A stretch of DNA of 64,000 nt, taken from NCBI RefSeq assembly GCF_964204865.1, contig NC_135259.1, positions 20,150,001 through 20,214,000 on the forward strand, written 5' to 3'. A program made the position numbers and the translations under genes. This DNA is from Styela clava. Lineage: Eukaryota. This document shows, piece after piece, positions 1 to 64,000 of this stretch. The stretch's first letter is position 1. Every line of letters begins with the position of its first letter. Below the pieces are notes generated by a model. The model was not told the origin of the DNA. It did not search any database and saw nothing but the letters and a program-made list of their open reading frames with translations.

Positions 1-55
1 CACTGAAATTGCAACCATCTCTTCAGTTCATTAATTAATTCTGTAAAAAAAAATG

Positions 56-162
56 GGTGCGACTTTCGTATGCGATCTCAGCAGTTGTATGATACTAGTT
101 AGGGTTAGAAACTGAATCCTCCACTTTGTTATTCGATTGAGATCACATCCCAAAGTCGTACC
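56..162. mobile_element. 107-bp MITE, GG termini, 8-bp TSD (Merlin-like by inference)
   Basis: TIRs ggtgcgactttcgtatgcgatctca / tgagatcacatcccaaagtcgtacc; TSD aaaaaatg/aaaaattg; internal gttagggttag. Confidence 0.75.
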
Positions 163-242
163 AAAAATTGTGATTCCTTCATTTGTAAATTAATCCAATT
201 TTTAGTGAATACAAATCAACTGGAAGCCATCAAAGTATAAAG

Positions 243-503
243 CAGTGGCTCTCAACCTTTTATAACCCCCTGCCGGAGCCTTTAAGCACTCATACATACA
301 TACATACATACATACACTCACCCTCCTGTTTGGTGGATCGCAAACGCTATTATGTTCAAACTATCATGCTCAACAAAAAACATACCTTTGTCAAGCAATG
401 AAACTAGGAGGAACAGGGAGTTTTTTTCTAAAAGGAAATATAACATCAGTTTCGTGTCTAGCATGGTGGCCCCAGCAGAGACCCCTTTGGTTGGAAACTG
501 CTG
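243..503. mobile_element. hAT-type MITE
   Basis: cagtggctctcaacc...ggttggaaactgctg, TSD gtataaag/gtataaat. Related CAG..CTG elements lie near 25726, 30300, 36432, 38529, 40082, 47173, 48084, 57483 and 63238. Confidence 0.8.
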
Positions 504-1444
504 GTATAAATCAAAGCTACTAGTACAAACAACGTGAAAGGTGATTAAAAAATTGCTAAATCGATGCATTGAGAAGTGTGTTTATTATCTTTCGACACAA
601 ATAAAATATTAAAAACGGCTTAAGAACCATTAAAAGATATAATTAAAGTATATTTATGAATAACCTTCAACAAACAGGTTGAATGGTAAAAAGTGGAAAG
701 ATATTTTTTATGATAAGCATTGCCGCATGATACACCGCAACAGTTACAGTTTTAGAACAAGACAATGATTTAGCAAAACGTAGGAAGCGGGATCACGCAA
801 AAAAATTGCTGAATTGTTTTTCTGTAACAAGAATTAATAATGTAATAAAGACTCTAACTGTTCCAAAAATGCAATTTTATTACCACAATACGACGAGCAA
901 TAAAAAAATGTCTCCTATTGTCACGAAAATCTAATTTACCGTGGAAATCAGACGATAAGTATTTGTTGTCAAAATAATTAAAACGTCACATAAAGTAAAT
1001 TTTGGTAACGACATTACCGGTGTTATCGGAAAAACGATCATTTTGTGGGCGTTAAATTAAAATTAGAACGACTTCAAATTGTTGTGATTCTCGGTAATTG
1101 CGTCAGACGCGATATTTTGGTCTTTCTTGAGCGTCAAGGTACGGACGGAATGTAGAAATTAAAGTTGATAAAAACAGATAATATAAATTTAACCATACTC
1201 TTGTAGTGTGTGTTCCAGGTAAGGGTTAAGGCACAATATTATTCCTATTTTTCTCATTTTAGTTCTATTACGAGTTCGGGGACTGTCCGTGTTAGCCAAG
1301 TGAATACACCCCCTGCTCATATGTTCCAGTCCCTTTATACAAGTAGGGGAACAAAATTATTTACCTTTATATCGGTACACACATTTCTGGAGCGTCCTTG
1401 TTTGCAAGTGCTGTTATGACCACTTTGTGGCGTCTGAAGCTGCC

Positions 1445-1758
1445 GCAAAACCATGGCGGGGAGGCCAAACCATGGCCGCTATGGCCAAACCAAGACTGCT
1501 ATGGCCAAACTATGTCCGCTATGGCCAAACCATAGCCGCTATGGCCAAACCATGGCCGCTATGGCCAAATCAAGACCGCTATGGCCAAACCATAGCCGCT
1601 ATGGCCAAACCATAGCCTCTATGGCCAAACCATGGCCGCTATGGCCAAACCAAGACCGCTATGGCCAAACCATGGCCGCTATGGCCAAACCAAGACCGCT
1701 ATGGCCAAACTATGTCCGCTATGGCCAAACCATAGCCGCTATGGCCAAACCATGGCGG
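1445..1758. repeat. 20-bp GC-rich minisatellite (aaaccatggccgctatggcc) x about 15
   Basis: Direct tandem copies with four recurring variants. Confidence 0.95.
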
Positions 1759-3636
1759 ATGACTTTTGCGCTGACACAAACAATTGCGTGTGACGGGGTA
1801 CCACGGCAGCAAAATAGAAACTATGGCGGGTAATAAAGTATGCTGCCACAAACCATGGCATGTAGTAATTCAGTAAAGTATAAAAAATTTATTTACTTAG
1901 TGGCTATTTATAGAAGAGTGTATATGTTATTTCTTATACTATTTTCTTGTTGTTTTGGTCTAGTGCCTATGCTCTGTAATTTGGAACGATAAGTTAAAAA
2001 TGAAAAAAAATTATTCGGCTCAAATCTTGATTAACTTGTCTTTAACGCAAATGACCATGGCAAGAGACGCCATGGAGATCTCATGGAGTGGTCATAACTG
2101 CGACTCCTTTTTTGAGTGTCAAGGTACTGACGGAATTTCGATAGTAAAGTTAATAAACACAGCTAATATAAATTTTGAAAACTATAAATGTACAAGTCAT
2201 TCATAAAGTCCTGTATTAAATTAAAACTTTGATATGCTCCGTGCAACTTATGTAAAGCACATAAAGGTGTATTAAATGAAGCAAAAAGCTCACTGATTAA
2301 AATAAAAAATATGATAACGATGTATCAATAACTGACTTCAAATTTTGAATGTAATGGAGTTTTAAAAACACTGTGAATCTGATTTAATTTTGTGTTTTTG
2401 ACATATTTTGGAGGTATAAGTCCATCTTCAAAAATAAATTGTGAACTAATAGTGCCATAGCACTGATAGGGGGAATATAAAAGTGTCTTGAATGAAGTAA
2501 AAACCTAAAAAAACACTGATTTACATAAAACAAACTTAGTTAGAATGTATTAATAACTGACTTCATAGCGATATTGTAACGTGATTTTATCAACCGGTCA
2601 ACCGGCTAACCAAATAATCAATCGATAATCTGTCAAATGCCACGAATTAGCGTTTTCAGATCAAATTCGATATTTTATTCATTTATTTTTTATTTGGGGG
2701 TTCCTTGTAACATCCATCAGTCAGGTAAAGTTAAACAAGCCTTTCAGCCTTTTTTGGACAAGATTGTTTTTGATATAAAAAATGTTTTTTTATCCTGCTT
2801 TTCGGTTCATGCGTTCTTTGTAACATCCATCAAACAGTTAAATTTGAATCAATCTTTTGAAATTTTTTGGACTAAACTGCTGCTGTTGTTATAAAAAATG
2901 TCTCGTATACTCTAATTGATTTTAAATGTCCAGAACGTGAAGGTGGATAAAGCTTTTATTTTTTTCAATTTCTTTTTCGATTTTTGTGCACCCAAAACTT
3001 TTAATTTATTTTTGTACTTATGAAATTTTTTTTTTATTAGGTTTTCGTGTCCATATATTCGAGCGATGTACTCTAGTATCCAATATTAATAGATTACTGC
3101 ATGGTTAAAAAGTTTTGACTCATACATTCTAATGAAATTTTGTGACGTTTGAAATTGCCCCATCGGAAGTCCTAAAAAGTAATTTTTAATTAAAAATGAA
3201 AATTTCTCATCATATTAAATCATTTCATTAAATCATGATACGTCAAGGTGATATTTTGAAAACCTTCTTTGTCAGATTACAACATACTATTTTACTTTAA
3301 TGTCAAGTGATGAAACGACATTTGACATTTAAAAGAAACAATTGAAATTTAATGAATGCGACTTTATTAAAACTATGATCTTTTTAATCCTTATAATTAC
3401 TTTCGAATTGAGTAAAAAAATCTATATTTGAAAATTTGCAAAATTGAACTAGTGATGACTCATCATGACTAAAATCATAACATTATTCTTTAATAACTTT
3501 AATAACTTCTTTATTAAACGCTTCTAACGTTTTCCCTTATGAACAAAGGCTCTCTGTATGCGAAGACACTAAAAATACCCTTTTTTATTTTTCATTTGAC
3601 GCCTTTTCGTGACTTTCCACGTCGGACAAGGCTCTG

Positions 3637-3768
3637 TGCATGTAATCAATATGCAACAATCTACTGAAAACTAGTTATATTAAAATGTAGCAGAGCACGG
3701 ATTTCATGCTTCTGTTACATTTTAATATAACTAGTTTTCGGTAGATTGTTGCATATTGATAGCATGTA
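3637..3768. repeat. Near-perfect foldback palindrome, about 50-bp arms
   Basis: atcaatatgcaacaatctactgaaaactagttatattaaaatgt pairs with acattttaatataactagttttcggtagattgttgcatattgat. Confidence 0.92.
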
Positions 3769-6700
3769 TCTACTAAATTTCAGATTTTAAATCCATTTTT
3801 TGAGGGGCTCGAAAAGGGTTGTGCAACATTTTTGTGGGTGGGCCATATATCTAACCTCAAACATCTATCTAGCTGAACGACACAAAAAAATAGTTTTTCC
3901 ATGTACAAAACAAAAAACGAAGCCAAATTAGACAGTATGAGATAGCGGATCCGGAAAGAGTGAGGTTTCATGTTTTGGGGGGTCTACAATCGTTTCAAGT
4001 ATCAAAGTTGTTATGAATGATACAGAAAATGCGTTTTTTTTCACATTTCAGACCCCCTTCTCGGCTACACCCTAACCCACTTATCCCGACCAAAGAAAAT
4101 TGCTATAGTTCCTAACTTTTTATTTAAAATTAATATAAATTGAAAACGTGTCTAATTTACTCATTTTAAAGTCTTGACGCTTAAAAGTTATTTTAGCACA
4201 AGTTTCGTCAAATTTGCACTCTAAATTTTTATCATTAGATTCGACAATTTCGTCATTCGTTGTGTCGTGGGTTACTGACATTTGCAAGAGTTGATTAGAG
4301 TACCACATGATTGTCATTGCCTTACGAATTATTTTCTCTTATTATATTTATCTTAAGTGAGGTAAACCGCTAGTTTCTGATGTGATCCATTTAATTTTAT
4401 TCTGTTGATTATGTTTATATTAGAAATGAAAAATTAAATTATTGCCTCACCATTCTTGAATTTATAATCGAATATAAAATTAGCTGGGATTTCTGAAATT
4501 TCTAATTGCCATGTTAAACCGTAACAACTTGTAAGTCCGGGGTTTTCCGCGGGGTTTCGAGAGTCTTGATTGTCTAAAAGAGGTTTATTTTTTCTCCAAC
4601 CTGATTACCCTGTTTCCCTCCGGCCACACCCCTGCCCCAAACAAAGAAAACAAGTATGGTTTCTAACTTTTCATTCAAAATTATCATATCTTAAAAACCT
4701 GTCTAATTTACTAAGTCTTAACGCTGAAAAGGTATTTTTAGCACAAGTTTCTTCAAATTTACATTCTAAATATTTATTTACATTCATTTATTATTACAAA
4801 TTTCGTCTTACGTTGTTTCGTGGGTTACTGACATTTGCAAAAGTCAATTAAGTTCTAGACATGACGTAATGCGGTTGAATGTACATGCCCTTAACAAATC
4901 TGTAATGTTATGTTAGATAAACAGTTTAGCTAAAATTAAACAGCGAAACTGTCAATGAATTTTATATTGTCGTTTTAAATAAGATTAAAAGGTTAAGCTT
5001 TGAAAAATCCAATTTCATGATATGTTTTGCAAATTTCCTTCTGGTCTTGTGGGATCGTATATACATATTTAGGTCCCCAGCCAAATTTCTCTGACGGTTT
5101 AAGTGCTTCTATTTGTTGAAATGATTCTAGTCACATCGCGTCTTTGGAAGAGGGCTATTTGCAAAAGTCGATTAAATTCTAGACATCACGCAACTAGTAG
5201 ACCAATAAATTTCAAATTTTCAGTAGGCCTATAAACACAAAAAGTTTCTGAATAGCTTATTCATTGCTTTTACTTTTCGCAAATTTCCTTCTACTCTTGT
5301 GGGATCGTATAAATATATTTAAGTCCTCAGCCAAATCTCTTTAGCGGTAGGAGTAGAGTGCCGATCGTGTCTTTATGGTAAAATGATTCAGTAGGAGCAA
5401 GTATTCTGGCGGTGTATTTCAGGTTGGATTGATTCCGGTAACATGGAGTCTTTAGAAAAGTTTCAATTGCAAAAGTCAATTAAATTCTAGACTTGACATA
5501 CTGCGGTTGAATGTAGGTTCTCTTAATAAAACTATAATGTCATGTTACATTTACTGTTTAGATAAAATTACCTTCATTGAATTTTACGTGATTCAAGAGT
5601 CTTGCTGCACACTAACACAAATATATTTCTGTAACGTTTCGTCTGACCAAGGTCAGACTTCTTCAGACATACATAATTCAACTACAACACGAAAAGCAGT
5701 TACATGCATATTTAAACAATCATAGTAGAATTATAGGAGTCACGCATGTTAGGAAAAAAAAAAATAATAATCAGCGCAAGATTGAATTTTACATTGTCGT
5801 TTTTTCTAATAAAAGTAAAATGCAAAACTTGATTAGAAGTAAAATGTTAAACTTTAAAAAATCCAGTTTCATGGGATGTTTCTCAATGTTCGTAGGTAGA
5901 TAGGTTACTTATTTAGGCTAGGATATAAATACTAGACTTAAGAAAATGGTTAGAATCAGCATATGAACTATTTGGTGAACATGATTTTTCAAAGTTTCCT
6001 TTCTTGTTGTGAAAAAAATCGCTTGTATCATTCACTAATGGACCAAATGCTTTTAAATTTTCAGTGGTTGATGATTGTATTTTTCGCTAGAAGGTCATTA
6101 CTTTTATATATCTTCAAAAATCCGATTTGTTCCGATCGTTCGTTTTGATGTACAGTGACGTCATCAAAATGAAAAAATTGCGCTACTTGTGGCGGTTCCG
6201 CTTGTGCGTATGTTCAAACTTGCTGCGATACGGTCCCGTTAGGCTACTCGCTATGTATAACCCACCACTTCGTTTTGGCTATTGTGTCCATATTTGTGCA
6301 TAGCTTTATTGTTTTATTGCAACGGCCGAAGTCTTTCCAGTTTTGCGCATCTATCCGATTCATTGCACTCTAGGTGATTTGTGATCATTGGTGATCATTT
6401 AAACTGCGATGACGTAATATTTATGTATGAATCTGTGCCCTAAATAGGGTACTTATGGCAAAAGTCGTGTTTTTTGCAAGGTTTTTAGCTGTTTCTTTAT
6501 GGATTTTGCGCGCTTCTTGCTTGTTTTTTAGGAATGTTTTCACGACTTTTGCACGTTTTAGCAAAGTTATTGGCGTTTTTTTACAGTAAAAACCGTGCAA
6601 AACACCAAAAACTTGATTTAATAAGTTCAATAATACACTTGGCGCATTTTATTCTTGGGTGCAAGGTGATTCCAAAACAGAATTCAGGATTTGTAACATA

Positions 6701-7139
6701 TTCTAGAGAAAACGTAACTTTTGTGCAAAGAGTTGGTGAAAATTTAATATAATCATACGAACCGAAAAAAGTCAAGTGTTCAATAAATTGCCGCTGTTGA
6801 GTAATTGAAAAATTGATGGGTTGTGTTTTTGGCCCCCCGCATGTAAACTAATACATTTCTGAAGTGGTTCTCAACAAAATTTAATTACTTACTTGTGGTT
6901 ATTAGACATTCAGCCCTTTAATTTATTCCAGTAACTACCAATTAATGATTTATATCAGAACCACTTGTTGTAATGTCAACCATTAAACTAATTGAAGTTT
7001 GGTAAAGACGAGAGAGAAGTGGTTATATATGTTAAGAATTGCATCACTGATATGGGTAAAGCCACGTCAGCAAAATGGTATGGGTTCGCCTACTTTACAT
7101 CAAGTTGTGTAATAAGACTGAAATCTATGGACAGGGGGA

Positions 7140-8190
7140 TATTCACTTGGCTAACACAGACAGTCGCCGAACTCGTAATAGGAATAAAATAAGGAAATCA
7201 GAATGAAATTATGGCCTAACCCTAACCAGGTACACACACTACGGGAGTACCGAAATTTCAATGGTTTAAAGAAGTTACCAAATGGTATATGGTGGTATTT
7301 GTATCAATTATATACGACGAAAATTCGAAAAAAAAGGGAATCGTTTCCTCGCAACAACAACAACAACGTCAATTCAGCAAAACGAGAAATAAATCTCTGT
7401 CGTGTTTGACAATTTAAATTTGGTGACAGCACATTATTATTATATTATATTATATTTCAGATAATATTTTTCCAAAATGTTTCCAGTTTTTTCTGATTCA
7501 ATTTATTATTTAAGTACACGCGGCAGTAATTTGATTTGGTGTCAAGGCACTTTGATATTGAATAAACATTTCTTTTCAAAGTTCACTATTAATAGAAATT
7601 ATTTTTCAAAATTGTTATGAATGATGCAGAAATTTGCGTTAGCACAAGTTTCGTCAAATTTGCATTTAAATTATTTATCATCAGATTCGACAATTTCGTA
7701 ATTCGTTGTTTCGTGAGTTAGTGACACTTGGCTGATATAGTCAGTCGCCGAACTCGTAATAAACCTTAAATAAGGAAAATCGGAATAAAATTATGCCCTA
7801 AACCTAACCTGGTACACACACTACGGGAGTACCAAAATTCCAATGGTTTAAAGAAGTTACCGGATGTTATATGGAGGTAAGCGTATCAATTATATACGAC
7901 GAAAATTTGAAAAAACAAGGAATCGTTTCCTCAAACAACAACAATAATACCAACTTTAATTCAGCAAAACGAGACATAAATCTCCGTCTTGTTTAACAAT
8001 TTATGATATTGCAAAGATTATTTTCCGAAATTTTACATTTATTTCTGAACCAATATATACATTATTTCCATAAGTACCTGCGGCATTCGTTTTCTTTTAT
8101 ATTTTATAACGGGTCCACGCGATATCCAGTAATTTGATTTGGTGTCAAAGCACTTTGATGAATGAATAAACATTTCAAAAGTTCAAAATT
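7140..8190. repeat. Diverged direct duplication (about 7140-7580 vs 7728-8190)
   Basis: Shared MITE half plus flank (aagaagttacc...atacgacgaaaatt...ggtgtcaa.gcactttgat). Confidence 0.8.
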
Positions 8191-8849
8191 TCACTCTAAT
8201 ATAATATATATCTAATATAATATAAGTCTTGGAATTCTTTTAAAAGTGCAAAAGGAATTCATCGATAACGTATATTGTTTTGGTCTTTGCAGATGTATTA
8301 AATGAAGTAAAAATACTTGAACAATTACTGATTAAAAAACAACAAACCTGGTCAAGATTTATTGCGAACGGACTTCATTTCAAAATTGAAAATGTAAAGA
8401 GACTTTATGGAAATCCTGTATATTTCTAAGTACCTGCGGCATTCGTCTAGCCTTGCGGCATTCGCCTCTATGGAACCGTCAATTAGTGCTTTTTACGGCC
8501 ACATAAGTGATGCTTGGTGTAATTAAATACTGCAGACGATATTATCTGCGCGAATAGACATCCGCGTATTTCACAATCTCGCCCCTGTTATCTCGATCTG
8601 TCTTTGAACGGCTTTCAGTCGTAATAAATGTTTCCCTCGAGCATTGATTTCCGTTACAATGACTAATCACCAACAAGTCAACGATGATGTAATAATGGCA
8701 CTTCGTGCAGTCGCTCAGATATTTCTTTTGCTGATGCAGATATTCAAGAAGGGTTGTAAACATTGGATCGTTTTCACGTATCATTTGTTAATTTCCAGTT
8801 TACTAGCGCATCAATGCACCAATATGAAAATATATAGTTATACCTAGGT

Positions 8850-9157
8850 CAGGGCTCCTCAACTATTTTGACCGAAGATCAAAACTTCAAATTTATTTGG
8901 TTCCGGTGTTTCCAGAAATTATTTTCCGGCATCCCTAAACGCGCACTTTCTGGAACGACTCATGATCATTCGCTATTCAAGATTGTTTATGATTGTGTTA
9001 TAGTACTTTTCATATATAATTGAAACTATAAAAGTCATTTTATAAACGAAACTTAAAAAGTGGAACTAATGATCCAAAATAAAGAATTAAGTGCGGTCCA
9101 AATGAAATAATCAGAAAGTCCGGATTCGCATCGCGGTCCGTCAGTTGAGTAGCCCTG
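8850..9157. mobile_element. hAT-type MITE
   Basis: cagggctcctcaact...agttgagtagccctg, TSD acctaggt/atctaggt. Confidence 0.85.
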
Positions 9158-9663
9158 ATCTAGGTAGTCAAACGACCCGATAGTCGAACAATTCCGTAGT
9201 CGGCTAAAAAATTCGTGTCAAATATGCTGCGGTACGCGAATGGAAACAAGAATTTGGTACTCGAACACCCGAGCGGGTCGCCGAGTAAGATGACGTCACC
9301 TGAACCGCGCATATCGTCTGCTTCTTGACCCTTCGACAAGAGAGCGATGCTCAAATATATGGACACAAGGTACTCATGCAGTATGTTAACTAAGATGGCG
9401 GACACCGGAACGTAGCATGTGTACCAGGTTAGGGTCAGGACATATCTTTCAATCTGAGTTTTCTTATTTTGTTATATTAGGAGTTCGGGTACTAGCCAAG
9501 TGACATACTACGTTCCAGTGTTCGCCATCTTGGTGCACTTACTACGGGAGCGTCGGACACAAAGTAGTCCTAGTGTGCAATCTGTCATAGTGAGCTAAAG
9601 TTATATAATAAATCAATCTGCTTTTGACAAAATCACAAATCAAAATGTATATTTTCATCAACA

Positions 9664-9669
9664 TTTATT
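9664..9669 (-). terminator. Candidate polyadenylation signal of the mosaic gene
   Basis: AATAAA on the minus strand about 810 nt downstream of the stop, at the end of an AT-rich putative 3' UTR. Not unique in AT-rich DNA. Confidence 0.3.
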
Positions 9670-10479
9670 AATAAACAGATACATGGGGGGTACATTATAG
9701 TATTTAAAAATATTACATCTTAATTATAAACTGTATTATAACTAAATAAATTACTGTAATGTACATTGTAAACAAAATCATATTTTTTTGCTATTAAATA
9801 TAAATATTTGTATATAATGCTGTATGTATTTTACTATAAATCAGTTTAACTAAATATATAAAGTACGAAAAAATTCAATAGATAAACAATATATGGGTAT
9901 AAATAAATATAGCTACATTGAAAAATCAAAAAGATATACAATCAACATTAAATACCTCTGTATTCAATGACAAATAAATAGATAACAACGTAGAAAACAC
10001 ATGTACATGGAATAAAAAAATTGTTTCAGCTCTCGAAATTCAATGGGAATGAATATATTATATATATATATTAGTGGATCTGTATAATTAAAATTTATAT
10101 TGGTTAAATTTAATAAAATACACATTGAATAAACGCGGTGGGTAAAAAAATTTGGGCCCCACTGCGGTAGAATACAGGAATAAACTGGGGGTCGCGACCC
10201 TCATTGGTGCGCGCAGCGAAATTTGGGGGGCGAAAAGGGTACACCAATTTCACAAGAAGCACCATATCTATTCTAAATTTCAGACTTTCGACTGCAAAAC
10301 TAGTGCAAAACGTAAATCTCACGATTTCGAAAGAAAACATAGTATCAGAGAAACAGCGCGCTTGTTCAACAACGCCGACTTAACAGTGATCGCTTAAAAT
10401 TTTAATATATTGAAAGGGGTCGCGAGCACAAAAGTTGCCCTTGTCTAATAGACCGACCCTGCATAAATCTTTACTCTCC

Positions 10480-12647
10480 TTAACATTGCGAGCTGCAAAC
10501 CTTCTTTTCGATATTTTGAACAGTTTTTTCCAAGTCAACAAATTTATCGACTGTTACAATATTTTCCGAGATTGGTTTCGACGCAATTGCTTCTAATTCT
10601 GACCATCTTGCTTCCTTTACACCAACAGCAACGACATGGACGTTCAATTGCCTTAGCTTTTTAGCTGTAAATATAAGTAAATGATATTAAATGACGAGTT
10701 ACAAATTTACAAACAAGAAGGCTGAGGGCAGCTTTGTAATGCATTTCTTACATTTGCTTATTTTGAAACCCTTTATTTCTGACCCATTATGTTCAAAAAC
10801 TTTTTCTTATTGCTGTTTTTAGTTTTCTGTTTGATGTTCAATTTTATCGAATATTTATTATTTTTTTTGCTGAACATGAAGTTATTTGGAAACGATTTGA
10901 TATTTGGCAATTTACCGAAGGGCGTGAGTAAGCGTCGTATATATAAATACCTGGCTCAGTGACGTCATCCAGAGATTTCCCATCAGTCAGCAGGACAACG
11001 ACATCTTTCGCTCCGTCTCTTCGGCCGATGAAGTTTTCGATGACGTACTCAATTGCTTTTCCTGCAGAGTGTACAAAAAATTGATCGTCAGTTAATACTT
11101 CGGTATATGACATCCGTTGTCTTACAAAAAAAGTAGGACAGCAATGGCCGAGAGCAGCGATCGGCAACCTGCAAGCTCTTTCTTCTCGGAGCTCCGGCTC
11201 CCTTGAATCAAAGTTGTTACAGCAGTTTTTTTGTTAAAAACAAGCAGTGGGGATTTGATGAAAGTGAAGGCATCAAGTCAAATATTTCTTACTAATTAGT
11301 ATACGAAGCAATCAATAAAAATGGGTCACATTAAAGTGATACAAATTTGCAAAACCAGGGCTGAGTCGCTGGTTCAAAATCACAATGGCACCATCTCCAG
11401 CGTCACAGTATATTTCGACTCTATTGCATTTGGCGTGTTCTTAGTAAGAACTAAATTAATGCTCCATAAGTGATTTTCCGAGAGTTTTAATAACTACTGA
11501 CATTAGTGTGGATGTTGCGGCTAAAATATGGTTACTCACATTGTCCAGTAAAGGTTAGGGTTAAGAAGTCAGATTGCGCTGAAAATTCAATTTTTGAATC
11601 ATTCCCAATTCTAACTCTAACCTTAACTGGATGATTGGATGATGGATATATCCAAAAAATTGAGAACAGCTGCACTAATTACTAACCAGTATAAGTTCCT
11701 AATCCTGAGTAAGTGAGCTTTCCGATCGCTTCTTCAAATTCGACGTTCGAATCAAAAATCTCGTTGTTATTGAGAGGGACAATCTTTGAGTGATACACAA
11801 TGGCGGTAACTTGAGTAAAGTCCACAGATAATACGAATCGTTTCTGGAGCTGAAAGACAAGAAAATTGAATATTATAGATCATTGAGCATAAAAAAGTGT
11901 ACATACATGCATAAAGAGACCAAAAGCCGCTTCGGTCATGACTTTAACTTAATGTGCACATTTTTCATAATGCCAACCCAGAGTCAGTCAGTCAAATATT
12001 TATTTGTCGTCACAAAAAACGAATACACAAAGATTGGTACAGAAAAATGAACTGGATCGTTAAGACGAGGATCGCGATGGACCTGGTTAGGTCTTCAAGC
12101 AGCAACACCTATAGTGTTGTTAGTGTAAAAAAAAATAATTGCTTTCGCTGAAAACATTGACTATGCAATAGTCATGATGATGAACACATTTGACTACAAC
12201 CCAAATAATTTTGGGAACTTAAGAGAGATAGCAACTTTGCTAACATATACAATAAAATTGGTAAAGAGACAAATTGACGACATAGGCAGTTTTGAAAAGT
12301 CGTGTAAATATTATTTAGATAGAGAGAAGTTAATGAGCTTTAGAGAAAACTTGCAAAAAAGACTATTTAGAAAATCATATAACGTTTATATGCAGAACAA
12401 ACCAATTTTTTTAGGTTCTTTTTTATCTTAACCCAGAACACTTCAAGAGTTTCATTTTAGTTGACGCTTAGTTAGACACTTAAATACTTTCTTAAACTTC
12501 GACGTTCCGTTTTGTTGAAAGCATTGATGGTTTTTAAACTTACATCTTTCACAAATTGCTTTATATCATAGAAGTTTTCGAGTCCGACGCTGCTTGAACT
12601 ATCCAAAACAAAAATCAGATTCATTCTTGCGTACGGAGCACAGTCAT
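10480..12647 (-). CDS. Exons 14-17: von Willebrand factor A domain
   Basis: [13 protein letters not shown] (DxSxS), [33 protein letters not shown] residues appear complete. Confidence 0.92.
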
Positions 12648-15600
12648 CTGAAATATAAACAAAGTGTAATCATAAAATATATAAACATGGCCAATCCTAC
12701 CGCAATGTCAGCAAAACTGTAGCAAATGGTAGCAGAATGGTATCAAATGTCAAATGGACGTGTTCCCCTGTGAATTGAGACAAATAGCAACATTTGGGGA
12801 TAAATATCAGGCACCGGTGGACTCGATAAAACATTCGAAATCGAACTAAAAGCAATATTTGCTAAATTTGCATTTATTTTCATTTTTCACCAATTTTGTA
12901 AGTTTCACTTTGTGAAAAATAATTGGTTTTATGAGATAATTTTAACAAGAATTTTCAAACTTTCACTCCGAAATAAGCTGTAATAGCAGTCACTGATATG
13001 TTCGACATTTTCTGTGCAATTTATCACATTTTAAATAAGTGGCATGGGATTCGAACCCGTGAACCAAAACCATTATTACTTTTGTACATTTTGTTTTACA
13101 TTCAGTCGCAATAAAGAAATTCACGTTTATTCAGAGAAATATATGCTGTACAAACCTCTACAGCACGGTCTTGAAGAGCTCCATTCCTGATTTTCTAGAC
13201 AGGTGACCTCGGCGTTGCCTTGGATACGGTAGCCTCTGTTGCAGCCGAATTCACAAACTGATCCAATGTTGTTGTCATCTGAGCAAGTCATGTTACCTTC
13301 GTTTGGTGGAAACAATGGCGGGCTACATACAGCACCTTGATTTATAAAAGGTATGAATATTTGATTAAAACATATTACTATCATGTACAAAATTTATCAA
13401 AAAAACAAAATTGTTTTTCCATGTACTCAACGAATTGAAAAATTAGCGACAATCAGAGCGCCGCGAAAAAAGCAAGAGAGAAAAATGCGGCCCTCTTAGT
13501 CTTGCAGTAATAAATTCACCGGATAAAACTGCGAAAGATCCAATGCAGCAACAAGAGCAAAAGTCAATAGGTATTTTTACCCATATGGGTAGGCTTGTTT
13601 TAAACATAAACTGTCGGATTAGGATTTTATGCTTAATGAAGAAAATCTGAGTTGTGACAAGGGTCACACTAAATGACTTGGCGGGCAGGGTTGTGGCCCG
13701 CAGGCTACCTCTTGCATTAAGTCATTCGATATGGATCACTGGATCGGAAAATAACCCCTTGCGTCGTACATGGCCATATATGTTAAAAGCGCCGATTGTA
13801 AGGTTACCATTAATGCAAGGCAACCTGATAAATTCGGAGTACAACACGCTTAGTCTTATTATTCATTCCGTATAGAAAAATTAGATATTTTACTGAAAAA
13901 ACAAATAAAACCAAAAATGTTACTTACGAACACAAGTAGGAGGAGTCCGACTCCATGTCAGTGTCGTTCCTAAGCACATCGTTTGACTGTACGATTCTTG
14001 AAGCACGAAACCTGGGTCACACTCAAATGAGCATACGGAGTTAACATTCCATCCATCGGTACACGTGACAGCACCATTAGCGATGTCTCCGATACGAGGC
14101 TTGCAGATTTCTAAGTCGTTTCCGGAGTCTGTAAATTGATCATTTTGATGATAAAAGCTGAATTACTTGAGCGACTCGGATCGGTATTTTTAAACTTCGC
14201 AAAGTTTGACTCAATAAAAAATGTAAATTTTTGATTCATTTAGGGGTTAGAGTCAAAATTTCAGACTAGAGTGCTTACTTCTGCATGTTAAGTATATTTG
14301 TATAAATCTGTTCATATGAAAACCATTGAACCTGATGGGATTCGGAATCCAACAATCAAAACAACACTATAGATACCACTGGAATGATAAACATGGGGGC
14401 CATGAGTGCTAAAAGCCTCCAGAAAGCAGCCACAAGCCATAGAAGGTTGGGAACAACTAGCCTAAAACCTGATGAACATGAAGAAAAAAACGGGTGATAT
14501 TTATAATGGCCTGGTTCGACCGTATCAGCTAGCGGGTCTGTGGGTTTTAATGAGTCCTGGGGTCTCGAAAAACCGTTTCAGTCTACGAAAGATTGCTATG
14601 CATGTTTCAAAAAAATGCCCTTTTTGCATTTCAAATGAAGTGGGGCCACTCTCAATTCCCCTGGTTAAGCCCCTGCTAAGATTATTCAAATTTTGTGATT
14701 ACAAAAAGTTAAATTTTTAATTTCACTGTTACAATTATTCCGCAATTCAATTAGTTTTAAAATAATTCTCAATTTACCTGGATAGGCCTCTGCAAAGATT
14801 ATTCAAATTTTGTGATTACAAATAGTTGCAATTCTAATTTCACTGTCAAAAATATTCAGCAATCCAATAAGTTTTAAAATGTAAATTAAACTTACGTTTT
14901 GCCCTCTCTGTGTCGCACGAATAACGGAGACTGTCGCTGCAATTGACGACTTTCCACAAGAAATCACGAGTTCCATATGAAACGGGATCCGATATAAGGT
15001 GGACACAGTTCTGGAAATCTAGAATAAAACACGAAAGTGTTGCCTAAATATATGGTCACGAAGGTTAGAAATTAACATATTATGAGCAAAATTCCAAACA
15101 AATTTGAGAATAATTGCACCGAATGGCATAAACAATTGAAACGGATGTCTGAATAATTGCACCGAATGTCCTAAAAATTGTATTAAATTTCATAAACAGT
15201 TGTAACGAATGTAATGAATAATTGTATCGAATCATGATTAATGGGGCCGAATGTTATATGAAATGATCTCATAAATTATATAAACAATGATGACAACGCA
15301 CAAGGAAATATGCTACTAGTCGCTAGTTGAATAAAACGTCAATTGTTTCGTTTTAGCTCCATTTATATTCCACTTTTTCCTGAGAATTATAAACAAAACA
15401 AAAAACGATGAATTTGGGGTCACAAGAATGTCACTATCCTACTGAATACAAGAACAAAGGGAGTGAAGGTGTGTCGTATAAAAAAATCCAGATCCCTAAA
15501 AATCAGGGCACATATGCGTAGCCAAGAGAGGTAGAGGCAAGAGTAAGCGTCGTATTACGTCACTATACAAAAAATGCCCCCCCCCCAAATAAAAATAAAA

Positions 15601-18600
15601 AATTGGGCTCGCTACGTTCTTGTCAGAGTACCTTTTTACATATCATTAAATATCATTAGCTGCTTTGCCTAGTTCGAAGCGATTAACGCGAATGAATGTC
15701 ATACGAATTTTTTTTTCTACCTTCTTCTTTCCTCAGCCGAGGTTCGCCAGGAGCCCATTTAGTGAATTGACCTTCTTTTAATTCGCATCCATCTCTCCAT
15801 CTCAACTCATTGCCATCAAATCGATCGTCCAGACCAATCCAAGCTCCTAAAATAACGGATGTCTCGTCGCCTGCTGGAACAACTCTAGACTGCAAATATT
15901 GAACAAATAATTTCTGTTAGAAAATCTATGTAACTTTGCTAAGTAACGTCTGGGCTTGTGAGCGAAGTGACTCTAAATGAATTACTCGACTCGTCATCAA
16001 ATTGCCAGTGAGATATAACTTAGGGACTATAATTTGGGTTTTGGGACTTTTAACGAAAACTGCGTCGTTGAAGCTAGAAATCCCGAAAAAGGGAGATTTA
16101 TCTTAATATTATGATGATTGTCTCCAAACTTCGAGTCTATTTGAAAGTGTGCAGGAATTAAATTTTAGAAATAGGATTTACATAATATTCTCGGGGAGAC
16201 GAAAACCGATAAGACGGCTTAATCATATCATGATGAACCACGGCCTCATGTCCGGTTATGTCGTGTATGGGATTAGTTATCCAGATATTTGTTTTCAGAA
16301 ACATGGACTTGCTGATGAAGGAAGCCGTAGCCGACCAGCGGATAAGTGAACCACCCTACGATGGCGAGGTGTCCAGCAATCCTCAGGCACATAATTTACC
16401 TTGAGTTGGATTCAAACCTGCGAACCCAAGCAGGGTAATCTGAAGTGCGGTGGAGAGCGTATGCCCAATGCTTGGCACGATGCGCCACACCGCAATTGAA
16501 TTTTATAACCAAGTTATGAAACGCTTACCAGCAGAAGATCATTGATTTCCTTGTACACCCTTTCATCTTTCATTACTGGTGGAACTCCTTGCTCAAAACT
16601 GACACACCAGTCAATCTGAGGTTCTGGTGGCGTGACAGTTGTAGTAGCATCAACTGGGGCGTCAGATGTAGTAGATGGCGTAACTTCTGAGCCTTCTCCG
16701 GGGATATTAGTAGCAACTGACGATGTGTCATTGTTGTTTGAGTTAATGTCAGTGGGGACGACATCTGTTATAGTATTGGGAACAGTTGGCGTGGCACCAG
16801 ATGTGTTTCCATTTTCAGCAGTTGCTAAATTACTGTTTGTATCTGTGACTGACTTGGTCGTGGCATCATTAAGTGCATTTGTGGCATCAGATATAGTTGT
16901 GGTATCTATTGACTTTCCTGACTTTCCTGAGGGATCTGTTGAAGTAGGTGCCGTGGCATCAATTGCTCGAGTGGCACCGCCTATAATTTCGATACTATTT
17001 CCAGTTGTAGCAATTTGAATTACCTCGGTCGGCTTTGGTTTTTGTGTTATATTTTTCCTGATGCAGTACAGGCCATCCATGAGTTGTTCATGTGGGCAGT
17101 CAACATCGTTTTCTGTATAAAAAAGAAACATTTTGAGTAACGAATAAAATTTTTCAAGATGATTTGATAAATGAAATATTACGCGAGTTTACTCAAAAGT
17201 AAAAAATACTATGGCCTTCTGAAAATAGCTACGCAAAGAATTTGATCACAGCAAAACAAAATGCCCTGGCTTCAATTTCTCGTGTGACACCGCCTATAAT
17301 TTCTATAGTGTTTTCAGTTGTAACTTAGTCAAAACCTAGTTGAAATTTTGAGGAAATTTGTTTAATGCAAAGGCCACGCGTCCTTACTCAAAAGTAAGAA
17401 GACTGACTCGTCTATGAGTATATCTATGTGCACCTTTGATAAAATATGCAAGTTATTGATAAATTTAGTCAAATTGGCATTAGTAGTTATAAATAACAAT
17501 GCTGTTTTTGCTACAAGATGGCAGTTATCATTTTAATTATTGAAGTGTCCATTTTCGCGAAAGAATTTTTTGCTTTTCTTGTAGTTTTTTTGTCGCATAA
17601 GAAAGTTATCGAGCCACAGAATTTTGGTGCAACGGAAATAGGCCACAGAGAAAAAAAAAGGTTAGATAAATAAATTGACGGTAGTACTAATGAATAACAA
17701 TGCATTTTTTGCTACAGCGGGGCATTTACCATTCTCATCATTGAAGTGAATGTATCTATACTTTCGGAAATCAGTTGAACTTTTTTGTAGTTTGCTCGTA
17801 GTAGCATGAGAAAGTTAATTTGCCTGACTGTGTCTATTTTTGCGAAAATAATTTTTTGTTTTTTTTGTAGTTTTTTCTTTGCATGAAAAACTAAAAGGGC
17901 CACAAAATTTTGTGCAACTAAAATGGGCCGCGAAAGAAACAGTTTAGTTTAGTTGAATTGACGGCAGTCGTAATGAATAACGATGCTGTTTTCCTACAGG
18001 ATGGCATTTATCATTTCACTTTGTTAATATGAATGTGACTATTTTTGCGGAAATTTTTTTTGCTTTACTCGTAGTTTTTTGTCGCATGAGGAAGGTAACG
18101 GGCTACAGACTTTTCGTGCAGTTAAAATTGGCCACGTAAGATAGAAAAGTTGATAACTACTGGTCTACTTACTTTCACAATTTATTCCATCGCCAATATA
18201 TTCCGGAGCACACATGCAAGTGTACGATCCAACATTGTTCTTGCATATACCATTTGCATCGCAATCGTGTTGCCATGTCATGCATTCATTTATGTCATAA
18301 CACTCGAATCCATCTCCGGAAAATCCTGCCTCACAGTTGCACCTGGAAAGTAGAAGGGGTAATTATTATAAACTGTTTCTCATCAGAGTTTCGGCATTTA
18401 CTAGGAGTAAATAGTGCGCGTGCTTTCTTTAATTAGTTTTAATACTTTTGGGTGAGCGAACACGTACTACTTTTTTTAACCACACATTTCCAAGTGAAAT
18501 CTGTACGTTTCAAACTAACTTGAGGTTTCGTTCGTTTTCCTGATTCTACAATCAGTTTTGTTTATTTTGTTTTTATCAAATATTTTATCTTCTATTATGC

Positions 18601-21600
18601 TGATTATGGAGTCGAAATAAACTCATACTAACTTATACCATAGATAATAATCATTTATTAAGTCATTTGTGAAATCGGACCCGATTGCTCTTTCATTTTG
18701 ATGCATGGGAGCCCTGCTATATGATATCTCGCACAATCCTTTCAACATTCTACTCGAATTGCGCTGACATTGCGTTAGTCATATTAAATCACTTCATCTT
18801 CGTTTGATATTTGGACAACCCTCTAGTGTTAAAATGACACGCTTTAAATAAATTTAATAATACATAACTTTCGAAAGCCAAATATGACGGTAATCGTCAA
18901 ATGCACTCTACCCATTCGCTGCTGTCGGAGAAGGTTTAAAGACAGAAAAAAAGACTAGACCAGGGAAGGCCAAAGCATTTCACGAGCCCCCTGCTCTTGG
19001 AGACAGGGAGGAGTTTGCTTATTATTTGCTGTGTACAACTACTAATATTCTTTATTATTACTACCATAGCGCTTATTTATGCAGACATATACTACTTGAA
19101 CTGTACAAAAACGGGAGTGCGACTTGCGCATATTACTAGCTAAAGAACCATTAAAGATTGCATAAATAAAGTAATTTTTACGCATGAGGTGGGAGGAATA
19201 GAGAGTTCTAAAATGAGGGAAGGGTAGATCCTAGCAAAACAAAACACCAAACTTACAAGTAGGATCCAATAGTATTTGTGCAGGTCGCCAGTTCGTGGCA
19301 TTTGTTGAGATCTGGGGAAGCGCATTCGTCAATGTCCAGACATGATGTCAGACCATCCCCTACGGAAACATGAAAATAAGTTTTTGTTCGAAAGATTCGG
19401 ATTTCTTTATATTAGTGACTGATCGCACCAGACTTTTTTCCTAGTTAAATGCTTACAAAAATTGCCATTCGCTCATCAGACCGAGAACATACGTTTTAAC
19501 TCATAAGCATAGTGCAACCGAAAAGAAAAAAAAAACGATTTTTTTACAACAACAAGAAGAAAAATATCAACAACAAAATCAATTAGAACAACAACAAATT
19601 AACAAAACGATCCATTTTGTGTCCAAAAACATTTCATACCTTCAAATCCGGGCCTGCATTTACAAATGAGGGTTCCATTTCGATCGTATTCAAAAGTTGC
19701 AAACTCATTACATGGATTTGTTTTTGTGTCACCTGAAAATTTATAAATAATGAATAATTAACAAAAAACAAAACACCATTAAAAGGCTATTCCATGATTT
19801 CCCAACCGTTGTGTGTGTGTGTGTGTGTGTGTGTGTGGAGGTATTCCATAAAAATTTTGTCGGTCTTGGGGAAATTGTACGTTGAATTTGCTGCAATGTT
19901 CTTTAGTTATTAAGTTAATTACAAACAGCTCAAACTGTACAAAAGCCAAAGTGCAACTACCACATAGCACTAGATATGGATTCATTAAGTAAAGATTGAA
20001 CAAGTAAAGTAGTTTACATGCGTATAGAGGAAGCATAACGAGTTCCAAAATATGCAAATGAAGAACTCTCATGGATATGGTTGGGAACCACTGGACTACT
20101 ATGGGAGTTCTACTGCATAATAACGCAAATATAAACGCTGAATTATATGGCTTTGCCACAATGCTAGGCGCAAAACTGACTAAAATATATTAATATAAAC
20201 TTTCGGATTTAAATAGTAACTCACGGAATGCTCGGACTTTACTGGTAAAACCTTAGGGTGCCGCGGAACATTTGGTTGAAAATCACTGCTATACACATAC
20301 CTTCTTTGCATGCAGGTTTTACCGCATCCCATTCCAAAGTCTCTTCCACGCATTGTACCGATTTTCTACCCAGAACGTGATATCCTTCCTCACAGCTGAA
20401 CTCACAGATAGAACCAGCACTCCGTCCCATTGAGCAAACGACTTCTCCGTGTTCCATAGGTGTGGTCATTTCTGTACTGCAGTGATCGAGTTTGCAATCG
20501 GGATCTAGAAATAATATATTTTTTTTTATCTTGTTTGAAAGAAAAAAATTAAGTTAAAGTAAAGTCACCCGCACTCACTCAGAAGTAAAAGGGACCTATC
20601 TCTAAGAAAAGTTTTTAGCGCTCCATAAATGTGTGTACTAATATGCAACTGATTTTGTTCGATTACTTTGCATCAAGTTGTGTAAAGAGACTGAAACCTA
20701 TGGACAGGGGAATATTCACTTGGATAAAACAGACAGTCCCCGAACTTGTAATAGAACTAAAATAAGGAAAATCGGCATAAAATTATGGTTGATTCTATAA
20801 CCTGAGTTTTTTCGTATTGAAATATATTCGCTCGAATCAAGATTACGCGAATTCACTCCGAAGGAAAAAAGGGGCTGGTTTTTAGGTAACGTTTCTTTTT
20901 ATATTTTAAGGTTATTAGCTCAAAGCAAGGTTGGTCTCGGTCACTCGCTCAGAAATTGAATATTTTTTACACGCATCAAACGCAAATAACTAAAATGGAA
21001 AAGAGACTTTTGTGAGCAAAGTTACGGACGAGCCCGAAAAAGCCATGAGCTATCAAAACTATACGACATTGTGGTGGTTCATCATGTGTCAAAATTACTG
21101 ACTGAGCCGAGATTTGAATCATTTCAGGGTATTAAAACCATGATAAACTATCGATGGATAAGCGTAACGTAATAAAGTTTCCCTTATATCACAAATAGGT
21201 GTTCCTGTGAGTTGAAATATTAGCAGAATTCTCGAGGAAAATATCATAAAAAACCTCGTGTCCAACAAAATAGCATAATTTTTGGTTAAAATATCTGGTC
21301 TCATTAGACTCGAAAAAAAATGGAGAAAGTAGCCTTTCATTGGCTTCTTCTTTTTCTAAATAATGAACTCAATAATGATTGATCAGTTACTTGCGCACAA
21401 AAGTCTTTTTTTTCAACAACGAGAACAATTTAGAAGAATATGTTTAGGTTCACATAGTGTCCAATATCGCTACTTACCAAAAACACACTTGGCATCATCT
21501 CCTGACCAGTATTTGTTAGACTTGCAAGTTCTTGATTTTGAGCCTTCTAATTTGAAGCATTTGTCACATCCAAACTCACAGGCCGATGACGTCACGCCTG

Positions 21601-24580
21601 GGACCGGCATACAATTCATCCATCCGTTAGTTGGCGCTTCCAATTTCCGGCAATGTGGCTCTGTAACATAGAAATTTGAGATGCAAACATGTCAAGTCGG
21701 TTGCGTAATTGTTAGAACAAAACCTCTTCGATCATGTGGTCATGGGTGTGCAAATTAGAAGTATTCAACGCTTACAGTGGAGGACAACTCCCTTACGCCA
21801 TGTTACCCGACCGGGCCGGAGTTTTGTCGCACTTTCGAAATAACTAAGATTCCTTAATCCCTTATTATTACAATACTAATGATTTATGCATACTCCCAAA
21901 ACAAAAGCAGGGGTGTGACCTGCGCATAATACTAACTAAGAATCCATTAAAGATTGAAAAAATAAAATACTTTTATGCATAGTGCGAAAGAAATAAAGAC
22001 TTCCGGAATAGGCAAAATGGAGAGTTCAACTAAAAAGGTTTGTGGGTCGGAAACCCTTCCGTTCTGGGCCTAGGAAAATAAAATTCGTGAATAGTATTCA
22101 ACCTATAGCCAATAACTTAGTGTGTACGTGCATTTAAGTGTCAGCAAATGCAAATTTTTTACCGTCAGTGTTTGAGTTGCAGCCAGCTTCTCCACAGCAA
22201 TATCTGCAAACGTATAGAGGAAAATACTCGGCTTGGTTGCACTGAGTTGAAGGCCATCCCGGTCTGTCGTTTTGCATGTAGTTATTATTACATGCTGTAG
22301 TCTGCTTGCATCCCTGTTAAAAAAATATTAGTGTGTAAAAAACAATGCGAGAATTTTTTTAGCCAGTCAGTAGTTTATTTTATCCTAAACTGAAAGTACA
22401 CATTAGATAAACATAATTAGGAAAGATAAAAAAAAGTACATTTCAGTGTGAAGTAAGACGCTATAAACCAGAGATGTTTATCGAACGGCGTCACTTAGGA
22501 GGGAGTCGAACATTAAATCATACCAAGAAAGAAGTCAAACATAATATACTAACAAAAGTCGCACTTTGAGACACACTTGAGCGACCCGCTACACCGGTGT
22601 CACTGTAGTTAATGGGAAGAAGACGACTCCAGACACGACAGGCTGCGGTAATCATTAAACGACGATTGTTCAACTTTTTGCTTGCTCGTTTTAGTTGCCT
22701 ACTTTATATTTATCAAACACTGAGTGAAGTGGTGAACATGGGATTCAAATCCAAGAGATTTGAAACCGAGTTTTCAAACTTGGGAAAACAAATACTCCCA
22801 TAGTATGTGTACCAGGTTAGGGTTACGCCATAATTTTATTCCGATTCAATTATTTTAGTTTTATTACGAGTTCTGAGACTGTCTGTGTTAGCCAAGTGAA
22901 TATACCTCCTGCCCATAGACTTTCATCCCTTTACACAACTTGATGTAAAATGGACGAACAAATTTAGTTAATTCCATATTGGTGCACACACCTCTGGAGC
23001 GCCGGAAAACAAGCATGAAAAAATGCTGCATATAGAAACCAAATCGAGTTTTATCTTCACTACTAGATTTTGTAAAGAATATGAGAAGAACACTATAAGG
23101 ATATTAGAAGTTTGCCTGGAGACCTATCCAATTTCATAATGTTGAGCTTTTCATCCCCTACAGGGGAGAAGTGAGGAAATTACTTCACACGCACACACAC
23201 AACGGCGCTCCAGATATATGTTTACTAATATGGAGACAAACTAATGTTGTTCGCCTACTTTACATCGAGTTGTGTAAAAGGCCGGAAGCCTATGGGCAGG
23301 GGGTATATTCACTTGGCTAGCACAGACAGTCCCCGAACTCGTAATAGAAAGAAAATAAGGAAAATCGGAATAAAATTGTGGCTTAACCCTAACCTGGTAT
23401 GGTAATATACTAGGGGAGTACCCAAACAACACACACTCATTACCTTAAAACTATCGCGAGCTTTAACTCCGTAATTCTTGGTACCCATTCACGTGGTGGT
23501 ATTCATGTGGTATCACAAAAGAGATTAGGGGGTGTTTTAACTTTTAGCGGAGTGTTCATCTCTTATAAGGGAAGAGTGTTAAGATCACTACACACTCACA
23601 AGTCACAACACACCCTAAATCGCTTAGCGCTATCGCGAGTTTACCTTTGTAATTCTTGGCACCAATCCTCGTCCAACATGCATCATTCTGACTTCTGTTT
23701 GGCATGAATCTTGCGAATAAGCGCACTCTATGAGTCCTTGCTCGTTGCATTCTTCGTGAGTCTTTGCGTTATGGCAATGGTAGCAACGTAAAGGAGTTTC
23801 CAGCACGTTCGGAAAATAAGTCCCGTCCTTTTTCTGTTTGTGTTCGCGCATTTCTTTTGTTTTTAGCGGGTGTTTGAGTTTATAGGCATCGACGATTAGA
23901 ACCATTAGCAGTGAAGTGAACACCAAGCCGACGAGAAAAGTGCCTAAAAAATAAAAGATTGTTGTATGAGTAAAAAACGTTTTACGTGTCGTGCTATGGG
24001 TAAGGAACACACTTGCAGATTCGCAGGTTCGAATCTTGTTGGAGATATTTATGTGCGAGAGGATTGCTGTACTCCTCCCTCTCTCTAAGTCGTGATGTGA
24101 TTCAGGTAACCGGACTTTCTGTGTTGCATTATTCTATTTATTTTGAATTTTCTATTAAATGAGTATTTGGATTCTATAAAAAAGGGTTTTAGGTTTAAAA
24201 TCGTCCAACGTTTCAATCCGGTGATGTGCAACATGAGGCCCGCGGTCCACAACCTGGTCCGTCAAACCATTTAGTGTGGCCTTTGTCAACACTGAGATTA
24301 ATCTCCGCATAAAATCCTAAGACCTCCAGAAGTGTACGCACCAAGATGACGCACAACCTGAACATAGTATATGTTTACCGGTTAGGACTCAGGTTGTGCG
24401 ACATCTTGGTGCGCATACTTCTGGAGCACCAAATCCTAATCAGACAGTTTATGTTTGAAAAGTACTCGTATGGGTAAAAATACATAATGTTAAGTCAGTC
24501 AGTTACGTACTGTTATTAATATAAAATCGGGCGAAATTTTTTGGTAGATCTGATAAAGTTAAAAACTCACTTTTTCGCAT
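10480..24580 (-). CDS. Secreted mosaic protein, 17 coding exons, 1018 aa: SP-LU(Ly6/uPAR)-CCP-CCP-EGF-cbEGF-cbEGF-CTLD(with mucin insert)-CCP-CCP-vWA
   Basis: Exons in transcript order: 24571-24580, 23645-23943, 22163-22313, 21478-21660, 20301-20504, 19640-19732, 19257-19359, 18173-18342, 16529-17112, 15721-15913, 14896-15018, 13928-14128, 13156-13335, 12544-12647, 11687-11849, 10951-11061, 10480-10664. All introns are GT-AG, phases join into one open frame of 3057 nt, start [23 protein letters not shown], end VCSSQC-TAA. No transmembrane segment seen. Confidence 0.9.
13156..14128 (-). CDS. Exons 12-13: two CCP/Sushi domains
   Basis: [32 protein letters not shown] and [32 protein letters not shown]. 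Confidence 0.9.
14896..17112 (-). CDS. Exons 9-11: Thr/Ser-rich mucin-like stretch and C-type lectin-like domain
   Basis: About 150 aa T/S/P-rich segment; [36 protein letters not shown]. Confidence 0.85.
16168..16493 (-). mobile_element. tRNA-derived SINE-like element
   Basis: Head with A-box-like tggcgcatcgtg and B-box-like ggtttgaatcc. The 3' body matches 40823-41023 (+). Head fragments at about 24020-24080, 31342-31366 and 34139-34163. Confidence 0.7.
17490..18165. repeat. Degenerate intronic tandem repeat x3 (200-280 bp)
   Basis: aataac.atgc..tttt..ctaca..atggca recurs at about 17492, 17693 and 17976. Confidence 0.7.
18173..19732 (-). CDS. Exons 6-8: one degenerate EGF plus two calcium-binding EGF domains
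   Basis: [15 protein letters not shown]; [41 protein letters not shown]; [40 protein letters not shown]. Confidence 0.9.
19809..19837. repeat. (GT)n microsatellite; also (CATA)n at 291-316 and (AT)n at 47783-47816
   Basis: Seen directly. Confidence 0.95.
20301..21660 (-). CDS. Exons 4-5: two CCP/Sushi domains
   Basis: [38 protein letters not shown] and [32 protein letters not shown]. Both are symmetric phase-1 exons. Confidence 0.9.
22163..24580 (-). CDS. Exons 1-3: signal peptide and Ly6/uPAR-like three-finger domain
   Basis: Hydrophobic N-terminus, then LRCYHC...ECN...[12 protein letters not shown]...KGCK...ACN...QCN...[12 protein letters not shown] (12 Cys, terminal CCxxxxCN signature). 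Confidence 0.85.
22791..23003 (+). mobile_element. MITE subtype A (about 200 bp; GG(T/C)RCTCC termini, 8-bp TSD), representative copy
   Basis: Perfect TSD ggaaaaca. Other full or partial copies: 1194-1396, 7076-7250, 7728-7833, 20616-20790, 23204-23422, 26640-26852, 29392-29583, 30617-30778, 32192-32380, 33414-33575, 37443-37930, 41781-41994, 48745-48877, 51688-51899, 53049-53256, 58394-58608, 62737-62836. Confidence 0.9.
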
Positions 24581-26852
24581 CTTTGTCTTTGTTTCCACTT
24601 CTATTTATTTATCTTCTATCTTAGTTGTGATCCAGAAACCAGAAGTTTCAAACACTTTAATATTTTACTATGTGTTATAATTACCAGTCACGGCTTCTGT
24701 GTATAATAAAATAGCAATAAAATGTAATAATAAAAACTTGAAAGCAAAGTAAAGTAAATATTGGTTTGTGGAAGTAAGTGGAGCTGCAAATGTATTGGGA
24801 TAGACAGACATAAAATTTGCATATCGTTTATCCTTTAGGCCAAAGGTTTTCGAACTTTTAGAAGAGCCCTTGCAGGTGTTGACTATTATTTAGGGAGCCC
24901 CACAATTCATTTCCCTCTCAAATTTGACAATTTGACAAACACATTAATAAAGTAGTGTCAAAATGTGGCAACAAGGCAATTAAAATATGGAATTGTCTAT
25001 TAGAATTAATAGATAATACCATGTTTAAATTAACGCTACCGTTGTCAAATTGTATTAATGCAGATATTGCTTATTTAGACGGTTACAAAATATACCAAGT
25101 TAGTATTTTATTAGGTAAACGAATAGCTCGCAGAGACCTTAGGTTTTTCTTTTCTCAGGGCTCCGTACGGAGAACTTTGAGAGCCCATGCTTCGGACTGG
25201 ATCTTAGCTTTTATCTGCTTTCATCCCCTATAAATCAACCTACATATTCTCGCCTCTACTCCCCTTCCCCCCATGCTGGAATTGCCAAAAAATATAAGCA
25301 ATTTTATATGTTAATAGCAGAACTATTTCAATAATTCAATATTTTGTGTATCTGACACAAAAATAACGTTTTTTCCAATTTTTAATTTAATTAATGAAAG
25401 ATCATTACAATTATTTATTAGTACAATGATTCTCATCCTTTTTGTTAAATACCTTCTTTGTCTATTTGGGAATTTTTATCTCTCGGTCACGATGCACAAA
25501 ATTACTCTATTTATTTAATCTTTAAAGGATCCTTATTATTTGCTGGTCGCAATCTGGCTTTTGTGCAGTTTTTGTACAGTCAGGTAGTTTATATTGTGCT
25601 TAGAAATAAGTGTTATAGTCATAATATAAAACTAATCAATACTAGTAATTCGTAGCAAAATTCCTTCCCAACAACAATTAGAAGACTTCCTCACCGGTTA
25701 AAAAAGGAGGCATAAGTATATAAAGCAGTGCTTTTCAAACTTTTCAACCCCACTTTTTAGAATTTGTCAAATGTCGCGCCCCACCTCAAAAATAACTAGC
25801 TAACAATGGGCTATGATAAACACGCATCAAGTTGAACTTTTAATTACATGGTCAACGCCAAGAATAATAAATATGCAAGCACAACAGCTCTCTGCAATCT
25901 CTAAACAATAAAGAACTATAAATTTCCAAAATGAGCCGGTCACGATTAAATTAAACAAATATTTTTATTTTTAATTAGCTTCACGTCCCCTCAAAAAATT
26001 GCCTACACTCCCTTTGTGGGGCGCTCCGCACCGTTTAGTAGCAGCGTATTTTAAACCAAACATTACGAATTATTGAAATAGAATTAGTATTGAATTGGAA
26101 ATACTAAGTGAATTACAATTGTAAATAAGTATAAATATGAGAAATATTCTTGCATTTTACTACAGACTGATACACAAGCGTAAAAAAACACAGAAGAAGC
26201 GACTAATATCTACAGCGTCCCAAAATATTGCTGTGAAACGAAAGACCTTGCTGTCTCAAACTTATCTTACTTGCTATCGATATGACCAAAACAGCCGAGA
26301 GTCTCTGCTTTTGTAGTCAAGGACGCCGGATATTTCCAAAACAAGATTTATTGGATTGTATTAACATTAATGCAATAATGTTTAAGTGTACTCTTTCCAC
26401 ATTAAATTTTATAGCGTATTATGCATTTAAATATCTTAGAAGATATCTCACTGAGTAATTAAATCAGTAAAACGCTCATAAAGACACCATTAGGTGCATT
26501 CAGCAGTTTTAAAGGATAAACAAAACTTAATTAAAATTCTTTTCTAAGCAACGTACACTTCTACTATAAAGTATAGAAAGCTGTGTTCGGTTTTACAATG
26601 ACGGCGAAGTGTTTTATTGCCGCTGTAAGAAGTGGAATCGGTAATCCCGAAGTATGTGTATCAGGTTATGGTTGGGCCATAATTTTATTCCGATTTTCTT
26701 CATTTTAGTTCCATTACGAGTTCGGGGACTGTCTGTGTTAGCCAAGTGAATATACCCCCTACCCATAGGTTTCAGTCCCTTTATATAACTTGATGTAAAG
26801 TAGGCAAACAAAAATAATTACCACCATATTGGTAAAACACTTCTGGAGCGCC

Positions 26853-27450
26853 GTGGAATTTATTTGGAAGCGGTACGGTTTAATTTGACAACGAAAAATG
26901 ATCTTTAGTAAAAATTTGTAAGATATTTTTTATGTTACGTTTTCACACCTTCATCAGATGTTTCATTCGCATTTTATTGCCGATATAAGAAGTGGAATTT
27001 ATTTATGAATGCCACGTGTTTAATTTAATATCTAAAAATGATATTTAGTGAAAGCTTGTAAGATAATCTTTTATGTAACGTTTTCCCACTTTCACTAGAT
27101 GTTTCATTAGTATTTTATTGTCGCTCTTAGAAGTGTAATTTATTTATAAACGCCACGTGTTTAATTTAATATCTAAAATGCTATTTATTGAAAATTTGTA
27201 AGATATTTTCTATGTTACGTTTTCACTCCTCCATTAGTTGTTTCATTTGTATTTTATTGCCGATATACGAAGTTGAAATTATTTATAACCGCCACGTGTT
27301 TAACTTAATATCTAAAAATGCAATTTAGTGAAAGTTTGTAAGATAATCTTTTATGTAACGTTTTCCCACCTTCACTGAATGTTTCATTTAGATTTTATTG
27401 CTGCTTTTAGAAGTGGAATTTATTTAGGAACTTCACGTGTTTAATTTAAA
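26853..27450. repeat. About 140-bp tandem repeat x about 4
   Basis: cacgtgtttaa recurs at about 27013, 27153, 27292 and 27433. Confidence 0.9.
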
Positions 27451-29394
27451 ATTAAAAAATTTATCGTTAGAATTAGGGTTTGCATAAGTAAATCAGTGTT
27501 TCCCAACGTAGTCCATGGATCCAAGAAATTTTTGGAATGTTACTGAAATTTTAATTTAATCTAGTTTGGTATTTAACACTTTTACTGTATTGACCATTTG
27601 ATAATAAGAAACTTTATTAGAAAACTCAAAAGATTTTTTTCAACGCTGAAGGTGTGTCGCACCAGAATGAAAGTTGACAACAACTGAACTAATTGTCTTC
27701 AAACTTCATTAGAGATATGTGTAAATCGACAACTTTTTGTCGCTCGCTCAAAAATGAGAGTTGCAATTCGTTGGAGGCGGCACATATTTTTAAAAAGTTG
27801 ACAACCGAATGAATGATACATTTTATAATAAAAATCAAGCAGTGATACATCTCTCGAACAGAATATAGACTTATTTCCTCATTGCTTCTCAAAAAAATCA
27901 TTTGAATTACTTTCGGCGCCATTGAACCATTTGCACTTAGCATCCACTTTTCTGCGTTTTGTTGTCATTTGTCTACAAATAATTCTGTTACGTAAAGAAT
28001 ATAATCGATAAACAGCATTGTTGTTACTATAATTTAGTGAAGCGTCGCGGGCGGAATAAATTACACTGCGGGCCGAATCCGATTGATTGTTACCGGTTGT
28101 GGTCATGGAACTTGAATCTAAGATTTTTAATCCGAGATGACAACAAGTAGCAGAGTTCTTATTTTATAGAAAGTTCTACAACAAGCTATCTATGAAAACA
28201 CAGTAATGTATAATTAAGTATCTTTAACGTCTATAGAGGTATGTGCAAATGAATAGCAATAAGATAATAAATAAAACTTAAAATAACCTGTGTGACTTTA
28301 CAATGTCGATCAAATTAATTTATAATCGTTTTAGCAGTAGGTGGGGAATGTGAAGCGCGGAAATGGATTTTATTGCTTATTAGTTCAAGATTTTTTTTAT
28401 TGTGAGACAATTTTATACGACGTTTTATAAGCACTCCGTACAAGCTTTTGTATAAGCAGACACCGCTAAATAAAAAGTTCATTTTGGAACGAGCGGAACT
28501 TTACTGTTCAACATTGCCCACCCAATTCATCACACTCTTGGTGAGGTTGTGGGATTTGAGTTTGAGATTTTTTATCCGAGATGACAACACGTTGCGGAGT
28601 CCTAATTTAAATCACCTAATTTGGTAGTCCCGAAGTATGTAAACCAAGATGGCGGACACGGAACGTAGTGTGTGTACTAGCTACCAGGTTAGAACAAGGC
28701 CATAACTTTTATTCTAATTTTCCTTATTTTATTTCTATTAGGAGTCCAAGTGACTACTGTAGTATATGTGCCTGAAATTATGGCCCAAAATTAACCTGGT
28801 ACACATACTACGTTCCGGTTTCCGCCATCTTGGTTCTCATACTTTGGGAGCATCCTTTTTTTTATAGAAAGACAAAAATCTATCTATGAAGATACGTTAA
28901 TGTGTAAAGTTTATTTAAACGTCTGTCGAGATATGTGTTAATGCATAGCGCCATGATAATGAATCTATTTTCTTGTACTTAGAACACCTTGCGTGATTTT
29001 ACAATGTCGTTTAGGTTTATTTATGATTTTATAGTAGTAGGTGAGATATATGAAGCGTGGAAATTGATTTTATTGCGGTTACGATTAAGTCAGGGTAATT
29101 CGAAATATTCGTCTGAATCGATTCAAATAATTCACCATTCGATTCGATACGGAATACCCAGCCCTAGTCACAATGAATTCGTGCCTCCACCATCAAGAAC
29201 ACGTATTTGAAACGCGGTTAATTTCCCCCATATCTAGACCATGGGTCGCTAACTGGATGAAAGTCAGAGGTAGGAGCATCCTATCAGTTTTCTTCTCCGC
29301 CTGGAAGTAATAGAAAAATATTAACCTATTTAAAATGATTTTATTAGTAGCGTATGAATGAATTTATTTATTCGGCATTGTTTTATAATATGAT

Positions 29395-32300
29395 ACTCCC
29401 GTAGTGTGTGTACAAGATTAGGGTTAGGCTATAATTTTATTCCGATTACGAGTTGGGGACTATTTGTGTTAGCCAAGTGAATATAACCCCGCCCATAGGT
29501 TTCAGTTCCTTTACACAACTTGATGTAAATTAGGCGAACAAAATTAGTTACCTCCATATTGGTACACATACTTCTACAGTGCCTATATTATTTAAACTTC
29601 AGCTGACGCCAGAGTGCTTGAGTCATAAGTATTTTTAACTTTGAAATTTTATTAATTCCAGTTCAAACGATGTTCGTTTGGGATTAACTTTTTCGTTTCG
29701 CGTTTTCGAGGCTCTGAGTCATACAAGTGACAGAAAAAAATAAACTATTACATTTGTATATATATATATATTTTATAGCAAAGCTCTGCACGTCTCTAGG
29801 CAAGCCTTTTTTTTTTTTAGAAAACCTGATTATCGGGTTCGGCAGTAAAGGTGCACGACCCAATCCTGGAGAGTTGTGCTAGGACCACCAGGCTCGAATT
29901 TCTCTTTAATTTTTTTTAGGAAATAAATATTTTTTTATTTTTTTATTTTTTTATTTAAAAGGAGAAATAAAAAGCAATTCGCAAAATAGCACTTCGTACT
30001 GAACAATGGAAAATATGTCACTCAAATGTTGTGAAAAAAACAAACACTTCACACAATTCAATGAACATATATATATGCTCATTGCACTATTCTACTGCAG
30101 TAAAACTGCACACACTTTACCAATTCACTACAGCCATTTTTTTTCGTCATGGCGTGAACCTGCTTGTCAACAACTCAGTTGTGCTGTCAGTTTTGTTTTG
30201 ATATATTTTTTTACAGTTTGAATTCTTATTACAGAAATCCTGAACGTTTTTTAATTTCATTAATCAAATTAAATTATTTTTAAATTAAACAATAAAACCA
30301 GTGGTTACTAAACGGTGGGGCGCACCCCAAATTGGGGCGTGTGCAATTTTGGGGGGCGTGTAGCTGATTGAAAATATGAGTATTTGTTAGATTTCATGTT
30401 GACCGCCTTATTTTGATTATATACATTTATTTCATTATTTACGTTTCATCCACGTATTTTTAACGTGTTTTCTTATATAAAACATACTCTCGCCTTACTA
30501 TCTGTTATTTGTAGCTTATTGTTACCTAGTTATTCCTGAGGTGGGGCGCGAGACTTGACAAGATTTAAAAAGGGGACGCGGCTTAAAAAGTTTGAGAGAA
30601 ATCAATTTAAACTATTTATGCCTACTTTACATCAAGTTGTTTAAAGGGACTGAAACCTATGAGCAGGGGGTATATTCACTTGGCTAACACGGACAGTTTC
30701 GTAACAGACTCGTAATAGAACCAAAATAAGGAAAATCAGAATAAAATTATGGCCTAACCCTAACCTGGTACACATACCAAAGGATTATTGCACAGGATTT
30801 TCCCGGGCCTCTGGAAAGTTTAATTAAGGTTTCACCCCGCCAAACCACTGTATTAGACAATCGGGCTTATCTATCGGATTATTCGTCATTTTCATTAACA
30901 ACATGTCAAAAGTTCAAACGCCGGATTCAATTGATTTGTAAACATCTCTTTATTTATTAAATTGATTTTGATTGGCGGTTCTGAATTGTATTTATGATTA
31001 AGTCGTGTGTTAATCCCTTAATTAACGAATTAATTTGCATATTATGACTAAAGCGATTTCTGTTATTATCGCCGATACAAAGTGCGTCATTGCTAACGTA
31101 AGTGTCAATCATGCTTTACGTCGTTTGCGTCAGTTTTGGTCATGTCACGTAATTATTACGCACAGTGGGAATTTATTGTTTTCACGCTCGTTTTTTTATC
31201 AAATTGTTTTATTTGAGACATGTTACGGACGTAGCACATTTACGTTTTACGTCGACTACGTCAGTTTACGCATGCCACGTAAATATCACCACAAGTGGAG
31301 ACTTATTGTTTTTCACGCTATATTTATTTATCAAATGGCTCAGCGGTGTGGCGCATTGTGCTAAGCCTAAACCTAAATTTAGCAATTTTCATTGAATTGT
31401 TTTTTTTTTCAATGGGAATCCCATGGGATGGGATGAGACAGGCATAATTGCTATGGGAAGGGAATGGGACAGAAAAATATGTCACATGGACAAGCCTGCA
31501 GTTCAATATGTTTGCAAAATCGTTTATTTCCTTAGATCCTTAACCAAATGAATTCTTAAATTGTAATTTCAGCTCAGATAGATTCATCACTCAAGGTTAA
31601 ATTTAATTATACAAATTTGCGATTCTCAAAAATGTTTTGTAATTTCCGAGAAAATTGGCAGGTTGCAGCGTCGGCAAAAATTACTTCGAACAGTTGTTAG
31701 AATTTTGAAGTAAATATAAAATAAAGTTCCAAAGATGTGTTTGCCTATAAGATCATTTAATCACTAAAAACTTGCTAAAAAAAGGAATTACTTTTTGTCA
31801 CTGACAATGTAAGACAGTTCAATATGTTTATAACAACGTTTATTGTCTTTCCACCTTCAACAATCGAATCCTTAAATATTCAATTTCGGCTCAATTCGAT
31901 TCAACACTTAAAGTTAAATTTAATTAAACAAAATTGCGATTTTCAAAAATGTTTTGTAATTTCCGAGAAAATTGTAACGTTATAAGCAGGTATTATCACA
32001 AATGTAACTTTAGTAATTATAGATTAGGATGCATCGTCGACAACGATTATTACGGACAGTTACGGACATCAACTTTCAAAAATGTTTTTGCCTACAAGAT
32101 CATTTGAAACAGATTACCCATAACAACTTACTAAAACCTTCCTAAAACTCTCTAAAAATAGGACGAACTTTTGTCACGTACAGTGTAAGAAACTCCCGTA
32201 GTGTGTGTACAAGATTAGGGTTAGGCTATAATTTTATTCCGATTACGAGTTGGGGACTATTTGTGTTAGCCAAGTGAATATAACCCCGCCCATAGGTTTC

Positions 32301-34989
32301 AGTTCCTTTACACAACTTGATGTAAATTAGGCGAACAAAATTAGTTACCTCCATATTGGTACACATACTTCTACAGTGCCTATATTATTTAAACTTCAGC
32401 TGACGCCAGAGTGCTTGAGTCATAAGTATTTTTAACTTTGAAATTTTATTAATTCCAGTTCAAACGATGTTCGTTTGGGATTAACTTTTTCGTTTCGCGT
32501 TTTCGAGGCTCTGAGTCATACAAGTGACAGAAAAAAATAAACTATTACATTTGTATATATATATATATTTTATAGCAAAGCTCTGCACGTCTCTAGGCAA
32601 GCCTTTTTTTTTTTTAGAAAACCTGATTATCGGGTTCGGCAGTAAAGGTGCACGACCCAATCCTGGAGAGTTGTGCTAGGACCACCAGGCTCGAATTTCT
32701 CTTTAATTTTTTTTAGGAAATAAATATTTTTTTATTTTTTTATTTTTTTATTTAAAAGGAGAAATAAAAAGCAATTCGCAAAATAGCACTTCGTACTGAA
32801 CAATGGAAAATATGTCACTCAAATGTTGTGAAAAAAACAAACACTTCACACAATTCAATGAACATATATATATGCTCATTGCACTATTCTACTGCAGTAA
32901 AACTGCACACACTTTACCAATTCACTACAGCCATTTTTTTTCGTCATGGCGTGAACCTGCTTGTCAACAACTCAGTTGTGCTGTCAGTTTTGTTTTGATA
33001 TATTTTTTTACAGTTTGAATTCTTATTACAGAAATCCTGAACGTTTTTTAATTTCATTAATCAAATTAAATTATTTTTAAATTAAACAATAAAACCAGTG
33101 GTTACTAAACGGTGGGGCGCACCCCAAATTGGGGCGTGTGCAATTTTGGGGGGCGTGTAGCTGATTGAAAATATGAGTATTTGTTAGATTTCATGTTGAC
33201 CGCCTTATTTTGATTATATACATTTATTTCATTATTTACGTTTCATCCACGTATTTTTAACGTGTTTTCTTATATAAAACATACTCTCGCCTTACTATCT
33301 GTTATTTGTAGCTTATTGTTACCTAGTTATTCCTGAGGTGGGGCGCGAGACTTGACAAGATTTAAAAAGGGGACGCGGCTTAAAAAGTTTGAGAGAAATC
33401 AATTTAAACTATTTATGCCTACTTTACATCAAGTTGTTTAAAGGGACTGAAACCTATGAGCAGGGGGTATATTCACTTGGCTAACACGGACAGTTTCGTA
33501 ACAGACTCGTAATAGAACCAAAATAAGGAAAATCAGAATAAAATTATGGCCTAACCCTAACCTGGTACACATACCAAAGGATTATTGCACAGGATTTTCC
33601 CGGGCCTCTGGAAAGTTTAATTAAGGTTTCACCCCGCCAAACCACTGTATTAGACAATCGGGCTTATCTATCGGATTATTCGTCATTTTCATTAACAACA
33701 TGTCAAAAGTTCAAACGCCGGATTCAATTGATTTGTAAACATCTCTTTATTTATTAAATTGATTTTGATTGGCGGTTCTGAATTGTATTTATGATTAAGT
33801 CGTGTGTTAATCCCTTAATTAACGAATTAATTTGCATATTATGACTAAAGCGATTTCTGTTATTATCGCCGATACAAAGTGCGTCATTGCTAACGTAAGT
33901 GTCAATCATGCTTTACGTCGTTTGCGTCAGTTTTGGTCATGTCACGTAATTATTACGCACAGTGGGAATTTATTGTTTTCACGCTCGTTTTTTTATCAAA
34001 TTGTTTTATTTGAGACATGTTACGGACGTAGCACATTTACGTTTTACGTCGACTACGTCAGTTTACGCATGCCACGTAAATATCACCACAAGTGGAGACT
34101 TATTGTTTTTCACGCTATATTTATTTATCAAATGGCTCAGCGGTGTGGCGCATTGTGCTAAGCCTAAACCTAAATTTAGCAATTTTCATTGAATTGTTTT
34201 TTTTTTCAATGGGAATCCCATGGGATGGGATGAGACAGGCATAATTGCTATGGGAAGGGAATGGGACAGAAAAATATGTCACATGGACAAGCCTGCAGTT
34301 CAATATGTTTGCAAAATCGTTTATTTCCTTAGATCCTTAACCAAATGAATTCTTAAATTGTAATTTCAGCTCAGATAGATTCATCACTCAAGGTTAAATT
34401 TAATTATACAAATTTGCGATTCTCAAAAATGTTTTGTAATTTCCGAGAAAATTGGCAGGTTGCAGCGTCGGCAAAAATTACTTCGAACAGTTGTTAGAAT
34501 TTTGAAGTAAATATAAAATAAAGTTCCAAAGATGTGTTTGCCTATAAGATCATTTAATCACTAAAAACTTGCTAAAAAAAGGAATTACTTTTTGTCACTG
34601 ACAATGTAAGACAGTTCAATATGTTTATAACAACGTTTATTGTCTTTCCACCTTCAACAATCGAATCCTTAAATATTCAATTTCGGCTCAATTCGATTCA
34701 ACACTTAAAGTTAAATTTAATTAAACAAAATTGCGATTTTCAAAAATGTTTTGTAATTTCCGAGAAAATTGTAACGTTATAAGCAGGTATTATCACAAAT
34801 GTAACTTTAGTAATTATAGATTAGGATGCATCGTCGACAACGATTATTACGGACAGTTACGGACATCAACTTTCAAAAATGTTTTTGCCTACAAGATCAT
34901 TTGAAACAGATTACCCATAACAACTTACTAAAACCTTCCTAAAACTCTCTAAAAATAGGACGAACTTTTGTCACGTACAGTGTAAGAAA
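29395..34989 (+). repeat. Apparently perfect 2797-bp direct tandem duplication
   Basis: 29395-32192 matches 32192-34989. Identical ORF-track entries are offset by 2797 and the homopolymer lengths I checked are the same. Confidence 0.95.
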
Positions 34990-35720
34990 GTTCAAGATGG
35001 TTGCAAAACGTTTATTGTCTCACATCCTTTAACAATTTGAATTCATGAATTTTCAATTTCGGCTCTATTCGATTCACAACTTGAGGTTACATTTTATTAT
35101 ACAAAATTGCAATTCTCAAAAATGTTTTGTAATTTTCGAGAAAATTGTAACGTTATAAGCAGGTATTATCACAAATGTAACTTTAGTAATTATAGATTAG
35201 GATGCATCGTCGACAACGATTATTACGGACAGTTACGGACATCAACTTTCAAAAATGTTTTTGTCCTATAAGATCATTTAAAACAGATTACCCATAACAA
35301 CTTAATAAAACCTTCCTAAAACTCGATAAAAATAGGATGACTTTTTGTCACATACAGTGTCAGGCAGTTCAAGATGATTGCAAAAACGTTTATTGTCTTA
35401 CATCCTTTAACAATTTAATCCTTCAATTTTAAAAATTCGGCCTAATTCGAATCTCAACTAAAGCTTACATTTAATTATACAAAATTACAATTTTCAAAAA
35501 TGTTTTGTAATTTTCAAGAAAATTGTTACTTTATAAGCAAGTATTATCACGAATATAACATCAGTAATTATAGATCTCAACGCAGCTTCGGCAACAATTA
35601 CTACGGCCATTTTTTTTTAAACTTTGAAGTAAATTTCAAATCAAGTTTCAAAGATGTGTTTCCTAATAACTACGGGGTCTAAAAGGTCGGGTTACCCCTT
35701 ACAACTTACTAAAACACATC
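34296..35720. repeat. About 320-375-bp tandem repeat x4 (two further units at 31499-32191 inside the duplication)
   Basis: Units start with agttcaa(t/g)at at about 34296, 34612, 34988 and 35364. Confidence 0.85.
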
Positions 35721-37587
35721 GAAATTCACTAGAAAATCCACTAAAACCATTAAAACCACTAAAACCACTAAAATTCACTAAAACTTACAAACATAGATGG
35801 TAACACTAAAATCTAGATCATGCTCAAAAAACAAATATAGTCATTTCCAAAGACTAACGAAACCTTTTTATTCGACGTTTTAACTACTCACTCAAAACAC
35901 TTTAGGTTGAAGAAACATTTATTCAACGATTTGACAATCTTTCCATTCCGAAAAGACTCGTTACAAGCGGCTCTGATACTCAAAAAGGCACTGTCTAAGC
36001 CAAAATCTACTGGTATAGTAATGAATGAATAATGAAGGAATAAAGAAATCTAAAATACCAATGGGGGCTGAAATATCAAAGAGTGGGAACAACGGCATAT
36101 TGGCATTGATCCAAACTGGAATATAGCCTTTTCGTTCTCACTTGTTACTCTTGTGAAGTATGATTAATTAATAATCGTATCAAATGTTACCACAATTGGT
36201 AGCTTATATTGTTCATATATGAAGTGAATTTTTGTAGTCGCAGTCGGTTACAAATCTCGGGTTCAAATCCTATTTTATTTGGAAGCCTTTCTCTTTGTAA
36301 GGCTATAGTTCTTCTTATTTCATCCTGTCTTGAACGAAGCACATCCTGTGCCCGAATACACCACTGTTACACAAAAAGCGAAGGCCTGTAAATGTAACTA
36401 TAACCCAAGACTTGCAACCCAGGCTTTAAAACAGGGGTCGGCAATCTTTTGTCGTTCGCGGGCCAAAATCAAGGGTTGAAAGTCATTGGCGGGCCGCACA
36501 TACTTTTAAAAAGTTGACAACCGATCGGATAATACGTTTTATAAGAAAAATAAAGCAGTGATACATTTCTCGAATGTAATATAATCTTGAATAAATCTAT
36601 ATGAGATGTATCACTGCTCGATTTTTATTATAAAAAGTATCATTTGTTCGGTTTTCAACTTTCTAAAAATATGTGCGTCCCGCCAATGACTGGCAACCCT
36701 TAATTTTGGCCCGCGAGCGACAAAAGGTTGCCGACTTGCCCTATGCGACGATTTAAAAAGACTGAAAAATCGTACAATTCAATATATATATATATGAGCA
36801 AGTTTGAAACCGGCAAAAACAAAATGAGTTTTCGAGTTTAATAATAGTGGCAAAGCAATAGGTATTTGATTATATTTATACATTATATGGCACTCCGGAA
36901 GTATGTGCACCAAGATGGCGCACAACCTGAACCCTAACCGGGGTACACATACTATGCTCAGGTGGCGCGCCTTTTTGGTGCACATACTTTGGGAGCACCC
37001 AATATATATATATAATTATATTGACTCTCGGATTGAAAGAAAACTTGCGGAGTCTCTCGACTGTACTGGTGGTATCCTACGTCATTTTGATTACTTTTAT
37101 CCATGGCACAGAAATTGCAAATATGGCACAAAACTCGTTTAATGGCCTCTTCGACTTTATTAATCTGTGGTTTTTAAACGGGTTTCCGCGGAATCCTAGG
37201 ATTCTGTGATCATAGTCTAAGACTAGGTGTTCCGCGAGTTTGCATTCAAATCCAAGAGTTTATAAAAATACAATAACCTCGCTTCCGTGAGATATCGCGT
37301 GTATCTAACAGACAGACAGACAAACAGACAAATACCTATCAACATACTTACCGATCAAGATCGATAAGTAATATTCAAATACCTATTTGATTCAAAAGTT
37401 TGCTATTACTTAAAAATTTTCTTTCTTTTCGAATATTATTTTGGGCGATCCTAGAGTACGTGTATCAATATGGAGGTAACTAATTTTGTTCGCATATTTT
37501 ACATCAAGTCGTGTGAAAGGACGGAATCTTATGGACAGGGGGTATATTCATTTGGCTAACACAGACATTCCTCGAATTCGTAATAAA

Positions 37588-37866
37588 ACTAGAATATCGG
37601 TCAAAGACCGAAGACTTATCGATCGAAAGTTAGGGGATCCCCCATAACAGCGCTCTTACTCCATAGTGACACCCTGTGTCCCATCACTAATTAATTAATA
37701 ACTCGCTAATTATACGACATAATTCGCCCAAAATCAATAGGCTTCTGGTCCGAAATAAGATGAATGCAAATGCAAAATCTGGAGCAGATTCAATCTCGCT
37801 TTTGTGAGATATCGCGTGCATCTAACAGACAAATAGACATACTTACCGATTAAAATCGATAAGTAA
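37588..37866 (+). mobile_element. HINE/Helentron-like (DINE-1-type) non-autonomous element nested in a subtype A MITE
   Basis: 5' hairpin tcggtc-aaa-gaccga, subterminal IR acttatcgat/atcgataagt, 3' hairpin, no TSD. A second 3' fragment at 37285-37372 carries (GACA)n. Confidence 0.65.
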
Positions 37867-40800
37867 TAAGAAAATCGGAATAAAATTATGACATTACCCT
37901 AACCCTGGTACTCATACTACAGGATTACCTTATTTTATTTTGCCAGTATTAGGCATAAATGGTTTCCAACCTTTTATGGCTCGTGGCTTCTTCCTGGGGA
38001 TTTTAGCAATCGTGGCCTCTTGTTTGTCATTCCATTAGTATTTATAGTGTTATTTTGATTGCTAGATTTCAAATACCAATATTTTTAAATAATTCATGCA
38101 CAACGAAATGAAAACACCCTGTGAAATAACGTTATCAAGCAATGAAACTAGAGAAAACAGGGAGTTTTCTTGTAAAGTAAAACGTAAAATCAGTTTTGCA
38201 CTTAGCATTGTGGCTCCCTTAGGAGGCCACGAGTCCCGGTTGGAAACCGTTGATTTATACAATTCAGACAACTAAAAGAAGCTTCCTCCTGCCTTCACAT
38301 TCCATCGGGGTACAGCTATAGAGAATGCAAACCGATACAAATACCGATACCGAGAAATGGCCGATATTGTCGATACCGATACATCTCTAGTCTGAATACA
38401 TCAATACGATGAATTAAATGTTTTAAAAGCTGCAGGGTTTCCGGATTCAATTGTTTCTAGATAAATATGGAAAAAGTGAAATAATGGAAGGCATTTCCAT
38501 CACTTCTATCCATGGCACAGACTATAGAGCAGTATTTCCAATAGAGGGCCCATGGTCCCCCAAGTAATGGCCCTCTAGAGCAGTTGTAGAGGCCCCAATG
38601 GCGCAAAACTGACTTTACTCTTGACTTTACAAGAAAACAACCCGTTTTTCCTAGTTCAACTGCTTGATAAGGTTATTTTACAGAATGTTTCCAGTTTGTT
38701 AAGCAGGAATTGTTTGAACATAATGGGATTTGGTAGCTACCAATCAAAATAACACTATAAATACCACTGGAATGATAAACAGTGGGCAATGATGACTAAA
38801 AGGCTCAGAAAAGGGGCCACAACCTATAAAAGGTTATGAATCACTGCTATAGAGAATGCCAAGTACGCGTAAGACTTGTGCAATTTTGGGATTTGGAATC
38901 TACCATTCAGAATAACACTATAAATAACACTACATTGATAACAATTGGCATGAGTGCTCTCGGAAAGGGGCCCACGATCCATAAAAGGTTTTAAACCACT
39001 GCTAAAGAGAATGTAAGGTAAGCATAACGCTTGTTCAATGGCCTCCGCTATCGATATTGTATCAATGTTCGCAGTTAGTTATTTCCGATATTTCCTTTCA
39101 ATGAGTCAACAGTTTTCACATTCATCTCCTCTTTCGTGGCGTTACAATAATTTTACAATAGACGGAAACAATGACGTGCTAGGACTATAAATAATATCCA
39201 GTAAAATCAGTTACAAATAACGGGTATTAAATATAGTTTGAAGCAAGATTTATTAACCGTTGGTCAATTCTAACAATGCGAAATCACCAAGGGGTTCATA
39301 AAGCGATGGGGTGTTAGCATATATTGAATGATAACATGTAATAAATAAAGTAATATTTACTTTAAAATGCAGGTAAAATCAAAGTTTTTGGAATATTCTG
39401 GAATCCAAGATTGAAGGATATAACGCAAATACTGGTTTACAATCCAGTATAGTCTTCGTATACAGAGAGGGATGTGGAACAACGCATTATGCGGGTTGAA
39501 TATACTAGAGCGATAGTATACCTAAGGCAGGGGTTCTTAAACTTTCAGTATTATGGAGCCCGTGAAGAGATTGATTATTATTTACGGAACCCCAAGATAA
39601 ATTTAGAAAAATAAAAACAAAAAATGCCACTGGTACTTACCGATTAATGTTCATGAGTATATTTACACGATTATTAAAAATCAGGGGTTCTCAAACTTTT
39701 GGTGCTAGGAAGCCCGCGAAGAGGTTGACTATTATTTACGGAGAGAAAGGGGGACAATGTATTATGTATAGTTTCACATAGGGTGCCTGGGCCCTCAGCT
39801 CGCCTAATGGGCCACGACGCAGTTCTGCTGGGAATAACTATAGTTTCTGAAATTGGGAAGCTCCCACGGGCAGTTACGGAGCAGTCTCAGAGGCCTCAAG
39901 CACCGGCGATTTGCGATGACTATCTTAATATAAAGCAAATTGTTTGCTATTCATTCAATTTTTTGACTTTTGAGCATTTATTCATTTGCTTTCGTTTGTT
40001 TACTTTTTAAATATTGAAATGTGACGCGTCAAATAATCGATGGAAACTCGCGAAAAGCAAAGGTAGATGTTATCTATAGAACAGTGGTTCCAAGACCGCG
40101 GCCTGTGGGCCAATCACGGCCCTCGTAACGATTAAATACGGCACACCGAACTTAAATGAAATAGTTTAACACTTTATGTTTTTAGCTTTTTGTGTTTTAG
40201 ATACCGCCAATTGCTATGTCATTATCACAGTTTAAGCACGTGTATATTTACATCAACTAAATTCAATTGGTAACTTAATTAAGCGTATCGGCATCGGTCC
40301 TTGAGGGCGCTCTTTTCTTCCGGCCCGCAAATATCCTTCCGCTTCTAGTTTTGGTCACCGGTCAATCAACTTTGGGAACCACTGCATAGAAGACCATAAG
40401 TGTTGAAAGTCTTTCAATAGATTATGACGGATTGAGAACTGCTTGACAGAAATAACTTAATAACAGCGATGTTGATTTGTTATCACAGAACCGTAGTCGA
40501 AATTTTTGTTCTATCCGGAGTCAGGAGTCGGAACCGGAACTCTTTTTTGAAGCCCCAAGCCTCTAAGATGTTTTATTGGATTTCCGCTTTTTTAAAAAAG
40601 TTGAAAACTTCCGGATTTTGTGTATTTCCTTCAATTAAAACTTGATGACGATTATGTTAATTTGATATACCAGAGCCAGAGTCAATTTTTGTTCTATCCA
40701 GATTAAGAAATCAAAACCGAGAAGAATTATTTTGAGGCCCGGGTTTAATTTGAACTTTTCTCCTAGAGGGAGGCTTTGTGTTATTCCCTCCCATCTGTAT

Positions 40801-42149
40801 GTTATCCTAACGGTATCTCGAATGGGTGTTTCACGCAACCGCTGGTCGGTTACGGCTTTCCCCACCATCAAGTCCATGCTTCGGAAAACAAATAACTGGC
40901 TAACTAATTCCATACTCGACATGGACTGGTAACCGGACGAGAGGCCTTGGTTCGCCATTGGTTAAGCCGTCTTATCGGCTTTCCTCTCCCCGGGATAAAC
41001 ATGTAAATCCTCTCTCATCCTATAGACTATAGCCAAGTTTCGTTTAATTGTTATCTTCCTACTTCTCTTTAGCATTAATATATATATATATATAAATCTT
41101 CACGTGAATCTTTGGCCGCTTACAACTCTATTTCCACTTTTCACTATTTGTTGAAAACTCGGAATTTACTTCGAACTATACCTTATTCAAAAAATTTTCT
41201 TCATAAATGGCATCCAAACAAGAAAAACAAGAACGAAAGTCTGGGACTAAAAATAGGTATGAGAAGGAATTTTAGTAATTTATTTATTTTAATATATATG
41301 GTGTCCATGAAGTTTTGAAATATTTTTAAAATTTTAAGGTGAAATTATCAATATCAAATATTGTTTTGGCCCTTACAGATATATTAAATGAAGTAAAAAT
41401 ACTTGAACAATTACTGATTAAAAAACAACAAACCTGGTTAAGATATATTGGAAACTGACTTTATACCAAAATTGAAATTGTGAAGGGACTTTATGGACAA
41501 CCCGTATTTACCAAAGTTGAGCATTAATTTTGAAGTAGAATCCTAGTAATTGTAAGCTGTGACTCCAGTGAAAATTCAAAGTTACTTCGAAATCTGTGAT
41601 TTGAATAATCTTGCAAAAATAAGAGAGCGATACTCAAATATATGGTCACGAAGCTCAAAACGAAGTAATAAGAATCTTTACAGAAACGGTAATCTTCCTT
41701 TTTTTAAAATGTCCCGACTTCAATGTGCACGAAATCGCTATAATGTATTCGTGGAACCGCAATCATGATGTGCAATTTTTGTTACACCCGTAGTGTGTGT
41801 ACCAATTTTGGATTAAGCGATAATTTTATTCCGATTTTTGTTATTTTAGTTCTATTATGAGTTTGGGGACTGTCTGTGTCAGCCAAGTGAAAATACCCTC
41901 TGTCCATAGCTTTCAGTCCCTTTGGACAACTTGATGTAAAGTAAGCGAACAAAATTAGTTACCTCCATATTGGTACACACACTTCTGAAGCGCCCAATGT
42001 TTAGCTTTAGGGACGTCATCACGCAAACCTTTCATGTGAAAAACAAATTCCATAGATCATTTCCACCAACAACAACAATATTAACGATAAAAACCGATCA
42101 ATGGGTCCATTTTGTGCCCAATAACAGTTGAAAGAGCAGTAATGTACGC

Positions 42150-42302
42150 GTTGCAATAATTTTACAATAGGCGGAAACAATAACGCGCTAGTATTATAAA
42201 CAGTATACAGTAAAATCAGTTACAAATAACGGTTATTAAATTAAGTTTGAAGCGAGATTCATTTGCCGCTGGTGAATTATAACACTGTGAAAGCACTATA
42301 AG
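42150..42302 (+). promoter_or_regulatory. Candidate core promoter and non-coding first exon of TPR copy A (second copy at about 39140-39305)
   Basis: CGGAAAC (ETS-like), TATAAA at 42195 and TCAGTT Inr-like at 42216 are conserved in both copies. Possible donor ag|gtatat at 42302. TATA-Inr spacing is somewhat short. Confidence 0.35.
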
Positions 42303-42420
42303 GTATATAAGGCGTTAAGTCGGTAGAATATATTGCGGTCCGATTGCTGAATTCTCACCGCCATGAGTAAATGGAATGGAAAAATTGTGCGGCCCGCGAA
42401 ACGACTTTTGAATTTCGTTT

Positions 42421-42593
42421 AATCTGGTACATGCGAGTATTTCTAACCCTGGTCTTAATCTGGTACATGCGAGTATTTCTAACCCTGGTCTTAATCTGGT
42501 ACATGCGAGTATTTCTAACCCTGGTCTTAATCTGGTAAATGCGAGTATTTCTAACCCTGGTCTTAATCTGGTTAGTGCGAGTATTTCTAACCT
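42421..42593. repeat. 36-bp tandem repeat x about 4.8, inside a degenerate hAT-type MITE
   Basis: aatctggtacatgcgagtatttctaaccctggtctt, head-to-tail with no spacers. Confidence 0.95.
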
Positions 42594-42885
42594 GTTTGTA
42601 TTGCAAAGCCTATGCTTGAGTAAATATTTCAAACAACCCATGTCAAAAGATCAATCAAATCTGTCTACAACTACTAGTAATCCCATGTTAAATAAAAATG
42701 CTACACACGGTCCCACCCAGTTATTTGTATCTGATCCTTCTAAATTAGAAGTTACACACTCCTGATATAAACTATCGAATTTGAATGAAAAGTAGCGGAA
42801 CCTTTAGACTGTATTTTCAGAATCATTGCGTACAGCGGAATCCCGAGTAAAAACCATTCTTATAATGTAATACTTTTGATTCAAG

Positions 42886-45800
42886 GTCCACACCATATTC
42901 GGAGTATGAAGACCCAAGTCAGTTGAAAGGCGAAGCAAGTAATTCTAAACCAGACGATCAGAACAGACAGGCCCAGTATGTACCAGGTATGTGAACGTAA
43001 ACAAAATGTAATGCGGAGGTTCCCCGAAACTTATGGGATGGGCTTTTCCAATCAAATATTCGAATCGAATAATAATCTATTCGAATCTACTAACACTAAA
43101 ATTTCGAATCGTCGCCATCTTGTTTTATTTTGTCCACCAAAGGACGAGGTGAATTTTTGGTACACCTGAAGTATGTTTATCAAGATGGCGGATGTGTACC
43201 AGGCTAGGGTTAGGCCATAATTTTGTTCCAATTTTCCTTATTTTAGTTTTATTACTAGTTCGGGGACTACCCAAGTGACTCCCGTAGTATTTGTACCTAA
43301 AATTATGGGCTAACCTTAACCTGAAATACATACTACGTTCCGTTGTCCGCCATCTTGGTACGCATACCTTAGGAATACCGAACTTTTTCATTGCAGCTAT
43401 ATTTTCAAAATATTATCTGGTATATGTTCCAGTGAGTTATTGATAAAGTAATGTTTTTTACTGTGTGTAACAACTAAGCGAACTGTCTCATTGATGGATT
43501 ATATGCAGTAAAATTATTAAAACGAATAACAGGTCAAATTTCTGTCCCAAACCAAACTTGTTTCTAATCTATATTACAATTCTGTACATTCATTTTAAAC
43601 AAGGATATTGAAATAAAAAATTTTCCATTTAGAAAAAAGAAGTGATTACGAAGACAGAGATTTCAGTACACATAACATTGCGCAGCTTACTTCGTACGAA
43701 GACTTTTCTCCTGATGGAAGAACTACAAGCTCAGAAGGTAAAAGTAGAAATGCAGACTCGAATCAACTCCATGTCATTCGATTATCCGACGCCATATTGA
43801 AAAATTCATTTTAACCCTTTACCAGATACGATTCTCTCAAAAAAATTGACTCCGGCTCTACCTCAAAACTATTGAATAAAAATTTTTCTCAATGCCGCTG
43901 GCTGAATTCCGATTCCGGATTCACAATCCGGTTAATAAAATTGACTCCGGATTTATGCTTCCATCAAAATTACTAAATTTACATTTCACACTTGACTCCG
44001 GGTCCTGAATCTTTTCGAAAAATGACTCCATCTCACTAGATCGGTGATTTTCAACCTGGGTTCCGCGGGATTGCCGACACGTTCAATCCGATTCCGAGTG
44101 GGAACTCCGGTAAACAAAATTGACTCCGGATATATTTCTTCAATTAGATTAGCCATATTTGAGCTCTTTATATTTAGCGCCGGATTCGTAATCCCTATCT
44201 AAAAAGTGACTCCACCTCTCTAGATCAGTGGATTTTGCGACACTCTTGGGTTCCGCCAGTAGAGTCAAGGAATTCCGGAAGTTTTCACTTAGATCTGAGA
44301 GTCTATATTAACATGTGTATATTGTTTTAATATATTCAAATATATATTAGAGTTGCCATTATTATTAAGTTTACTACAGTCCAAAGATCATTTAGTTTTG
44401 CCAGTATTAGGTTTGTTTTTGTATATAATCATAGTTTATACATTTCAACCAAATTAAAACAAAAATAAACTATAGCACATGGGTTCCTAGCGCCTAAAAA
44501 ATGTTTTGTTGGGGTCTGCTCCATCGGAAAGGTTTGAATAACCACAGATATTGAAATGAATTATATTACATTTAGATAAAAGAAGCGATTACGAAGACAG
44601 AAATTTCAGTACAATTAACATTGCGCAGCTTACTTCGTACGAAGACTTCTCTCCTGATAGAAGAACCACAAGCTCGGAAGGTAAAAGTAAAAATGCAGAA
44701 TCGATTCGAATCCATGTTATTCGAGTATCCATGTTATTCGAGGCCGGATTTGACTCACTCAAAAAATTGACTTTGGCTTTACCTCACGATTTTATAACAC
44801 CAGCCTTTCTCAATTACGCAATATGGAATCCAATTTCGGATTTCAATTCCGTTCAAAAATAGACTCTGAATTGATTTGATCCGCTAAATTGATTAAAGTT
44901 GGCACCAGATCCGGAATTACAGTCAAAAAATGACTCCATCTCTCTAGATCAGTAGTTTTTCAAAATCGGTTCCGCGGCACCCTTGGTGTTGCGCCAATGC
45001 AGTACGGGGTCTCGCAATTTTTCTTTTAAATCCGAAAGTTGATATTAATATATTTATATATATGTTGTTTTAATATAATCGAATACCTATTAGGGTTGCC
45101 TATAACACCAACCTTTATTAATGAAACTATCTGGAATCAGATTCCGGATTCAAACTTCGGTCCAAAAATTGACTCCGCTTCACAACTAAAATATTATGAA
45201 TTTCTCAATGACGCAACCTCGAATCTTATTCCGGATCCAAACTTCAGTTTATTAAATTGAATCCGGATTTATGCTTCTATCAGATTGATTCAATTTAAAC
45301 TATGCACAGCTGGCTCTGGATCCGGAATTTCAGTCAAATGATGACACTATCTTTTTGGATCGGTGACTCACAGCCACGAGGTTGCCGACGCGTTCCATCT
45401 GATTCCGAGTCGAAACTCCCGGATATAATTCTTCATTTAGATTAGCCATATTTGAACTCCATGAATTTAACTCTGGATCCGGAATCCCAGTCCGAAAAGT
45501 GACTCCACCCCCCTGATCAGTGGTTTCCAAACTGGGTTCCGCGACACCCTAGGATTCGGCCACAGTACGGTATGGTGGTTACGCAAATTACCATTTGATT
45601 CTGCTCCAACAAAAAGATTGAAATCCTTTTTGTACACAGATATTGAAATGAATTATTTTACATTTAGAAAAAAGAAATGATTACGAAGACAGAGATTGCA
45701 GTACAATCAACATTGCGCAGCTTACTTCGTACGAAGACCCTTCTCCTGATAGAAGGACCACAAGCTCAGAAGGTAAAAGTAGGAATGCAGACTCGATTCG

Positions 45801-47780
45801 ACTTGATGTCATTCGATTATCCGATTCCCGACTACATATCGAAAAAATGCTATCCCAATGCCGGATACAATTCACATAAAAATGGACTTCCGCACTACCT
45901 CCGGCACTATTCTCTATGCCGCTATCTAGAGATCCAACTCGGATTCAAATTCTGGTCAAAAATTGACTCCATGTCATTCGGGTATCCGGATTCCATTCAC
46001 TTGAAAAAAAATTTACTCCGGCTCTACCTCACAACTATAGAATGACAATCTTCTTCAATGCCGCCAGCTAAAATTCGATTCCGGATTCAAACACCGGTGC
46101 AAAAAATGGACTCCGGATTTATTTTCCATTAGCCATATTTGAACTCTTTATATTTAACGTCGGATCTGGAATTCCATTAAAAAAATGACTCCACCTCTCT
46201 AGATCATTGGTTTTCAAACTGGGTTCCGCGACACTCTAGGGTTCGGCCATAGTGCGGTAAGGGCGTTATGCATATTTTTAGTTGATTCTGCCCCACCAAA
46301 AAGGTTGAATTATACACAGATATTGAAATAAATCATCTTACATTCAGACAAAAGAAGCGATTACGAATACATAGATTGCAGTACAATTAACATTGCGCAG
46401 CTTACTTCGTACGAAGACTTCTCTACTGATAGAAGCTCAAAAGGTAAAAGTAGGAATGCAGACTCGATTCGACTTCATGTCATTCGGTTATCCGACTCCC
46501 GACTCCATATTGGAAATATTCTAACCTTTTGTCCGAATATCATTCACTTTGAAAATAATTGACTCCGGCTCCACCTCAAGATTTCATAACACCAATATTT
46601 CTGAAGGCCGCTAGCTGGAATCCGACTCCGGATTCGAACTTCGGTTAAAAAAAATTGACTTCGGATATATTTTCCATTAAATTAACAATATTTAAACTCT
46701 TTATATTTAACTCCGGCTCCGATTCTTGGTTGAAATTGACTCCGTCTCTGGAAATATTTATAAATAATAAAATTTTTGCAAATTTCATTCTGATCTGAAA
46801 AAAAGTTTTTACTCCAACTCCTAGAGATTTTAAAATGCCACTCCGATCACGACTCGATGTACAAAAATGTTTGTAGAAAGCGTTGTCTCGAGATATAATT
46901 AAGTTCAAGGTAAATCTGTCATAGAAATTACTAATCGTACGATGTATGTATTACAGAAAGGCTATTATTATTAACCACATTGACAGTCGATACAGTCAAA
47001 CTCACACGGGCTTTATTTTTTATTTCAGATTTTCGTGAAATCGTTATTAAAATATTATTCGAGCGGATGACAATGATAGAAAAGACAGTGGAAACTCTGA
47101 AAAATCGTCAGGATGTATTAGAAGGATTGTGAGTAGCCATTTTGTAATTTTAACAACCTACCAGCATTTAGAACAGTGGTTCTCAAACTTTTTAAGCCTC
47201 GTCTTGCGCCCTACCTTAAAAATCAGGCGAGAGTGTGTTTTATCAAAAAAAAAAAAAAACGTTGAAAATAACTGGACGGAACGTAAATATTAAAATAAAT
47301 AAAATGTACATATACAAAAAAAATCTACCATTTATTTTTATTTTTAATAACTTTACGCCCCCTCAAAAATGCCTCATTGTGGGGCGCGCTCAACCGTTTT
47401 AGAATCATCAGATTGTTGCTTATGAATTAAAAAACAATTGAAATTTTGTAAAAGAACTAATTAACTTGACGCCAGGTTCCTCCCCAAGATAATTAACAAA
47501 TACCTAAAGCGTTTGTGAAACTTACAATACTTCTAATAGAAAAACTTTGCGAGAATATTTGGTTTTATTATAATATTTGGCACAATAAATCCCCAAGTTT
47601 GACTTCGGCTCCGTTTTTTTTATAAATATGACTCCGGAATCGACTCTAATTATAAAACTCCGAACACCCCGCATCTACCAATTGCAAATATTGCACTACC
47701 AGCACTACTTGTACAACTTGGCGTCGGAGGGTGAAAATTTCCCAAGCCGTGCTGATGAATTGAGGAACTTAGCATTGGTT

Positions 47781-47817
<37 letters not shown>

Positions 47818-50133
47818 GCGAGTGTAGCGATAGGCTGTGGTTCGCCATATAATTGAACTTTCCGAGCAACTTTTCAATCTTTGCGTTACATATACTATTT
47901 TAAATCTTTAGAAACTCAGAAGCAAAGACCTCCAAGCCCAAGAAAGAAAAGTCAAAAGTAAAAGGTGAATGGGTTCTGATCTTTAACTTATTACCTTTGA
48001 ACCTTGAGTGATATTTTTCGATAAACTCAGCACGATGACGTGTCCCTCAAATATAGTTTTTGTTGAAAGCAGTTTCTGTAGAGCAGGGGTTCCCAAACTG
48101 GGGTCCGCCACGATGTGAAAAGACTCTAATCTTAAATGGTTGATTTTAAACAAAAAGCCACTGCATTTTTTTGGTTGATCGTGACAGAAGAATATCCATT
48201 GCTATCAGAAAATGCTATTAAAATGGTTAGACACAGAAATTGAGACGGCATCGTATGTTGTTCCGTCAAAAATAAAATTCAAAAACAAGGGTGCGAAGCT
48301 CAAAAAGTTTGGGAAACCCTGCTGCTGTAACCCAATTTCCTCCATTCGTCTATTCTTGGACTTTTTATTCCGCCTTCAGTAAGCATGAATAGTGCTTTAT
48401 TAATGTAATCTTTAATGGATCCTTAGCCAGTGTTATGCGCAAGCCACAATTCCGCTTTTGTATAGTTCAAGTAGTTTATAATGTGTAATTAAGTAAAAAT
48501 TACAGTGATATGAAGAATTATTATTAATAATAGAGAGAATCCAAAGCAAAATCGCTCCGAAGAACGACAAAATATCTCTTTGGGAAAGACTTGCTCCCCG
48601 GTTGAGATAAACGGTTCAAATGAGATTTGATTGTTTTAGTTTCAAACACGATTCGAAACTAAAAACCACTAATAAGTATAAAATATGGGTTTGAACGTGA
48701 GAAGTCGAACCTCAACGCCAACAACGACTTTAGTAATAAACCTTCGTCGCTCCAGAAGTATGTGTACCAATATGGAGGTAACTAATTTTGTTTGCCTACT
48801 TTACATCAAGCTGTGTAAAGGGACTGAAACCTATGGACAGGGGGTATATTCACTTGGCTAACACAGACAGTCCACAGACATTTACCTCAATGGGTCAATA
48901 GACTTTTGGATAAATAGACTTGTAACAATGCCAACGGCGCCCATGTAGTATGCAAACCAAGATGGCGGTCACCGGAACGTAGATGTGTACCAGGTTAGGG
49001 TTAGGCCATAATTTCAGGTTTAAGTACTGCGGAAGTCACCTCGCTAGTCCACGAACTCGAGATATAAATAAAACAAGGAAAATTGGATTGAAATTATGGC
49101 CTAACCCTTACCTGGTACACATACTACGTTCCGGTGTCCGCCATCTTAGTTCACATACTACGAGAGCGCCATTGTAACTATATTCGTGACAATTCAACTC
49201 TACGTACCGGTATCGGCATTGCGGGATCTCCGCTTTCCCGCCGCGAATATCCTTCCGCTTCGAATTGTGGCCCCTACTCAATCAACTTTGGAAACTACCG
49301 CCCTAAACGAATTGAAATTCATTCCTAAACGACAAACTTTCGTTATAGGTACACCAATACCAGACGCTATAAAACCAATCAAAAGGCAAAAACGTACTTT
49401 GCAATCGTTACTGGATGAGCTTCACAACTCTTACATGGCAGGAAGAAAATCAAAAGCAAATTTTTGTTTGAGCGAGATCAAGAAATTGATGACGTCATCA
49501 AATAGACCCAAAGCAACCGAGGTAAAAAAAATGGCCGAAAAATACATTGATAACCCATCCTATATCAAAGCTGCTATTCTGCTTTCTTGGGCGGCTGAGC
49601 TGCATGTTACGGACTCCGACCCTGATGAGGCTGCACTTGCAATCGCCGATTGCGCTCACATTTATGTTCAAGTCATCGGACATATGATTGATCTCAAAGG
49701 AAAAATGCACACAATAGCCAAAGACTTTGGTGTGGATATCATTCTAAAAATGCTTGGAAATCTACGAGGCATCACATCAGCCGATGTTATGTTTAAATAT
49801 GAAACTCGTACTTTAAGTAACGTAGGTACGTGCCATAATAGGTTAGGTCACAACTCAGATGCGATCAAGTTTTATCGCCAGGGAATGGATTTGTTTGAGA
49901 GAAAATACGAAAGCAAAGCAATGGAGCTTTATGATTATGGTACACTACTACACAACACAGGAGTGGCTCATTCGCATTTAGGAAATAACGCCGAAGCTGA
50001 AAAATACTACCTGGATGCCCTCAAATCATACAAAGCTTCAACAGACTGGAAATACAAGGGCCAGAAAAAGGATTTAATAACAAACACTGAAGAAAAGTTA
50101 AAACGCTTACGCCTGGAGTTTAAAAATGAATGA
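42886..50133 (+). CDS. TPR-like helical-repeat protein, copy A, with N-terminal tandem Tyr-motif exons and a short coiled-coil-like segment (start codon unresolved)
   Basis: Exons 42886-42986, 43633-43737, 44576-44680, 45668-45772, 46348-46443, 47029-47128, 47912-47964, 49349-50133 are AG/GT-bounded and join in one frame (about 482 aa). The last exon has TPR consensus segments TLSNVGTCHNRLGHNSDAIKFYRQGM and TLLHNTGVAHSHLGNNAEAEKYYLDAL. The minimal version from ATG 47067 is 299 aa. Confidence 0.75.
43633..43737 (+). CDS. Repeat exon 1 (KRSDYEDRDFSTHNIAQLTSYEDFSPDGRTTSSE)
   Basis: catttag|...|gtaaaa, 105 nt, phase 1-1. Confidence 0.7.
44576..44680 (+). CDS. Repeat exon 2 (DKRSDYEDRNFSTINIAQLTSYEDFSPDRRTTSSE)
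   Basis: catttag|...|gtaaaa, 105 nt, phase 1-1. Confidence 0.7.
45668..45772 (+). CDS. Repeat exon 3 (KRNDYEDRDCSTINIAQLTSYEDPSPDRRTTSSE)
   Basis: catttag|...|gtaaaa, 105 nt, phase 1-1. Confidence 0.7.
46348..46443 (+). CDS. Repeat exon 4 (DKRSDYEYIDCSTINIAQLTSYEDFSTDRSSK)
   Basis: cattcag|...|gtaaaa, 96 nt (in-frame 9-nt deletion), phase 1-1. Confidence 0.7.
49349..50133 (+). CDS. Terminal TPR exon of copy A
   Basis: Long ORF with acceptor ttcgttatag|GT, about 82% amino-acid identity to the paralog at 61458-62248. Confidence 0.9.
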
Positions 50134-50477
50134 GCTTTATAACAATACCGGCTATGACCGTAATCCAAATTAGACAAGTTATACTCAAGCATAGTGATCT
50201 TTTTATTTAGTCTTCAGGATTAGTTATTTTTATATACTTTTTTGAAACTCTTATTATTTTCGTGGAAATTTCTCCCTGTTGTGACCCTATGATCTTAATG
50301 ATCTAATCTGGAAAATTCTTCTTTCAAGGATGACTGATTGTTTTTGACATATCATCAATGTTTAAAAACAATCCATATAATTCATCACACATCTCGTTAG
50401 ATATCATTTACTACATGCAGAGCCCCGTTTCGAGTGAGCGCTACAAATGTTGCTTAGACGTTATTTTTCTCATTTGC

Positions 50478-51670
50478 TTTTCGTTCTATAGATATGTCCA
50501 GAGTAAATATTCAGATTTTTAATATTTTAGGAGTTTATATTTCTTTTTTCAGAGTTTTTCTTCTCATGCAAATATATTCAAATGCAGCTAAGAAATTCAT
50601 TTTTTTTTGTCTATTTTCGTTCTTTAGACATGTCCAGAGTAAATATTCAGTTTTCAATATTTTAGAAGTTTATATTTCTTTTTTCAGTGCTTTTCTTTTC
50701 ATGCAAATATATTCAAATGTAGCAGAGGAGTTCAATTTTTTTTTATTTTCGTTTTTCAGACGTGTCAAGAGTAAATATTCAGTTTTCAATATTTTAGGAG
50801 TTTATATTTCTTTTTTCAGTGTTTTTCTTCTCATTCAAATATATTCAAATGTAGCTAAGACGTTCAATTTTTTTATTATTTCATTTTTTTCAGACGTGTC
50901 CAGAGTAAATATTCAGTTTTCAATATTTTAGAAGTTTATATTTCTTTTTTCAGTGCTTTTCTTTTCATGCAAATATATTCAAATGCAGCTAAGAAGTTCA
51001 TTTTTTTTCTATTTTCGTTCTTTAGACATGTCCAGAGTAAATATTCAGTTTTCAATATTTTAGGAGTTTATTTTTCTTTTTTCATTGTTTTTCCTTTTAT
51101 GCAAATATTAAATGTAGCTAAGACGTTCAATTTTTTTATTATTTCATTTTTTTTTCATAGACGTGGCCAGAGTAAATATTCAGTTTTTGATATTTCAAGT
51201 TTTTTTCTCTTCAATTGTTTTCTCTTTTTGTGCAAATTTATTCAACTGTAGCGTAGCCATAGACAATAAATTTAGGCGCTCCAGAAGAATGTGAACCAAG
51301 ATGGCGGACACCGGAACATAGTCCGTGTACCAGGTTAAGATTATGTCATAATTTTTTTCCAATTTTCCTTATTCTAGTTCTATCACGAGTTTGGGGACTA
51401 ACCAAATGACTCCCGTAGTCTTTGTACCCATACTACGTTCCGGTGCCCGCCATCTTTCTTCACATATTTCAGGAGTATCTAAATGTCTTATTTTGTTTTC
51501 GTTTCGTAGACGTGTCCGGAGTAAATTTATTTTTTAGAAGTTTCTTTGTTTTCCTGTGTTTTCTCTTCCATGCAAATATATTCAGTTTTTCATGTCATCA
51601 ACATCTAAAATTTGTTTCATCTAAGAACTTTTAAAATTAGATGGTAAAGGCTAAGGTTAGCGTCCAAAAT
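50478..51670. repeat. About 133-bp AT-rich tandem repeat x about 6 (inverted relatives at about 59220-59980)
   Basis: gtccagagtaaatattcag at about 50497, 50632, 50764, 50898, 51030 and 51165. Confidence 0.9.
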
Positions 51671-53605
51671 AACTATATTGTGAAAACGGCGATCCAGAAG
51701 GGTGTGTACCAATATAGAGGTGACTAATTTTGTTCGCATACTCTACAACAATTTATATGAAAGACAGAAGCCTATGGGCAAGGGGTATATTCACACGGCT
51801 AACACATACAGTCTTGAACTCGTAATGGAACTAAAATAAGAAAAATCGAAATAAAATTATGACCTAACCCTAACCTGTTACACACACTACGGGAGTACCG
51901 AGAAAACATCGTATGACTGGAAATGATCTTTTTAAGGTTTAAAAACTACGGAAAAATTAGCATTTTTCCGGGCTGGAAGTTTTCAAATGAAGTCCTATTG
52001 AAATTATTTTACCATAGAATTGTGCCCATTCAAAATGTTCCTTAGGCCCTGCTGGGAAGCATTGGCTCGGTTGTTATATTTGGATTTAACTATGTCGGGG
52101 ACTCAAGTTAACCCAAATTTACTGGTTTTAAAAGTGCATCGTTGAGTTGCTGAGTTGCTTTTCTGAAATGATAACCCGCTGATTACTCATGAGCCATATA
52201 CAATAATTGTATCAGTGCTGGGCAGAAGTTCCTAAACCACGAGTCACGTGTCAGGTCGAGTCACGGGTTAGGATTCATGTGTCAGTTCCTTCTAGCATTA
52301 CCTCGAGCATTTCTAGCACTCACAGTATTACTTGTGCGTTCAAAATATTTGCAAAATGTTCTTCTTAAGCCTCGAGACGACGCGAATCGCGAACAAGTGA
52401 TGTAACACAAGTCCAACTAGAGTCGAGTCAACAAAAATTACGATTTAAGATAAACCATTTCAATCTTGCTTGACTCTTTATTCATTTTTATGTATGACAC
52501 CGGATCATCAGTTATTTGTTTATCCCCTGAATTATTTTTGGAATGTTAGGAATAAAGTGAACCATCATTCGAAACTCGCACCGGTCAGCACAACAATTTT
52601 GGCACACCCTGCTTGTGCTCGCCAGACAACTGCTCGTGGAGTTAGGGAGTGGAGGCTTCAGTTTAAAAAATCCCGATCTAAACTTTAATTTTACCGCCAT
52701 ATTTGATAAGAAAAAAAATACAATATATTCTCTGTCAATTCGAAAAGATTCACGTCATACACGGTTAGAGAACCACTGGCTATTCCTGATCCTATTAGAT
52801 CACGTTTTTTCATTTTTCAAATCGTCATGTAGATATTAATTAATACTAATTTCATACTGCACGACTATATGTCTGTGATTGATATGTTTCAATAGCCTCA
52901 CATACAGATCGACCTGTTCTTTATAATTCTTTTAAAAACTGTGTTTCAATGTTTTGATTCATAATATATACATAATTAGACATCAGTAACCGATATTCTA
53001 CATCTTGTACCAGATTTCTTAAGACGAACGCTACAACATCCACTTTTTGGTACTCCCGTAGTGTGTGTACCAGGTTGGGATTAGGCCATCATTTTATTTC
53101 GATTCCACTTCTTTTAGTTCTATCACGAGTTTAGGGACTGTCTATGTTATCGAAATGAATAAATCCCATAGGTTTCAATCACTTCACACAACTTCATGTA
53201 AAATAGGCGAACAAAAATAGTTACCCCCATATTGGTACACACACTTCTGAAGCGCCCACTTTTCTATTGTGGTGTATTGTGCGCGTCGAATCGAATTCGG
53301 CTAACGTCGTTTCCAATGTAGATTATTTTGGATTTAGCCAACTTTTTGAATGTGGTTAATTTCAAACTTAGCCAACCATGCAGACAATTTCTAATTTGAA
53401 TATTTCATTTTAGCCACTTTGCCACTGTGGTGCAATGTACGTGTTTATCACTAAAACACTATTCTATTTTTCTCAGTACATGAAAATACGAATTGCCACA
53501 TTTTAAAGAAACCACGCCTATCCGTAATCGATTCGGCTCCAAATTTTTTCAGTGCTATTGGCGCATAAGATGATTTGACTGAAAATTGTTGTATAAGTGA
53601 ATTGA

Positions 53606-53960
53606 ATGTGAGACAAGAGGCAGAAGTGGCAAAAAAATGGAAAGTGGGAAAAGCTGAAAAAGTTTAACAAGAGGGACAAGTTGGGGAAGTAGGACAAGTG
53701 GGACGAATGTAATAAGTTGGACAAGTGGGACAAGGAGAATAAGTGGGACCGGTGTGACAAATGGGGAAAGTGGGACAAGCTGGAAAAGTTGGACAAGGCG
53801 AAAAAGCGAGTAAAGTGGGACAAGTGGGAAAAAGGGGACAAGTGCGACAGATGAGACAAGTTGGACAGGTGGGACATGTGCGACAATTGCTACATTTAGG
53901 ACAAGTGGAATTAGGGGTACAACTTGAACAAGGGTGGCAAGGGGTACAAGTTGTGCAATT
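53606..53960. repeat. Degenerate 9-bp minisatellite (gtgggacaa)n
   Basis: Purine-rich 9-mer repeats that generate the spurious CPT/SHL/GQV ORFs. Confidence 0.9.
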
Positions 53961-53961
53961 G

Positions 53962-55018
53962 TTGAACGAATGGAATAAACTGAAAAAACAAATGGGACAG
54001 GTGGGATTTAACGTAAAAGGTTTGCATATGTTGTAAAAACTTTTTGCATGTTCGTTCAAAAAATAAAATAACTTTTCAAGCATGACTAAAGCGAAACGAT
54101 TTGAATATTAAAAACAATTAATGACGTTTATCTGTATATACTTTCATGCAAACGTTACGCTTTATTTTTGAAGTATGCTATTTATAGGTTCCATTACATT
54201 TGAACCCACGTACATTTGAACCCATGACAATTGCACCTGTATGCTATTGCACCTATGGAATTTTTTTTGTTTTTCGGATAGTTGAACCCATACTAACCCT
54301 AACCCATGGGTTTTAACACCCGCATATAGATTGAACCCGTGGGTATGCACATGGGTTCAAATGTACGTGGGTTCAAATGTACGGTCACCTATTTATATTA
54401 TCAATATCATACATCTATATTTGACAGTTCAAATCGGCAGTGACACGCGATGTTTGAACGAATGGAATAAACTGAAAAAACAAATGGGACAGGTGGGATT
54501 TAACGTAAAAGGTTTGCATATGTTGTAAAAACTTTTTGCATGTTCGTTCAAAAAATAAAATAACTCTTCAAGCATGATTAAAGCGAAACGATTTGAATAT
54601 TAAAAACAATTAATGACGTTTATCTGTATATACTTTCATGCGAACGTTACGCTTTATTTTTGAAAGTATGCTATTTATATTATCAATATCATACATCCAT
54701 ATTTGACAGTTCAAACCGGCAGTGACACGCGATGTTTGAACGAATGGAATAAACTGAAAAAACAAATGGGACAGGTGGGATTTAACGTAAAAGATTTGCA
54801 TATATTGTAAAAACTTTTTGCATGTTCGTTCAAAAAATAAAATAACTTTTCAAGCATGATTAAAGCGAAACGATTTGAATATTAAAAACAATTAATGACG
54901 TTTATCTGTATATACTTTCATGCAAACGTTACGCTTTATTTTTGAAGTATGCTATTTATATTATCAATATCATACATCTATATTTGACAGTTCAAATCGG
55001 CAGTGACACGCAATGTTT
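53962..55018. repeat. About 282-bp tandem repeat x3, first unit interrupted by a MITE
   Basis: ttgaacgaatggaataaactg at 53962, 54454 and 54736. Confidence 0.92.
54187..54389. mobile_element. 203-bp MITE of a separate GG-terminal family
   Basis: Perfect TSD tatttata, with the empty site visible in the neighbouring tandem units. TIRs carry repeated tacatttgaaccca; internal taaccctaaccc. Confidence 0.9.
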
Positions 55019-56769
55019 GTTGTGTATAATCAAACGCTTATCCTTATCTCCAATGTTATATAATGTTTTGTTTAATCTTTGTCCAAGGAATTCGTGCACG
55101 CATCTGTTCACGTAATTTGCATGTAGATGCAATACCTACAATAGAACACTTGTGCAAATACCTCCTGATTTTAGAATTTAATCGAATCTTTTTTCCGAAT
55201 CAAATCTCAAATACTTGAAATGCAAATGCATGTGTATGTGACTCTTTTATTATGAAAGGTCTTCCAGACAAATAGGGGTCACGGGCCTCTTAATAGAATA
55301 CAATCCTGATAGAATCCAAATCAGTCCTAACAAAATTCGCAATAGCACAAAAATAGCGCAATGAAAACATGCTCTGTATCAAACATCAAGTCAAACTGTG
55401 ACGATGACACCACCACGGAGCATGGCATTCCGTGACACGCTTTGTCTAGCTGATGCCTGTCAATCAAGCAGATATTTGCGGTCACAACAGCGCTTACTAA
55501 GTAAAAAATTGAATAACATTCCGACATTATCAGATGCAATCAATGGAAATGACAATTATATGGAATTTGTTGCATGCGAAAAACTTGGTGTACTTGTTAT
55601 TTACTGGCACGATGATGGACATCGGGTAAAGGTGTCTCATCGTCATTTCGAACAGTATTGTGAAGTTGTACTCTTTTATTATTGCATCACATTTTGCTAT
55701 TATGATGTCAAATTTTTACTCATTACGTCACTTTTTCGTTATAAATTTCTTTGTAAATGGACGTCACATTTATATTATGTAAATTCTTTTCAAGAGAGTA
55801 TGACGTCACATTCTGCAATAAAAGAGTCACATTTCGGGCACTATGACGTCGAAATATTGGTTTATGACGTCACATTTTTGTCTATGACATTTCTTTCAAT
55901 ATGATATAAATTTTACTTTTAATTTTTTATCGATAATTTTATATTATGCAGAATTCTTAGCTTCGAATTCCAAACATCAGGATGTAAATTGTGATGAAAC
56001 ATCTATCACCCTTGACGCAATTACGTAGAAACTTAAATGAGGATAATACCACGTCCTTTCAGTGAACCTACATCAAACTTAATCATATCTAATTATATAA
56101 AGCGTTTATACTTAAAGACGTTTCGATTGTTTCCAAAACAAACTTTATCCTTCAATGGTTTATACTGAATGAAATAATCCATGACAATTATAAGATTTAC
56201 TCAGACAAAATCACAAAGAGAAACGTTAGATTGGTTTCAGTTAGGTTCTCTCAGAACAAGTTTATATTTACGAAACTTCCGGAGTAATTGGGATCAATGT
56301 CAGACCATCAAATTCAGAACATTTTGGGACCTCCTGAAGTATGCGCACCAAGATGGCGCACAGCCTGAACTCAGGTTGTGTACCAGGTCAGGGTTCAGGT
56401 TGTGCGACATCTTGGTGCGCATACTTCAAGAGTACTACATTTTGAGTTACCTCTACCATGCACTAGTGCAAAAGCATACAAATAAAACTGGTGATACCAA
56501 CAAAAAACTCAATCAATAGCAAATAATGTAAATATTCTAGAATTCTAAATAAACATAACTTTTATGCAAAGCGTCCTTGATTACACAAACTTTTGTGTAC
56601 AATCATGCACAAGCAGTAGTTCAAGTGTTGAATTTTTGCAGAAGTAATTAATTAAGAAAGTTATGAATTCCGTTTTTGGAGTCACTCTGTGCAAAAAATT
56701 AGTAAACAATAAAAATCTAGTTTATACCAATAATACCCATATTGTTTGTACAGGCCATGTGGTTGTAAT

Positions 56770-57120
56770 TGTTTCTATTATTTCAAACAATTCCGTATTG
56801 TTGACGTCATAATCGCTTCATAATCTCGCGACCTTCAAGTCACCTGGAAGCTATGAATTGGAAAATATTTACATTTAAACCTTTTATACACTAATTATAT
56901 AAAAAGAATAAAGCAATTAGGGAAGAATGTTACTGGTACCACAAATATTTACCGGTTTAATGACAATGTGTAATTTAATTTAACGGTTGACCACAGTTCG
57001 GTAAACAACCATTTGAATTTTATTTTCAAATTTATAATTTGAAGATGACTCTAAGGTCGAGAAATTTAGTTACGATAATGACGTCAACAATAGTTATTGT
57101 TTGCAAATAATAATAAAAAA
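56770..57120. repeat. Old inverted repeat/foldback remnant
   Basis: 56770-56845 is a diverged reverse complement of 57043-57118 (tattgttgacgtcat core). Confidence 0.7.
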
Positions 57121-57975
57121 TGCCACTTCGTGACTTGCCATTAACATATTATCGGGAAATATGATACGATTATTCTTACGTTAAAAAAACGATTCTTCGT
57201 TGCTTTATTACAAAAAATATATTAGAATTTCAATTTCAATGTAATTAGTTATTTATCATAAGTGATTTTCTGAGAATTAATATAATCTGACTACGCCCCT
57301 CCTACGCCCATTTTAAAGCCAAACGCACATTCCTCTATCTCTAATCATATGGAATCGGTACTTAACTCTTTGGTTGAAGAGAAGCCACACACAAGTCTCA
57401 ACTTTCTATTTAAAGGGGTGTTCCCATATTTCAGAGGATGGTAGATATTTTGTTATTGGCGTTAAAACTATTTTGTAACTTGTCAGTTGTTCTCAAACAG
57501 TGGGGCCCCTCACAAGGGGCATCGACAATTTTTCAAGGGAGCGTTAAGTTAATTAAAAATAAAAATATATCTTAGATTTGATTTTGTCCGCCTTGTTTGG
57601 AATATTTACATTTGTTATATATTTAATATTCAGGTTCCACCACGTATTTTCGAAGTTTTTTTTAAAAAACATACTTTCGCCTTACTATATGTTGTTTGTA
57701 GTTGATTGTGAGGTAGTTATTTTGGGGATGGTGGGGCGAGACTTCCTGAAAGGTGCGAGGCTAAAAATGTTTGGGAACCCCTTTTCTAGATATTCAAATA
57801 CAATTTCATTTACGTTGAGAATGAAAGTGCGGTTACCCACTTAAAATTAGGAAGGTGTATGTGTTCACTTCTGGAGGGTGTAAGAAAATTTACTGAATTT
57901 TATTTATAGTGCCTGAACGTCATTGTTTACGACTATCGTTTAAGTCATTGTTTACGTCTATTCTAAAAAAAATTG

Positions 57976-58086
57976 GGTGCTCCAGAAGTATGCGCACCAA
58001 GATGTCGTACAACCTGAATCCTAACCGGTACACACATACTACTTTCAGGTTGTGCGCCATCTTGGTGCGCATACTTCAGGAGGTCC
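57976..58086. mobile_element. MITE subtype C (about 110-bp hairpin), representative copy
   Basis: Perfect TSD aaaaattg. Other copies: 24320-24430, 36889-36999 and 56327-56436 (perfect TSD acattttg). Confidence 0.9.
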
Positions 58087-59984
58087 AAAAATTGTGTGTT
58101 TGAAATATTTTAGTCGAGGTATACTCCTCTTGAAAGTGTATGGAAATTACTGAACACAAGTATGCCAAATCATTTGCTTCTTCATTTCTACAGAGTATTT
58201 TTCCGAGTGATGGCGTGTGAACCATCATAAAATACTGGAACCATATGTTTCCAAAAATGTGTGGCAGTGGCTATTTTTCAAAAGTCTTGTTATAAAGCCT
58301 CACTTTAGTCTCATGAAACGTCACAGAAGTATGTTAGTGTCCAGAAAGACTTTTAAATCACTTATAGTAGGTATCATATATGATTATTTCATGGGTACTC
58401 TCGTAGTATGTGTAACACATTAGAGTTAGGCCAATATTTTATCCCGATTTTCTTTATTTTATTTCTACTACGAGTTCGGGCACTGTTTGAGTTAGCCAAA
58501 TGAATATACCCTCTACCAATAGGTTTCAGTTTCTTTATATAACTTTATGTAACGTGGGCGAACAAAATTAGTTACCTCCATATAGGTACACACACTTTTG
58601 GGTCGCCCATTTTATGTAAAATAATAAAAATTGTTGCCTTATTGAACTATAGCTTGAGAAATTCAACAAAACAACAATATAGTGGAGTTCAAAAGACCAT
58701 GTAATTAAAAAAAATTACAAATGATTTTTTAAGAACTTCGCTAACCTAGTCACGCCCTACCAACGCACATTTTTGAAAAGAAACAATTTTCATTGTTGTG
58801 ATTCATATCAGCTCTACAGCGCCATGTCACGGTTCTGACCAAAGAGCAACTTAACACCAAGATTTGCAAAGAAGGAGGATAAACTGAATGTATTGTACTG
58901 AAATAGAGCGTTTGCTAAGACTAATACGATTTTTAAAAATCGTGATTTTTTTCTGTCTGTATTTGCTACACACTTTATCACATTCCAGGGTGATGTAGCG
59001 GACGCAGGGAGTCCACCATAGATATACCGCCCGATCATGAAAAATTGGTGTTCACTCTGAGTAATTCACTCTTTTTATGCTACACAAAAGGGCTATAAAC
59101 TTTCTTACAATGATCAAATGTGGATGTTGATCACATCGTATTTAATCCAAGACGCCAATATAGTTCGATGCAGAGCTAATCATTTGGCCTTCGCCATCAA
59201 ATCTTAAAATTATAACAAAAAAATACTAAGTATTGATAACACGAAAAACTGAATATATTTGCATGATAAAACTCTGAAAAACTGAATATTTACATTAGAC
59301 ACGTCTATTAAACGAAAATAGAATAAGAAATTTACCGTCAAGCCACTGATATCTCATGATGTAAAAGGCCTACTAATGTGGCTTACCATCTAATCTCAGA
59401 AGTTCTTAAAAGAAAAAATATTAGGTCTTAATAACACGAAAAACTGAATATATTTGCATGAAAAAAAACTATGAAATGAGAAAAATATGAATAACTGAAT
59501 ATTTACTCTGGACACGTCTATAAAACGAAAATAAAATAAAAAAAATTGAATTTCTTAGCTACATTTGAATATCTTTGCATGAAAAGAGAAATCATTGAAA
59601 AAAGAAAAATACTCAAAAATGTAAAGAAATGAATATTCACTCTGGACACGTCTATGAAACGAAAATAAAAAGCGCTCCTGTAGTATGTGAATCAAGATGG
59701 TGGACACCGCAACGTAGTATGTGTACCATAATTTTATTTTTTCCTTCTTTTGTTCTATTGTGAGTTCGGGGACTAGCCAAGTGACTCCCGTAGTATTTGT
59801 ACCTAAAATTATGGCCTAACCCTAACCTGGTACACACTACGTTCTCGTGTCCGCCATCTTGGTATAAATACTGCAAGATTATCAAATAAAATAAGAAATT
59901 TATCGTCCACGGCTACGCTACAGTAAAATACATTTGCATGAAAAGTGAATACAATAAAAAGAGAAAAAACTCTAGAATATGAAG

Positions 59985-60545
59985 AAGTCCAAGTTTCATA
60001 TTCAAACATAACCTCGGCATCGGCTGATGTGATGCTTCGCAGATTTCTAAGAATTTTCAGAATGATATCCACACCAAGGTGTTGCATACCAAGGTCCATT
60101 TTTCCTCCGAGATCCTTAATATGTTTGATAACTTTAACATATTTGCGAGCACACTCGGCAATTTCATATGCAGCCGTATCTAGGTCGGAGTACGTAACAT
60201 GCGGCTCAGTCGCCCAAGAAAGCAATATAGGAGCTTTTATATAGACTTTATCAATATATTTATTGGTGCTCCCGAAGTATGCGAACCAAGATGGCGGACA
60301 TCGGAACGTAACATGGGTAACAGGTTAGGGTTAGGCGATAATTTCTTTCCAATTTGCCTTATTTTAGTCCTATTATCAGTTCGAAGACTAGCCAAGAGCC
60401 TCCCGTAGTATTTATACCTAAAATTATGGCCTAAACCTAACCTAGTACACATATTACATTCCGATGTCCGCCATCTTGGTTCGCATACTTCGGGAGCCCC
60501 TCTTTATTGGTCATTTATGTTACCCATGTGTGAGGAGCTGCTAAC
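59985..60545 (-). pseudogene. Fragment of a third TPR paralog
   Basis: Translates YIKAPILLSWATEPHVTYSDLDTAAYEIAECARKYVKVIKH..GVDIILKILRNLRSITSADAEVMFEYET. It is interrupted by a MITE (60265-60500), has an in-frame TAA near 60518, and is truncated at both ends. Confidence 0.85.
60265..60500. mobile_element. MITE subtype B (about 235 bp, long palindromic arms), representative copy
   Basis: TSD tatttatt/tctttatt; removing it restores alignment to the TPR paralogs. Other copies: 9355-9555, 28623-28855, 43159-43379, 48936-49170, 51275-51479, 59671-59883, 62445-62676. Confidence 0.9.
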
Positions 60546-60619
60546 ACTTGAAGGATTCAAATCTGAGTAGCATCCAATGCAAACATAGTTGATGTTCACA
60601 TTGGATCAATGACCTAGGA

Positions 60620-61129
60620 CAGGAGTGTGCAAACTGCGGCCGCGGTCCAAATGCGGTCAACGAAAAAAAATTGTTTGTCTGCAAAGAAGTGCTAATTTTG
60701 AATGGTGTACGGCCCTCGGAACGAGTTTTTAATTTAGTTTTATTAGTACGGGTGATTAATTCAATTTCTTTGCGTTGCAAAGGTTATACCTGTACTTGTG
60801 CGAGGCGAACAACGCATGTCATAAAATCAATAACCAAAATTTTTGCGCGTGAAATACTAAAAAGCTTATGTTAAATGCAGATGTGGCCCGCGGTTTCACC
60901 CAGTTATTTGTATCTGAACCTCCTGTATTGAAGTTTGCACACCCCTGATATAAACTATCGAATAGAAAGTAGCGGAACCTTTAGACGGTATTTTCAGAAC
61001 CATTGCGTACAGCGGAATCCCGAGTAAAAACCATTCTTATAATGTAATACTTTTGATTCAAGGTACACACCATATTCGGAGTATGAAGACCCAAGTCAGT
61101 TGAAAGGCGAAGCAAGTAGCACACCCCTG
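60620..61129 (+). mobile_element. hAT-type MITE with duplicated right terminus enclosing about 170 bp of captured host sequence
   Basis: caggagtgtgcaaac...gtttgcacacccctg [sequence matching 42765-42940] gcacacccctg; flanks acctagga/gcctagcg. Confidence 0.75.
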
Positions 61130-61457
61130 GCCTAGCGCCAGACTATGATGGCATTGCAGATTGCACGTCCCAGGTTCAAGCCTAAAGCAGATAGTGTAAT
61201 TTAAAGTGTACTTCTCATCTTGAAGAGTTAATTAAAAGAATTATTATACATGATTATAACATTCTAATTTGGGTTGCGGGCTTTGCCAAGACAATCAAAT
61301 GATCAACCTTAGAGTTTAGCATCAATTCCGGCTTGTATTTTCTGGTTCAACAAATATCGTGATCTCGGAATACAAATATAATAAATGAGAGTTTTGAAAT
61401 TTTCATTCATTTGAAAACAGTCACTGTGTCGGGATTTCCCCGGAATTGAACTAAAAT

Positions 61458-64000: not shown

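Follow-up and report, generated by a model that had tools for sequence, protein, structure and literature searches.

In the 64,000-nt window of Styela clava DNA analysed here, positions 41207-50133 of the plus strand hold a nine-exon gene, LOC120345633, in which duplicated frame-neutral exons add copies of a 35-aa unit to an acidic tail; a heptad helix, a Lys-rich linker and a TPR-like solenoid follow, and the tail probably forms a motif array on a soluble adaptor. The exons total 1500 nt (499 codons plus stop) and were searched and checked individually; all nine match exactly, consecutively and in whole codons the RefSeq protein XP_077973442.1 (P0005; uncharacterized protein LOC120345633, Styela clava, 499 aa), which served as our whole-protein reference (Table 1). 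The preliminary description of this DNA had presented the repeat exons as hidden, the protein as a candidate new family and the start codon upstream of 42886 as unresolved. None of the three stands. Because each exon matches XP_077973442.1, the repeat exons had not escaped annotation; the gene itself was already predicted in RefSeq as an uncharacterised one; and the start codon lies at 41207, in an exon that ends at a phase-2 donor. LOC120345633 is a computed prediction, on which expression and exon inclusion rest, and XP_077973442.1 and the likewise computed paralog models are unnamed, have no function described for them and come without a publication. A search of full-text literature for Styela clava together with tetratricopeptide found nothing relevant, and Rfam gave no match in 41000-50300.

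Table 1. Features of LOC120345633 and of its neighbouring paralog in the window
Feature	Position	Strand	Length and phase	Residues	Remarks
Exon 1, start codon	41207..41256	+	16 whole codons + 2 bases; GT donor, phase 2	1-16	tblastn with paralog models
Exon 2	42886..42986	+	AG/GT; phase 2 in, phase 1 out	18-50	encodes ...YSEYEDP...
Repeat exon 1	43633..43737	+	105 nt, phase 1-1	52-85	
Repeat exon 2	44576..44680	+	105 nt, phase 1-1	87-120	
Repeat exon 3	45668..45772	+	105 nt, phase 1-1	122-155	SYEDP variant
Repeat exon 4	46348..46443	+	96 nt, phase 1-1	157-187	DYEYI variant; 9-nt in-frame deletion
Conserved intron block	45773..45824	+	~52 nt		directly after donor; 88% mean identity among four units
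Equivalent intron blocks	~43738-43789, 44681-44732, 46444-46495	+			after other repeat exons
Helix exon	47029..47128	+			3.5-heptad a/d hydrophobic pattern
Lys-rich linker exon	47912..47964	+			with start of last exon, segment pI 10.6
Terminal exon, TPR-like solenoid, stop codon	49349..50133	+	260 aa		11 helices; ORF; Pfam TPR_12; AF2; Foldseek/VIA matches
Copy B (LOC120345730) TPR exon	61461..62255	-			paralog
Copy B linker exon	63595-63645	-			paralog LOC120345730

The repeat exons have the structure of a tandem exon duplication. As first described, four tandem units (943, 1092 and 680 nt from start to start, hence 680-1092 nt) each contain an AG/GT-bounded exon, phase 1 on both sides and 105, 105, 105 or 96 nt long; all four were located with their splice sites intact. 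The frame at offset 2, set by the phase-1 introns on either side, is the only one open in all four exons, and their sole length difference is the 9-nt indel. This frame runs on through compatible phases and canonical AG/GT sites into the heptad-like helix, the Lys-rich linker and the TPR exon, in agreement with RefSeq. Every repeat exon encodes one 35-aa unit of the N-terminal tail, KRSDYEDRDFSTINIAQLTSYEDFSPDRRTTSSE, with the DYE(D/Y)...SYED(F/P) pattern, and exon 2 contributes YSEYEDP. The claim that the exons are more conserved than their introns proved only partly right: among the four units, mean pairwise identity is 86% in the exon, and the 50 intron bases that follow the donor reach 88%; the 50 bases ahead of the acceptor have 71%, and positions still further away 42-52%. 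A block of about 52 nt after the donor recurs at 86-95% identity beside the copy B and copy C repeat exons, and it was found nowhere else in the genome. Since the block is as conserved as the exon, exon conservation may in part reflect recent duplication or gene conversion instead of protein constraint.

Other features of the exons speak for translation. A lack of frame conservation in paralogs had been named beforehand as grounds for rejecting the coding status of the repeats; at four loci, all 11 genomic copies keep the frame open. Indels among these copies measure -9, -6 and +3 nt, every one a multiple of 3, variable sites are distributed 6/5/13 over the codon positions, with an excess at the third, and pN/pS values are mostly 0.1-0.6 (copies A, B and C). 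Judged by their sequence, the repeat exons are true coding exons under purifying selection.

The 35-aa repeat was seen only in Styela clava paralogs, and an HMM built from the 11 copies, a search proposed at the outset, matched only the known repeat-bearing proteins. Other family members have a NIGQIT-type motif close to residue 45, which the HMM did not match; a suspected homology between this motif and the repeat core NIAQLT was therefore dropped. Repeat number varies, as had been supposed: the gene described here (copy A) has four copies, and XP_077968097.1 (LOC144422135), XP_077973534.1 (LOC120345730, copy B) and LOC120338056 have 3, 2 and 2. Two RefSeq isoforms of LOC120338056, P0155 and P0118, differ by exactly one repeat (1 vs 2 copies). 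Repeat number differs not only among paralogs and predicted isoforms but also from one annotation release to another. Copy B begins in the window on the opposite strand, with its helix exon, two repeat exons and remnants of exons 2 and 1 past the window end. Its exon-1 ATG has been lost and the current RefSeq model begins in the helix exon; at least one paralog can therefore dispense with the tail. Locus D, the most diverged, keeps the repeats and the helix and has no TPR exon; the repeats therefore function, or persist, without a TPR domain in cis. What is invariant in the repeats is FSTIN(I/F)AQLTS, not the tyrosines, and the repeats stay conserved while the TPR domain diverges fast (TPR exon dN/dS of 1.04, 0.72 and 0.72).

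The tail is very hydrophilic, acidic and rich in Ser, Thr and Tyr (pI 4.58, GRAVY -1.61; 41 Asp/Glu, 47 Ser/Thr and 12 Tyr). It is inferred to be disordered from this composition and from a low-confidence single-sequence AF2 model of the whole protein (pLDDT 43, poor); β-strands that this model lays over the repeat cores are not trusted at such a pLDDT. Pfam returned no match in the tail, the helix or the paralog N-termini, and ESM Atlas no usable match for residues 1-240. The N-terminus is charged, without a hydrophobic segment; we found no signal peptide, PH/PTB-type targeting domain or membrane segment (the maximal 19-residue Kyte-Doolittle mean, 1.41, falls inside the TPR helices). Nine of the 12 tail tyrosines lie in YED or YEY, which bears out the nine acidic Tyr motifs originally counted. 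The accompanying suggestion of an ITIM fares less well: SDYEYI does fit [SIVL]xYxx[IVL], but it is a single match (residues 159-164) in a soluble protein, confined to this copy and not conserved, the other ten repeat copies having DYED, DYKD, EYKD or DHED at this position or lacking it. The protein contains no ITAM-spaced YxxL/I pair. Tyr sulfation of the tail was rejected because the protein has neither a signal peptide nor a membrane segment, and an LC3-interaction motif, which would consist of acidic residues and the FSTI after them, because repeats 3 and 4 have Cys in place of the Phe.

Downstream of the tail, the heptad a/d positions of XP_077973442.1 (I194, L197, M201, I204, V208, L211, Q215 and L218) form a pattern of 3.5 heptads that is kept in paralogs; the helix itself, 184-226, is predicted solely in the low-confidence single-sequence model. 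Pfam TPR_12 (PF13424) scores 36.7 bits on the terminal exon and 34.0 on the whole protein, over a gathering cut-off of 30.1, and TPR_10 is likewise over its own cut-off. With a 27-sequence alignment, AF2 models the domain as a stacked solenoid of 11 helices (pLDDT 93.5, pTM 0.87), basic in charge (pI 9.14). Foldseek ranks KLC1/2 and LGN/Pins TPRs as the best matches (TM 0.5-0.59), and phmmer with the single sequence found nothing in the PDB at E <= 0.01. Full-domain matches among 1.84 billion representatives came from the lineage family only, which has at least 95 copies in the Styela clava genome. Four family members are known from Logan contigs only; two of these, P0048 and P0069, are just 29-38% identical to the Styela clava genome and thus come from another source.

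Taken together, these features suggest a soluble modular adaptor rather than a membrane receptor. In the tail, a short linear motif would recur as a multivalent array: each FSTINIAQLTS[Y/F] core, which is conserved, would have Tyr-acidic and CK2-type Ser/Thr-acidic sites on its flanks, and exon number, perhaps together with exon skipping, would set the valency. The helix would pair chains, and the TPR groove would bind a peptide ligand. How the tail works could be read differently. It might be mainly Ser/Thr-phosphorylated at CK2-type sites, or be a polyacidic disordered spacer with a charge-driven or chaperone-like role, its tyrosines being incidental aromatic 'stickers'. Its 41 acidic residues, the 20 of 47 Ser/Thr that fit [ST]xx[DE] and the Tyr-to-Phe swaps tolerated in locus D are all consistent with this, as is the adjoining Lys-rich KPKKEKSKVK...KRQKR, which resembles a putative bipartite nuclear signal. 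Against bulk charge stand a 35-aa register that is fixed and the core FSTINIAQLTS, 11 residues that hardly vary, both of which favour a specific motif; YED itself is, moreover, enriched in unrelated tails. We regard this possibility as unlikely.

Acidic residues near Tyr favour Syk- and Src-family kinases. The YED tyrosines may be, as the preliminary description proposed, substrates of Src/Syk-type kinases, and the tail a phosphotyrosine/SH2 docking array of tunable valency on a cytosolic TPR sensor. Nine tyrosines in acidic context within a hydrophilic tail (two as YEDP, four as Yxx[F/I]) would suit such a role, as would a repeat number that varies among paralogs and isoforms. So would the YED enrichment that shuffling gave for the tails of P0023, P0026 and P0033, three distant paralogs (P < 1/2000 for each). 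The tyrosines themselves, however, are not kept throughout: both repeats of locus D carry Phe at the SYED Tyr, and His replaces one of its DYED tyrosines; DY is missing from repeat B2, and C2 and C3 read YKD. The best-conserved residues belong to the non-Tyr core. With the only ITIM match unconserved and neither a membrane anchor nor a PH/PTB-type targeting domain present, we consider phosphotyrosine docking unlikely.

Alternatively, the acidic-aromatic repeats could be ligands of the basic TPR groove of the same protein or of a paralog, giving autoinhibition or head-to-tail assembly that scales with repeat number. The charges are complementary (tail pI 4.6, TPR pI 9.1), and KLC1/2 TPRs, among them the Y-acidic peptide complexes 6fuz and 6fv0, come closest among solved natural structures in both profile and Foldseek searches. 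KLC provides a precedent, its positively charged groove binding Tyr-acidic peptides for which a cis LFP-acidic segment competes (PMC6214655), and it shares the layout with a heptad helix upstream of the TPR domain. Yet this structural likeness is generic, many TPR and 14-3-3 solenoids tying at Z 15-18 (VIA), and locus D retains repeats and helix without the TPR exon; we consider a groove-ligand role improbable. Finally, that the repeats are untranslated or pseudo-exons and the real product starts at the helix-exon Met, as the RefSeq model of copy B (P0001) does in the absence of an exon-1 ATG, is very hard to reconcile with the 11 open frames, in-frame indels, third-position excess and pN/pS below 1, with the intact ATG and splice sites of copy A, and with RefSeq models of copies A, C and D that contain the repeats.

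This gene, for which a motif array on a soluble adaptor is our preferred reading, offers a clean and recent case of frame-neutral exon duplication that alters the number of short linear motifs in a putatively disordered tail. It belongs to a TPR family that is large, unstudied and fast-evolving, in a chordate related to the vertebrates. Any signalling story is put forward as a hypothesis, and a rather improbable one in its full form. The YED tail would be a signalling array, through phosphotyrosine or acidic-aromatic docking, with valency controlled by exon number and regulated skipping, the 52-nt intron block acting in splicing control; it would sit on a fast-diversifying TPR recognition domain and, together with sister genes (tails with PSAP/PPPY, I[GD]Q[IV] module), would define an ascidian-specific, possibly immune, modular sensor-adaptor family. 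Were a partner of the motif to be identified, this family could reveal in what way a variable recognition domain is linked to different cellular machineries in ascidians.

Three groups of known systems invite comparison. Multi-phosphotyrosine scaffolds and ITAM/ITIM tails (LAT, Gab/IRS/Dok, immunoreceptors) resemble the Styela protein in having several acidic-context tyrosines in a hydrophilic, probably disordered segment, with one formal ITIM match. They differ in that a transmembrane segment, a signal peptide and a PH/PTB domain are all missing from the Styela protein, and its motif is YED[F/P], not paired YxxL/I, with tyrosines not conserved in locus D. LGN/Pins, HOP TPR2A, sNASP, PlcR/NprR and 14-3-3 have a comparable fold (Z 15-18 over ~130-200 residues) without a sequence-level relationship; their scores are tied and near the helical-repeat background, and so point only to the generic shape of a peptide-binding scaffold. 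Kinesin light chain, whose TPR solenoid is likewise preceded by a heptad helix, gave the best match among natural PDB entries (KLC1, family profile E = 4e-12; Foldseek TM ~0.5-0.57), although the profile match is limited to two repeats (profile positions 198-278) at 16-18% identity, and homology over the full six-repeat TPR domain and the heavy-chain-binding heptad region was not found by phmmer or profile searches of the PDB. In the Styela protein, unlike in kinesin light chain, the acidic motifs form a tandem array within the same chain, where their binding is putative.

The window covers G000:C13:20150001-20214000 of the Styela clava genome. Four tandem units, spaced 943, 1092 and 680 nt from start to start, lie within its positions 42500-47200, each with one repeat exon (see the table). 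The only frame open in all four repeat exons is that in which two bases are skipped, corresponding to a phase-1 intron on each side. Together with two upstream exons found with paralog protein models, and the helix, Lys-rich and terminal TPR exons, they form a nine-exon set of 1500 nt in total, with canonical splice sites throughout and compatible phases. An exon-by-exon check showed that the whole codons of each exon are consecutive exact segments of P0005 (XP_077973442.1, "uncharacterized protein LOC120345633 [Styela clava]", 499 aa). Thus, the four exons of the preliminary description were read correctly, and its missing start codon is now placed. The exons had not escaped annotation, however, since RefSeq has exactly the same model with all of them included. 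LOC120345633 (copy A) is therefore an already predicted, uncharacterised gene of the TPR-scaffold type with an exon-duplication tail. What can be said of expression, junction use and exon skipping has computed RefSeq models as its basis. Short repeats, tandem and dispersed, are found in and around the gene (window 42315-42641 and introns 43800-46800); they include a 25-nt tandem run near 42500 and GACTCCGG-rich units of 50-118 nt in each repeat intron.

Coordinates of copy A features, paralog loci and fragments (window positions unless another sequence is named)
Feature	Position	Strand	Remark
Exon 1	41207-41256	+	ATG at 41207
Exon 2	42886-42986	+	
Repeat exon 1	43633-43737	+	105 nt, AG/GT-bounded
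Intron block 1	43738-43789		~52 nt, directly after donor
Repeat exon 2	44576-44680	+	105 nt, AG/GT-bounded
Intron block 2	44681-44732		~52 nt, directly after donor
Repeat exon 3	45668-45772	+	105 nt, AG/GT-bounded
Intron block 3	45773-45824		~52 nt, directly after donor
Repeat exon 4	46348-46443	+	96 nt, AG/GT-bounded
Intron block 4	46444-46495		~52 nt, directly after donor
Helix exon	47029-47128	+	
Lys-rich exon	47912-47964	+	
Terminal TPR exon	49349-50133	+	
TPR-exon fragment between copies A and B	59809-60264	-	domain residues ~63-156, ~65% identity
Exon-2-like fragment (SRYTPYSEYEDPSQLKGEASST)	61058-61123	+	antisense to copy B, adjoins its TPR exon
Copy B exon-1 remnant	L042:7178-7290 (G000:C13 about 20219178-20219290)	-	3' half and donor kept, no ATG
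Locus D, LOC120338056	L044:7158-9656 (G000:C13 about 17.32 Mb)	-	short paralog

The repeat exon has 11 genomic copies at four loci: four in copy A, three in copy C (LOC144422135 on C4, protein P0004), two in copy B, the neighbouring inverted gene, just past the window end, and two diverged ones in locus D. The same frame is open in all 11, and the length differences (-9, -6 and +3 nt) are all multiples of three, so that the frame conservation on which the earlier reading depended extends to the paralogs. Among the seven gap-free exons of copies A, B and C, variable sites fall at codon positions 1, 2 and 3 in the ratio 6/5/13, an excess at the third position confined to the coding frame, and pairwise pN/pS is mostly 0.1-0.6. 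That the repeat exons are untranslated is, in our view, highly improbable.

A caveat to this coding evidence is that conservation does not stop at the exon border. Across the copy A units, the first ~50 intron bases past the donor are 88% identical, compared with 86% for the exon and 42-52% for intron sequence farther away. Thus, the earlier statement that the exon is more conserved than its intron holds for the distant intron, but not for its first ~50 nt. Next to repeat exons in copies B and C this block is likewise 86-95% identical; copy C lacks it behind its last repeat, locus D lacks it altogether, and a genome search found no match elsewhere. Having diverged less than synonymous sites (pS 0.2-0.3), the block may represent a splicing control element or, alternatively, a gene-conversion tract slightly exceeding the exon.

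In the present assembly, copy B no longer has an ATG in exon 1, and its current RefSeq model starts at the helix-exon Met; GACTCCGG-type repeat DNA resembling the filler of the copy A introns lies upstream of the exon-1 remnant. The fragment of a TPR exon found between copy A and copy B is probably part of a pseudogene. Locus D consists of the tail with two repeats, helix and linker, without a TPR exon. Two of its RefSeq isoforms, P0155 and P0118, differ by exactly one repeat exon, one having a single repeat and the other two; in two further isoforms, the difference is one residue, at a CAG/GT tandem donor. An older RefSeq release gives LOC120345633 three repeats (P0003) and contains a two-repeat paralog, P0002, whose counterpart at >80% identity is absent from the present assembly. 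The older release thus hints at variation between haplotypes or individuals, though assembly error may also account for the difference.

At the protein level, the architecture proposed earlier (repeat tail, helix, linker and variable TPR domain) is borne out by the exon and domain analysis. The P0005 tail (residues 1-187; pI 4.58, GRAVY -1.61) contains 41 Asp/Glu, 47 Ser/Thr and 12 Tyr. Residues 188-221, the putative helix, carry hydrophobic a/d positions over 3.5 heptads, maintained in paralogs, and are followed by a Lys-rich linker of pI 10.6. The TPR exon product (pI 9.1) scores above the Pfam TPR_12 cut-off and, from a 27-sequence family alignment, is predicted to form 11 helices (pLDDT 93.5). 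A sequence scan found no membrane segment in P0005.

At least 95 matches to the TPR exon occur in the S. clava genome, many in tandem arrays. All named full-domain matches among 1.84 billion representatives are from S. clava, as are those of tail residues 1-222, which are confined to paralogs. Two family members in Logan contigs are only 29-38% identical to the S. clava genome and therefore come from another organism. In comparisons between copies A, B and C (window 49351-50130 (+), window 61461-62249 (-) and L003:1498-2286), dN/dS of the TPR exon is 1.04, 0.72 and 0.72, far higher than in the repeat exons; a conserved tail is therefore joined to a fast-changing domain. Three distant paralogs (TPR 27-29% identical) have two to three YED each in otherwise unrelated tails, in every case above all 2000 shuffles. 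Other family members, encoded on other chromosomes (P0012, P0033, P0037, P0058, P0080 and P0020), begin with a common N-terminal module whose end, close to residue 45, reads I[GD]Q[IV]; one of them has PSAP and PPPY in its place. Together, these members suggest a TPR family with interchangeable motif-bearing tails.

The likely reading, in our view, is a coding repeat tail that gives a soluble adaptor a multivalent array of motifs. The 35-aa repeats would present a specific motif, favoured because of their fixed register, the near-invariant core FSTIN(I/F)AQLTS and the fact that YED recurs in tails otherwise unrelated to this one. That the tail is mainly a CK2-type Ser/Thr-acidic region, as its 20 [ST]xx[DE] sites might indicate, appears unlikely. 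Somewhat less likely still is phosphotyrosine docking, although nine of the 12 tail tyrosines lie within YED or YEY. Locus D has Phe in place of each SYED Tyr (with a Tyr three residues on) and His in place of one DYED Tyr; DY is missing from repeat B2, and repeats C2 and C3 have YKD. SDYEYI, proposed as an ITIM, does match the consensus once, but the match is unconserved and the protein soluble. The hypothesised signalling role is thus somewhat weakened by the paralog comparison.

Beside the favoured motif array, the acidic-aromatic repeats could, by analogy, be ligands of the protein's own basic TPR groove, which we regard as more doubtful than either alternative. The analogy is with the KLC TPR domain, whose groove binds Y-acidic peptides and likewise its own LFP-acidic segment (PMC6214655). 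A single-sequence search with the TPR exon found no solved relative. The family profile matched KLC1 (E = 4e-12) over two repeats only, and the top Foldseek matches of the predicted domain are the TPR domains of KLC1/KLC2 and LGN/Pins (TM 0.5-0.59). In a second structural search, many TPR and 14-3-3 solenoids tied at Z 15-18. From the tied scores and the two-repeat KLC1 match, the predicted fold is taken to be a peptide-binding solenoid of generic shape that has KLC-type repeats, not a KLC orthologue.
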